Counted from the stretch's first letter, positions 1 through 64,000 are shown. The stretch is DNA of 64,000 nucleotides from Klebsormidium nitens (GCA_000708835.1 DF237267.1:1-64000); one strand, 5' to 3'. Made by a program: numbers and translations. Notes: generated by a model from the sequence alone, not told the origin.

Positions 1-490
1 TTCTCAACATAGCCTTGTCGTGAGTTCCAACCATGGAATACTACGTTTTCTGCATGACTACGACTACATCAGCATGTCAGGATTGATTGCGCGGATTAGC
101 CGCGGTAGTTTTTCCATTTCGAGCACGTTAGATTGCGCATGGTCATAGGACCCGAGACGTTACTGACACGACACGTAGCATCACGACATACATGTGTAAA
201 GCAGTTCGATTCTTTGAAGAGGAAAGCAAACGACATTCTGAACGCAATATTGGAGTGGATCAACGGCGGACGTAATTGTTTGGGTAAATGCCTTAACCGC
301 CAGCTGGAATTGGAATTGGTCGTGATTGCTGTTCAAAACCTCTGCAAAAGACGACTCAGATACAACTCAAACGAACTCCCTCCTAGCTAGCTCTCAACCA
401 TCACAACGGCACGTCTGTGTACTTATTACCGGCGGTAGAACTCTCACGCAACAAGAGAAGGCGCTAGCTTGGGTTAAAGACCGGTTGAAG

Positions 491-1967
491 CTAGTGCTTG
501 GCCTTGAGCGCCTCTAGACGGATCCCGGGGAGTGCAAAGAACTCGACGTTGTAGCCGTATGTGGCGAAACCATTGCCGTTGTCGGTCAGGGTGCTCTGAC
601 GTGCGACGCCGGTTGCGCCCGTGTAGATGCCGGTGCCGCCCACGACGGCCAGATCGGTCGGCGTGTTCTCGTAGAGGCCCTATGAAACATTGCCACGTGT
701 CAGCCCGCGAATGAAAGCTCCCAAAAGAAGAATCTACATACACGCGGGTGGTCTTGCCTTGCTTTAGAAGGCTGATCCGAGCTGATGCGTTCAGTTAGTG
801 GCAAACAACCAGATGCCCAGCACGGTAATTTACGTCAATCTTCCTGGACCAAGTAACAATAAATCCACTGAACAATAAGCTCTCGAATTCCGCAAACTTA
901 AACCCAAGGATTACCCGCTCCGCACTCGAATCCACCCTAACCCCCCAAGTAACCCCACCCGTCGATCAGACCAGCACTGTCTTCTTAGTCTTTAAGTCAC
1001 TGCGCTTAGTCTTCAGTACGTTCGATGGAGACTGGTTTTTCGCCAGCACCCTGACGGTCTATAGCTGCATTAGAGATCAGTATCAAGAGCTGATGCGTTC
1101 AGTGCTAGAGAGGGCTCGACCGCGCCCCAGCAGACGCAAGCAAAGTCACTCCACTAAGACAAAGATCCAAGACCGTATTGCATCATGACCAGGATAAAAC
1201 TTGATAATTTTTGGTGCTCCACGTACTACTTAACCAATCAAGACTTTGGGCTCGATCATGGGCTCACAGTGACGGTAAAGGAGCCCTTCTTTAAGATGAA
1301 GGAGAACTCGGTCTCCAGCTTATAGCTGCCTGTCTTGGGGTTGAGACTCTGGGTATAGGTGGCGATCCCCTGGTCGAACCCCAGGCGCTCTCCGGTGTTA
1401 AAGTCCTGAACCTCGTTGCTGCGAAAATAACGAAATGAAAGAATTATTGGCAACAATGCTGAGTCAGTTAATTCGTTGAGCTTTCGAAGAGCGCACTTCG
1501 TTTTCGCACCAAACACGATTAGCTGCATATAGCCCCTGCTGAGCGAGTGGTTCACACGTTAAAAAATTTTCTGGATTCGTTATTGGATTCAAAGCACTCA
1601 GCCAAGGCCCTAACCACGCCAGATAATGATGCTCTCCGCACCTAAACCAAGACCCTAACCCCGCCAGACTACGACGCTCTCCTCGCCTGAATCATGACCA
1701 TGGGCCACGCCAGTCTACGACGCTCTCCGCACCCAAACCCACTAGTCTAACCGCTGAGCCAACCCCGAGAGGTATTGATGAGCTTTAGTGCGCTCACTTG
1801 AACCATTGGATGTCGCCGAAGTTGGTGCCATTGTTCGCCTGCGACTGGGGCGTGGCGATCTCCCTCAGCTGCAGTCTGAACTGCTTGTACTCCAGCTTCT
1901 CCTCAAAGCCGTCCGCGAGCGCTCGCGCGCGCACGCCGGCGAGCAGAAGGGAAAACAGCGCGAGCAT
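491..1967 (-). CDS. Secreted allene oxide cyclase/dirigent-like beta-barrel protein (~170 aa, 3 exons: 1967-1798, 1418-1268, 679-491)
   Basis: GT-AG junctions are phase-consistent. Spliced product: MLALFSLLLAGVRARALA-DGFEEKLEYKQFRLQLREI...GDIQWFNNEVQDFNTGERLGFDQG...ETEFSFILKKGSFTVTGLYENTPTDLAVVGGTGIYTGATG. This aligns strand by strand with AOC (GDLVPFxNKLY...RVGITAG...EATYSF...G.Y...LAITGGxGIFEGAYG) and with the dirigent AVVGGTG motif. The ATG follows a possible acceptor (gtgcag), so a further upstream exon is possible. Confidence 0.75.
779..1103. repeat. 17-bp perfect direct repeat GAGCTGATGCGTTCAGT (779-795 and 1087-1103) in intron 2 of the AOC-like gene
   Basis: Both copies read directly from the sequence; period 308 bp. 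Confidence 0.8.
1614..1740. repeat. Degenerate ~46-bp minisatellite (3 units) in intron 1 of the AOC-like gene
   Basis: The core CGCCAG-x-x-ACGACGCTCTCC(GCACC) recurs about every 46 bp. Confidence 0.6.
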
Positions 1968-4186
1968 CTGCACTCATAGGCAAGATTGTGTCGGACTTGA
2001 AAATGAAGAGCTCGAAAGATGTGCTTCTTGCAGAGAACCCCTAAGTAGGGATGGCAGGTTTTCAAACCCTCACACCAGAGTAGAGTCAACTATCAAAGCA
2101 AGGATGTTAGGCGGTCAAGGACGTAACACAAGGAAAAGAATTCAGAGCAAACAAGCTAGAGTGATAGATTGAAGGATACAGGGAACGAAAACCCACCATA
2201 AGACGGTGGAGCGCCATGTTGCGGGGCAACCTCTGACTTGGTGCGTTTCGATGACCGAGGGAAGAAGAAGGTCCCAAGTGCCTCCGCGCTTGCTAGGAGA
2301 GTGTAGTGAGTCGAAGCCCGCCCAAGAGGCGTATGCTAGCCTGCGTGCTCCACCTGATGAGCCGCACGTGCAAGGCGGTAAAATCCCCCAAAAACAAAGC
2401 AGTGAGTCGAAGTCCCAAGTTGCGCTCAAAGCGAATGCAGAAGTGCCAGAACGGTCCTGCTAACCTGCCTTTTATATCTTCTGATCTCGCTGCGCCGCGG
2501 GGAGGTGCCCTTCAGAGGCCTGACTTCAGTGTCGCCGTAAGAAGCACACCGCGCAGTCTGCGTTTGTGGGCTCCTGTCGGCTACGAACTTCCTGCCACAG
2601 AAGTGTACCGTACTAGCTATACTCGTTGGTGCCACTTTCCAGAGCTCTTAGAAAAGTAGTAATCTAGCCACTTAGGGTTTAGATTGATCATTAGTCCTTA
2701 TTAAATTGAAGTGAGGGACAGATGAGCTTCGAACTTACATATGGTGCATATACTTGACCTTGTTCACCTTTTCGTAAAGGCCCGCAACTTGTTCCATTCT
2801 GATTCCATCCTTTCCCTCCAGATTTCTCCTTCAAGTGTGGGTCAACAGCGAGCTATAAAGGCCCGTTCGAACCAAGTCAAGCCGCCACGTGTTCATGTGA
2901 CTCAGATCACATTGTGCCTTTGCTGTAGTAGCAAAGGTCTGGTAACACCTCGAACTTTATCGCCGCTTTCCCTTGCATAAAAATGGCTCCCAAGAAAGCT
3001 CATCAGATTTAGGTTCGATGCTCGGTGAGGGGGAATTCAAGGGGTCGTTTTGCCTGGGCACATTTCTTCTGCGTTGGAATGTCATTACGAAGGCCTCGAT
3101 TGTGGAGACGCTAGCTAAGTTCAGTACGTTTTGAGCTTTGATCCAAGCATCAGACCTTTAGGTCTCACCAGTAGAAGGCAAACACGTACCAACCGTTTTG
3201 AAACGGCCAGCCACGTGTTACGCTTCCTTTCGCTTTCCGTAATGGGCCTCCGCTTCCTTACTATCCTAGATTCCGATCGGGAATTTCCGGACGGGTGAAA
3301 CCAGACTCCTCTGTGCATACGCTTCATATCTGGCGAAGTACATATTATCGATCCACCTGTCAATGCAAAGCTTTTATTCGCACAAAGAATAGTCACCTTG
3401 GTGGGCAAAGTCCCTTCTTTAACTCGGGCTATCTCATGGTAGGTATATGCTTTTCCGATGCGTTGCGAGACGGCGAATCTTTCGGAAAGGGTCTCTTGCA
3501 GAGCGGCAGATCTGCGTGGCGCTAAATGACGAAGCTAGCTTCGCCTTCATGCGACTATCTCGTAATCGTCATCGGCAGTTCATCGTTTTATGATCGAGAT
3601 AACTTAGAAAAGATAACCCATGATGATTTAGACGAAAGTTTTTAACGGTCACCATGTTGGAGTCTCCGCCCCTAAACAGCAGTAGGTAGTATGAATTGGA
3701 CCGATGATAATATTTTGAGGGGTGAATGATTCCTCCGTGCACTTTCTCAACAGGTTCCTTCTCAATCGGATCTAGGGGACTTCTCTGATCGGACAGATAG
3801 TCGAAGGAGGCCCCTGGAAATCTTTTGCCGGTCTCTCGACGTTCAATTCAGGGCCAAAGCGCACAAGTTGTGAAGAAGAATCACTGCCCATTCTATGAAA
3901 CTTGCACACCGAAAACTTGCATTTACATGATGTTACCAACCTCGGAAGACGTCCCTAAAATGGATCATCTTTTAGGAACCGTGTAGATTCACCCTCCTTT
4001 AGGCTGATCCAGCGAGCCCGTTGACAAGTGAATCAAACGGATCCGAGAATCTCATTCTTTTGCCAAACAGGGACAAGGGTCCTGGTGATTTGGGGATGGT
4101 CTTGATACTCGAATATCATGGAAGAGTCATACGACGAGAGTCGCGTTCTGCGCGCGCCACCAGAGTCTCGCCTTCTCCCGTGCCAG

Positions 4187-5463
4187 TCGCGTATATACGT
4201 CGACCGGGCCACGTTCCTGGCGTCCATCGGCGCCGCGCTGACGTCACTGCTACAGCTGACGTGTACATTGTGCTACGACAAGCACGCCAACGGGCTGACG
4301 TTGGCGGCGCTCCTCCGGTGGAAGCTGGGCAACTCCGCGGTCAAGTTGCACCGCGCGGCCGCGCAGGGCGCGCCGAAACTAAGTGACGTCAGCGGAGGCG
4401 ATGCGAACGGTGAGAATATTGCTGGGCATACTTTTCCTGTGACTGCTCTAATATGCTTCTTTTGAGAGTGGAATGGAACCACTTTTCAAATTTCAGAGAA
4501 GTCTTGCACAGTGCAAAGGCCGTTCAGAGACCGGAGGCCTAATTCCAAGAATGTAGTCGTGGGTTGGTCGTCGGCAAAAAGGCCGGTTTTCGATGAAAGT
4601 AGTGCGACGTCGGCGATCGTCCGTTGGCGGTGTTGATGCTTCGCAGCCTGGCGGGTTCGTTGCTCTTGTCAGGAAGAAGTCGAAACGGGTCAAAGCGCCC
4701 ATCTTCGGATTCTGCCGATCGCAAGCTCGGCTGGGGAAAATGCCTTTCCTGTTCGTCAGCAGTACGCTTGTTGCGTTTAAGATTCTCGTTTTAAAAGACA
4801 ACCACATTTCAAAACGTGTATGAACTGTTGGAGAGCATCAGAAGCGCCACGGATGTTCCCATGTGTATTTCTTCAGTGGGCTCAAAGCGAGAGCCTCTTG
4901 ACTTCGATAGCGGGCCTCGACGCTCTAGAAGTTCCTTGAGCAGACAACGGCTAATGCCCTCTTTTGTTCTGCACAGGAAGGTTTGGCTGCTAACCATATT
5001 CTCTGACCAGTCTTCCGTCTGGTTCTTTTGCCAATAACCGCGTTCCAGCCATCTTGAAAACCTGGTCACTGCTTGAATCTGGTTATGGACAGTTGACCAG
5101 CTTCGAACCAGCCCGTAACCGACCATGCTTAACCGTCAAAAACCCCTGTGCTGGTGAGGGGCCGCCCTTCGGCTGGATTTTCGTGCTAGACTGACTGTCT
5201 CACATTTGATAGATTGGACGTCTCGCACTGTTGAACCTTTCGATAAATGTCGAACCGGGAAGATGACCCGCCACGGCGGCATCTTGACAGATGCAGATTT
5301 CAAGCGTTATCCATTCCCCCCGTGAATCTGACCGGACAGTCTAGTTGCTGAAAACGACCAATGCCAAACCTTTGAACCAATCTATTTGCAGAACTAAAAC
5401 GGAAGGCCTCTGCGCTGTGGGACAGGTTGCCGGTCGAACACCGTGGTGATCCAAGTCCAACCG
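4187..5463 (+). CDS. Probable internal exons of an uncharacterised gene (4187-4409 and 5392-5463; ends unresolved)
   Basis: GC3-rich open frame SRIYVDRATFLASIGAALTSLLQLTCTLCYDKHANGLTLAALLRWKLG...GDAN between ccag| and |gtgag. It joins in phase 1 to (E)LKRKASALWDRLPVEHRGDPSPT between tgcag| and |gtgagc. No family recognised. Confidence 0.4.
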
Positions 5464-7452
5464 GTGAGCGAATCTTTAAGGCTGTTGGTGCGAAATATGA
5501 CCGAGCGAAGAAGGTCCACCCCGGTCTATCTTCGGTTCCTGCTCCGGAATCAAGTCAATCGTTTTCGGATTGAAAAGATGTTAGCAAACTAGCCTTTTTC
5601 GTGAAGCTGGTGGGTGTTACCCGGTGCCAATGACTCTTCTGATTTGCACGATTCTTCGGCCAATGTAGAGAGACACGCTGTCTTTTCCAAGAGAATATTG
5701 AAACGGCTCCTTATAGTACCTACCTCGCAGGCTGCCATGAAGATGCTCTTTAAAACGCATGAAACTCACAATAGTTCTAATTCTCAGACCCACGATGGTT
5801 GAGCTCGATCTCATCACGCCTCATTCCCTTTCCGGTTACAGACTTTCAGCTCTGCACCCATCATCCTCCGCAATCATCTACCCCCCCAAGCGGCCAGGCT
5901 CCAGAAGACGGCTCTGCACCAAAAGGTCGGTCCCTTTTCCAGGCGTTGTAACCCGCCATTGCGCCACGTAACCCTTGGATCGAAATCTCGAGGACTTTGA
6001 CGGTTGCACTGGTGCCGGTTACAGACTTTGTACTGTCCTTCATCCGTATACGTAGTTCACGTCGGGGTCAACAGTTGCATTAGCAAACAGACCCATCTGA
6101 CGCCGCGCTTGAAGTACCTACTCCGAGTTGATTTCGACTGCAGTGATTGTCAAGCGTATTATCTTCCTGACAAATGGTTGCCTGACACCTAGCAGCGACC
6201 CCACTGGATCAGAGCAAGGCAAGCCTTGCAAAGTCTAGTCTTTGAAAATTCTTGGAAGAACCTTCGGACAAACCCGAAGATCGGCGCCGGGCGCCACTTT
6301 TACCCCCTACTGCACACCGTTCGGTCTGATCTGACGCCCTGCTCGGGCCCCCCGCCTAATCACCGCGGAGATAACTTGAGATGTCTTCGACAAAGTCTTC
6401 GACCTGTTGCAGATTTCACAAGCAGTCATACTTACGTCGCTAAGAATCGTGACCATTAAATCCGCGCACTTTGTGATCACGTAGTACGGATTGGCGCTGC
6501 CATTGCTGGCAGTTATTCTTGCCCCTACAGGGCCCCTACGTTCAATGGGCCCCCATCCGGCATGCACGCATACTTGAAGTGAACTTACAGAACGGGACGC
6601 TGCATGCGGTCGCGAATCATGCAGTGCACATGCTTCGATATTGCTGTACGTAAGGCCGGCACGATTCATGGGTTAATTACATGCACGAAACATGATTAAT
6701 AAACTCGCGCCGAGGCTCTGACAGATGGTAGGTAACAAGAGGATATATTCCCTTGTACAAACTGGCTAGCCAAACTTAAGCTCTGTATGATCTATATCTC
6801 ACATGCATGAACGTGCTGCATGCGCATGATCGATATAGATGCACATAATGCGTCATAATTATCATGCATATAATTTTGGCGGCTATCTAGCAGACTACCC
6901 TATCAAGTTTGCTTCTAAAGGATCGATCATTGTGATCGCTTGGTTTCAAATCGTATAGAGTGGTTTCAAATCGTAGTGGAGCTCAATGCAGTGCAATGGA
7001 TTGAACTGACAATGATAGCTACGGCCTTGTCTCATGAGAATGTTACAGTATCAATTGTCACGGTCCGATAGAAGCGAGTCATGTAGCAAGTGTTTGATTA
7101 CAATCTAATGAGATAAACGCACACTCATACACCAAAGAGTTGATTTGAGTTGCCAATTTACAGTGTTTCTTGATCATATGGCGACATATGGTGCACGGAA
7201 TTAATCCGTTGTTCCCATTGGCTGTTTTCATGTACGAGTCAGAAGTTATTAGGCTTTCTAGTCTTTGTTACACCTCAGTCTCTACCGAGCTACACTTTGC
7301 GTCCCTTGGCCAACACACCATCTTCAAACACGCATGTACGTTTATTCATACATGCTTTTACAAGCTTGGAAGAATTGATTGCTATCGACTAATTGAACCT
7401 GCTCGCCGGACTCAATGACGGAACGCTCATCTAGTTTACCTGACTAAGCCTC

Positions 7453-10400
7453 TCAGTCTTGTTGTTCTTTGTCTACCTGCAAGGGGTTATAAACAAAGTT
7501 GAAGATACCTTTTCTTGCATGCATTGGTAGAAGCTTTGCGTGACATTCCTGTTCGTGAAGGACCCACGCACAATCCGAAACTGCTCTCCTTACGAGAGTT
7601 CTCTGACACCTTCTTTAGTGTTGAGAATACCACTAGATGAACATCCATTCGGATGCTGAAAAAGACTGGCCAACGCGTATCGAGCCGGAAAACTCACTTT
7701 CAAGACACTAGCCAGAGACATCGCAAACTGACTACGGCTTTACTTGTCACCGGGGCACTGGTTACTTTCAGCAAGACATTGGTCTTGCGGCAACGGTCAA
7801 CCACGAAGTTTGAGCAAGTCGCTTCAGCGCATGAGAACAACCAACGAAAGAGCTGCTCTTGCACGTCATTGGATGCTTAAAAGCGCGAACGAAAGGCAAA
7901 AGCCAGCAAAAGATGGGACTTTACTAAGCTAGCAAGTTCAAAGGCAACGTGGAAAAAGGATTTTATCCAAAAAGATTGTCCTTATAAGATACCTTACCTT
8001 CTTAGCCATAACTCTGGCAATCGCACTACCAAGGAAGATCTGGAAGAGCTGCCCGATGAGGCCCGGAATGCTAAGTAGACCCTGGGTAGCAATGTTCGGT
8101 GTGATATACGTGATAACAGTAACGGCGACGGGCGCGGACTTTTGGCTCGACATGATGACAACCGCAATTGCCTCAACGAGCGGCAATCGGAGCAACCTGC
8201 AATTTGGAAGAAATTGCAGACCTAAGTGTTGACTTCTAAATCAAGTGATCTTGTAAGAAGCGAGGAGCCCAACACGTTCCGGGCGTCATGTTATCAGTAC
8301 CTATCGGGACTGTCAGCAAAAAGTGGGACACAGGCAAACCATTCAAAGCTGATTGCGTATGCACATCTTCAAAGATTGCGAGGTCTGTGCTAGACGGGAA
8401 TGGCTTAGCCGAAGGAGTTGACAGACAGATTGCCTCGGCGTTATTTCATGTCTTTCAGGGACTGTCATGGATAGTCTGGCTGCTGCAACAGATTTACCTA
8501 TACTTTCTCCGCACTTGTTCCAGTCCAAGGGGTGCTTTCATGACTCACCAAACAGCAGCAACGTTGAAGCCTAGGTAGAAAATGTGTAGACCAATGACGG
8601 CACATACGATGAGCATTACGTCGCCCCCGCTCTGCTTCAGGAGAATGTCCCGGGCACCGCTCAGTGTCTGCCATACTATCAACACCAGGTTACTCGTACT
8701 GAAGAGGCTCAAGGCCACCTTATGTGATTGGACGAAAGTCCGGACACGACTGCTTGTGGAAGAGGCGAACTGCACCAGGGGGAGAAACAAATGAGGGTCG
8801 TTTCCCTTACAGTATGATCAAGTGCCAAATGCAACGTTGGGAGCGTATTTGACGGTTTTTTTGGTCAGAGAACCTAATACCTGTGCCGTTCTGTGAAGCT
8901 CGAAGCGAGATCGAAAAGGTACTTGCGAATTGCGGTTTTCACTCGAAGGAAGATTCCCTCTCGCTGCGTTGGCCTGAAATGCTTCGAGAAGCCTCGAAGG
9001 AAAATTGGGGCCAAACGCACATATGTTCGCTCGTACTTTCGAATGCAAGGGAAGTTTCGACAGGGCGCCTTCGATAATTCTCTCCGAAGAGTGTCGGAAG
9101 ACAGTGCTCAAGTTGCAAAACTCTTAGCTTTGTCATCTAGAATATTCAAGAACCCCTTGTATGAGTTTCCCTGTTTAAAAACTCTGAACAAGTCGTCAGG
9201 AAGCCACCTTCGCAATCGCTCCCAGACACCTATGCATCCCGTAAACCCTTGACGAGGATTCAAGCACCCACCTTTCCGACCAGGGTCGGAACGAGGACCG
9301 TGCAAGTAAGTTTGAAGAACAGATCCAACGCGTCGATGCTAATAGTGCTACTCCCACGAAGTGTTAGCTTCAGCACGTAGGGTACAGTCAAGATGCCCAG
9401 AACGTTGGTCGAGACGGTCAGGAAGAGAGCGAGGGCTTGGTTCCCTTTGGACGCAGCAACTAGTGCGACGCCGACTCCGAGAGTGGTTGGAACAGCGCAG
9501 AAGATAGTGAGACCTGCAGGTATTGAGTAAGCCTTCGTAAATTCCTAGGGAAAAAGCGAACAAGTGGGGATTTGGACAAATCTTGAAAGCTTCATCAGAA
9601 CTGACTGCAAAATGGTACGAGAGTTGGAACTCGGTATCCGAAACAGTTGAACAATTAAACGAAGCAATCGAGAAGGTTCTAAGATCTCGTGAGGACAGCT
9701 TAGAAGATATCCCTTTCGATTCCTGTCAAAATCTGTAAAGTTTAGAGTGCGAGAACCTGTGATATTGCACATACGATATGCTTCAAAACCAAGCACATAG
9801 TAGGAACGGAAATAACAGTAGTTTTGTACACGTAATAAAAGGCAGATGATGCCACCGTCCTTTCCAGTGAGAGTCCCGTGTGCAAATTGCGTTTAACGGA
9901 AAGAAAGCATGGTTTTGATGTTGGACAGCAGATGATAGGTGACGTCTCGACTGGAACGGGGGACGTGAAAGAACTTTGACGAGAATTTGAGGGCTTAGCG
10001 GTTCTGAGAACACCTACTGTAAAGTTCGTGTGCCCTGGAGGCCAAACGAGCATGGTGCGCCAAAATAGAGTGAAGTGAAGAGATTTCGGATCTACTTGGC
10101 TATCTCACCAAAGAGGTGGCATCAGCGCAGTCAGATCAAGAAGGGACACACGCAGTGATTTCGCTCGTACAAGCGACAATATTTTGTGCGGCGTATAAAT
10201 GCTTGGAGTCCGGATGGCAGCAAGCTGAGGGAAGGGTTTATCGGAAACTTTTGCGTACCTTCCGTAAACTCCCTGGGGCGGAACGGGATCTGCTGGGTGA
10301 CAAACCCAACGCAGGGCGTCACCAGGAGGATGGTAACGATGCCATACAGGACGCCGACCCAGTTCTTGAGAGCCTCCTTCAAGTCGTTGGACTTGAGGGT

Positions 10401-11141
10401 GAGGCCGGAGATGAGAAAGACGAGGATGTTGTTGAGGGCTTGGATCACTCGAATGCTGCCAATCTGGGTCAGGGAGAAAGGTGCGATTGAGGATCTTCAC
10501 GAGATGGAAGTGCTTTGGATGTTGAAGCGGCATGGTCCATCTTGGTCAGGTGCAACTCGTTGACTGGACAAAGTATGCTCTCTTACAAACTGGACAAGGA
10601 ATCACAGAAGTTGAAGCGTCTTGAGCAAGAGTCGGAGTCAATCAACTTTGCATGCAGGCAGTCATGAAGTCTTTGAATGTGAAGCGCTGTCTGATGTTTG
10701 ATCGTTATCAAACTTCAAGCACAGCCAGTACGAGGACTTGATTCTGAGATCAAAAATTCCTTGGGCGTTGACGCTATTGAGATACCTACAAACACCTATA
10801 ACTACAATTCCTTTCATCTCTTGTCAAGAAGTGCAGATTTGGTCTCCGGCTTCAGTCTTCATTGAATAGCGCACACCGTACCACCTTTAACAAGCTCCCC
10901 CAGATCCCCATGAATCGATCACACTTCAACTAGAAAAATGTTGCCTGGCCTTGTCAGGTTTACTTCGTCATTTCCATCGTCGCCCAACCTTGTTTTCACT
11001 TTGTTTCAACAAAATGTAACATCAGGCATAGGGTATCTTACCTTCCAACTGGCTACCTCGCGGCCTGGCTGCGGCCAGGAGAGTGCAAATGCGAGGGCGA
11101 ACAGGAATCCCAGGGGCAAAAAGTTGGCGATTACAAATCGT
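7453..11141 (-). CDS. BASS4: Sodium/metabolite (bile acid) cotransporter family protein, BASS4/SLC10A7-like; 5' end lies upstream and is unresolved
   Basis: Exons 11141-11042 (FVIANFLPLGFLFALAFALSWPQPG), 10463-10259 (LVFLISGLTLKS), 9513-9272 (GLTIFCAVPTTLGVGVALVAASKGNQALALFLTV), 8769-8549, 8196-7998 (SQKSAPVAVTVI...IPGLIGQLFQIFLGS) and 7476-7453. Junctions are phase-consistent. PTT and QKS motifs are typical of the SBF-like family. Confidence 0.88.
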
Positions 11142-12680
11142 CTGCAGTTAAAGTCAATATCTTAAGTCAATATCTTTTGTCTCTTACGAGAATATCCAGA
11201 TAACTCTCTGTATACACATAAGAAGAGCTTGAGTTCAGGACTTTGAGGGAACCATCATGACAGTGTGGTTCAATCCAGGTTCCATCGATACAGGGAAAGG
11301 GAAAGGAGTGTTGCCATGTTCTGTTGTTAAATATCGCATTGCCCGACGTGACAACTTGATGTAAGACGATGGGCAAACGACCGTTTATTGTGTTGTGATG
11401 CAAAAGGCACTACGGCGGAAGAGCCGTTGGAGGGGTGTCTGCGGTTTGAAGAGTTGCACGAAACAAAGGCAGCGAGGGCCATTTACCACTTCCCAGCGAG
11501 TTGACATCGACGACCTTAGAGCCACAGAGAATATCTACAAGAACAGCAATAGACACTGCCAATGAGGTGCCGGAAGCTGATATATTAGGAGCAGCATTCC
11601 TTCTTCCCCATCATCAATATCCTGGCTTGCACTTCCATTGTGTTTGCCACTGACTTTCTCATTTTTGTTGTGCGATCTCCGGCCCCTATTGAGACAGAGG
11701 ACTTGATGATGCAGACAACAGCTGAAGCAGAGTTGCACATTTCACAATGACAGCAAGCAAGCAGGTGATACTAATGTGGCTGGATAATTTGCCTGACCTG
11801 ATTGTGTTTCCAGACGGCAGCCAGCTCTTTGCTCTTCCACAATGTGGGACCTGCGACTCCCCTCCACCGGCCTCTTCATCTGGCTTGTCAATGCCATCTT
11901 GCAGCCGGGAGGTTGGTCCTTGCTCTACATCCAGCGCCAGCCGCAGAACTTGGCTCCCGATCTCTGTTTGGGGCGATGGAATCAAGATGGTACTTGTTCT
12001 TGTTTCTGCCATTCCTACAAGTCAGCTTCCTAACACTGCGTTCACCGCTCAGGACCTGACTTGGTTCCTCTGTGTCTGGCAGCCAGCTCGCCTTAATTGT
12101 TTCTGGTGGTTGAAAGAGGACCTTCTCAAATCGTATCTCCACTTTCATCCCTTGTCGCTTACGCCGCGTCTGTGGTGCTGGAAACAAATAGGGCTCGAGG
12201 TTATCTGAGCTCCTTGCACCCCGCAAACATCAGCTAAAGCAGTCTCCAGCTACAGTAGAGCAATGCGGCACAAACAAGGGCGCTTGAAACATTACTAACA
12301 ATGAACATAGCAGCTGAAGTGCAGAGGCCGCGGAGTTCAAACCAGTAGAGTGATGACCAGGTGCAGGCCCCCAGAGACAAAGCCGCCACTTCCGCGCGCA
12401 AGCGCGCTCGAATGAATCAGGTCATTTTGAACCGTCGATGCTCCCCTGATTAGTCACGTGGGAAAGGATCGAAGGGCTTGTAGCCTTGGAGGGTTTAAGA
12501 GGTGCGCGGCCGCGCGTTCTTGAACAGCCGACAGTTCATGTAGCGTCTCTCCCGGAGTTCTTTAACTTGGTAGGATACTAATCCAAGTCAGGCTCAGCGC
12601 CTTCGTTTGCGCGAGACTTGTTCCTTGACGCTTGTCCGAAAGATCAGAAAGACTGAAGAAGAGGGACGCAGCGTAGCGCC

Positions 12681-13505
12681 ATGATGAATCCTGGAAGCTC
12701 CTTTGCAGACCTGTGCGACGACCTAATCTGCCTGATCCTGGACAAGCTCAGCACGTCGGGGCGGTCAGATATCCCTGGATCGTTCCAGGCGCTCGCGAGC
12801 TTCGCCTCCGTGTCCGCGCACCATAGGCGCCTCGTGAGAGATGAGGTATGGGAGGGCGCCTGCAGGAAGGCTCTGCCTGTGGTGTGCATAACCCTTGCGC
12901 CGCTCAAGGGACAAAAGAAGAGCCCGGGGGACGTCGGCTGGGCAAGCTTCGCCAAGCTGCTGACGTGGTGCCCTGGAAACGAAAGAACGGAAGCGGATGA
13001 GCTGAAACCGCCGGGGTTTGCAGCAGAACTCTCACCGGAAAGAATAAGGGCACACTTGTGTCGCTGGCGGCAATATGACGCTTGGTGTGTCAATTTTGAC
13101 ACCGTCTTCAAGAAAGGCTCCCGGTGCACGGAAACTCTGGTGCTCTGCTGCGTCGGTTTACACCGGCGCAGTACTCACAACGGTGATCGCGTCGTCGTGA
13201 CGCGGATATTTCGAGGCATCATGGACTCGCCTGACGCATGGGCCTTGAACCACAGCATCAATCTGTCGGACCTGAGGGAGACGGCACGATCTGAAGAACT
13301 AACAGCTCATGGGGAAGAATGTTCCCGTTGCCACTTCTGCCCCGCTTTGATGCAGAAGATTCCAGAGGAAGCCTTGCGTTGGACTTCCAGAGTGGACCAC
13401 TTCATGCAAGCAACTCTCTGTACGAACGGCCATTTCTGGGCTATCCACAAGTATAAGTTACAACTGTCCACCTCAAGAGCATGCGCATGGGAGGATGGTG
13501 CTTGA
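12681..13505 (+). CDS. EID1-like F-box protein (274 aa, intronless)
   Basis: N-terminal F-box-like LCDDLICLILDKL...FASVSAHHRRLVRDEVWEGAC, then GWASFAKLLTWCPG and C-terminal CTNGH. These match plant EID1/EDL family motifs (WxALxKLLxxCxG, CxNGH). Confidence 0.78.
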   Translation: MMNPGSSFADLCDDLICLILDKLSTSGRSDIPGSFQALASFASVSAHHRRLVRDEVWEGACRKALPVVCITLAPLKGQKKSPGDVGWASFAKLLTWCPGNERTEADELKPPGFAAELSPERIRAHLCRWRQYDAWCVNFDTVFKKGSRCTETLVLCCVGLHRRSTHNGDRVVVTRIFRGIMDSPDAWALNHSINLSDLRETARSEELTAHGEECSRCHFCPALMQKIPEEALRWTSRVDHFMQATLCTNGHFWAIHKYKLQLSTSRACAWEDGA

Positions 13506-14580
13506 GCAACACCAAGTCGTGATAGGCCTTTTCTAGTGCTTTGGACAATATTCTCTGGCCACGTTTTAGCAGGTTTTTCATGGTGATGAACATGAATAGC
13601 TTCAAGAAAGAGCTCTCGTAATGCCCGACAAGATGCTATGATGAGAAAGGTCTGTTCGATTTGAAATTGGACCTTCAGCTCCTAAGGTCGAAGATCTGTT
13701 GGCGCTCAAAGATTTGTAAAGTGCATGTGCAACGCAACCGGATCATTCAAAACCCTGAATATCTAAGCTCGTACGTTGCATACTCACCTGCATATGTCAG
13801 TGATTGCGGTTTGGTTTGTATCAGATTCAAAGCTGAGCCTGAGACTGTGCAGTAATCTTGTGCAACTACGTGCCGTACCACCTGCAATCCGCTTTCGTAT
13901 CGAAGGATGTGCGGGACCACTCCTCTGTCGAGTACAAAAAGTGTCCTGGATGTGTCGTTCGAGTTCAACCATCAGCATATATTGGAGGCGCGCGCACATA
14001 CACATGTCGGTCTCAAGTAGCTAGAAAGATACTACTGGTGTACGGTCGCCTGGCTCTACGAGATCCGATAGGCCTTAATAAAAGCTCCGAAGTGCTTACA
14101 TGGAAGGATGCCACGTACACGGAAACCCAGACGATTGCCATCGGAGTCATGGTTGCGCACAGAACCTGCCTCATACCTGGCCTTACAAGCCATGTCTGTC
14201 GAAGCAGATTATAAGCCGATATAAAAGCTAACAGCAAAGTGTTTCTGCACCACCTACTGCGTGTTCCAGTCAATCTAACACCGTTAGAAACCCGTCTCAA
14301 TTGTTCCGTCAGCGGTCTCAACTCAGTCAACCTGCTAATATACCCTACGCACCACAAATGTTCCAGCGATGTACTGCTATCCTACCGTCCCGTAAGGGCC
14401 CAATGTGCAATTTTCTTGCGCGCTATCCGCTTGCATGCCTTCTATTCTCTATAATTAGCTGAATCGTTTCGTTTCAGGCATGGAACACGCGATTAGCCCC
14501 CTCTTGTCTTGATTTTTAATTACCAGAAAGAGTGACAATTGTGCGAGTCAGCGTAACATTCCGTGTTCCTTGCGTGCATC

Positions 14581-17500
14581 TCAAACTTGGTGCAATCCGT
14601 GCCTTCGTGCGTTCCGAGCTTTCCGTTTCCGGTTCTTGAGGAGCTCCGCCTCCTTACTCGACGTGCTTTCCCCAAGAAGCCTCTCGGCAAAAGCGCTAGA
14701 GTATGACTCCTGCAAAACAACAAGGAGAGGACCTTTGTCAGAAGGGAGCATAAAGTATATTGTGAGCCCACCAGCCATAGTTCTTTTCCTACATCTCATA
14801 AGTACAGACTCGTATGCCACAGCTTTCTCGCCCTTCATTTCCCCAAATTGTAACTGCTCTCAAAACGTAAAGCGAAACGTGTCAAACGCAAACGCTTTCG
14901 TAAGCACTTCAGTTCCACGAGCGCGTAGATGACGCGGTGAAACAACACTATACTATCCTTTCTTGAGCAAGATGCAGAAGATCCTTGTACTCCTCTTGCG
15001 TCATTGCGAAATTTCATCCTGTTTATGAACTGCCATTATAAAAAATAACAAGCAGATCCTTCGGGAACTCACCTGAGACGTCCGTCGCCGGCATTGCCTC
15101 ACGATGTTGCCCCCGGCATCGATCAGCTCCCTCCCGACCAACTCCTCAGAGCAGTCCCCGAGCGCCGACTCGCTCTCCTCGGGGCTTTCCTCCGAGTCCT
15201 CACTTTCCCGAACCTCTTCCGCTTCCGCGGCGGCATTCCGCTCTGCGACGGCCGCCAGGAGCCGTCGCATGCCCCTGACGTCACTCACGGCGCCAAACAC
15301 GCCGGCGCCGTCCGTCATGTGGAGGTCAACGCTGACGAGCCCCGGTTGATCCTCTCCGAGGAGGTGTCTGTGCGACGCCGAAGTTGGGGCAGTCGTAACC
15401 GGGGGCGAGTCCGCCCGGTAACACTCCCCGGTTGGTCTGTCGCAACTCCCCGGGCAGCAGCTCGCGACGGTTCCCGCGGCGTTGTAGCAAGTCGTGTAGC
15501 CCAACAAGTAGGGGCACTCGGGGGGCGTCAGGACCGCGAAGTTCTGGCGGTACTGTGACGTCATCATCGAGCTCAGCAGGACGCAGGACTGCGTGGCGGA
15601 GCAGTCCGGGTTGCAGCACGACGGGATCGTGCCGTCGGCGTTGTAGCACGTGGTGTAGCCGAGCCAATAGGGGCACTGAGTGAGCGGCGTGTCTTGGCTT
15701 GGGGAAGGCGAGGGGGATCCCTCCGGCGAAGGAAGCGGGCTGTAAGAAGGGGAGGGGGAAGGGACCGAAGGAGATTGGGGGGATTGGGAAGGGGAAGACG
15801 AAGCCCCCGGTTGAGGAGACGAGCTGGGGGAGGCAGAAGCTCCAGAGGTTGGGCTCGCATGAGCGGACGGAGAAGGTTGAGGGCTTGACGAAGGTGACGC
15901 GCCAACGCTTGGCGAGGGTTGGGGGCTTGGGGAGGCCGACGCGGGCGGGCTCGCGGACGGCGAGGTCTGGGGGCTTTGCGAGGGTTGCGCTGAGGGCGAC
16001 GCGCGCGCGCTCGTGCGACGGCGAACCGAAGGCGACGCGCGCGCGCTGGGCGACGGCTGCGCTGACGCCGAGGGTTTGGGCGACGCGCTGGCCGACGGCC
16101 GCGGCGAGGGCGAGCTTTGGGGGCTTGGGCTGGGCGACGGAGCCGCGGCGACCGTCACCGGGATGGTCAGGTAAATGTCGGCGCCGTTCTGGCCCGGTTG
16201 CACGGTGAAAGTGGGCGACCAAGACTGCCCCTGGTAGGAGATTTGCGCCCGGTAGTCGCCGTAAAAGCCGCGGTAGGCGAAACCCGCGCCGGAAGAACCG
16301 GTCGTCCCGGTCTGCCCGGTGGTGCGCCACTCGGAGAGGAGGAGCTGGTCGACGCGCGCGCCCGAGGGCTTGTTGGAGAAATCGCCGTTAACAGAGCAAC
16401 TGGGCGGAAAGAGATAAGAAGAGATCACAACAGGTTCTGCTAAAAGGGATGCTTGTTCTCAGTGTCCTTCGGGGCTTGATCCGCTACCGTCAACTTTCCA
16501 CTGATCCTTCAAGGAAGCATCCTCAAATATCGACGCGGACGTCGAAAGCAGGAGGTCCCCGCTTCGAAGAGTCGGAAGTGGCAGAACCGCAGAGCAAACT
16601 CTAGGAAAGCATAAAAGAAACCGTTCCATATGGCGGAACACTCTCGCCGATCGTGTCTTGTGCAGGCACAGTCTTTGCACGCGAACACTCAAGTGCGTTG
16701 CGACTCATTCTCTTCGCACGGCTCACATACTGAGGACAATATACAAGCCCAGAACCATCGCAGAATAATGCCAGGTGGCCGCTTCTGCCTCTGGGACTAC
16801 ATCCGCCGGGGGCTTACACTTGACACTCGAAGGGCCCCTCCCAAACGGTCCACGCCATAATTCCGTGCACTCCGGGGTGCGCAAAATACTCCCGGTAGGC
16901 GTACTCCAAATAGTCGGCCTTGGTGTTCTCGTCCGTTTCGGACGAGTCCATCTCCGTGATCCAGATCGGACGTCCGTGGCTGGCCAGCCGGTCCAGCTCC
17001 GCGCGCAGCTTGAACGCTTGGACGGGGTTGCCGAAGTGGGACTGGCAGCCGAAGCTGACCTGTGGTTAAGAAAAATTTGGGTCTAAGTTAAGGTTTCTGC
17101 GCAAACTTCCAAAGTGGGACTGGCAGCCGAAGCTACCCTGTGGTCAAGGAAAATGGGGGTTGAGTTCAGATCCTGCGCGAAGTTTGGACGCTTGGACCGA
17201 GCAACCAATGTGGGACTGCCAGCCCGCTGACCTGCGATTCAGAACTACGGAAGGATGTTTTCAAATTGCACAGGTCCATATGCGGCGGGGCTGCAAATTT
17301 ATTCAAGATCTTAAAATAGAATTTTGTATGGTCGTTAAACGGCCCGCTCGAAGCAGAACCAAGCCGTCCTATCTCATCTGCTTTTAAGTTATCCAAATCA
17401 TGTGTCCTTTTGTGTGCGCGTATTATAAGGCGCCGAGAAGGCTGTGCAGAAAGATTCGTCTCCAGGCATCTAAACGCTATAGCAACGGAGGCAAGTCTTA

Positions 17501-20500
17501 CATAGCTTTCTGACCCGGCCCGCATACCATCTCTATACGAACTGCCCACAACATATTTCAGCGATGTTTTGAAGCAGCTTGCCGCGGACGGAACCGGGAC
17601 CTCGTGTGTAAACGGAACGGAAGCCCACCTGACTCCCCCACGCCTCGATGCTCTGCGCCTGCGCGATGAACGTGTCCGGGTTTGCGGCCGCGTCGCACTC
17701 TTCCAGGACATTAAACTCATTGATGAACATTTGGACGTTCGGGTCGAGCTGTTGGGTCGTCTGGTACATCCACTGTTGGATCCCCGAGCCCAGAAGCGGC
17801 GGGTAGTAGTCGGGGTGAAGCGCCTCGTTGTCGACGTCCCAGTGCTTGAACCGGCCCTTGTACCGGGGCACGACCTGCAGGACGGTCGATCTCAGTAAGG
17901 TTCAGGAATGATAGGCCCCCGGCTAGAATTGAAACCAAAACCCAAAAACTACCTGCTCCGCACCCCTAACCCCTCTGTATTTGCTAAACGCAGCCGTACC
18001 GCCCCGAAACTAAGCCCGCCCATCTCAAGGTTGTTGATCTTGCAGCTTGTAAGTTCTGAACTCAACTTTCGTACGTCCTGCGTGTTCTGGGCATTCATGA
18101 ATCATGGAGAGCCCCATGCATTCTTTACATAACATTCATGTACATCGCCAACATTCAAACATTCTTAGCCAACTCCAAAATGTGCCTAGCCTTACCTTGT
18201 GGCTTTGAAGGCTTTGTACAGTGGGCACGGGTGACGTATCCTACAACTCCAGCAGCAATTTGCTCCACCAGGTTTACCTTGGGGTTGAGGTGCAGTATTA
18301 TTACACTGGTGGGTGTAAGTAAAATGATTTTTTCATGGTAGACAAGTAAGCGACTTACTTGCGTGATCCGGGTGTTCATGGCCGCCCGGAGCTGGTCGGT
18401 GGGGAGTGACATCACCCAGGGCTGCTGCGCGCGCGGGCTCTCCCAGAAGACGGTGTGGCCCCGGACGGAGATGCCGTTGTTGATCGCCCAATCGGTCATC
18501 GCGTCCGCGTCACTGCAAAATTTGCAGAGAGTTCGTCAGGGTAAAATCTTGTGCTTAAGCGGATGACACGTGGCGATTATCGCCGCTTCGAGAAAGCCGG
18601 GGGGAAACTTTCGTCTGAAGCTGCTTCTGTGGACAGTTCGTCTTAGTCAGGCAGTCACAACGGATCAGCGGATCAAGTCCTCTTTTCTGTTCGTCTTAGT
18701 CAAAGACGTTGTTATCAAATTCATGAGGTTTTTCAGTGTTCCAGAAGCCCAGAGCACAGCATATTTTAGTCTGCACCTTGACAAAGTATCTGCAGATGAT
18801 TCCTTACTTGCAATCGAACTCGCTGATGTCTAGGATCCCCCAGAGAAGCGATTTTTTGTGAAACATTGAAATAGGTAGGCGAGAAAAGCAAGCATACCCG
18901 TAATTGTATTCTCCCTGTTTCCACGGCTCCGTGTGGTACCACTTGGCCTCGTTCTCGAAAACCACCCAGTTAAACCGCTGCTTAACCCAGTTTTGGTACT
19001 GGGTGTTTTGGGGGAGCTGGTAGTTGATGGCGACTCCAAAGGGGAACGCTTGCTTGGTTTGGTCGACTTGGACGTTCGCGTTAGGAACCGGGTTACCGTT
19101 GCTGTCTTGGACGTGCACGCGGACGTCCGTACGCCGGATCTGCATGCAGAGTTTTGTTGTAAGTCATTGGTGGAAGAATGCGTCAGTTGAAATATGTCGC
19201 TCGCGCAGAAAAATAAAAGAGGAAATATCCTGTCAAGAAGCGACGTATGAGCAGAGATTTACGGTTTTGGTTGTGTGTCGTGTCCCTTGCTGATGAACAG
19301 GCGGCTCGTAATAGAGAGTTTCTCCTGTGCGCCTTGTTTTCAAGTCGGTGGCTCAGAGGGGAAACCTTCATGGGTGCGGTATTTCGCAAACTTCACCGTT
19401 GCGGATAAGATATGATGTCTCTGACTTTGCGACTTCACAACGATGCTTTGCAGTAATCGGACTGCAAAGTGACATGTTTTCGAAAATCACGGATATCAAC
19501 CAGTAAACAGATGGTAATGGCTTGCCTGGTCCGTGCGCGCGTTCACGTCCGCGAGCCACGACGCGCGCGTGATGGGTTGCATGTAAAAACCCCGGATGTG
19601 AATATCCACCCCCGGGGCTGGCCCCTGGAGGTAAATGTTGACCCGGTCCGCGCCTTTCTGGTGTGTATACCCGCCGTTTAGCTGGGTCCAGCATCCCCCG
19701 GTCAGTGCGATCTGACCCCCGCAGTAGTAGTTTGTGTTTCCGCCGATCGTTACGGAGATCGCGATCGCGATCCGGGCGGTCTGGCCGGCGGGGATGGAGA
19801 TCCAGGAGGAGAGCCTGGAAGGGGTGACGTCGGCATGGCGTCAGTATGTATGCCTGTCTGAGCTGTTCACCGACAAACTGACAAAAGAGTTTCTTCATAC
19901 GACTTCAGTGGACCTGTTACCGGAGCGACCATTCTAGCATTCAGAAAGCGGAGAATGGTTGCCCAAGGATCTCATCATTTTATTCATTCCGTTGCTTACA
20001 GATTGCCGGCGCGCGCAATCAATAACTCATAGGGAAAATCATATTCAGAAAGCGGGTACTGCTGACACAAAGCCCAAGCAACTTTACAGCTTCGTTTTTG
20101 ATGTTCGCACGGGGCTGAAGCCCTTCCAAATCCAATTTGTGGGAAAGTGCGCATCAAAAGAGGATTGTACGCGACAATCGATGTCCAGAACACTTGCATC
20201 GGAGACTTACTTGTAGAATGTTCCGACGGAAAGCGATCCGGTAACGTCCCAGGAGGGGCTCGAGAACTCCTGGCCCCGGTTGGAAGCAACTACGTATGTT
20301 CCGTCACCGGAGATTCCCAGATCGACCTGGCCGAACTTGCTCCAGCCGCTGGGGACCCCGTTCTGGAAGCCGTTGGCGATGATGGTGTTGGATGACACGG
20401 GGTTGTTGAGCGAGTTGGGGCACTGCGCAAAGAATACTTCTGGTGTCAATCTCAGGCCTCTCCACCGCACAATCTGAGACTCATCCACTAACAAGCTGGG

Positions 20501-23500
20501 AAGTTATCCTCGGATTTACCTCACTAGGAGCCACCGATGCTTATCAAGCGGAGAAGCAAACCAAGAACATGGTTTGAAAGACAATAAAGTGAAGACGCAA
20601 GGAGCGTTGTGCTCGTCGGACTCTTGATTCCGCAAAGACTGCTTTTATGCACTCCGGATCACAGGAGCTTCCAATTCGCATGAACCCGTTTTCCAGAACA
20701 TGAGTAAAAAGTTTGCGTGTTCAGCGTCGTTCATCTTCTCACCATATTCCCTGGCCCCCCAGACCCGCCGCCCCCTGACGTCAGCACGATCTCAGCCACC
20801 ATGACGTATACGTCCACCCCGGACGGCGGGCCCTCCACGTACATCGTTATCGTATCGGCGGGAGAGGATACCGTATACGCCCCCTTGAGCTGCGTCCAGC
20901 ACCCGGTTTGCGCCGTACCGGACGCGACGTTAGTGTAAACGTCAGAGCCGCCGCCGAGGCTGGTGTGCATGGTGAGCTTTACCGAGGGGCTCCCCGAGGA
21001 GACTTGAAGCAGGACTTGGGCGGTGTAGGTTGCGCCTGAACGAAGAAACATAGTAACATGGATATAGGACTAGTACCAGCTTCGTGCAAAAACGACGAAA
21101 CACATTATCTTAGGCGGAGGAGACTCGGAGCAGGACTTGAGCGATGTAGATTGCGCCTGGAGGAACAATGGTTGAAGAGATCGGCACCCTGCTTTTTGTG
21201 CAGCGTTGTGCACCTTTTCGCTCTTTTCGCTAACAGGTAATCGTAACCATTTATGTTCCAAGGCAAGAATGATGGTACCCACCTCAGAAGAAGATGCGTG
21301 GGAGGAAATCTGATACAGTTGGTCGGGTACAAACGAGGTCCTTGAGTTACCGCAATCTCAACATTCTAAGAGCATAGACCGCGAGCACAGGAAACTCGTG
21401 AAAAACTCATGAGTTTCTTGGCTTAGAGAAGCTTCGCTGCTCTTCAACAGAGGCGAAAGTCTTCGCATTTTACGCACCTCAATCAAGCTTGATAATTCAT
21501 ACGTAGAGAAAACTTATCGGATCCCTTACCTTGAGAGAGTTTGCTGCTAAGGTCCCAGGACGGTCCGTTGAACGACGCCGTACGTCCGGATCCAATAGCG
21601 TATGTCTGGTCCGAAGAGATCTTGAGCTGGCAAGCGAAGCAAGACCACCCGGCGGGCGGGCCGCCCAGGAAACCCGGGCTGTAGATCAGGTTGGTTCCGG
21701 AGACGGCGTCATTGGAGGAGCCGGAGCACTGCGGAAACGGAACGGGGAGAACTTCGTTATCATCGCGTGAAAACTTGGTTTTTCTGCTTCAGAGATGGAA
21801 ATGATCTGAGAAACAAGTGGGTCAGCAGCGAACGGTAGTGGAGCGTCATCAAAGAGGTGGTTTTCAGGACATGACGAGATGTTTTGCCAAAGAAAAAAAG
21901 GAAGGTTACGACACGGGAACACCTTAATAGTCAGTCTGTAAAGACGTTCATGGGTTCTGCCGTAACCACTATGGCTGTGCTCATCTTCTTTCCAGAGTTG
22001 CATAAAGCTAGGAACGAACGAGCGGTTCTGAATCTTTCTGCGGAGTAGAGTAAGCAACCCGAGGAATTAGTCTCAAAACCGAGTAAGCTTTTAGCAACGA
22101 AATTGTCGTGCAAATGGATATATTCGACCACGATACTTACCACGTTCACATTTGCTCCAGAGCTTCCCCCGGAGCTTCCCCCTGAGCTCCCCTGCGCAAA
22201 CGCGGCCGGCGACTTCACATACTCGTCCGTTCCGCCCGGCGCCCCTTCCAAATACACCACAACGGAATCCGCCGGACCGTCCAAAGTGTACGTTCCGGAG
22301 ATCTGCGTCCAGCACCCCGCGGACGCCTGGCCCTGCCCGACCGGGATATACGTGGTGCTCGACCCGCTAGTCTTCCTCGCGGTCAGTTTCACCGTGGAGG
22401 AACCGCTAGAGAGTTGCGCGTAAACTTGGACGGTCACGGGCTGTCCGATAGAAACCCGGTTAGTGAGGTCCCAACTGGGGCCCTGGTAGGCCGCGGTGCG
22501 ACCGGTAGCTTGGGTGTAGGACCGGTCGGAAGAGAGCGCCAGGGAGCAGCCGATGCAGGACCACCCGCTTTGCGAGGATGACGTGTCAATGAGGTTGGAA
22601 CCGGTGATGCCGTTGGTGCTGGAACCGGAACACTGCAAGAGGAGATACTAGGTTTCATTGGGTGCCGAATGGATCAAATCTGTCGAAGCTCAAATTCGAG
22701 AATTGGTGAAAGATCGTCATTGCAAAATCTAAGCAATTCGTCGAGGGGATTCCAGAGAGGATTCAAAGCTTGAGAAGTGCCGTTCCCAGCCCACATCGTT
22801 AGATCTGCAATCGAAGCTGATTGGAGCGTAAGAGCATGAGAGCTCTCCTACTCCACTTATTCGAATCAAAGGAGAACAGCTTTTCGAATTGTGATGACTC
22901 GAGGCTGCTATAAAGTGGAAATCTGCCTTCACATCTCCCGCAGCAGACTTCTCGAGCCTTTTCCAAATACATTGCCGTGAAGCCGTTGGTTACGAAACGA
23001 CATTGCGAAGCAGAATACATTCGCACTCACGATGTTGCTCGGGGCCGACCCCGGTGCTGACGTGGCCGCCGGCGTCGCCGCCACGGCGGCCGGGAACAGC
23101 GCCGCCGTCTGGATATAAACGTCGCTCCCCACGGGCGCCCCCTCCAGATACATAACCAGGCTGTCGGCGGGCCCCGATAGCGTATACGTCCCCCTGAGTG
23201 TGGTCCAGCACCCGGCGCTCGCTTGGCCGGTACCAACCGGGTCGTAGCTCAACTGTCCCCCCACTGTTCGTTTCATGGTGATCGAAACCGCGGAGCTACC
23301 GGCAGCAAGTTGTACCGACACCTGGGCGGTGTAACCCGTGCCTTGCGTCAGCAGAGACGTTACGTCCCAGGCCGGCCCGGCGAACGTCTGCTGCCGCCCG
23401 GTGACGAGAATGTAGCTGGCGTCACTGCTGACGGTGACCGTGCACGTGCCGAAACTGGTCCAACCGGTCGGGAGACCGGCCAGAAAGCCCGGGTTGGCGA

Positions 23501-26500
23501 TGACGTTACCGGCTCCGGCGCCGGTGTTGGTAGAACCGGAGCACTGAAAGAAGAAGAACGGTAGTTTAGCAACGGAGACATGTCTACTGCGTTCTTGTGA
23601 CCTCGGCGAGGTTGTATTACATCAACGGCGACTATGGAGGCGGGAGAAGGACGCTTCGGAGGCCCGATTTTAATGATTTTGCTTCCGCCGTCACATAAGT
23701 GACGGGTCTAACCCCGGGTTTTAAAAACAGAGAAACCTTCCTTTCTCGAAGGTGCTGCTCTGACAAAGTACTCGGTGAGCTGCTTTTCATTGACAATCCT
23801 CGTAAAAGGCATCGGATTCGGCTTCCCTCAAAGTAGATCTTCCTTTCCTTTCCTTTGTTGAGAACTGTGAAAGGTTACCAAAGTCGATCTTACCAGCCCA
23901 TGCGTAGCGGCAGCGAACGACCGGAGCACGGGCAAAGTCTCGGCAGGGGGGTCAAACGCCGCAGCAAACGCCACCCAAACGTCCCCCCCGGAGTCCGCGC
24001 CACCGATCGAAAGCACGACGTTGCTCTCCGTGCCTAACGCCGTATACGAGCCCAGCATCTGAGTCCAACACCCGCTGACGATCATCGACTGCCCGAGAGT
24101 CGCAGATGACGTCACTCCGTCCACGGTCGTCTCCAGGAACATCTGAACGTTCTGCTTCCCGCTGGGGAGCTGCGCCCAGACCTGGAAGTTATAGAACGCC
24201 CCGGCGCTGAACTGCCCGGTTAAGTCCCAACCGGGACCCTGGTTAGCGTCGCTCCTGCTGGAAGCGACGGCGTAGGAGCCGTCGGTGGAAGGGGAGAGCG
24301 TGCAACCGCCCACGCATTGCCAGCCGGTTGGGATGCCGCTCCCGAAACCCGGGTTAGAAATGAGGTTAGCGTAGGTCGTGGACACGGGGTCGTTGGGAGT
24401 AGTGGAGCACTGCGGGGCAAAATGAAAGTCGGTTACTTGCAGGGACAGCTAATTGCTGATCGAAAGCCGAAAGGATCAGACAAGTCATATCATAGTTGAA
24501 CCTTGCCAATTTTAAATGAAAGACGGCGCGCAAGAGAAAATTGAATAAACGTGAGCTAGCCGTTCCGCAGGACGCAGCCTCAAAGCTTCGAGGCGTTGAT
24601 TCAGTCTCAGAGTGAAAGAAGAAGCACAAAGCTTCCCACAGGAAATTGCGCTTCAAGAACTCAAAAATTCTCAGATCCACCAGAATGTGCACCAACTCAT
24701 CAAAGTGTGCACACCACCCCCTCAAGCGATACACAATTGCCGACTTGATCGGAGCAAAGCCTTACATCTACACCGGCTTGCGAGGAGCTACTCTCGAGCA
24801 GAGAGCCGGCGCAGCAAGGGCTTACACAAAAGAAAGATTAAGCTTTCTCACCACATTGGTTGGAACCTGGCCCGGAGTCTGAGCGGACGACCCCCCGCTC
24901 GGCGCTGACGTGGGCGATGACGTCATTGACTCTGTGGGAGTCGGACTTGGAGAGTCCGTCCCGCTTGATGCCGGGGCATCAGTTGGAGAAGGGGCTTCGC
25001 TCGAAGACGGGCCGTTGGTTGGGGAAGGAGTGTCACTAGAAGAGGGGGTATCGCTGGCAGAGGGGGCGTCGGGGGATGAAGGGTTGTCACTTGAGGAAGG
25101 GGCGTCGGTTGGCGCGGGGGCATTTGTCGGAGAAGAAGTATCGCTGGCAGACGGGGCGTCGGTGGATGAAGGAGCATCGCTCGGAGAAGGTGCGTCACTC
25201 GGAGAAGGAGCGTCACTTGAAGAAGGAGCATCGCTCGGGGAAGGAGCGTCACTTGCAAAGGGGGTATTTGTGGATGAGGGGTCTTCGGTTGGGGAGGGGG
25301 TTTCGCTAGGAGAGGGGGTGTCACTTGACGCGGGGGTATCGCTAGGGGAGGGGTTTTCGCTGTCTGAGGGTGCTCCGGTAGGAGATGGGGAATCGCCAGA
25401 CGCCACAACCAAGTTTTGCACGACGATCACCGCAGAAGCCGGCCCCTCAGCAGAAGGCGAAGATCCGTCTCCCTTCTGCATTGTGATTGCAGACTCTGGG
25501 CCAGGGGCTGGGGCGCTCGTATCTGTCGGGGTCGGAGAAGGGGATCCCTCCGACGAGGACGGCACGTCTGTTGGGGAGTCGGTCGGGGCTGGGGTTTCAC
25601 TCGAGGCGGGGGCCTGTGCTGAAGCGCCCGGTGTTTCTGTTGGGGGAGGCGTGCTAGAATCTTCCGGCGCAGACGCGTCTGTTGGGGAGCTTGTCTCGGA
25701 AGTGGCATCGGTCTCCGAAGGGGAACTGGTTTCAGAAGGGGACCTGGTTTCAGAAGTGGGGCTGGTCTCAGAAGGCGTGCTAGTCTCAGAAGGGGAGCTT
25801 GTTTCCGAGGGGGGGCTGGTTTCAGAGGGGGGGGATGATGCGTCCGTTGGAGAAGGGGAGCTCGTTTCCGAAGGAGAACTGCTTTCCGAGACTGGCGAAT
25901 CGGTAGGGGCGGGCGCGTCTGTGGGTGCGGGGGTTTCGCTGGGAGGCGCGCTAGTGTCCGGAGGAGCGGGCGTCGGATCCAGACTGCTGGTGTCCGAAGG
26001 AGCGGGCGTTGAATCCGGACTGTTTGTGTCCGAAGGAGTGGAGGTGGAATCCGGGCTGCTGCTGTCCGAAGGTGGCGAGGTTCCACCTTGCGGATCTGTG
26101 AAAAGCAGAATGTCGTCATCAGTTGGATTACGACTTAGGTCGGGGTACCTTTCTCCAGCCCTTTAGGAAGCGCTGCTGCTTGACTTTGCTTAGCTTAGTA
26201 TGGATGCGAAGTACCTCGAATTCTACCTTTTTAGGTGCCGTCACGTATTTGGAGCTGGAAGGCTAACGGGCGGACAGAAGGAGAAAGTAATCAAGGCTTT
26301 ACTTACTGAAACCGTAGCTCAATGCAATCCGCAGCTCATTCGTCAGGGAGCTGCTTCTCTACACTAGGAATCCCAATACGAGATGATATATTTTCATGCG
26401 GATAAAACAACTCTTCCGAGCTTGTTGCAATGGCCACGAAGATGTTTCAAGGTGTGCGGCAAAGGCTCACCTTGCAACAGCGCTCTCCCCCGTCTTGCCA

Positions 26501-27429
26501 TCAGCATCTCGGGTCCCCGCATGCGTAGCTGGGCGGAAATGTCAGCAGAAGACAGCGCACCTGCACACAGAGACAAGTGCCCGTTTAGCTTTGCTGCAGA
26601 ACATTCGCAGTTTGTATCGCCGCTTTACTTTTTAATGACATCATATGGTTTTACCAGGGCAGCAGTCCGTAGGTTCTGCTCAAAGGCCTTAACGGCTAAC
26701 GACATTGAACATACGCCAATGCTTTGCTGCCTATAGGGCCTTTGAAGAAGGAGCTGACATTGATGCCGCTGTTACCCAGAGCTTAAGCTGCTATGATGTC
26801 ATCCCTCACACGTAGCTGCCATAGAGTCTCAGCATAGCCTGCTGCTTTTGACTCTAATTCTGAGACCTCATCAAGAATCGCGAGGCCTTTGAAGTAGATG
26901 GGAAGCACTCTGCGTCTATCAGCTGTGTACATTCCTTTCAGCAGTACAGGCTTTACTACAGGAAGGTAATCTTATTGCTGAAAATTCTGTTACTATCCGA
27001 CTTTCTGAACTAATACAAGTACGCCACTACATAGCGCGACAGAAGCCAGCTAGTCTGCAGTCGAATATCTCAAGGCAAAGGTGTTGGCTGTAGCCTTGCA
27101 AGTCGATAAGCATTCTCTGTTACACCAGGACTTCCTTGCCTGGCCACCAAGTAATGCCTAACCTAGTTTTCAGCAACAACTTGTTGTTCTCAAGTCTTTG
27201 CCTGACTTGCTCCTCCTGCAAGCTCCTCACATGAAGCAATCATTCAGATACGCGGAGCAAAGACCTCCAAGCCCTTCCTTTGATAAGAGTCGTCTGTCAA
27301 AAAAGAAACTGCACCCATGCAGCTAATCCTTGGAGCTTGAATCTCAGAGGCTGCCTTACCATAGCTTCCATAGCTGGCAACCGCGCACCCCACAACTGCT
27401 GCCAGCAGAATGGCCCAGACGTAAACCAT
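14581..27429 (-). CDS. Giant modular secreted GH10 endo-1,4-beta-xylanase (16 exons, 6258 nt CDS, ~2085 aa)
   Basis: Exons 27429-27360, 26560-26471, 26095-24852, 24409-23894, 23543-23031, 22632-22141, 21728-21530, 21035-20743, 20422-20211, 19814-19526, 19139-18898, 18512-18359, 17874-17629, 17059-16818, 16399-15073, 14709-14581. All junctions are phase-consistent and the total is divisible by 3. GH10 motifs: FENEAKWY, VRGHTVFW, WDVDNE (acid/base Glu), GCQSHF, IWITEMD (nucleophile Glu). Signal peptide MVYVWAILLAAVVGCAVA. Confidence 0.88.
15421..15675 (-). repeat. Two tandem 6-Cys modules in the xylanase C-terminal region
   Basis: CPYWLGYTTCYNADGTIPSCCNPDCSATQSC (15675-15583) and CPYLLGYTTCYNAAGTVASCCPGSCDRPTGEC (15516-15421). 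Confidence 0.85.
15690..16150 (-). repeat. Ser/Pro/Ala-rich (SP)n linker between GH10 and the Cys modules
   Basis: The translated frame is made of SPSPSPQ / SASASP / SAQPSP repeats. Confidence 0.85.
16150..19139 (-). other. GH10 catalytic domain exons with plant-type flanking segments (IRRTDVRVHV...FPFG; RGFYGDY)
   Basis: Both catalytic glutamates are present: NE at ~17825-17830 and ITE at ~16950-16960. Confidence 0.9.
19526..24409 (-). other. Five tandem CBM4_9/CBM22-like modules (24409-23894; 23543-23031; 22632-22141; 21728-20743; 20422-19526)
   Basis: Each module has N(L/V)I.xPxF...GW, R....GPxWD, GCWTQxxGxY and LxLEG.PxGxDxY-type segments. Confidence 0.85.
24852..26095 (-). repeat. ~415-aa acidic Ser/Thr/Pro/Ala mucin/AGP-like stalk (hexapeptide repeats SETSSP, SDAPSP, SDTPSS)
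   Basis: Single 1244-nt exon of degenerate 18-nt repeats. The minus frame is open and in phase with both flanking exons. Confidence 0.85.
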
Positions 27430-29917
27430 TGGGAAGCCCTTTGGCAAGGCCTCCCCTCCTGTGACTGACTTGCGCCCCATTGTTGTGACTGAACTTTTAC
27501 CAAATTGGTAAGCTGGTTATCCAAAGCTTATTTGACGAGGCGACAACAGGTATACCATTGAACTTGACTTCCGAGCTAGTTTACTGTGGAGACTGACTTG
27601 GGTCCTCGAAGTTAGAAGCTCAATTGCAAGCTCCTTATCGAGCTGAGAGTTCCTTAGTAGATAGAAGCTGCAAATTTGAAAGAGGAGCATGCGGAGTCCG
27701 AGAAACGAGGTGTTTCTCTTCTGTCAGCATCTGAGGATGCGGCGTCGCTCCTTTTCTAGCTTTGCTGTCCCCTCCTGACTCCCCCTTTGAGCTCTCTCAG
27801 CTTCTCACTAAGCAGATCAATGAGCTCTAGCTTGCTTTCTGCAGAACTCAGTCAAGACCAATGCTGAAAGAATCAGGTCAACTGAGGACTCCCACTTGTC
27901 GTCTCCGTGAGGAGTTGAGCAATCTGCATCGTGCGTGTCAACTCGGTCTGCAGTGGAACCTTTTTTTAATGCGGCTTGCAGACCAGCCGTTGGGACGATT
28001 GAGCTCAGCTGATCAAAGAAGAATCATAGGTTCACTGAGGTTTAGTAGCAACCTCAGATATGACGTAAAGTTCAAGCCGCAGCTCTCACCACCCATTCGT
28101 CGTGAGTTTGTATTGACTGCGGTTTCCCCTTAGTTGCACTGGTCAAGGAGGTTGTCAGATGGCCTCACAGGCAAAGCCAAGCTGTAATCTGACTGTCAAA
28201 CGCGTCTTATGTAAACCTCTTTGCACAATCTGTCATAAAGTACAAGTCTGGCAAGGTTGTATGGTCGTGCAGTCCACCAAATTCAGCATTGCGTCACCTT
28301 CAAAGATGACGTCGATTCCACTGATGGACTCCCAATGAAACAGAAGGCATGCAACGCCTTTTACCAAGCAACGTACAGATTCAACCAAGTCGGCCACTTT
28401 TCCTGTGATTGAGCTCCGGCGAGCTCCTCACGATACCAAAGGCCGCGGCCGGCCTAGCTGACGAACAGTACCTAGAGTAGTACCTAGTACCTCCTCTCTT
28501 GAAGTAGGTAATTGCTGTACATGTGTATTAACTAGGAGCCAGGACTAGGAGTGCACCTTTGAAACCGCAAAGGCGACTCGAATAGACTTAGGTATAGAGT
28601 GACCGCGTCGGACAGCACTGTACAGTTCAACGCCGGCCGGCACACCAGCCGAGTCCAACCAGTGATGCGCGAGCACTGCTAAAATACATGTGCTTAGATT
28701 CGTCGATATGGTGACATCTACGGGTAAAAGGACTCCGTCGGCACGTTTCCAAAAACCAATAAAGCACAATGATGTCATCTTGCAAGATCAATTGATAGTA
28801 TCCCTCGAAAGTGACTTGTTGAGCCCCTCATGACCGTTCGATTGTATCTTTTTTCAACCTAGTAGACGGATCTGACTGTCGCCCTGGCCAATGGTACAGC
28901 CAATTGCAAGAACACGTATTCTAGCCTCAGAGTCATGGCCGAAAAGTGCTTCGAACATTCAAGAAGTAAGTGCTTGGGATTCTAATATTATGGGTCGCGG
29001 CGCCAAGCAACGAGCTGAGAACCAGTTGGCATTTACATGGAGTCCCGCTGAGGAGCATCTGCGTCTTCGTGATCATTGACTGTGACGCCGACGAGAAAGT
29101 GACGCGCTGATGAACGGAGCACCATGGTTTTACGGCCGGATCGAAAAAACCTGGGTGAAAGCTCAATGAGGTACGTACCTTAGCCTTAGGATGCATTTTT
29201 GGCCCCTCACCTGGCAACATTGTCAACGATGGTCGGTCAGCTGGTGACTCGCTACCAGCCTGCTGCAAGAAGGTTTTGTTTCTAGGTAGTTCGGGTTTGT
29301 CCAGCTAGCCAAAGATTTACTCGTCTTCAACGCCACAGGTGTCCAGCTGATCGGTTTTCAGCTCAACTTGCCTCCTTTGTTGAGATCTCAGATACCTAAG
29401 ATTAGTGAGCTGCTACATGAAAAGAAGCTTCATTGTTACTACTTCGAAATGTGGTGACACCAGATTACCAACCCATTCAGGCAATTCGGAGTTCGCTAGG
29501 GTCAAGGAGGCGCTGCTGGCTCAATCTGAGCTCTAGAGCCGACCAAGGCTCCATCAACAGTTGGAGGACAATCCTTCCCTCTTTTCGCATTTCTCCTTCA
29601 TGTGTAATTCTGTCAACATGACAGTGGCTACCAAAAGCGGAGGGGCTTCATACGCGCATCGTTCTGGTGGGTAAATGCAACAGTATTTGTCAACGATCAG
29701 TCATGAGCTTGGCACTTTGCTCCTTTTTCACTCATGATTTCGTTTGAATCTGTTGGTCTTCCGCCTACGCGACTGCTTGTCCTCATGCTATCTGTCCTTG
29801 TATGGCCAAGCTCAGTTCCAACTTGTATCCATATGTTCCATCAGCTGCGAGTGCATAGTCAGTCAAGTTTGAATGCCACAACTGGCCATCACAAAGTCCA
29901 CTTCTGAATCCAGAACT

Positions 29918-32900
29918 ATGTCTACTTGTGCAACGTTGGCTGTGTTGCTGGCAACGCCAGCCTTTGCGTTTCCCCTGGAGAAGCGGCTTCAACACAAGGA
30001 GGACGAGCAGATCAAGCGGCGCATCCTTCTGCAATCTACCGCAGCTGATGGTGAGGGCACTGAGTCCTAGCTGCAACTTTTCTTACTTCACAAGCTGGCT
30101 TGTCTTTTAATGTCGCGCGGAACTTTGCGACGAGTTTGATATTAAAAGACAGTCAATGCTCATCAGTTTGATCATATAAGCCAGTGGCAGACGGATCCTT
30201 ATATCTTGAGCTTTTCAAGCGCTCTTGTAACCTCCACTTATGGTATTTTTGGACTTCTGAGCATGTCTGGTGCGCCACGGCGCATATCAGCTGCCACCGC
30301 CTGGACAGAACTACGATAGATTTCTGAGCAAGGTGAATGCATTCTGATTTAATGTACGTACGTGTTAACATATGTATCACTGCTTTCGTACCTTCAGCAC
30401 TTGCGTGCTGCCAGCAGGCCTTGTGGCCTTCCCTACTCTGCCCTCTGCCAACACATAAAACCCACCATTTCACGGCATCCTTCTGTTTCGTCATTGACCT
30501 CCCCCGTTCCCTCAAAGCAAAGACTCACAGCTGCTAACATCCACCATTTTCCCTCCTAAGCTTCATAAGAAGCGTCACGTCTCTTATCTTGCAGCCACTG
30601 CCCCGATCGGAGTGCCGGCCCCCTCGTCCTGCTCCTGCACCTCGGTTATGTACCCAACCACGTGCACTATACCAGGGACCGCCACGCCTTACTGCTGGCC
30701 CATGGGGTACAGGTAAAGATGAGCGCTTATGCCTTTAAATAAGCCCTTAGAATCTGAAGAGTTCACCCAAATACGGGTCGTCAGAACGCTAGATATCACC
30801 CAACCACCGCCACTCCTTACTGCTGCATCATGGGATACAGGTGAACTGCGCCCACTTATGCCTTGCTCAGATCTTCAGATGCCTGAAGTGTACGTCAGTA
30901 TGACATGGTCGAAAGGCCGGATGCAAAGCTTGAGAAACCGCCAAGCTGACACCTTTGACTTCGGCTTGCTGGTTAATTCAAGGCCGTTACAAATGTAGTC
31001 CAACCCCGCAAAGTCTGCCACTGGCAAGGCTGCTTCACGCGCTATCTTTGCTGTTGAATCTCTGGTGCAAGTAAGCTCTGACTCAGCTTGGGCGACCGAA
31101 CCCGTTTCTTGGGCACTTTCTGGCATTACTTTCCACCGCCCTTGGTGGCACGTCTCTTCTTCTGAGATTCTGCACACTGATGTATTGATCTCTCGTGGAT
31201 AATACTCTTGAAATGATACTGACATTTCGCCACTCTTCCCTACCAGCTGTTTCCCCGGCTCCGGTTATGCCTGCTACAAGCAGAATGCGGACGGCTCCTT
31301 CCCCCGTCAGCCGTCAAATTTTGACTGCAACGACGTGGTTGAGATCACGATTGACACCATCCAGTCCAAGTTTGCCTCTGGCGAACTGACGTCGCGCGCA
31401 CTTGTGAATAAGGTTTTACAGCAAATGGAGCGCTCATAAACCAAGGACCAGCGCCTTCTTGACGATGTTCGTTCCAAGTTTGTAATCGGGACAGCCGAAT
31501 GCATCGAAGGGACGGCCACTTGCGCGCGCCTCGATGCTGCTCTGGTAGAAAAGATCTGGATCACAGTCAAAGATCGAATTTCTTTTGATATCTTGACTAT
31601 CCATGTACGAATGGGGCGACGCAAAAGCTTTGTGTTATGGGCCTTTAGCAAAATCCTTCTCAGATTTGGGTTGCTGTCCTTCCTGGAAACAAAGCAGACC
31701 TCTTCCGACCAGACTGACCTTGCTTGACTGAACCTATGCTAAGCAGCCCGTATTCTTCTGTGTGCAGAATGCTACATGCAGCGGATTGCTGATCTGGACA
31801 ACCCGAACACGTTCAAGGGACAGGTGGGCTCGTAACCAAAGCTCTGGTCATTGTCATCTGAAAATAAAGTTTGGACCGCATTAAGCTGTCCGCTCGTCTG
31901 CACTAGTGTGCCGGATCTGCTTCAAGCAATGTTAGGATGGAAATGGTCGAGAAGCGGGTCTCAGCATCTCGACTTATCATGCAGGACCTCAACGATCAAA
32001 GGTCCTGATCTTGCCCCTCTGCTTACAATACGAGACCCACGAAAAGACCCAAGGTGTGGTGACCTCAACAACCCTCCTTTCCTTTCGCTGGACAGAGAGA
32101 CACATTTCAAGAAAATATTAATGTAAACTCGTTCTTCCGTGCTCTCTTCAAACCGCTTACGCTACGCACTCTGGAGCTCGACCCAAACGTGCTGGCGCTC
32201 TTCGAGGATTCTTTTCTGCTTGCCATGCAGAATCCCTACGCTGCCCTTGTTGGAGGACAAGTTACGCTGACAATTTTTGTTTTCCTTGATTCAAACTGCC
32301 CTCTTGACCAGATCCTTGGCTGAAGAATGCTAAGAATTCAGGAAACAAACTTTTCAGAATCTTTAAGATCCAAACGGCTAAGGGATTTCAGCATTCCTCT
32401 GATCCAGACGGCGTATGCAACACATTCCGTGCTGGAGATCGACCCGAACGTGCTGGCGCTCGCGGACGAAAGGGACGCGGAGCGCGCGGCGTGCCTGCCC
32501 GACTGCAACCTCAGCAAGCTGCACGGGGTGCCCATCGGACTCAAGGATAATATCAACGCGGACGGCCTCAACGCGACGGCAGGTGAAAGAGGTGGCCTTG
32601 CGTCTTCGAACGAGTTCGAATTTGTCAATTGTAATAACGTACTTAGGGAAGTGGGCAGTTCGAATGATAGTTTACCAAGCTGCGTAGCGTCCCAAAGGAC
32701 TCGATGAAACACGATAACGCAGACACCCTTCATGCGACCACAAGTGAAGTGCACATCACTTTATCAGATTTTGGTCTGAGGGCCGAGCTTGTTTGCAAGC
32801 TTGCTGGGAGGAACTTGGATATCACTTTCTCGCTTAGCTTGCTTCATAGCCAGCTAAGCACACTGTCCGAAATTGTGGACGAAATTAGATTGGACGGCCT

Positions 32901-35900
32901 TTGAATGAGCAGTGAGGCATCTGTTAATACAGTGGCCGAGTAGGCGTCATGTAGTGGTCTGTTCTGAGGCGTCAAGTCACTCCTTTCGAATGGCTCAGGT
33001 TCCTGCCAGCTGTCGCCATTGAGATTTAGAACTTGGTCAACACTGGTTCTCCACCTTATTGTGATAATTGGTGACAGAGCAACCGCGTCCTGCCATCGGT
33101 TTTGAAGCTCGCAAGGGGTCGTTGAATCTGATGCGCTGACAAACATTGCCGTGCCAGTCAACGCTCGACAAGCCAGACATGCCCCCCCCTCAAAATGCTT
33201 ACCTCTTTCCCAGGGTCGTGGAACCTCCTCGGTTCTCACCACAAGGAGGCCACCATCGTGAGCCTGCTCAAGTCAGCGGGCGGTATCATCATGGCCAAGA
33301 TGGGCCTCAGCGAGTGGGCTTTCTACAGGGGGTCCGGAATCTCTGGCTGGAGGGCGCGGGGGGCAGGTTTACGTAAGTGGGCGCTTGACTGTCCCTGAAT
33401 GACGTGCGGCTTCAGCTCTTCGATATTTCATTGAGCGTTTGAACGAGCTCCTTCCCAGGATAAGGAAACCTTATGCTGCTCTTGTTGTTTGCAATGGATA
33501 TCCAAAAGAACGACGGCCGCTACCGAAGGGCTGCACACTTTCGAAGCGATGAAGGCGGTTGACAGCCACGGTTTCTGTGTCGACAGGAGCTGATGGAATA
33601 TTAGAAGACGGATCTTAACGCTGAAGTAACTGAAAATGGTTTTGTTTTCATCGTGCCCTTCCGCTTACGTCAGCACATTAACCCTTGTTGGTTAACTGCC
33701 ACGATCCGGACGACGTTCTCGCCAACCAGACGGACACTTACTCTGAAATGTTCACACTCACAGAAGCTTTGGGCCCATCCAATCTTACCCGTTGCATGCC
33801 TATGCAGTGCCCGTACGTCCGCTACATGCCCGCCAACGTCAGCACCTCCGTCAGCAACATCCCGTACCTGCCGGGCATCCCGACGGCGGTTCCCGTCAAC
33901 GAGACGTTTATTAACATCAACAGCCCCAACATCGTGTCCGGCAGTTCCGGCGGATCGGCGGTGGGAACGGCCACCAACGTGGTGAGAATAATTTCCCCGG
34001 AAAGGGCAGCTGACTTCAAGCTGATAATTCTGGGAGTGACTGTGATTAACCGTCTCTTTCCTCATGCGCAGACTAAGACTGGATTGGATTTGAAAGGAGG
34101 GCTTCCTTGGTCGCCTACGATGACGGGCAGTCAATAAATACGTTCCGATTGTGCTCTCCTTCGGCATTTGCTTTCAAGCAATTACTAGAACGCCCCTAGA
34201 TGATAGCAACGCGACAGCATCTAGATGTATGTTTCTTGCACACGCACAAGTGGGCACCTTTCGGGTCTTGCAGTACGCCTTCTCAGAACATTTCTTTCTC
34301 CATGTTTGAAAAATCTTCATGTCGATCTCGTATCCTCCAAAGGTCTTGCAAATTATACCGCTGACTGCTTTTGCGTTTTGCTCGACAGATCGCCGTCACC
34401 GTCGGCAGCGAGACGGTCGGCTCCGTCCTTGACCCCGCGCTCACTAATGCCGTGGTCGGATTCCGCCCCACCGGCGGAGTGATGAGCCGGAACGGAATCG
34501 TGCCCCTTTCAAGCACGCAGGACACGGCAGGGTGAGCGACGTGGCCAGCCTAAACGATCTAGTATCTGAATGTATACTTTTGAGGGTTGATGCTTCGGAC
34601 AGCGAAGGAAGCTCAAAACTTAAGAATTGACTTCTCATTTGAAAGTCTTCTTCTTCGTGTGTGTTGATTTGAGAAGACTAGAGGAGGCGCAAAAGAAAAC
34701 AATAATCCAGAGGCTCGCTCGATCGTCAAGGCTTACTTTGTCAGACCTCTTCTCAGTCTACTTTTAGGCGTCATGCTTCGCATGATCGGGCTCTCGATTC
34801 TGCGGTCTTTCCTGGTTCCCGCTCTCAGCATTTATTCCGCACTGGCAAGTCGACCACTTCTTCGCCCTCGAACGTACATCGGGAAACCTATGCCAAGTTG
34901 TTCAGAAGGGAATTGTGCTCTGCATATTATGCGTTACCAAAGCCCGGTTGGGCTCCCACCAGAATGAAGAACGAAATCTTCTCAGTCGCAAAGCGAAAAT
35001 GTTCAGCCCAATCAATCCCTTCTTGGACAGGCCCCTCTGCCGCACCGTGGCAGACTGCCTGTACATGTTCGACGCGATGGCGTTCGACGACCTGGCGGAT
35101 CCGGTCCATTCCGGCGCCGTTCCGTGGCTTCCGCCCTACACCCGACCGGAAGGCGGATACCTGCCGTACCTCAAGAGCGACGGCCTTGCAGGTGCGCTGA
35201 GAATGAGACATTCTGCTGTGAACCTGTCGGCGGCATGAGACCCTATCCTTACTTTTTTCCATGCAGAGCTCTAACTTTTTCCTGGTCGCCCTGAGTCGCT
35301 GAGAAGGTCGGAAGAGCTCCCGTAGCCCTGCAGCAATTCGCACTGCTTGCATCACATCCGAAATGTTTTCCGGGAGATTCTCGACGGCGTGCGAGCGCGT
35401 AGAGGAAGAACGCAACCTTCATATGAGCGTTTAAGAGGCTTTGAAAAACCTCAGAAGACCATATTTCCTGAAGATAACTCAATCCCCTGATCTTGCTAAG
35501 GAGATGACAGACGAGGCCATTAAAACTTCTGATTTCCTTTTCTGCAGGCAAGAAGATTGCGGTCTTCCGGCCGCCTTTCGCCAACGGCAGTGACGTGTAC
35601 CCCCCGGGCCTTCGCTTCGACGGAACGGCAGCCGAGATGTACGCAGCACTGCCGGACATGCTTAGGTGAGCAGGAAAACCCACAGCCTCAGATTTTGAGA
35701 ACTCTGAACTTAGACGAAGGCAATTCGGCCTTCGAATTCATTCGCCCCTATTGTATCTCTGTATTTTTATCTTGGAGCCCAAAGTCTCCATCTTCTATCA
35801 AAAGCACAGGTCGATCGGGCTCCGCTCACTAGTAACTTTAACGAATGGCCTTCAACCTTTACTATATAGCTTATACTTAGCGCTGTGTAAAGAACCCACA

Positions 35901-38005
35901 TCAAAAATTATACTGGAAACGTTTGCGTTCCTGCTAAAGAAACTGGTGCCATGCATAGGACGGTCAAATTCTTTAACTGCTGATAAAAGTTGGATCAATT
36001 CGCCCATTTGCAGGTCCCGCGGCGCGACCGTCGACGTGCTCGACCCCAGCTTCAACTTCCTCAGCCTGAGGGGATCAGTGCTCGCGCAGGATTTCAAGGT
36101 CGACATAAACACCTACCTCTCGCGTAAGCCTTTTGACTTTGAAAACAGAAAGAAAAGTTCAATTCATACTTGGCTTGCAACAACCTCTTCTTGTTTAGAA
36201 TCAATCTTTCATTAGTAGGGAACAAGCGGTCTGTCGTACTCTCTTCCCTCTATCAACCGAAGAGGACGTCATTTTCAGGTGCTGACGTGGGCTCTCTTGC
36301 ATTCGTGCAGAGCTAACCTGGGATTCAGACACCACACCGCTATTCTCTCTCGGTGACCTCATCGCCTATAACAAGAAGTACTACGACCTGGAGTTCCAGG
36401 GCGGCACGTGCTGCCGCGGCGATCCGGCATATGCCCTCTTCTACCAGCAGAGCTGGGAGTCGGCGCAGGCGACCGGGGATAAAAGGGACGCGGCTTACAT
36501 CAGCGCCAAGATGGTGAGAACCTGGGTAGCATCTCCATAAATGTCGAGCCCTGCAAGACTACCTTCGGGCGTATTGGTCAACATTGAAAGGTAATCAGTG
36601 TGTATTCGATCGAATTTATGAAGGGTAAGAGCCATGAAGGGTCACTGGGACGGGTGGGGTTAGTTAGGGGGTTAGGGTGGGTACGGGTGCGGAGCGTGTT
36701 CACCATTAGTTTAGGTTTTTAGTTTAGTGTTGCTGTTGCCCTTCATGGCGCTTACCCTTCATGGAATCGAGAAATATATATGTGTGCCTCCTGTTTGTCA
36801 CTGTTTAGGGGAACGAACCCCTGCTTTACTGCTCGTCCATTCTGACCATGTGTTGAAAAGTCTTTGGCAACAAGGTTCGGCTTCGCCTTAGTCGGTTCAA
36901 GTCTGCTTCACCGCTGCGTCGTGACCTGGAATTCTTCAACTATTCCACTGTCCGGTCGTCAAAAGCAACACGGGCCTGTAAAGATCTCCATTCGGAGAAG
37001 CTAAAGTTAGTTCTCATTTTGTTGAGCCGTCTCTCCTTTCGGCTCGAAACGGAACATCGACTGTAAAGCCTTGTGCATCGTTGTCGCTGCAGAACTTCAC
37101 ACTTATCGCCCAGAACATCACCGACTGGTTCACATCCAACGGCTACGATGCCATCGCGGCGGCCGGAAACCTCATCGGCGTCTTCGCACGGGTCAAGTAA
37201 GTGTCTCTTTTCGCCACATAGAATCTGCTTTCCGGTGCCGAATACTCCGCTTTCAACGGGCCTGTCACTAACCGGGCAGGGTTGCAAGGTGTTGGGATTT
37301 CCGCAAAATTCCCGGTGCCTCGTTCCGTTCAGGTTCCCTTCTCCGAAGCGGCTGTGGGGAAGGATGACTCTTGGACTCTCGCCCGTCTCTGCCTTTCCTT
37401 TTCCGCTTTCTTTCTCATTTCCGGTTCCGGTTTTGGTTCCGGCCGCGTCGGTTGATGGAACGAGTCGCTCTGTCTCCAGGAGTTCAGCCAATTCTTGCCC
37501 GTAAAGCGAACTGATATACAGAGCGCGGCTGAGCAAGTTCCAAACCAGCCCATGTTAGTTCACTGTGAAGCAAGTGACTAGTCCCTCTCGCTGCTCCATA
37601 AGAGCTCAAAGCACTGGGCTTAGCCCTGTTTGAAGTCAGCGCAGACTTTGTATTTTTAAAAACGACTGCTCCATCGCTGCTCCAGCACCCTTCCATCTTC
37701 TTGAAGAACTTCAACCGAAGTAGATTTGATGCCGCGACGTACGCTTTGACCCCGACTTTGGACCAGGGCTTTCGAGTTGACGCGTTCTTATTTACTCGGT
37801 CCCGGTTCCCCCCCTCAGCTTCCCGGGTATTTCCATTCCCTGCCCGCTGGGGACGAACGCCATGGGTGTCCCCATCGGCCTCCAGTTCCACTCGTACCTG
37901 TATAAGGAGGGCTACATCTTCTCCATCGCGTATGACGTGGAGCAAAACTTATGCGGCAACTCAGGCCGCCCGTTGCCTACGTTCTGTAACGGGCAGTCGT
38001 GCTAA
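29918..38005 (+). CDS. Secreted amidase-signature (AS) family enzyme with signal peptide, pro-peptide and Cys-rich N-terminal segment; two apparent frame breaks
   Basis: MSTCATLAVLLATPAFA signal; EITIDTIQSKFASGELTSRAL; LHGVPIGLKDN (Lys); SGSSGGSAVG (cis-Ser); GSETVGSV (nucleophile Ser); VVGFRPTGGVMSRNGIVPLSSTQDTAGPL; PIGLQF; TAA at 38003-38005. The frame is not continuous at 31403/31768 or at 33358-33363. Confidence 0.85.
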
Positions 38006-39267
38006 GCCTTGGAGAGTAGTAGTTTGATGTGCAGCGAGGCGAAAGAACAGCGACCAATGCAACGCCTTGGCGACTTCAACGGTCTGAGAGCTTAAGTTAT
38101 TGCTAAATCTGTTATGAAGTTACCAGTCAAAAGCCGGACGACTTGCACGACATATTTGGCACTCGAACCGGCCGAGGAATATGGTTCACCGAGTCCTGAA
38201 CCCACGTAGTCACTCTGACCGACTGGAATTCACTAGCAGCTAGGATCTGTCTGGCGTGCGTGCCATTTTGCATCCAAGATTCTGTCTCAGTGTGCCTGTC
38301 CTATCGGCGCATGTTGAATCGAAGTAACAACTGCTAAGAAAGGGTGTATTATGACGACTCCTCGCTTTGGAGATTTTGCATGCAACCCAATCGAATATAG
38401 ATATCATGCAATACTATAAGTGCTAGATTTAGCTGGCTAGCGGCCAAATCTGATTGTTCAACGCCTAATGATTCAAAGTATGCCCACACTTACGGTGTTA
38501 TTTGAACCACCAATGCATATTGGTACCACTGCCACAAGTGTGCATTTGCCGCAGCATGATGCACAGACAAGGCATTAGTATTTCAACTTCATTTCAAAGG
38601 GACGGGGCGATGGGTAATTACCTCTATATATAGAGTTGCACTGAGCGACAATTACAATCGTTTGCACATGTCTTCTGCAACGAACCAAATTGGACACGTG
38701 TAAGTTGCGCGGTGCAAACTTGCAGCTGGGGAGATGAGTGTGGCCAGACACTCTAGGAATAATTGAAAGGGACCCGGTCAAATGCGGACGGTACGTGCGC
38801 ACCGTCATTATGATCAGCTTGAAATTCCGCCCCAACTCACAATCCAGTCAAACTTTCTGGCAAGCGCATTTGTGCAGCCATCCGACGACTCATATGTCGG
38901 GGGTCGCGGGGTTGTCACACTGTTTTTTGGGCAGTGGCATGCTTCCAACCTGTCTGGTTCCCGTCCGGTTGCACCCGGCTCTGGCTTTTACGACCGCCGT
39001 GATCCGAACCGTTTTCGAGCAGTTTTGTGGTTGTAGTGACAAAACCGGCCAGTACACCCGTCAACGTATGTTACAGAATTAGTACACAGAACAGTGTAGT
39101 AGTTCTTTGTTTAGCAACTTGCTGTGAACACGTAATCGTACGATAAAATCACTCATGTTGCTGAATCTATTCAAAGGTTTGACTTGGGCCTCAATGTGAG
39201 GCAGGCCCACATTTGCATCAAACACTCAACGCTACGCCTAACTTCCTAGGATGCAAATGACCAACGC

Positions 39268-42200
39268 TCAAACCTTGGAAAAGACCATGGGGGGCTTCTC
39301 TGGTCCTACTTCGTGGTGGTTGTACCCCCTGAATAAGAACAGCTGTACAACGTCGCCCAATTTCCAAGCGGCGCCGGACGCTGTGAGGGCTACTGTTAGC
39401 AACCCGACCCGAGCATACAGCCAATCTGCAACAAACAAACGACGAGTGAGGACAGAAGATGTTACGACGGACAAGTCAACCCTGAATAGTCGCACCACAG
39501 GTGGTTGACTTTCGAATGGTCGACAAGCAAATACGTATACGAGCTGCTGTGGTGTTGACACAACAAAGATCATGCAGTGCGGTAAACTGCATTATGGATC
39601 AAGAACCCAGAAGACATCATTGAAGAAAGTCTGACCGGCAGTCCAACAGGTTACAGAATGACGGTGCATTCGAAGAGCACCTTGCGAAAAAAAGGGACAA
39701 AGATATCAAGAATCAGCCTCAAAGCTGAAACACGCCCCATCAACTCTCGCGGAGATGCCTCAAAGCTTCTACAAAACTAAAATTAGAGAACCTTGAAAAC
39801 TTGGAACACCTGAGAAGAAAAACTTGTTGAATAGATTGTTCCCCGCCTCGTCAGCCTAATCACATGCTCTCACCAGAAAGAAACAAAGAGGTCTTCCACG
39901 CATTCCGAGTCTCCAGACATCATGTCAAGCAGGGGGAAAGCATGACCGTTGAGGGTAAACCACATACCTGGTGAAGAGAGGACCGCAGCTGATGCGGTCA
40001 GAAGCACCGCCGCAACAACCAAGCCCACTCGCAACGCCTCTATCTGTCGAAGGGCTTCCTGGCACGTCTTGCAGTGCTTCGTGTGGCCTTCATACCGGTT
40101 GAGCACTTTCTGCAAGGATGTCACACGCGGGCAACTTAGGACTGCCGGCGGATCGACGCACGTGGACATGACGCGAAGGAATATAGGCGCTCGATGCTGA
40201 CAAATTGACGGCCGACGACCAATCGTGAACCCTCTCAGCGAGTTTCCTGGGCATTCCAAACTTGGACATAGCGAGAAAGGTTCTGAACTCCCCAGCCAAG
40301 CGTCAGAACGAATGCCACGTGGCACTCGATTTCCACTTTGAAAAGCAGACCGTTTGTGTGCTGGCATTTGGGTAGCCTGTGTTAGGTACCAATCGCCAAC
40401 TCTAGTCTGAGGCCATCGCTTTTCCCAAGAAAGTGTCTTCACGACAGTTAGTCACTTGTTAAGGCGAGGCCAATAAACCCCACAACATTCTCCTATCAAA
40501 GAGCATATTGAAGAGCTTATAGTCCCAGCTGGAACAGTGTCAGTGGTTCAATCGAACACACATTCAAGCCCAACCATCTCGTCATCGAAATACCTTGAAA
40601 TTTTTCACTCGAAACACAGATCCTAGCTCATTTCGGTTTTCTAAAATGTCAAGAGTCTGCCCACTCGGACTTTGGCCTAAGGCCACGGCTGACGAAGAAG
40701 CGAAAGCGGAGGGAAAAGAAAGACGCGTATCGAGGGAAGCGCAAGAGAACCGCGTTGCAGCTCCTTCCGAGCTGCATTTGATTCGAGATCTTCTGTGAAC
40801 AAGAGTCGATCCGCTTATGACTGAATCACTCAGACCAATTGACAGTAATACCCAACGACTTGCTCGAAAGATGTTGTAGACAGCGTCCTAAAGCTTCTAA
40901 CGTTGGCTGACGCACCTCTTTCGGGAGCACTGCTAGCGGGATCTTCGGATCGACCCCCGCCGCATATTGAACGCCCCCGTGCCCAAACTTTGAGAGCCAC
41001 TGCCGAAAACCGATGACGAAGCGGTCCGAAGCGGTCGGCATGAAGTAGACTTTGTTGAATTCTTTGGCACTCGCCCCGGTGTTCGCATACTGGACTTGCT
41101 GCAAATTGAAAATGCCAGTACGTTAATGCAAGAGAAGCACTTGGAAGCAGATGTTGCACGTTATTATAAGATTTCTAGTCGCACCAGACTTTACGTACTG
41201 GATCTGCTGCAAAGGAGAGGACGTGCTACTTTGAAAAGCGGGCATTTGTTGGGAGACCGTGACGGCCCGAGTCGCCCCGTTATTACTTCTGCTCTATCGG
41301 AAACGCCGAACGAGGAAACAGCTCTGGTAAAAGCGCGGCCTCACTTGATCGAGCAGCTTTCCTTGGTTGAAGGAGAAGCTCCCTTGTGTTGAGCGATGGC
41401 AACATTGAGCATCAGCCGTGATGATCGCCCCAGCGCAAAAACCAAACAGCAAGGATGCCGGAATAGTGGCTGAGGCGTGTTTTGTCCAGAAACATTATGA
41501 AACTGATAAGGAGAAGCATTATGAAACTGAAAGGGAGAAGCGCAATCATGCGTTCTGGCCAGACAGCCCGGCGCTTACCTGCCAGTGTAGGAAGGAAGCA
41601 TCGCCATCTAAGATGTCCTGAGACTGGAGATGTGCCAACCAGCGAGGGCGCAGGTACTTGAAGTACCACGGCAACTTGACCCCGAATGCGTCAATCTGCA
41701 ACAAAAGGAATATCATGTTTGGGCGACATCGACACAAAAAGCCTCCCGTTTTGCACTTACAACAAAGCCCCGAAAAATGTGGACGAATATGTGGAAGTCA
41801 GTGAAAAGCACGAGCGGTTGGGAGAGGTGAAGTTGGAAGACAGAACGGCTTCCTTCTCTTCGCTGAAAGCAAGCTTTTAGTGAAATCACTACTTTGTCCT
41901 CAAGACCCGGCTCTGAGGGGTTCGTCTCTGTCTTCTCATTTGGATCGAGGTTCGAGGGGTTACAACGGCAGTTTTTTCAAAGCACCCCTTGGAATACGCT
42001 CCATTCAAAGCGGCACCTTCCGAAACAGATACGCATCAGTAAAACCGTAATTTCAACCGGCGTCCAACCCGGTTTCATCCATATTAGGGAGAAGTCACAG
42101 CGAGGAGACGGTGGGCCTCGGCATTTATCTCCCACCCCTCGTCTTCAGAATCGAGTAGGGTCGTCTCACCAACACAAGCCGGCTTTTCCCGGGCACTGTG

Positions 42201-45200
42201 GGCGTCATGTAGAGGCAGGTGAAGCTCTCCCGACTTTTGCCGTCCTTTTCAAGGACCCGGTGGTAGTGGAAGCGGCCGGGCGCTTTAAATTCCACCTGCA
42301 CAGATAACCAGAAAACTTTAATAGTAATCACGAAGAGGAATCTTCTAGTTAACCAACACTAAAATCCTAAAGCACTAAATGACTCGCGAACCCACCCTAA
42401 CCACCATACTAATCCCACCGCCCTCGTCGGTTCCTTATTACTCTTAGACCTTGTTACTATTAAACTTTACTTCTATCCTGCACAGCACCAGACAGCCGTA
42501 CTCAAAACAAAAAGTCCTCCCACAACGATCTGCTAGGGTAGATCCTCCGCGTTTTTCAGTCGCACTTGGACGGAACCACCCAGGACCATGAATCAATAAG
42601 CTCCGAGTGATAAGCTCCAATTAACCCTAAAACTCCTGACCCAAAACGATACCTGCTACCCAGCCCAACCTAAGCCAGAATTAACCCTACCCTTCTTGTT
42701 ACCTCGGCTAATTTATTTTCAGTCTCAAGTTTGATCCCGGGACCAGAAGCTGGGACTGAGATCAGGTCGGAACTGCGGATCTCGTAGGAGCTTATATAGT
42801 TGACTTCTACTTTTTACCACATCCAGTTTAGCCGATTTCAAAGGCGTCAGCATCAGAAAGCACTCCTGTCAATCTCATGCTGACAGACATCCAATTTGAC
42901 TACCGAGCCTGCCCCTCAAAACCGGCAGGGTTGCTTTGGCAATCAGGGTGGGCACTCAAAAATGCGGAATGTCAACCGGGCTCAAACTTTGATCGCGCTT
43001 TTCCTTGGGCTATAATCTTTAAATTCTAGAATTAAGCAGCTCTTGATCAACGTAAGATAGAGAGAAGAAAAGTTCCTTTACCGTCGATTGCATGGAGTCG
43101 CTGAAGACGTAACCCCCACTAACACCAGTAAACCCGTCGGCGCCCTTGGACTGGAGCGTCAGCGGGAGGGGCTTGCCTTGCTTTCTTCGCAAGCCGCCCA
43201 CTCCGTGATGGGCGAACGGCAAATGAGACGGATCGGTGATGTTCTCTGCTAAGACGTCAAACCTGCAAAAGTAGCAAAGCGACCTCGTCGTTCCCATGAC
43301 ATCAGCCACCAGGGTTTAGAAAGTTGACCAGTGACTGACTAATAGCAGATGGGACTGCTCGGCAAAGTTTTTGAGATTGCTTCAGTCCCGCAGACGGAGG
43401 GTTGGTACGACAAAGAAGATGGGAAAGGAGCACAATCCGGTCCTTCGCACCCCACAACGGGTTTCAAAACAGTGCTGCGTAACCATTTGATAGTAACAGA
43501 AGAGATGCTCGTTCCCATTTGACCTTGGTCTCATATCATTTTTACCACTAACTTCCGACATGGAATCCCGCCGAGACAGTTACTGCCCAAGATAGTAGAG
43601 AATCGAAGTATTCATCGCACTTAGGTTGAGTTCGGCCGAAGCTTTTCCTACGGCTCCGATCTCTTGCAAGCCACCGCTGCTTTAACAATTCTGCATCACT
43701 AAAAATCTTTGAAGACGATTGACTGCCGCAGAGACGGAAACGGTCTGTATCAGTCGCAGTCCGGAAGACCAACGCTGACGCTCCTTAGTAGAAGCGGGTC
43801 ACAGAAACAAGAGCAGCTCCGCCGGCAGCCACGAAAACAAACGAGTGTAGAGAGAAAAGCGCACCCGTATTCCAGATCTCGTACTACAGAAGACCGCGTG
43901 ATTCCCTCTGCATACAGCTCGTCCAGAAGGGGTACCGGCGTCCTCTCAGCTTCCTCCGCTCCTTTCGCGTCCGGCCATACGAAGAGCAGGTCGTGTACCT
44001 CTCTGACGGAGAATGACGTCACCCGGGCGCGGTCGGAGGCGGCGGCACGAGACTCGGGGCCCTCTGTGGACGCCTGTATGAACCAACTGTCAATACAAGG
44101 GGAACCTAATGCGAGAAGCAGAAAGCACTTCAAGCCGACCCAAGTTGGCAGACGATTGTGAGAAGAAAACATGGGGAGTGCAGGACGGTTGGTGACAGAC
44201 TGGACGCGCCAGATAAAGCAGTAGTGGTTCTCAGATTACATAAGATAGCTTGGTCATGCACCCAGAGGGATACATTCGCTTTCTCCAACTACGAACTATT
44301 GTCGACACCACAAGGAGGATGGCTCTGTCGTCGGTGGCAAAAAGGTATCTTGAAGTCAAATATGATAAAACGAGACAATTGTCGGATCACAATGGGACAT
44401 GCGCAGAGAAGTGCGACTTGCCTGCGGTATACAAGTACAGCCGCCATCGCCCTTGAACGACCAGCCGTGATATGAGCACTGCAAGTGTCCGTTCTCATCG
44501 ATGCGGCCCTGCATCAAGGAACAGGTTGATTACTTTCATTCGAAACCAGCCTTTCTGCAATTGATGGTTCTTGTGATACTTTTCAAACGTTTCTTCTTTG
44601 CCGGGCAATCGAGTTGAGTTCACCAGTGACGGACTCAATTCTCTTTTGCAAGTCCTCTTTAGGCCCCTCAATCAGCCTACAAAAGTCCCCTTAAAGCCAT
44701 TTTCAGACCAAAAATACTTCAAACAATGGATCAGCTGCATGACAACAAGTTGGATGGGCAAAAGGATGCAAGGGATTCAAACAATGGATCAGCTGCATGA
44801 CAACAAGTTGGATGGGCAAAAGGATGCAAGGGATTCGATGGCACGTCTATTCAGGCTGGATTGGGGGGAAACGACCCTTACTAGAACCCAGAAGAGGAGG
44901 CGTCAGGTGGCACACGCAAGAGGAGCACATGGAGGAACAAACTTAGCTCCTTTCAACCTGACTTTGTGCGGAACGCCGGTGCCATTCAAAAGGTTTCTGG
45001 ATAGCAAGACACATAAGTGGATCCAGCAACTTTTTAAAAGGGAGTTCTAGAAGCTCAACTTCAGAGCAGGCGTTGAAAGCGTGGCTTACCTCAGAAAGGG
45101 GAGCCAGGCGATGCGGGCACTGGTCAAGGAAGCAGGTCCACTTGTCCTGAGTACGGTCGAACCAAAGAACCATAGGAATGCCAAGGACAGTCAGCGGCGT

Positions 45201-45809
45201 TGGCACATTCTTGTCAAGGTCTTCAGGGAGTGCGACACAGTACCTGGAACCAAAGAGTCGACAATTGCAAAAGTCCACATGGAGTGCGAAATTGGTTGGG
45301 TCAAGGACCAAACAAAATAGGACTCCCATTTCCCGCTTTGGTTCACGATACTGGTCCTGTGCTCAGAAGCTTCTCATGTGACACTTGCAGACATACCTTG
45401 ATATATATCACAGAGCACGACAGAACTCCTTTTGGAAGTGCTTCGATAGAAGGATAGGTACGCACCAGTTTGCATTCCACCTGAAGTCCGACTTCTCCGT
45501 TTCAGACTCCTCATCCTCCAGCTCTGGCATCTCATAAGCTGGGGGACTGGAGACGGTTGCGTGCGTTTGCACCACCGGTCTCAGCTGTCCCCTTCGAGAT
45601 GTGAGAAGGCCCCCAGTGGCCCTACTATAAGAGTTACTTGCTCCATTGGTAGGCAAGTGTTGAAAAGCTTTTAGAAGGCTTGGGAAGAGTGGATATCTTG
45701 CAACAACCAAGGGCTTGACAGGCCTTATTCCTACATGGCTCCTTCCATGGGGAATAAAGCAACCGCTTAAACCAGATGGGAGGCAAACTCTGATGGTGTC
45801 GGACAACAT
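39268..45809 (-). CDS. Pheophorbide a oxygenase (PAO/PTC52/TIC55 family)-like Rieske mononuclear-iron oxygenase, 10 exons, likely plastid-targeted
   Basis: Rieske [11 protein letters not shown] and CSYHGW, iron-site [52 protein letters not shown] and C-terminal hydrophobic helices. The long Ser/Arg-rich N-terminus resembles a transit peptide. Confidence 0.88.
44718..44836. repeat. Perfect 58-bp tandem duplication in PAO-like intron 2
   Basis: TTCAAACAATGGATCAGCTGCATGACAACAAGTTGGATGGGCAAAAGGATGCAAGGGA occurs at 44718 and again at 44776. Confidence 0.95.
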
Positions 45810-46458
45810 GATGGCCAAGTTGTGCCTGCAAAAAGGGAAGGATGCAACACGAGTTAGTGAATGAAAGATGTCAAGGGAAGTTCGGCAGCGGGATTGTGCA
45901 ACATGGCATACTTGATCGCTTCCAGCAGAACTCTGTACTTCTGATCATGCCAGGGGGCTGAGGGTGTGGGGTGCATGCAGCAGATTGGGACGCCCGCATT
46001 GCTCAAGCAATCCGCAGCAACGAAACGCAGAGGAATCCACAGCATCTGCAAGATGGTCTCAGCCCCCGTCACTACTGCGATGAGAAGGTGATAGGTTTCA
46101 ACCCAACCACGAGTTTTAGATTCCCTTCATGCCTAGCTGCAGAGGCGTGGACTGATGATGTCAAGCACTTGCAACTTGCAATTAAGCTGCTCTCAAACGT
46201 ACAACTTTTCCTCACCTCAAATTCAATTTGACGTGCCGCGTCTCGACGGGGCATTAATTGCTTCTGCAGAATTGTCCAGCTCCTCAATCAGGACCTTGCT
46301 GCAACCGTGCAAGGTGCAATCAGGCCAGGAGACCTTGCAAGAAACTTAGAATGTCGCGCTCTTCGTTAATCTGTCTTGGATAAGAAGCTGCTCAAAAGCG
46401 GCCTTCCTCTAGACGTCGTCAGAATCAGAGTGTATCATGCATGCAGGGGCAGGGGTCG

Positions 46459-46487
46459 TTAGGGTTTGGAGCTGACAAAAACCCTAA
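46459..46487. promoter_or_regulatory. Inverted pair of telo-box motifs (TTAGGGTTT...AAACCCTAA) between the divergent PAO-like and NUDT3 genes
   Basis: Exact 9-bp inverted arms at 46459-46467 and 46479-46487. The regulatory role is inferred from the plant telo-box consensus AAACCCTAA. Confidence 0.4.
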
Positions 46488-47451
46488 AACTCAAGGGTCT
46501 CCTGCTTTTCACCTGAACTTTTCAAGTCAGCTTTCGTTGGAATGTCAAGAGCGCAAGGGCGCTGTGGTTGTTGGAAGCCATTTGAGCAAACGTCCTGATC
46601 AGCATACTGTGGCGCCTAGCAACCTGAAAGCGTGTTGAGATTATCTTTCAAAGATAGTGAAAGCTGTGCCCCTGGTTGGATATTGTGGGGTGAACGTTTT
46701 CTGGAGCGGGGTGAGTGCTGCGGAACATACCTTTCACTTTGTTGAGCATTTGCTTGCCATGAACAATCTGGCGGCTCGCAATAAATTTTCTTGTCAGGCT
46801 CACTGGTTAGACCTTGGCATACCTCTCCTGAGCACACTAGTTTTCTAGCTTCTAAAGTGTGCTCGTTCAAGTTCAACCGCAGCTAAATTCTCAACGTCTG
46901 AACATGTCTGCTTCACATAAGATGGGGTACTGGCCTTCATGAATCACTGAGAGCCCCCTCAAAAATTTCTCATGATGTGGCGTCTGGCTGTCGTTAAATT
47001 GCAACATCATTGCTTCAAACCAATGCAGCATTACAGGTTCATGATACTCCCCTGATTTGGTCGTTCCACTTTGTCAGTCTCAAAGTTGCCCTTGGCCTTG
47101 AGGTCCTAAATTTGACATTTCTGGAGGTTTAGGTGCACAAAGCCGAATGCACCACCCCTGGAAAAAGTAGCAACAAAGACAAACGCAGTGCCAAGTCTCT
47201 CAAGCTCGCCAAAAAGTAACTCAGCAAGAGAGCGAGATCAAGCCGTAAAATTTTAACGTTGAGGAAGGAAAGGAAAGCTGGCCTTACAATCAAACTTTTT
47301 ATCAACGAGAGTTATCGGTCCTCAGTTGCATATATCAAGAGTATTGCAAGGCCTTAATTACATGCTCGAGAGAACAAACAGAATACAAAAGCGTCCAAGG
47401 ATTGGACTGATCAACTGAGTTCACTGTTGGTTACAGACTTTCTTGTTAAAA

Positions 47452-50400
47452 ATGGAGGACCACAAGCCAGAGGAATACGTCGAGCTGAGAGTGGATGATA
47501 AGACCACCATGAAGGTAGAGGAGCACTTTGATGTTCTAGACGAGAACGGGAACCTCACTGGCAAGACAAAGGCCAGGTGAGAGTTACCGTTTGCCAGTAA
47601 GAGACTACTTACTTTTGCGAAGCCGCCAGCGGACAGTGTTGATGCGACAATCCAAAAGATGACCCCTTGGTTTGATTTAAGGCGCTTACTTCCTAGTGCC
47701 AGACCCCACGAACAAAATGTGCTGTTTTAATTCAAAATTGTCCTATGCTCACATTTTGCCTTACAGACGCTACACCCTTCTAATGCCTTAAGGTTGTATG
47801 GTCGCTCCTCAGCACTGAATAAAGACCGCTCCCTTGAGGACTCCGTCCCTCAGCTTTATCGATTGTCTGCAACTTTATCTCTATTTATTTTAAAATGGGC
47901 TTCGGAAGCCATTAAACCACCTTGTTTGAAATGAAGAGGCACTCCGGCTCCCTCCGAAAGACCCTTAAACTTTCCAAGAAAATCCTGCACCCATTACTTC
48001 GACGCTCAGAACGTATCGCAGCCCCCTCGAAACTTTCTACTTGATCAGGTTTCCTGCGCATCTGCCCGGCTCTGCTACAGAGTCCCTCAGGATGACATTT
48101 ACGTAAGTAAGGGGTAGCTCCGGATGCTCTTCTCATCACATAGTATCGCGGCTTTGTCCACTTCGTCATCTCGGGCTTGTGTGGCGCGCTTCCCCGGTGT
48201 TCCTACCGGGCAAACTCCAATTCCTAACCCCGTTCTTCTTCCCCACCAGGAGCGCCGTCCACCGCGACGGCGACTTCCACCGGGCAGTCCATGTGTGGAT
48301 CTTTGCAGAGAGCACGAAGGAGCTGCTTCTACAAAAGCGGTCCGACGACAAAGACTCTTGGGCGGGGCTGTGGGACATCTCGAGCGCGGGGCACATCTCC
48401 GCAGGGGACGCATCGCTCAACTCTGCCAGAAGAGAACTGGCGGAGGAGCTCGGAGTTACGCTGCCGGCCGAGGCGTTCGAGTTTCTGTTCGTCTACCTGC
48501 AGCAGTCGTGAGTGGCAGTGCTGCTTCGTAAAACTCTGATGAGTCTGGCATCCTGCTACGAATCAATGGTCCGTATTGAGTGTCGTTGATCATTTGGCTC
48601 CTTGATTCACTTTGAAGTCCCAAAATCGCCGCAGGGAGGGTCGAACTCGACGTTAGAGTCTTTGGTTTTGGATTGCCTGTGGCTTTCCCTTCGAGCATCG
48701 GGCAAGAAAATGCTCTCTTAGTCGGAGTTTGCCGTTGTTAATAGTGCCCTGCCGAACTTACCCCACACGTAGCAGGAGCTTGAGAGGGCGCCTCGCCTAG
48801 GCCTTGCTATGGTACCCGGTCTTGCTCGTTCCCGACCCGGCTTTCAGGAACAGAGGCTCTACCTTCGTCCTAAGTCTCGTTTCCTAAGATCTGCTTCTCC
48901 TGCTTCGTGGTTCACTTCTGATCTTTACAAATCCCGCCGAGCAGGGTCACCAACGAAGGCACGTTCGTGAACAACGAGTACAACGATGTGTACCTCATCA
49001 CCACCGCAGACCCCATCCCTCTCGAGGCGTTCGAACTCCAGGTGAGAGGCACACTTTCAACATTCTGTTGGGGGCGCTATTCCTGGAAAGAAGTGGTATG
49101 CGTTTTGTCGTTTCCTACGTAGACTTCAAGGAGAGGCTGTCGATCTTTGCAGGATCCGGTTGAGAAAAATTGAAGCTGAGCCGAACGGCGTCCATTTTGC
49201 GCCGGTTGTGCACAGAAAACCACGAGGTGGTGTATTTGGGTTTGTAATTGTTGGGTGCGAAGATTCGTACGAAAGGAAGGCGTTTTTCATTGTTCAGAAA
49301 GCTCTGCATCGGAGTCGTGAGAGGTCATCAATGGTGCTTTGGGGTTTTTGACACGATCGACAAGTGAGACAGAGTACGATTTCTTAAATTAGATGTCGGT
49401 CAATCGGTCCAGTCTCTCAGTCAATCTTGGGATACTGAGAGTATCTGAAGCCGATATGGCGTCGAGGCCTCGAGAATGTTCCTGTAGTGTCAAGAGAATT
49501 TGAGGATGCTTTCCTAACGAGACTCTCAAATGTAAAATCATTTGTTATTATAACTTTAGTAAAACTGTCTTCATTTTTTACGTTTCCCTAAATCTAAGCG
49601 TTGGGAAAGTAAGAAGTTTGTCAAAAGTGCTCAATTTGCCAGCGGCTCCTTTGCCCGGTACGAAATGAAGCCTCGATTGCCTTCCAACGGGAAGCAAAAG
49701 ACTCGATTGGGAATGTCGCTCCGTGCAGGAGTCTGAAGTGTCTGCAGTCAAGTACATGCCTTACAGGGAGTACATCGAGGCGCTGAGAAAGGGTGACCCT
49801 GCTTACGTGGACTATGAGACGGACGGGCCTTACGGGAAGTTTTTCCAGACCCTGGCCGAGAGGTAAGTGCGCGTCTTGTGGATGTGAAAGGCCGCTGTAT
49901 CGTCGGGTATCGGCAAGTTGCTCCGTTTATGCGGTGCATCAAAAGAAGGTCACTTGAGCTACACCTTATCGGTTGTTAGATCGTGTATTAAAAGCAAAGC
50001 TCCGTGGACAAATTTCGGCAAAGAGCAAGGGCTTATGGCTCTTAGCGAAAGCCATTCTACTTCATGTTGGACCTGTCGTCATTTGTTCTTTGCTTGACAC
50101 TGCAAACACCACTCGCGTCGTCTGGGCGTCATGTCTTCACTACTTAGGGCTGACTCGTTGCGTCCTGGTCGCGAACCCGCCTTTGAATTCCCAAAAAGGT
50201 AGCCTCAATCTCAAACAGGGGAGAGAAACGTACGGGAAAGAAGGTTTCTCCAAGAAGGCGACGCTCTCGTTAGATACGGTTTGCATCAGACAAGATATCG
50301 CGCTTCTTTCCTTAGGTACGATGGCGATGCCGTCAAGAGAGAAGAGAAGTTGAAGAAGCAGGTGGCTAGATACGTCCCGGTCAAGCTGACAGCCGAGGTG

Positions 50401-53400
50401 AGCTTCTCCAGGAATTCAAGAATAAGGGTTTTCAGGCTCTAGGGTTTTAGGCCAGAGGATCGTCCAACTGTGCGTTTGGCGTGCGGGAGCTTTTGAAGGT
50501 GCAAGGAGGATGCAAGTCGCACAATCTTCTAGGGAGGCAATGACGCTCTTACGGAAACCTTGTTTTGGGTGGACTCTGCTCGTTGTTGCTGTTTTGTAAG
50601 TCTAAACCGAAATGATGAACCAAGCAGGTAATGGATGGTATTACGAGGCATTCGAGATAACATATTTCCACTCTGTCGATACTTGGACATCAAGGGCTTT
50701 GCTGAACATCAAGGGCTTTTTTTGAAACATTGTTGGAGCCAGATCCTTGAGTGCTCTTACTCACAGTTCTCGGCCGAATAATCCCTCAAAGTCTCCGACT
50801 GTATCGAGTTGCGAACTCCGGCAGTTCCGGAGCTGACACCTTCGGCAGCCAGCTCTAAGCTACAAACCATGAACAGACATAATTGGGAGGTTTGTTATGC
50901 ATCTCTTGGAAAGTCATGACGAACCTCGTGTGTCAACCGCGTCACACTTTTTCCCTTCGTGTCTCAACGTCCCTCAACCGCTCTCATGCCTCACACCGTT
51001 GGGTTCCAGATGGGTCAGTTAAGCAAAGGGGACAAGACTGCTTTGGAGAAGATCGTCGAAGCGGCGCACCAAATGGACAGCATCTTCTTGGAACAGGTCA
51101 GATTCCGAACCGACTTTTCAGGCTCTCTCATCTGTTCAGTCGCCTCGATTCCGAGATGGTTCAGAGATTTTTATGGCAGCTTCCTTAAACCGTCTCCTCT
51201 TTTGATAGGGTTTCCGTTTGGACAAGTCGAAGCGTCCGACTTCAAAGCTGCTTTATCCGGACCTTGCTGGAAACCTGCATTTCCGATTGGGGAATTTCTT
51301 TGCGGGTCGCCTTGGAATGTTGGTGAACAAAACAGGGTTGTTACCTATTTGCATCCTGTGGCTGGTCCGTTGTGTTTCTTGAGTATCAGACACTTAGTTA
51401 ACTCGAAAGGTGATTGCCGTTTCTTGCAGCTTTGGGGAACCAACCCAGCTCTCAAGAAACATCTGATGGACACGGCCAGCAAGGAAGGGGCGACGTCTTT
51501 TGACAAGTTGAAGCTTGTGTACTATCTCATCAACAAAGGGCCCTGGTGAGTGTTGGCACCATCTTTGCGTTTCTTCCTGTTGCCTGGGCTTTACTGTACG
51601 TCGGTCGCTTTTCAGCTACCGTCGTATGTTATACTGGTGCCTCTGTTTGCACTCTCTTGGATTCTGAGGCTTCGCTGGTCATTCAATTTGGTCTGCTTGA
51701 ACTTCTCGAAGCGCTTTGGACGGATTACCCGTACGATCAGTTTGTATGCTTTGGTAGTATTGTGATTTGAACAGGAGACGGGTTCCTGTGCACCATTAGT
51801 TCGCCTGTCGTGCCTCGTTCAATCTCCTCTCCCATTCTTTCCTTGGATGGCACACCCTTTCCCAAAGACGATGCGAATCTCAAAAAACTCAAAATCCTGG
51901 TTTCTCAAAGCCTGAAAGCTTGTTACCATTTCAGGTCCTTGTTAGACGACGGCGAGGCCTTCCTCTCGTCCGCAGACAGCGCTCTCGTTCTCGCCCCCGA
52001 CGCGGTTAAGAAGGTTCCCGGGTTTGAGGGCCTCAGATACCGGGCCGCCTTTCCCGCGACCAAGCCGCCCGGTTCCAACTTTTACCCGGCGGACATGTCG
52101 AAGCAAGTGAGTCGACTGGACGATTATAGTTTAGTGACGAGATCTGGACTACGGGTTTGGACCTCCACGAAATCTGGTCACGAATCTGGACCTGGATGAG
52201 ATCTGGGTTACGGGTTTGAGATTGGGACGGGTTTTGGGTTACTGGTTGGAAGGTGGACGAGGTCTGGCTTCCCGATCAGGAACTGGACAGCAGTGGACCA
52301 AGTAAATGTATCGTTCGTGTTAACGTATGCAATATTGTATCAAAGACACTTTGATTGGCGAGGGCCGGAACAGGTTATCCCCGAGGGGAAATGTGATCTT
52401 CTTAGACAGCCGCTTCGTGCACTGAGCGTCGCGCTCGTGATCGGAAGGCAGTCGGTGCTTGCAATGTGGGAGCTTGTTTCTAGTCACGTCCTTGCTTTCG
52501 TTAAGGGTTCCTGTCCTTGGAAGAATCAGTCAATCTTTGTCTCCCTACGGTTAATTCCGTCAACGTTAGCCCTTGAGTAGATTCCCATAAAGGCGGTATA
52601 AGCCTTCCACGTCTCCATGTGGCGAAGGGCGAGATTTGCCAACCACTTGCTCAAGATAGCAAAATCGTATGCTTCCAGGAGTTTGAGGAGTGGAAGGAGT
52701 CGCACTGCATGGAGAAGGTAGCTGAGGCTACGGGGTTCTTCACTGTCATCAGAAGGCCGTCTGACGTCACAGGTACGTCGTTGCCAAGCGAAGTCTTCTT
52801 GAAGGCCACTCCAAGTTCTTCTGCTTGGTGCCCCGTGTCTTCGCTCGCCTTGACGAACTTCCATTTTCTTTCTTAAAGTCGTTCCGCAGAAATAGCTAGC
52901 AGGTCTTGATAGCACTCTGCCTCTCTTGAAACAAACGCACAAAAAGTTCCTGCTCGGGTTGGCTGAGAGCAGAAACTTTTTGGAGAATGTGGTTCGCCCC
53001 CTGCTTCTCTTGTGAATTGCGGTTACTATTTTGCCTAAGGCTGTAGGTCTCCTTACACCTTGTCCTTTTTCTTGCCGCTGTAGCAACGCTGGACCTCCGT
53101 CTATCACACCGAAGAATAATCGTCAAATCGACCTTCTCAGCTTCGTCTCTCATCTTGAATTGCACTACTCAACTCATCTGGCAGTCAAATCTGGCTAGGC
53201 TGACGTCACCTACCATTCGTTAGATGATGCATCGCACTCCCCCTTGCCCACGTCCTTGTCCGGCGGTCCCATTCTCTCCATCAACATTACATGGATTTGC
53301 GGATCCCGCGTTACAAATTCAGGTTAGGCTAACGTAAGGTACCCTCTGTTAGCAGATGCAACGCACTCGCCCGCGTCGACGTCAGGCGACCGTGACCTGC

Positions 53401-56400
53401 GCGTCATTCCGTACAGTAAGCAGTACAACGCCGGTCTACAAATAGCGGTCAAGAAACTTCTAGAAGCGGCGCAGGTGGCGGAAAACCCCAGGTGAGCGTA
53501 GGTTGATGGCGTTACTCTTGCGGGCGCAAACGCTGAAGTTTGCAAAGCGCGCCTGTGTCTCGTGGCGGGCCTTTTTCCAGGTTGTTCCTCAGAAGAGGGC
53601 TCCTTTGTCGTTCGCGAGATGAGGTTAATCCGACTTTCAATTCATAGAAGAGCACGCTGCTTGTGACCAGCACTACAGGTTCGTACTGTACATGGACGAA
53701 CTGGACGGCTTTTCGAGCGCGTCTCTTGACCGATTTGAGTTTTGGACTTGCGGGAAAACTAGTCAGACATCTAGAAAAGTTTTTGAGTTCTTCAGTCTGA
53801 AGGATTTATGACCTGTAAGCAGAGAAGCGCAAGTTTCGAGACGCGATCCTCGACCATTGACACGGGTACCCTCTCTGTGTGATGTGCAGTCTTCAAAAGT
53901 ACTTGAAAGCTCGGGCGGCTGCCTTCCTGTCAAACGACTACTACGAGGCTGACGTAGCGTGGATGGATCTAGTAAGTCTCCTGCTTGGATTTCCACGGAA
54001 TACTCAAATTTCGCTGACCTGTGGGTAACAACTTTTTTGAGCTTGGCCGCTTGACGCTTAATGATTCTTCAATTATCTCGGGTGAAGAAGACGAAGGAAC
54101 CTGACTTCTCTGATCTGCTGGTTTTTGGATACGAAGTGTCGCCTCACTTTGAAAGTAGCTGCCGCTGTTCATCCGAACACTTCAGCTCGCAAACCGTTCT
54201 AAATTTACCATCTGTTCACTCATTGGAAAAGCTGTGTGATGCAGAATTCGCCCGTCGACGTTACCATGGGCCCCTACGAAACGTATAAGGACGGGCTGTT
54301 TGGCTACAAGGTAGGCCTGCCTTCCCTTTTGGCAGCAATGCATATGCAGGTGGCAAATCTGCAAACAGCCACACTTCAGCGTGCCTTGGGCGACTGGAAA
54401 TTCCTGTTTGAATCTTGCAAGCCCTTCGTACAGCTGTGAAATGTGGCTTGGGCAACTGGGAAAGTGTCTTCGGATTTTGCAAGCCCTTCGTACAGCTGGT
54501 GAGTGTTCTACACGTTCATCTATCCTACTACTATTTTTGCTGGCGGGCTTTCTTCAGGGCTTAATGTGTGAAAGTCACATTCTAGGAATACCTTTTGGTC
54601 GTCGAGCTAGAACCTTCTGCGAAGTTAGTTCAAAAAATCTGCCTTCAAAGCAAATTGGTCCAGGATCTCACAGTCTTTTTTGTCATGCAGGCAACCTTCG
54701 AGGCGTACATAGGGATCAAGGACGAGGACGCGACTGAAAAAGTGGAGCTCTTCGGTCATCACTTGCAGGTACTGCCTTTTCTTTGCAATGTTCTTCTTCA
54801 TTATCATCTACCTGACGTCCTTTTGAGTGTCGCTCCATCCACTAATGTCGATTCTGGGCCTTTTCGTCGTTTGATCGCATATCTTGTTTGCATAACTTTT
54901 TCGCTGCCCAGCATAACCTGTTCGCTGCCCCATTACACTCCGGACGGGTTGACAGAATGACAGTCCGGAACGGATGCACGCCTTTCAATTCTAAATCTTG
55001 ACCCAGTCAGTCGGTCCGCATGCAATTGCCTTATGCTGGTTTTCTGTGCTTTTGAGGTTGCTCACTCACCGCTGAAGCTGAATCCACCATCATCTAGAAC
55101 CACTGGGACGTATTGAACGAAAGCACCAGTATACCACTGTAAGTGCGTTTGGGGAGCCACAGCACTCGCCCTAAACCTCGTCCTTCCGTAGGTTTCTCCG
55201 CCACGTCGAGCACTTCCCTTCTGCTTTACCTTCGAGCCGGAAGCAGCCAAAACCGTCAACTCAACGGTTGACGATAAGCAGGCGTTTGATTATCCTGATG
55301 GCGCTTTCTGTGATCTAAATACCCGCGCCACCGCAGGAGCTCGAGAATCATCTACCGATGGACGACAAGCACAAGAAGAAGGGAGTCACCGCGGCGCCCA
55401 TCCGGGTCATCCAGCTGGCGTTCAACTCCGGGGTGAGCTGACGTCAGCATGTATCTTTTCCCGCAATTTAGGCAATGTGCATCAAAGTTGTTGCCACCTT
55501 GGAACCATCGTTTGCACCAGCCAGCCAATTCCGCGAACAAAAGAAAGAGAGCTAGCTAACGCTTTGAGTGGCCAATCGTTGTCCAAGAAAGAATCACGAG
55601 ACCTGTGCCGCCTTGTCCCCTTATAGATGTCCCACTTGGCGCCTTACCCTCTAGAGGTCTCTAAAGTGCTAGCCGGGCTGCGATGGCGGTCACTTTGGGC
55701 TTGAACCTGTAAACAGCTGAACTCGACGTCCAGCTCAAAAGGTCAAGTTTGAGGTTTTGAGTTGTCCGATTGTACTTGCAGCTCGACTTCGGGCACGGGC
55801 CCTTCTGCACTTCCAAGTCCCCACATTCAGTTTCCGTTTCGTCAAGCGATTTATATGGCTTTCCGGGAAAACTTATTGGTCAAGCTGTGAACCCGTCGGC
55901 AAAATAAATATTTGCGCAAATACCTGATCTCTTTTCTCCAAGCCCAATTCCCTTCTGTCTCTTGAAAAGCGTGTTCAATCATTCCAGGACGTGGGCGGCG
56001 CGCAGACATTGGCGTTCAATCTGCCCAACGACGAGCGGATCAAGAAGGAGCGGGGGACGGCCATGGTCATGATGAAGAACGTGAATCAGGCCAAGTGAGT
56101 CCGCTACGTTTCAGGGTTTAACAATGTTCCTTCAGGAAGCTAAGACTCGGCGCAGTTCCCCCGAAATTTGTGAAGAATGTGTTAATCTGTGCTGAAGCCC
56201 GTGAAGAATGTTGTAGTCCACATCAGAGACTCCGGCAGTTGGAGTTCCCGCTTCCCCGTGGTTCAGTGTCACCGCAGTTTAGTTGTACAGCAACTTGCTG
56301 CGAAGCCTACCTCCGCATCTTATGAAAAGTTCTTTCTTGCATACTGACTCTTCTTCATAGACGGTCAACTTCAAAGAGCTGCATACATACTCACAGAAGG

Positions 56401-59400
56401 AACGTTTTTGTGTGACGTAAGCACCTTTCCTGCAGGTTCGATAGCATCCTACTCCCGATCGCCAAAGTGCTCATCGACCCGTCACAGCAGTCGTTGGTGG
56501 ACTTTGACTCCTTCTTCACTCATACGCTCTGCCACGAGTGCTGCCACGGCATCGGACCGTCCAACATCACACTGCCGGATGGTACCGCGACCACCGTCCG
56601 AAAGGTGAGCTATCGCTGCGCGCATATGGATTGCCTGGTGAGCTAGAAAGCGGAAGCCCAAAAGCGCCCTGATTATAGACGTCATCGTCAATTGATGGCG
56701 AGGACCCCTGCTTCTCTTGTAGGTTGCAACACGACCTTGATTGAGAAGGGGCAGGGTCTTCTTACACAGAGGTTTGCTCCGTTCTCTTGCGATATGGCCT
56801 GAGAAAATGCGCTCCTTTGCAGCCGGTGCGAAAACGACTTGGTTTGAACCGCAGTCTGTATCTGTCGTACTGGCGAAACGGTATTCAGTGCCCTATTCGA
56901 ATTGAACGAAGCGTTCACCTCCGCAGGAGCTTCAAGAGCTGTACTCGCCGCTCGAGGAGGCCAAGGCTGACATTGTGGGACTTTGGGCGCTTCATTACCT
57001 GCTAGACAAGGTAAAAACGGGAATTCAGCTTGGCGAGCGAAGCATGCTTTCTGTTTAAAGTATCCCTTTCAGTTCCCCTTGCGCTTAGGCCTGCCGTACA
57101 TCCGAACCAGAACGGGATTTGCGCGCCCTGATCCGATACTGGTTCGTCTATAAGCGCGACGTTCACTTGTCGTTTGAGCATGGAACGGTGATTATGAGAT
57201 TTGTTGGTCGCTCCACGGGACAGCTGAAGTTCGCAGCCTCGATACAGAATCAGATGGAATTCTGCTGGCAACAAGAATCTCGAAACAATGCTCCGAAGAA
57301 GATGAACAAGATAGAGCGGAAGTGAGGGGAAAGCGAGCGAATCTTCCTCTTGGCGCGCCCTTTAGGAAGGTGCTGACGCGGCATGGAGCAATTCCGTTCT
57401 TTGTGAATGTGGTGGCCATCTGAGTCCGTTAAATCTTCTGTGTGGCTTCATCATTCGTCCATTCGTTTACCTGCCGACGTTTACATTTACCGTGACAACC
57501 TGCAGCGAGCCTGAAGAAAAACAGACTAAGGTTCTGCCTATGCTGGACGCGTGTTGCTCAGTGAGGTCGTTCGGTTTACTCAGCTTTTCACTCCTTTCTA
57601 TGCAGGGTTTCTTACCAGCGTCTCTGGAACAGTCCATGTACGTTGCTTTCCTGGCGGGGTGCTTCCGATCCGTACGGTTCGGACTGGCAGAGGCGCACGG
57701 GTAAGGCCTTCCATACGTCCGTCATTTGTACGTACTTCCACGGTCCGTCCTTCCGTGTAGCATCCCTGGCGTCATACTTCCGTGGTCACTTGACAGATAG
57801 TCAAGGAATCAATGTTTTGCAGAATGATGAACCAAACCGTGGTGGTACGGAAGAGAACTTGGTAGTGATTGGCGCATGCACATGGAATAATCTGTAAGCA
57901 AAGAGGGGGTAGAATCTGTGTCTCCTTGGAAGCTACAACAGATGCAGTCACGCTTGCTCAGGGGACTGGGGATCAGGTAGACGAGTCCGATCAGAATTGG
58001 TATACTGGTTTGGGAGCAACAGCGTGACCAGACGCGGCAAACAAGCAGCTACCCTGCATGAGGCCGCAAACGTGAGCAGAGAGTGAATCTGAAGAGGACC
58101 GAATGTGTCATCTGGGGGTCGATTTGCTGACCTTTCAATCAGTGTTCAGTGCACGGCCCACAGCAGGGCAAAGCTGCAGCGGGCAACTCAACGATAATTT
58201 GGCACGCTTTTCTCACGAAGCAAAGTGACGGGAAGCACGCCTTTCCTACGACGCAATCTCACTGAAAGCACGCCTTTCTCACGAAGCAGACTGACTGAAA
58301 GCGATCCTGTCCGGTTCAGGTGGGGCCAGGCGGTCCAGTTCAACTTCTTGCTTGAGAAGGGCGGCTTTAAGAGCAATAACGACGGCACCTTCTGGGTAGA
58401 CTTCGGCAAGGTGAGGGATCAGCAAGTAAAACATGTGAAAATTCTTAATGCACATACTCTTGATCACTTCAAGTCTGCCTTCAACCGATTCTTTCCGAGT
58501 ACTCTGTTGAGCGCACTTCCTCCGTTAGCCAATTCTTCGGAGCGGTCAAACGCCCCACCACGCATGGTCTGCGATACAGCCCGCTCTGCGATACCCTTCT
58601 TCAAAGGCTGGTCGACTAAATGATTGTCGAAACGCTGTGGTCGATCAGTCTAGAAGTCTTTAGGAATGTTCCTGCGAATGAGACCACAAGAAGCGACCAA
58701 GCAACAAGCACTTACGCCCAAGGTGCTTTCGCGTATTCCGGGTTGCTCCAAAGGGGCCTACCAGTTGCCGACATTGTCCTCTGGTCCTGCGGGCTCAAGA
58801 CGATTGTCTTTTACGGCACTGATGCGCGCCTTCAAACACCATTAATTTGAGTAGGTTTGAAAAGGGTAGGAGCATCAAGAAATTCTGTGACAGCAAGCTT
58901 GATTCTTTCCCCTCGTCAATCATCGTCTTCGCAGGTTCGACAAGCTGTGGAAGATCTGGGCCACGTCATCCTGACGTTGCAAGCGAACGGGGACAAGGAG
59001 GGGGGCCGATCCTTGCTGGCGAAGTACGGGGTATTAACACCGGAGCTTGGCGGGGCGCTAGAGCGACTGAAGGCTGTCGAGGTATGCTCACAGACCACAA
59101 GTGCCGCATATGATCGTCATAAAGCGTTTGCTTGATCCTGCAAGTTTGATTTCGTGGGCCGAGAAATCAATCTGGACCTGCTCCACGTTGGATACCAACG
59201 AACCTTTTCCTGGGGTTGACGGGCCTTGGCCTTGGCATCAAATCGCCCAAAGAAGATGGGCTCGCACTTTCGCTAAGCGATAGAGTCCACGTTTCCAAGG
59301 CCTCACGAGGTGCGCATGCTTAAGAAGGGTCCTGCTTTGCCTCAAATTGAGATTGCAAGCTTTGCTGTCTTCCGAATGCTGGTGCAATTATTGTGGACTG

Positions 59401-59569
59401 TTGGGCTGCCAATGATCATTGCAATTTGCCAGACTCGCTACGTGCTCTGCCTACGTGGGGTTAACATTGCGAAGTCCTGCCATGTGGCAGCTTCGGGATT
59501 GCTCTGACACAGGGTCTTTCGATTCTGCAGGTGCCCATAGACATTGCTCCGTATTTCGATTTGCCTTAA
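47452..59569 (+). CDS. NUDT3: Nudix hydrolase 3: Nudix domain fused to a dipeptidyl peptidase III (M49) domain, 21 exons
   Basis: EEHFDVLDENG...VHRDGDFHRAVHVWIF...WDISSAGHISAGD...ARRELAEELGV, GPYETYKDGLFGYK, TLAFNLPNDER, FFTHTLCHECCHGIGP, LEEAKADIVGL, ending VPIDIAPYF. All junctions checked are GT-AG and in phase. Confidence 0.95.
58202..58302. repeat. 33-bp degenerate tandem repeat (3 units) just upstream of a NUDT3 acceptor
   Basis: The GCACGC(C/T)TTT core occurs at 58202, 58235 and 58268. Confidence 0.85.
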
Positions 59570-60448
59570 ATCTTTGTGGTCCTTGATTGAGTTGCGCCAG
59601 AATTGCTTCCGATCAAGACAACACTGAAAAGCCTCTGGAGCGTAAGCCCCGGTTGTCACTTTCGGGAGGGCTCTTCTTGAAGCGCTAGAGTATTGCCATA
59701 GGATTCTGCGACGCTCGATCAGTGTTGCACACGTCTGTTATTTGAGGGTGAGAAGGAATATATGAGTATGATACTCTCAACCATCTGTCGTTGGCATTGA
59801 GTTACTGCCTTTCGAAAGCATCACATGTGGCACGTGGCCGCGAGCGGCAGAGTATACACTGCATGGCACATGTTGCCATTGCAGTTGGCGAGCACGCATG
59901 CATCATTGAGAGAACGGGCCGGCCATAGGTGCGCGCATATGTATATATACGCCGGCTTCGCTATCGGATGAATCTAAACATGGCGGCACGGGCGCAGCAG
60001 CCAGTACGTGCGTTGACGAACCCTGGATTTACGCACCGTCGCGTCGATGTTCAAAACTTGCATGGGGATTACTTCACGACAACGTAGAATTAAAGGGTTC
60101 GGAACTTTTAACTCGATCAACAATAGCTAGCATTGCCCGGGCACGTAGCGGTGCAGCAAGGCCCCGAGCTGCAGTTGTTGATTTATAGCTAGCTAGCCTG
60201 AGCAGCTTGCCCATGGCCCCTGTTCGGTTGACCTTTCAATGTACGTGCAATATGGCGCAGCACTACCTTTTGCCTAGCCGCCATGTTCATACCGTAATTC
60301 AATTCTGGTGTGTGACATGCTTTCGAATCAAAGGAGTCTGACTAGAGCGGATTCTTGTCTACAGATGCCCTAGCTAGCATTCCTAATGTCTAGGACTCTG
60401 AAATAAAGCTACCCTCTTGATTGACGCCACCTTACTTCAAAGTCTGCT

Positions 60449-63311
60449 CTACGATACTTTCCCTAGCGTACTTTTGACTCTTTTTGCAACCTTGCTCTGC
60501 CCGCTGGCAGCGTACGCGGCGCCTATCTTATGGAAAACGTAGATCAACACCATTGATACGGCCAGCAACACCAGGAACGCTTCTGGTTGGGGCCACGTGT
60601 TCAGAAATGGGTACGGGAATATCTGCGTAGGATAGAGTCACGTCAGATGCAAGCTATGGTCGTGAGCAGAAAGAAAATTCCGCCCAAGATCAACTATCGC
60701 AGAGCGGCTGATCCAACACTTCAGCGCTTTCAAGTTGTATTGGATGGGGGCCTCGACGTGGGATTAGAACATCACAGCTTAGATGCCTGCTTTCACAACA
60801 TCATCGTCGTGAACAGGGACGCAAACAAGCAAGGAAGCAGAATTTTCTCGGACATCCGAGGGCCACAATTTCTAACCAGCTCAGCCAAAATGGGACTTGA
60901 TTGAAAGGCTCACCCCTGTCTCGAACTTGCACCACAGAATGAATGCGCAGTAGGCTGTGGCGATGCCAAATGAGACTCGCAGGCTTGGATACCTGTCAGA
61001 AAAGAGTTGGCAATATTATTGTTTTTTGCGTCAACCCCAAGGTTAAGGACTTTTTTTTGCAGACGACTTGTGGGCAACCCTTTCCTTACGAAACCTCTAG
61101 GCGTAGGCGCACAGCAAACGATTGCAGAGCGAGAAGAGCTCGCCGCATTGATGAACAGTGAGCCTTGTTGAGCTATCCAATCACTTTCAAAAGCAGCTAC
61201 ACGAACAATCTCAAAAAGCAGCCGCATTTGATGGTAAATGTAAGAAAAGCGGTGTGCAGTCTTAGACACACTGAGCCGCTGTCACTTTCAATTGCTGCTC
61301 TCCTTCAACTCGCTAGCCTCAGTGCCTTTTGCGGAGGCCGTTGAAAACGTCCTTGCGAACTCTTCTGAGTACGAGAGTACAGCTGGCAGTGTGCTGTCAA
61401 ACGGGCAGGAATCCTTGTCTAATCTCAAGAGTCAGATATCCCTCGATCGGCTCAGAGTTGACTTCAACCGAGTGAAACTATCGCAACTACAGTAAGCTCC
61501 GACGATGCTCAATACCGGCTCCAAAGGGATGCAGCAGTCCCGAAACCGGAAAAATAAGTTTAGACGTCCATCTTAAAGCGCACTTGCATGTGAGAGTGAT
61601 CCTATACAGGCATGTCAAAGGCGTCTGTAAGAGCAAGAGATACTGGGTTACCTGAAAGTCCGCTCTCCGATTTTGACATCGAGCCAGGCGGAAAGTGCAT
61701 TTACTGCGTGCACCAAAATACCCAGGGCGACCGGTCGATCGACGCTGCAGCCATGCGACAAATAAGTGCTTAGAAAGCACGACTGTCTTCATGCCAGCTA
61801 TCGGCAGAATGATTCTAACGCTTGTGCTGGAAATCACTGTTCTGCAATTCTTGAAGACTGTCTCTTTCAAGGGGGTCTTTGAAACAAGGAATGGCTCTCT
61901 AAGGCGCAATCTGCTCTGCAGCTCAGAGAGGGCCCGACGAGAATGACAAGAAGCAGCAAGGTATGTCAGAAGCCTTCAAACTCTGTTTTCGCTTTTTGAA
62001 TGAATCCAGGATATCCAACTTGTACTACTATCGGAAAGTTTCCAACAAACTCCTTCAGTCATAGAAAATGTGTAGATTTGAAAAAGAGAGCAGTGCTCAC
62101 AGCTCTCCTTCTACAGGGTTCCCCTGGATCAACACAAACAGTGTCCAGTGCAGCACTGTGATGATGTTAGCGATGCCAAACACGCTGGACGCAAGCAGAT
62201 CGCTGATCCGCTTTGCATCCTTCCACTGCACAGAGGCAAGTGCAAAACGATGTGAGAAACAAGAAAGCCAATATGAATAAAGAAAGATGCAGAAGAAAGA
62301 GAAGAGATGACGGATTGGGATGGAAAGCTGAGACTGTGAGCAGAGGAAGGACGCAGAAGAAACACACAGCGTGGGAAGAAACATTCGAGATGGTAAGTGA
62401 AAAAGCCTAGAGGGCGTCATCAGCATGAACAAACTGTTTACAAACAAGAAGAAGAGCGTTCTCAATCCAAAGTCTGAACTGGATGGCTTAGAGGTCTGTT
62501 AGGCCATTGTTGAGCCTTTCAAGGATTCAAGTGTGAACTGCAACAGAATAGAAACCTGGAAGGGCCAGCCTTCTTGAACCTCGACCTTATTGTGCAAAGT
62601 CTCTCGCCTCAATATCCTTGGTAAACTCCATTTGCTGTGCTCAGATCTGTAGTTCGTTCTGGCCATGTCTTGAGGATGAGGACATGCACAGCAATGGTCA
62701 CATACTAAGAGTCCCTCATGTCCGATGCTAGCACTCCCACTCAGATCTAGATCGTCGAAGGGCTTACAGAGCCTTTAGAGGCGCATCGACCTCATCAGGA
62801 GCTCCATTTCAGGATGCCATTCAAGAGCGAAGTAGTGCGCAAAAGCTTACCCTGGGGAACAAGTGAGTCAGCAGAGAAAAGGCCCAAGTCACGAGCTGGA
62901 TGGAGAAGCCCCAGAACGTGAGGTACTGCAAATTACTTTGATGGTTTTAGCAAGCAAGCGAAGACGGCCGCTCTAGCTGGTTAGAGGTTAACGCCAGCTG
63001 ATGTTGTCAGGAAAGTCTTCACTTCGTGCTATAGTAGCTGCAAAAGCCTGAACACAAAGAAAACTCCTTAAAGCTTCCTGCTTTTGCTGTTCCAGACATT
63101 GACAAGTGAATGATAAGAGTGAGGGATCCCTCACTCGGTAGAACCAGCCAAATCCATGTGATCCTGGAAGTTGCTTTGCGCCGTCGCTGAAATGCCACAG
63201 ATAGCCGTATAGATAAACGCAGAACAGAGTAAGATGGAAGACAAAAGCAAGGGTGAACGTTCTCAGTGGAGGATCCGAGTTGCCCTTCTTTGGCGTAGCG
63301 GGATGGGCCAT
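60449..63311 (-). CDS. FAR-17a/AIG1/ADTRP-family multi-pass membrane protein (6 exons)
   Basis: FGWFYR|YLTFW (conserved Thr), DRPVALGILVHAVN (conserved His), AWLD, TG|IFPYPFLN, separated by hydrophobic helices. Junctions are phase-consistent. Confidence 0.85.
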
Positions 63312-64000
63312 TGCAGATCTGAGTCAAATGCTGGTCAAGCTGCACATAATTTGCATTGCACTGCATACCTAGAATCTAGATGTTCAGGCACAATGCATGC
63401 AATTTTGCGGACCATTTCTAGTCTGAGCGTGTAACCGTTATCGCTGCCGGCGATTTTGTCCTTGCTGACCCGTCAGTCCAGGGTTCCTCACCGGCCATGG
63501 TAGACGTCATGCAATCCATTACCAGGCAGCCCGAGCCGGTACATCGGTCGGTTCCGAATTCACTTGTGCCGGCGGCTGTCCGTTGTTCCGTCGCGGGGTC
63601 TGAATCTTGCGGCCGCGCGTCTTAGCCCTGCGGACGGCCGCGGCTAAAATAGTATGCTGCCACAGGGTTTGGGCCGGGCTTTGCTCTGCTGCACGGTCGC
63701 ATTGAAGGTCGAGGGGGGTGCTTGAAAGGGACCTCCCACTAGCGGCAGTTGGGAGGTGTAGCTTCGTGTTCAGCCAGAGCAGTTCAATCAGGCCTGCTCG
63801 ATGGCTTCTCCTTTGTCCACCGTATGAGCTCCTTCAGCTGAAAACTAGAGGTGGCTTTGGCGGATGCACAGCGGCATGGACGCGAGGAGGAGGTGTTTGT
63901 TGAGAAAGGTGGAAGCTATATGAGCTAGGCTGCTGCTGCTAGCCTGAGGGTAGACATGCCCGGGGCTTGATCGACAAACTCTGCGCAAGCAGGGTTCGAG

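Follow-up and report, generated by a model that had tools for sequence, protein, structure and literature searches.

The locus at positions 14581–27480 of the analyzed window (the whole stretch of 64,000 nt of Klebsormidium nitens DNA, DF237267.1) raises the question of whether it carries a single gene for a wall xylanase of a new kind or for a modified form of an established one. The streptophyte alga Klebsormidium lives on land and has substituted 1,4-beta-xylan in its walls (PMC5902652); its GH10 family is expanded, with nine genes in K. nitens (PMC7027972, Table 1). As a whole, the locus is probably best explained as a gene for a secreted plant-type (CBM22)n-GH10 xylanase.

Gene Structure and Conservation

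A 16-exon model on the minus strand, extending from 27480 or 27429 to 14581, was checked exon by exon; the phases were correct and no internal stop codons were found. Fourteen of the 15 introns have GT-AG splice sites and one has GC-AG, with the GC donor in exon 10 (CAG|GCAAGC, read directly from the sequence). The summed exon length is 6309 nt, and the product comprises 2102 aa with the first ATG (27480) or 2085 aa with the second in-frame ATG (27429). The latter value and the in-frame junctions agree with the 16-exon product of ~2085 aa proposed in the sequence-only reading. Translation more likely starts at 27480 than at 27429, because the ortholog L002 is conserved from the Met at 27480. 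The features of the locus are as follows:

27360–27480, minus strand: exon 1, start codon at 27480 and second in-frame ATG at 27429 (ORF and phase check)
26471–26560, minus strand: exon 2, 30-aa micro-exon (phase 1-1), putative pro-segment with an RxLL site
24852–26095, minus strand: exon 3, acidic S/T/P stalk of 414 aa with hexapeptide repeats PSETSS and PSDAPS
23894–24409, minus strand: exon 4, CBM22-type module 1 (PF02018, E 4.5e-11)
23031–23543, minus strand: exon 5, CBM22-type module 2 (PF02018, E 9.5e-18)
22141–22632, minus strand: exon 6, CBM22-type module 3 (PF02018, E 8.8e-16)
20743–21728, minus strand: exons 7 (21728–21530) and 8 (21035–20743), CBM22-type module 4, split by a phase-1 intron
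19526–20422, minus strand: exons 9 (20422–20211) and 10 (19814–19526), CBM22-type module 5, split by a phase-2 intron
16818–19139, minus strand: exons 11–14 (19139–18898, 18512–18359, 17874–17629, 17059–16818), GH10 domain
16156–16399, minus strand: start of exon 15, last GH10 stretch and conserved post-GH10 segment of ~60 aa (..LSEW..FAYRGFYGDY..)
15697–16155, minus strand: exon 15, (SP)n-type linker of 153 aa (S 37%, P 27%, A 14%)
15418–15675, minus strand: exon 15, two six-cysteine modules (15675–15583 and 15516–15421)
15073–15417, minus strand: exon 15, 115-aa tail with RHLL, DVRGMR(R/G)LLA, an acidic run and a two-Cys loop
14581–14709, minus strand: exon 16, 42-aa basic (K/R-rich) C-terminus and stop codon

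Two other candidates were rejected during modeling. An exon 11 end at 18808 reads through into the intron, 18898 being backed by the ortholog and by the 7D88 structure, and a plus-strand ORF of 418 aa (24910–26166) is a mirror image of the stalk.

The same gene was found at three further loci (L002, L007 and L008), located on two JGI metagenome contigs and in one Logan assembly. L002 contains all 16 exons in collinear order with AG/GT sites at matching places; it is the sole locus with the 5' end, so exons 1 and 2 were compared in L002 alone. In L007 and L008, the gene is present from part of the stalk onward, and the contigs end inside it. Nucleotide conservation stops at the exon edges, and the dN/dS values of the comparable exons are 0.04–0.34 against L002 and 0.02–0.35 against L007. 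On this comparative evidence, the locus is one conserved, selectively constrained 16-exon gene with a predicted protein of ~2100 aa.

In addition, a paralogous GH10 gene (L004/L006) was identified in a related metagenome alga. It has four CBMs, which match modules 2–5 in order and with the same split-exon structure, and shares the GH10 domain, the post-GH10 segment (59% identity, compared with 85–97% for the orthologs) and an RxLL-rich C-terminal tail. Unlike the K. nitens gene, the paralog shows no stalk match upstream and lacks both the SP linker and the Cys modules; its 245-aa tail is unrelated in sequence and contains four RxLL sites versus 0.27 expected (P = 0.00015).

A single mRNA for the 16-exon locus is what we infer, solely from the comparative data. 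It is very unlikely that two or more separate genes (e.g., for a stalk glycoprotein, a CBM-GH10 protein and a small Cys/tail protein) only look continuous, although the comparative basis of the one-gene model, the missing stalk match and Cys modules of the paralog and the introns between exons 1 and 2 (~0.8 kb) and between exons 2 and 3 (~0.4 kb), long for this gene, would suit such an arrangement. Against it, none of the 15 junctions breaks the phase, their canonical sites recur in the ortholog, the gene is collinear across the loci as far as the contigs reach, and no part after exon 1 opens with a start codon and signal peptide. Moreover, the post-GH10 stretch, SP linker, Cys modules and 115-aa tail all lie within exon 15.

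N-Terminal Region and Stalk

Exon 1 encodes a 17-aa charged N-region, a hydrophobic stretch of ~19 residues (Kyte-Doolittle 19-mer maximum 2.28) and an AVA|SY motif; from the first Met, its amino acid identity with L002 is 67% (dN/dS 0.20). These properties mark it as either a signal peptide or a signal anchor of type II, in line with the signal peptide claimed previously. The AVA|SY motif resembles a signal-peptidase site, and an ordinary cleaved signal peptide also fits, in which case release of an anchor would be unnecessary.

Within the 1.3 kb that separate exon 1 from the stalk, exon 2 alone is conserved at the nucleotide level. It has AG/GT boundaries in both species compared and a dN/dS of 0.34 (against L002), and its RxLL site reads GRALLQ here and GRSLLQ in L002. 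This RALL-containing exon may be the pro-peptide suggested earlier.

The acidic S/T/P stalk, expected at ~415 aa, is 414 aa long, consists of 29% S, 22% P and 14% T, and carries a net charge of −56 (S/T/P/D/E type). Its DNA contains tandem repeats of 18 nt and 36 nt, and its dN/dS is 0.15–0.16 with two orthologs. The stalk contains 75 [AST]P dipeptides and the SP linker 32, and the motif count found no SPPP extensin motifs in either. The proposed hybrid of HRGP/AGP and xylanase holds in that one gene joins a mucin/AGP-like S/T/P region to a xylanase, but membership in the HRGPs is not supported, since SPPP motifs are absent and the glycomodule-like [AST]P dipeptides bear on composition alone. 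With classical AGPs and extensins the protein shares clustered [AST]P glycomodules, whereas SPPP+ repeats and a C-terminal GPI signal are absent here. Both the stalk and the SP linker are predicted to be heavily O-glycosylated extended spacers.

CBM22 Modules and Catalytic Domain

Pfam analysis gave five PF02018 matches, consistent with the five CBM22-like modules proposed; modules 1–3, each scored whole, and the second half of each split module (4 and 5) were above the cutoff. The halves of the split modules cover profile positions 2–63 (exon 7) and 54–135 (exon 8) in module 4, where the junction was checked, and 2–66 (exon 9) and 67–135 (exon 10) in module 5. Module 1 has 79–88% identity with the same-position module of the orthologs. 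Module 2, the only one searched against PDB, matched solely 4XUP/4XUO (E 1.7e-10), the solved CBM22 pair of Xyn10C. By these matches, the five modules belong to the CBM4/9/16/22 superfamily and are nearest to CBM22, the PDB basis being module 2, and their predicted role is xylan targeting.

The GH10 domain is intact, as had been claimed. Profile positions 6–277 of PF00331 are spread across exons 11–14, and each exon, scored separately, exceeds the gathering score. The four exons match, in order, residues 57–129, 136–183, 189–243 and 267–340 of PDB 7D88 (E 4e-13, 1e-06, 8e-15 and 8e-16). The motifs FENEAKWY, RGH..FW, WDVDNE (acid/base Glu) and ITEMD (nucleophile Glu) are present, the last two being aligned with WDVNNE and VTEYD of 7D88. 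The GH10 exons have dN/dS values of 0.02–0.16. Among solved GH10 structures, XynA of Bacillus sp. (7D88/7D89) is nearest in sequence to each of the four catalytic exons, and the match to 7D88 includes the strand preceding the barrel as well as the catalytic motifs; unlike the algal protein, 7D88 is bacterial, 428 aa long and devoid of CBM22 modules, stalk, Cys modules and tail. For the post-GH10 segment, no Pfam or PDB sequence match was found. The alignments show a plant-type core, with tandem N-terminal CBM22 modules followed by a predicted GH10 (beta/alpha)8 domain with both catalytic Glu.

The predicted product is a retaining endo-beta-1,4-xylanase, perhaps with xylan transglycosylase activity as well, and it would remodel the substituted 1,4-beta-xylan of the alga's own wall. 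It seems rather unlikely that the domain mainly reconnects xylan chains of the wall, as an endotransglycosylase, instead of acting as a net hydrolase. GH10 is a retaining family, and the sequence, with both catalytic Glu, is nearest to the plant-like GH10 type, which would allow this activity. The land-plant GH10 enzymes PtxtXyn10A and papaya CpaEXY1 are reported transglycosylases (cited in PMC8866823). However, the sequence holds nothing that separates a hydrolase from a transglycosylase.

SP Linker and Six-Cysteine Modules

The (SP)n linker of the sequence-only reading was found as a stretch of 153 aa with a net charge of +6 and a dN/dS of 0.35. It is followed by the two 6-Cys modules also noted there, which share the spacing C-x8-C-x9-CC-x3-C-x5/6-C and are separated by 22 aa. 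The modules are 54% identical to each other (DNA identity 74% over 74 nt), their dN/dS is 0.12 with two orthologs, and the Cys framework is invariant in all eight module copies from four loci. A regular-expression search for the Cys pattern, run on six-frame translations of the window and of eight loci, gave matches confined to the 16-exon gene and its orthologs.

Pfam, PDB and ESM Atlas yielded no usable match for the Cys modules, and the lack of a matching Pfam family or solved structure bears out their presumed unusualness. For the 86-aa module pair, no Pfam family was found at E ≤ 1, only chance matches with E > 2, and the PF00187 (hevein/CBM18) profile did not match; at E ≤ 10, Pfam produced no genuine match for the modules, for the post-GH10 segment, or for the tails of this gene and its paralog. 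PDB matches to the C-terminal exon were rejected as low-complexity (circumsporozoite protein) or chance ones (AcrIE2, E 0.014). A word-index search with the Cys/tail region among proteins of 267–849 aa found none, and scans of metagenome DNA with the Cys pair and the post-GH10 segment found no relatives in a collection that evidently lacks the ortholog contigs. The AlphaFold model of a single module (37 aa, alignment of four sequences, pLDDT 73.7) gave no Foldseek match at E ≤ 0.001 and no VIA-align match at Z ≥ 2, and is weak evidence either way; the model of the pair (pLDDT 56) was too poor for use. That the Cys modules have no known relatives is only weakly suggested, because a 31-aa module cannot reach significance in very large databases, and modules this short could escape all searches.

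Knottin/hevein-like peptides are similar to the modules in the C-C-CC-C-C order, the adjacent CC pair, the aromatics near the first loop and the small size (31–32 aa from first to last Cys). They differ in that the modules gave no Pfam match at E ≤ 10, including CBM18/hevein, and no Foldseek or VIA-align match; the loop lengths presumably also depart from the hevein pattern. Of the earlier term "Cys knots", the six-Cys C-C-CC-C-C framework stands, and a knot fold is putative. The modules are predicted to be disulfide-stabilised and to serve in wall binding or protein docking.

The phmmer search with the Cys modules and tail against 1.84e9 protein representatives found only P0001, an ortholog tail fragment. 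This scarcity would be in keeping with a decaying or unexpressed relic, an explanation that is extremely improbable, since the reading frame stays open for 6.3 kb and all comparable exons have dN/dS values of 0.02–0.35 with two diverged relatives. The database gap itself is explained otherwise: on the ortholog contigs, gene callers took the mirror strand in low-complexity regions, so the Cys modules are missing from the protein collections searched. The gene thereby exposes a blind spot of these databases.

C-Terminal Tail and Putative Maturation

The tail is acidic in exon 15 and K/R-rich in exon 16, as the earlier description of an acidic and then basic tail implied. Exon 15 has a strong donor at 15073 (CAG|GTGAGT), and the acceptor of exon 16 is ..TTTTGCAG|. 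In alignments with L002, L007 and L008, the DVRGMR(R/G)LLA block is nearly invariant and the dN/dS of the tail is 0.14–0.32; the two-Cys loop (GDCSEE..GRELID.GGNI..QCRRR) is conserved. Exon 16 has 52% identity with L002/L008 and the stop codon in the same place. Purifying selection on the tail fits a functional mature part as well as a pro-piece.

RxLL sites were present as claimed, but only three are strict, namely RALL in exon 2 and RHLL and RRLL in the tail; ERLLG in exon 16 does not fit RxLL and was discarded. Three sites versus 0.31 expected represent an enrichment (P = 0.003), and all lie outside the folded domains. The exon 2 site is kept in L002, the sole ortholog comparable there, and the tail R(R/G)LL in L002, L007 and L008, while RHLL is replaced by RRLF in L002/L008. 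No C-terminal hydrophobic stretch was found (exon 16 Kyte-Doolittle 19-mer maximum −0.13), and therefore there is no TM segment or GPI signal at this end. Consequently, the idea of a tethered enzyme loses ground: only the N-terminal hydrophobic stretch could act as an anchor. The "self-processing" label is not retained either, as no protease or autocleavage domain was found and the RxLL tags suggest cutting by a separate protease, an S1P-type subtilase.

By analogy with land-plant precursors, the protein may enter the ER via its N-terminal hydrophobic segment and be trimmed in the Golgi by a putative SKI-1/S1P-type subtilase of the alga at RALL, ~30 residues past the hydrophobic segment, and at R(R/G)LL after the Cys modules. 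Trimming would take off an anchor or pro-piece at the N-terminus and the acidic/basic tail at the C-terminus, as it does at RRLL/RKLL, the processing motif of type I pectin methylesterases (PMEs) of land plants (PMC13477033). The canonical SBT6.1/S1P site is RXXL/RXLX (PMC4983112). SKI-1-like subtilases occur throughout Archaeplastida in a data set that includes K. nitens, and reports of SBT1-5 subtilases begin only with Coleochaetophyceae and Zygnematophyceae (PMC6713707). This maturation route is put forward tentatively, its chance of being right falling just short of even.

A further serious possibility, somewhat under an even chance, is that RxLL is not cut at all: an ordinary signal peptide would be removed, and all of the remaining ~2050 aa, tail included, would make up the mature protein of the wall. 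The acidic and basic tail with its two-Cys loop could then, for example, bind wall polyanions or the protein's own acidic stalk electrostatically, or act as a reversible autoinhibitor. The purifying selection on the tail and exon 16, the signal-peptidase-like AVA|SY site and the imperfect retention of RHLL in L002/L008 speak for an uncut protein. On the other hand, RxLL is enriched both here and, independently, in the unrelated tail of the paralog, the motifs are confined to inter-domain segments, and the DVRGMR(R/G)LLA block is almost invariant.

Trimming by an S1P-type subtilase, if the RxLL sites are used, would offer an accessible case of such wall-enzyme maturation outside land plants. 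It would place the S1P-dependent maturation known from land-plant PMEs in Klebsormidiophyceae, before SBT1-5 subtilases arose. Type I PMEs and RALF/GLV precursors (SBT6.1/S1P) are likewise secretory wall proteins with non-catalytic segments bounded by R-x-L-L (PMC13477033, PMC4983112); unlike here, they belong to other families, whereas the K. nitens motifs stand at both protein ends and their cleavage is putative. The host alga also differs from the sources of subtilase-processed land-plant precursors in predating the SBT1-5 expansion (PMC6713707). A bolder combination, in which the six-cysteine modules are a new family of wall-binding (carbohydrate-binding) modules and a membrane-anchored precursor is released and trimmed at RxLL by a single S1P-type subtilase, appears doubtful. 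Should the modules bind a wall polymer, they would be founders of a new CBM family.

Relationship to Land-Plant GH10 Xylanases

Land-plant GH10 enzymes such as AtXYN1, PtxtXyn10A and maize WI5 have the architecture (CBM22)1-4-GH10 (PMC6852159), with N-terminal tandem CBM22 (PF02018) preceding GH10, as in the K. nitens gene, and an end soon after the catalytic region, unlike in that gene; the tabulated range confirms the 1–4 modules given in the sequence-only reading, and the five found here exceed it. The land-plant and algal proteins also have in common a secretory N-terminus and, presumably, a function in the xylan wall of the producing organism. The nucleophile motif is GLPIWFTELD in AtXYN1 and EgrXYN1 (PMC3240017) and GRPIWITEMD in K. 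nitens. The algal protein differs in its five CBM22 modules, the 414 aa before the CBMs and the ~415 aa after the post-GH10 segment; its additions are the acidic stalk, the 153-aa SP linker, the two six-cysteine modules and a 157-aa tail. The gene displays a plant-type CBM22-GH10 enzyme to which this lineage has added a glycoprotein stalk, a disulfide module not described before and end pieces that bear protease tags. With an ordinary plant-type core, and with a four-CBM paralog in a related alga that shows no stalk match and no Cys modules, the claim of a novel system is not upheld: the gene is a lineage-specific elaboration, and the enzyme is of a known type in unusual form. Its product is about twice the size of AtXYN1 (~102 kDa; PMC3240017).

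Gene Structure

The xylanase gene occupies 16 exons on the minus strand of the window (GC content approximately 50-59%, eukaryotic sequence). The exons were defined by stop-to-stop frames and a splice-site and phase search, with three junctions read directly.

Exons of the xylanase gene (window coordinates)
27480-27360, minus, exon 1
26560-26471, minus, exon 2
26095-24852, minus, exon 3
24409-23894, minus, exon 4
23543-23031, minus, exon 5
22632-22141, minus, exon 6
21728-21530, minus, exon 7
21035-20743, minus, exon 8
20422-20211, minus, exon 9
19814-19526, minus, exon 10
19139-18898, minus, exon 11
18512-18359, minus, exon 12
17874-17629, minus, exon 13
17059-16818, minus, exon 14
16399-15073, minus, exon 15
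14709-14581, minus, exon 16

An exon-by-exon check showed that all 16 exons are open in phase and that all split codons are sense. Fourteen of the 15 introns have GT-AG borders, and one is GC-AG (exon 10 donor CAG/GCAAGC, 19520-19526); L002, an orthologous locus from a JGI metagenome, has GT at that site. The summed exon length of 6309 nt corresponds to 2102 aa from the first in-frame ATG (27480) or 2085 aa from the second (27429). The sequence-only reading had proposed a 16-exon gene encoding ~2085 aa; the exon model is borne out by the phases, splice sites and sense split codons, and the length is that of the product from the second ATG.

Orthologous Loci and Selection

Database searches were run exon by exon. 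A phmmer search with the C-terminal cysteine modules and tail against 1.84e9 representatives matched one protein, P0001, a tail fragment of an ortholog located on a 93-kb JGI metagenome contig. The upstream extension of this contig, L002, is collinear with the window gene over the full set of 16 exon blocks, with AG and GT sites at matching positions. In addition, a word search with the first carbohydrate-binding module (CBM1) led to two further loci, L007 (Logan run SRR23617307, identity 77-96%) and L008 (a second JGI sample), which share the layout of the window gene beginning with the stalk (exon 3) and whose contig ends fall inside the stalk. Nucleotide similarity was limited to exons in the ortholog comparisons, and exon 2, a 90-nt micro-exon, is the sole conserved block from exon 1 to the stalk.

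According to the Nei-Gojobori analysis, dN/dS per exon was 0.04-0.34 against L002 (dS ~1-2, partly saturated) and 0.02-0.35 against L007 (dS 0.2-1.0); by part, it was 0.15-0.16 for the stalk, 0.12 for the Cys modules and 0.14-0.32 for the tail. These comparisons are strong evidence for a single functional gene.

CBM22 and GH10 Domains

Pfam analysis found five PF02018 (CBM_4_9) modules, three in single exons and two each split across two exons. The sole solved-structure matches of module 2 were the CBM22 modules of Paenibacillus Xyn10C (4XUP/4XUO, E 1.7e-10). Each CBM shows 62-96% identity to the ortholog CBM in the same position and 30-47% to those in other positions; since each is nearest to its same-position counterpart, the five-fold array is old. 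Every CBM unit opens with a Cys codon (CS../CP..) in phase 0 (exon starts 24409, 23543, 22632, 21728 and 20422), which is the first full codon after the acceptor; exon 15 likewise has one at 16398, after a split codon. Such starts would fit module duplication by exon shuffling.

The GH10 domain (PF00331, profile positions 6-277) is spread over four exons, which match residues 57-129, 136-183, 189-243 and 267-340 of PDB 7D88, the Bacillus GH10 XynA (PMC13444322). The domain carries the motifs FENEAKWY, RGH..FW, WDVDNE (acid/base) and ITEMD (nucleophile); given these motifs and the 7D88 matches, it is intact as judged by sequence.

Stalk, Linker and Cysteine Modules

The only hydrophobic stretch of the encoded protein is N-terminal (Kyte-Doolittle 2.28), with 17 charged residues before it and AVA/SY after it; no C-terminal one was found. 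Exon 3 encodes a stalk of 414 aa (S 29%, P 22%, T 14%, A 10%, D 9%, E 5%) with a net charge of -56 and 75 [AST]P dipeptides, in which SPPP was sought and not found. Its hexapeptide repeats arise from 18- and 36-nt tandem arrays.

Exon 15 starts with the final part of GH10 and a conserved post-GH10 segment of ~60 aa, followed by an SP linker of 153 aa, two six-cysteine modules (C-x8-C-x9-CC-x3-C-x5/6-C, 54% mutual identity) and a tail of 115 aa, to which exon 16 adds 42 basic residues. For the Cys modules, neither the ESM Atlas nor a word index (267-849 aa), PDB sequences or Pfam (E<=10) gave a match, and phmmer gave none beyond the ortholog fragment P0001. An AlphaFold model of a single module (pLDDT 73.7) shows a beta-hairpin, for which no Foldseek match at E<=0.001 and no VIA-align match at Z>=2 were found. 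The absence of relatives is weakly shown by these searches, because significance is out of reach for a module of 31 aa in databases this large. Moreover, long mirror-strand ORFs cover the S/T/P stalk and SP linker (window 24910-26166, plus; L002 8468-9391 and 17283-18132, minus), and gene callers picked these wrong-strand ORFs across the low-complexity regions of the orthologous contigs; proteins with Cys modules were thus never deposited, which explains part of the database blank.

RxLL Sites and Possible Processing

The gene has three strict R-x-L-L motifs, one encoded by exon 2 (RALL) and two located in the tail (RHLL, RRLL). Within-exon shuffles give an expectation of 0.31 (P = 0.003); all three lie outside folded domains. 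The exon 2 site reads GRALLQ in the window and GRSLLQ in L002. The tail block DVRGMRRLLA is the same in L002 and L007, with RGLL in L008, and RHLL is retained in L007, with RRLF in L002 and L008. The tail of L004/L006, a paralogous GH10 gene in a related metagenome alga, has four sites (RSLL, RELL, RSLL, RRLL) against 0.27 expected (P = 0.00015).

The canonical SBT6.1/S1P site is RXXL/RXLX (PMC4983112), and type I pectin methylesterases carry the processing motif RRLL/RKLL (PMC13477033). SKI-1/S1P-like subtilases are found throughout Archaeplastida, whereas the reported range of SBT1-5 subtilases begins only with Coleochaetophyceae and Zygnematophyceae (PMC6713707). On the basis of this literature and of the enrichment and conservation of the motifs, we tentatively propose that an S1P-type protease would trim the protein at the RxLL sites. 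The tail may alternatively remain on the mature protein without trimming there, a reading in line with the purifying selection on it. The self-processing suggested earlier was not borne out, as the protein contains no protease or autocleavage domain.

Comparison with Related Xylanases and Predicted Role

For land plants, the tabulated architecture is (CBM22)1-4-GH10 (PMC6852159); the number of CBMs in AtXYN1 is three (PMC3240017). At its core the window gene therefore shows the known plant-type architecture, and what it adds is one more CBM (the fifth), the stalk, the linker together with the Cys modules, and the tail. The four CBMs of the paralog L004/L006 are counterparts of window modules 2-5 and are split over exons in the same way; GH10 and the post-GH10 segment are present as well. 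No stalk match, SP linker or Cys modules were found in it, and its 245-aa C-terminal tail is unrelated to that of the window gene. By its sequence, the gene is assigned to the plant-type CBM22-GH10 xylanases, its added parts being specific to the lineage. The parts listed in the sequence-only reading were confirmed as a whole by exon checks, Pfam, PDB matches, composition and Cys spacing, and of its interpretation the xylanase with stalk and Cys additions stands, without self-processing.

In the literature searched, no mention of CBM22 together with Klebsormidium was found. Substituted 1,4-beta-xylan is a component of Klebsormidium walls (PMC5902652). The GH10 genes of K. nitens number nine, two earlier-branching streptophyte algae having one and none (PMC7027972, Table 1). 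As its most likely predicted role, the enzyme would remodel the xylan of the alga itself. According to work cited in PMC8866823, transglycosylase activity is possible for plant GH10 enzymes; sequence cannot separate this predicted activity from that of a hydrolase.

Introns and Gene Neighborhood

Intron 12 (17875-18358) is present in the window and L007 and absent in L002 (15965-16510) and L008 (7182-7616), in which exons 12 and 13 are fused as one ORF; as read from these contigs, it is a gain/loss polymorphism among close relatives. Intron 13 carries a 52-nt copy of the exon 14 acceptor and first bases (17109-17160 versus 17031-17082, 87% identical), which precedes the actual junction by 78 nt, and L007 contains several copies of this kind. 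The start of exon 8 has a comparable echo within intron 7 (21115-21181).

Window 39247-45254 matches a multi-exon gene of locus L001 (12232-20004), which includes a Rieske-domain exon. This gene adjoins the 3' end of the ortholog, and its window counterpart lies 5' of the xylanase gene. Judging from these matches, the gene neighborhood is common to both genomes, with one segment inverted between them. On contig Ga0590114_0004992, which carries the paralog (L004/L006; P0002), a TIR-domain ORF is located ~2 kb upstream (L006 6894-7616).
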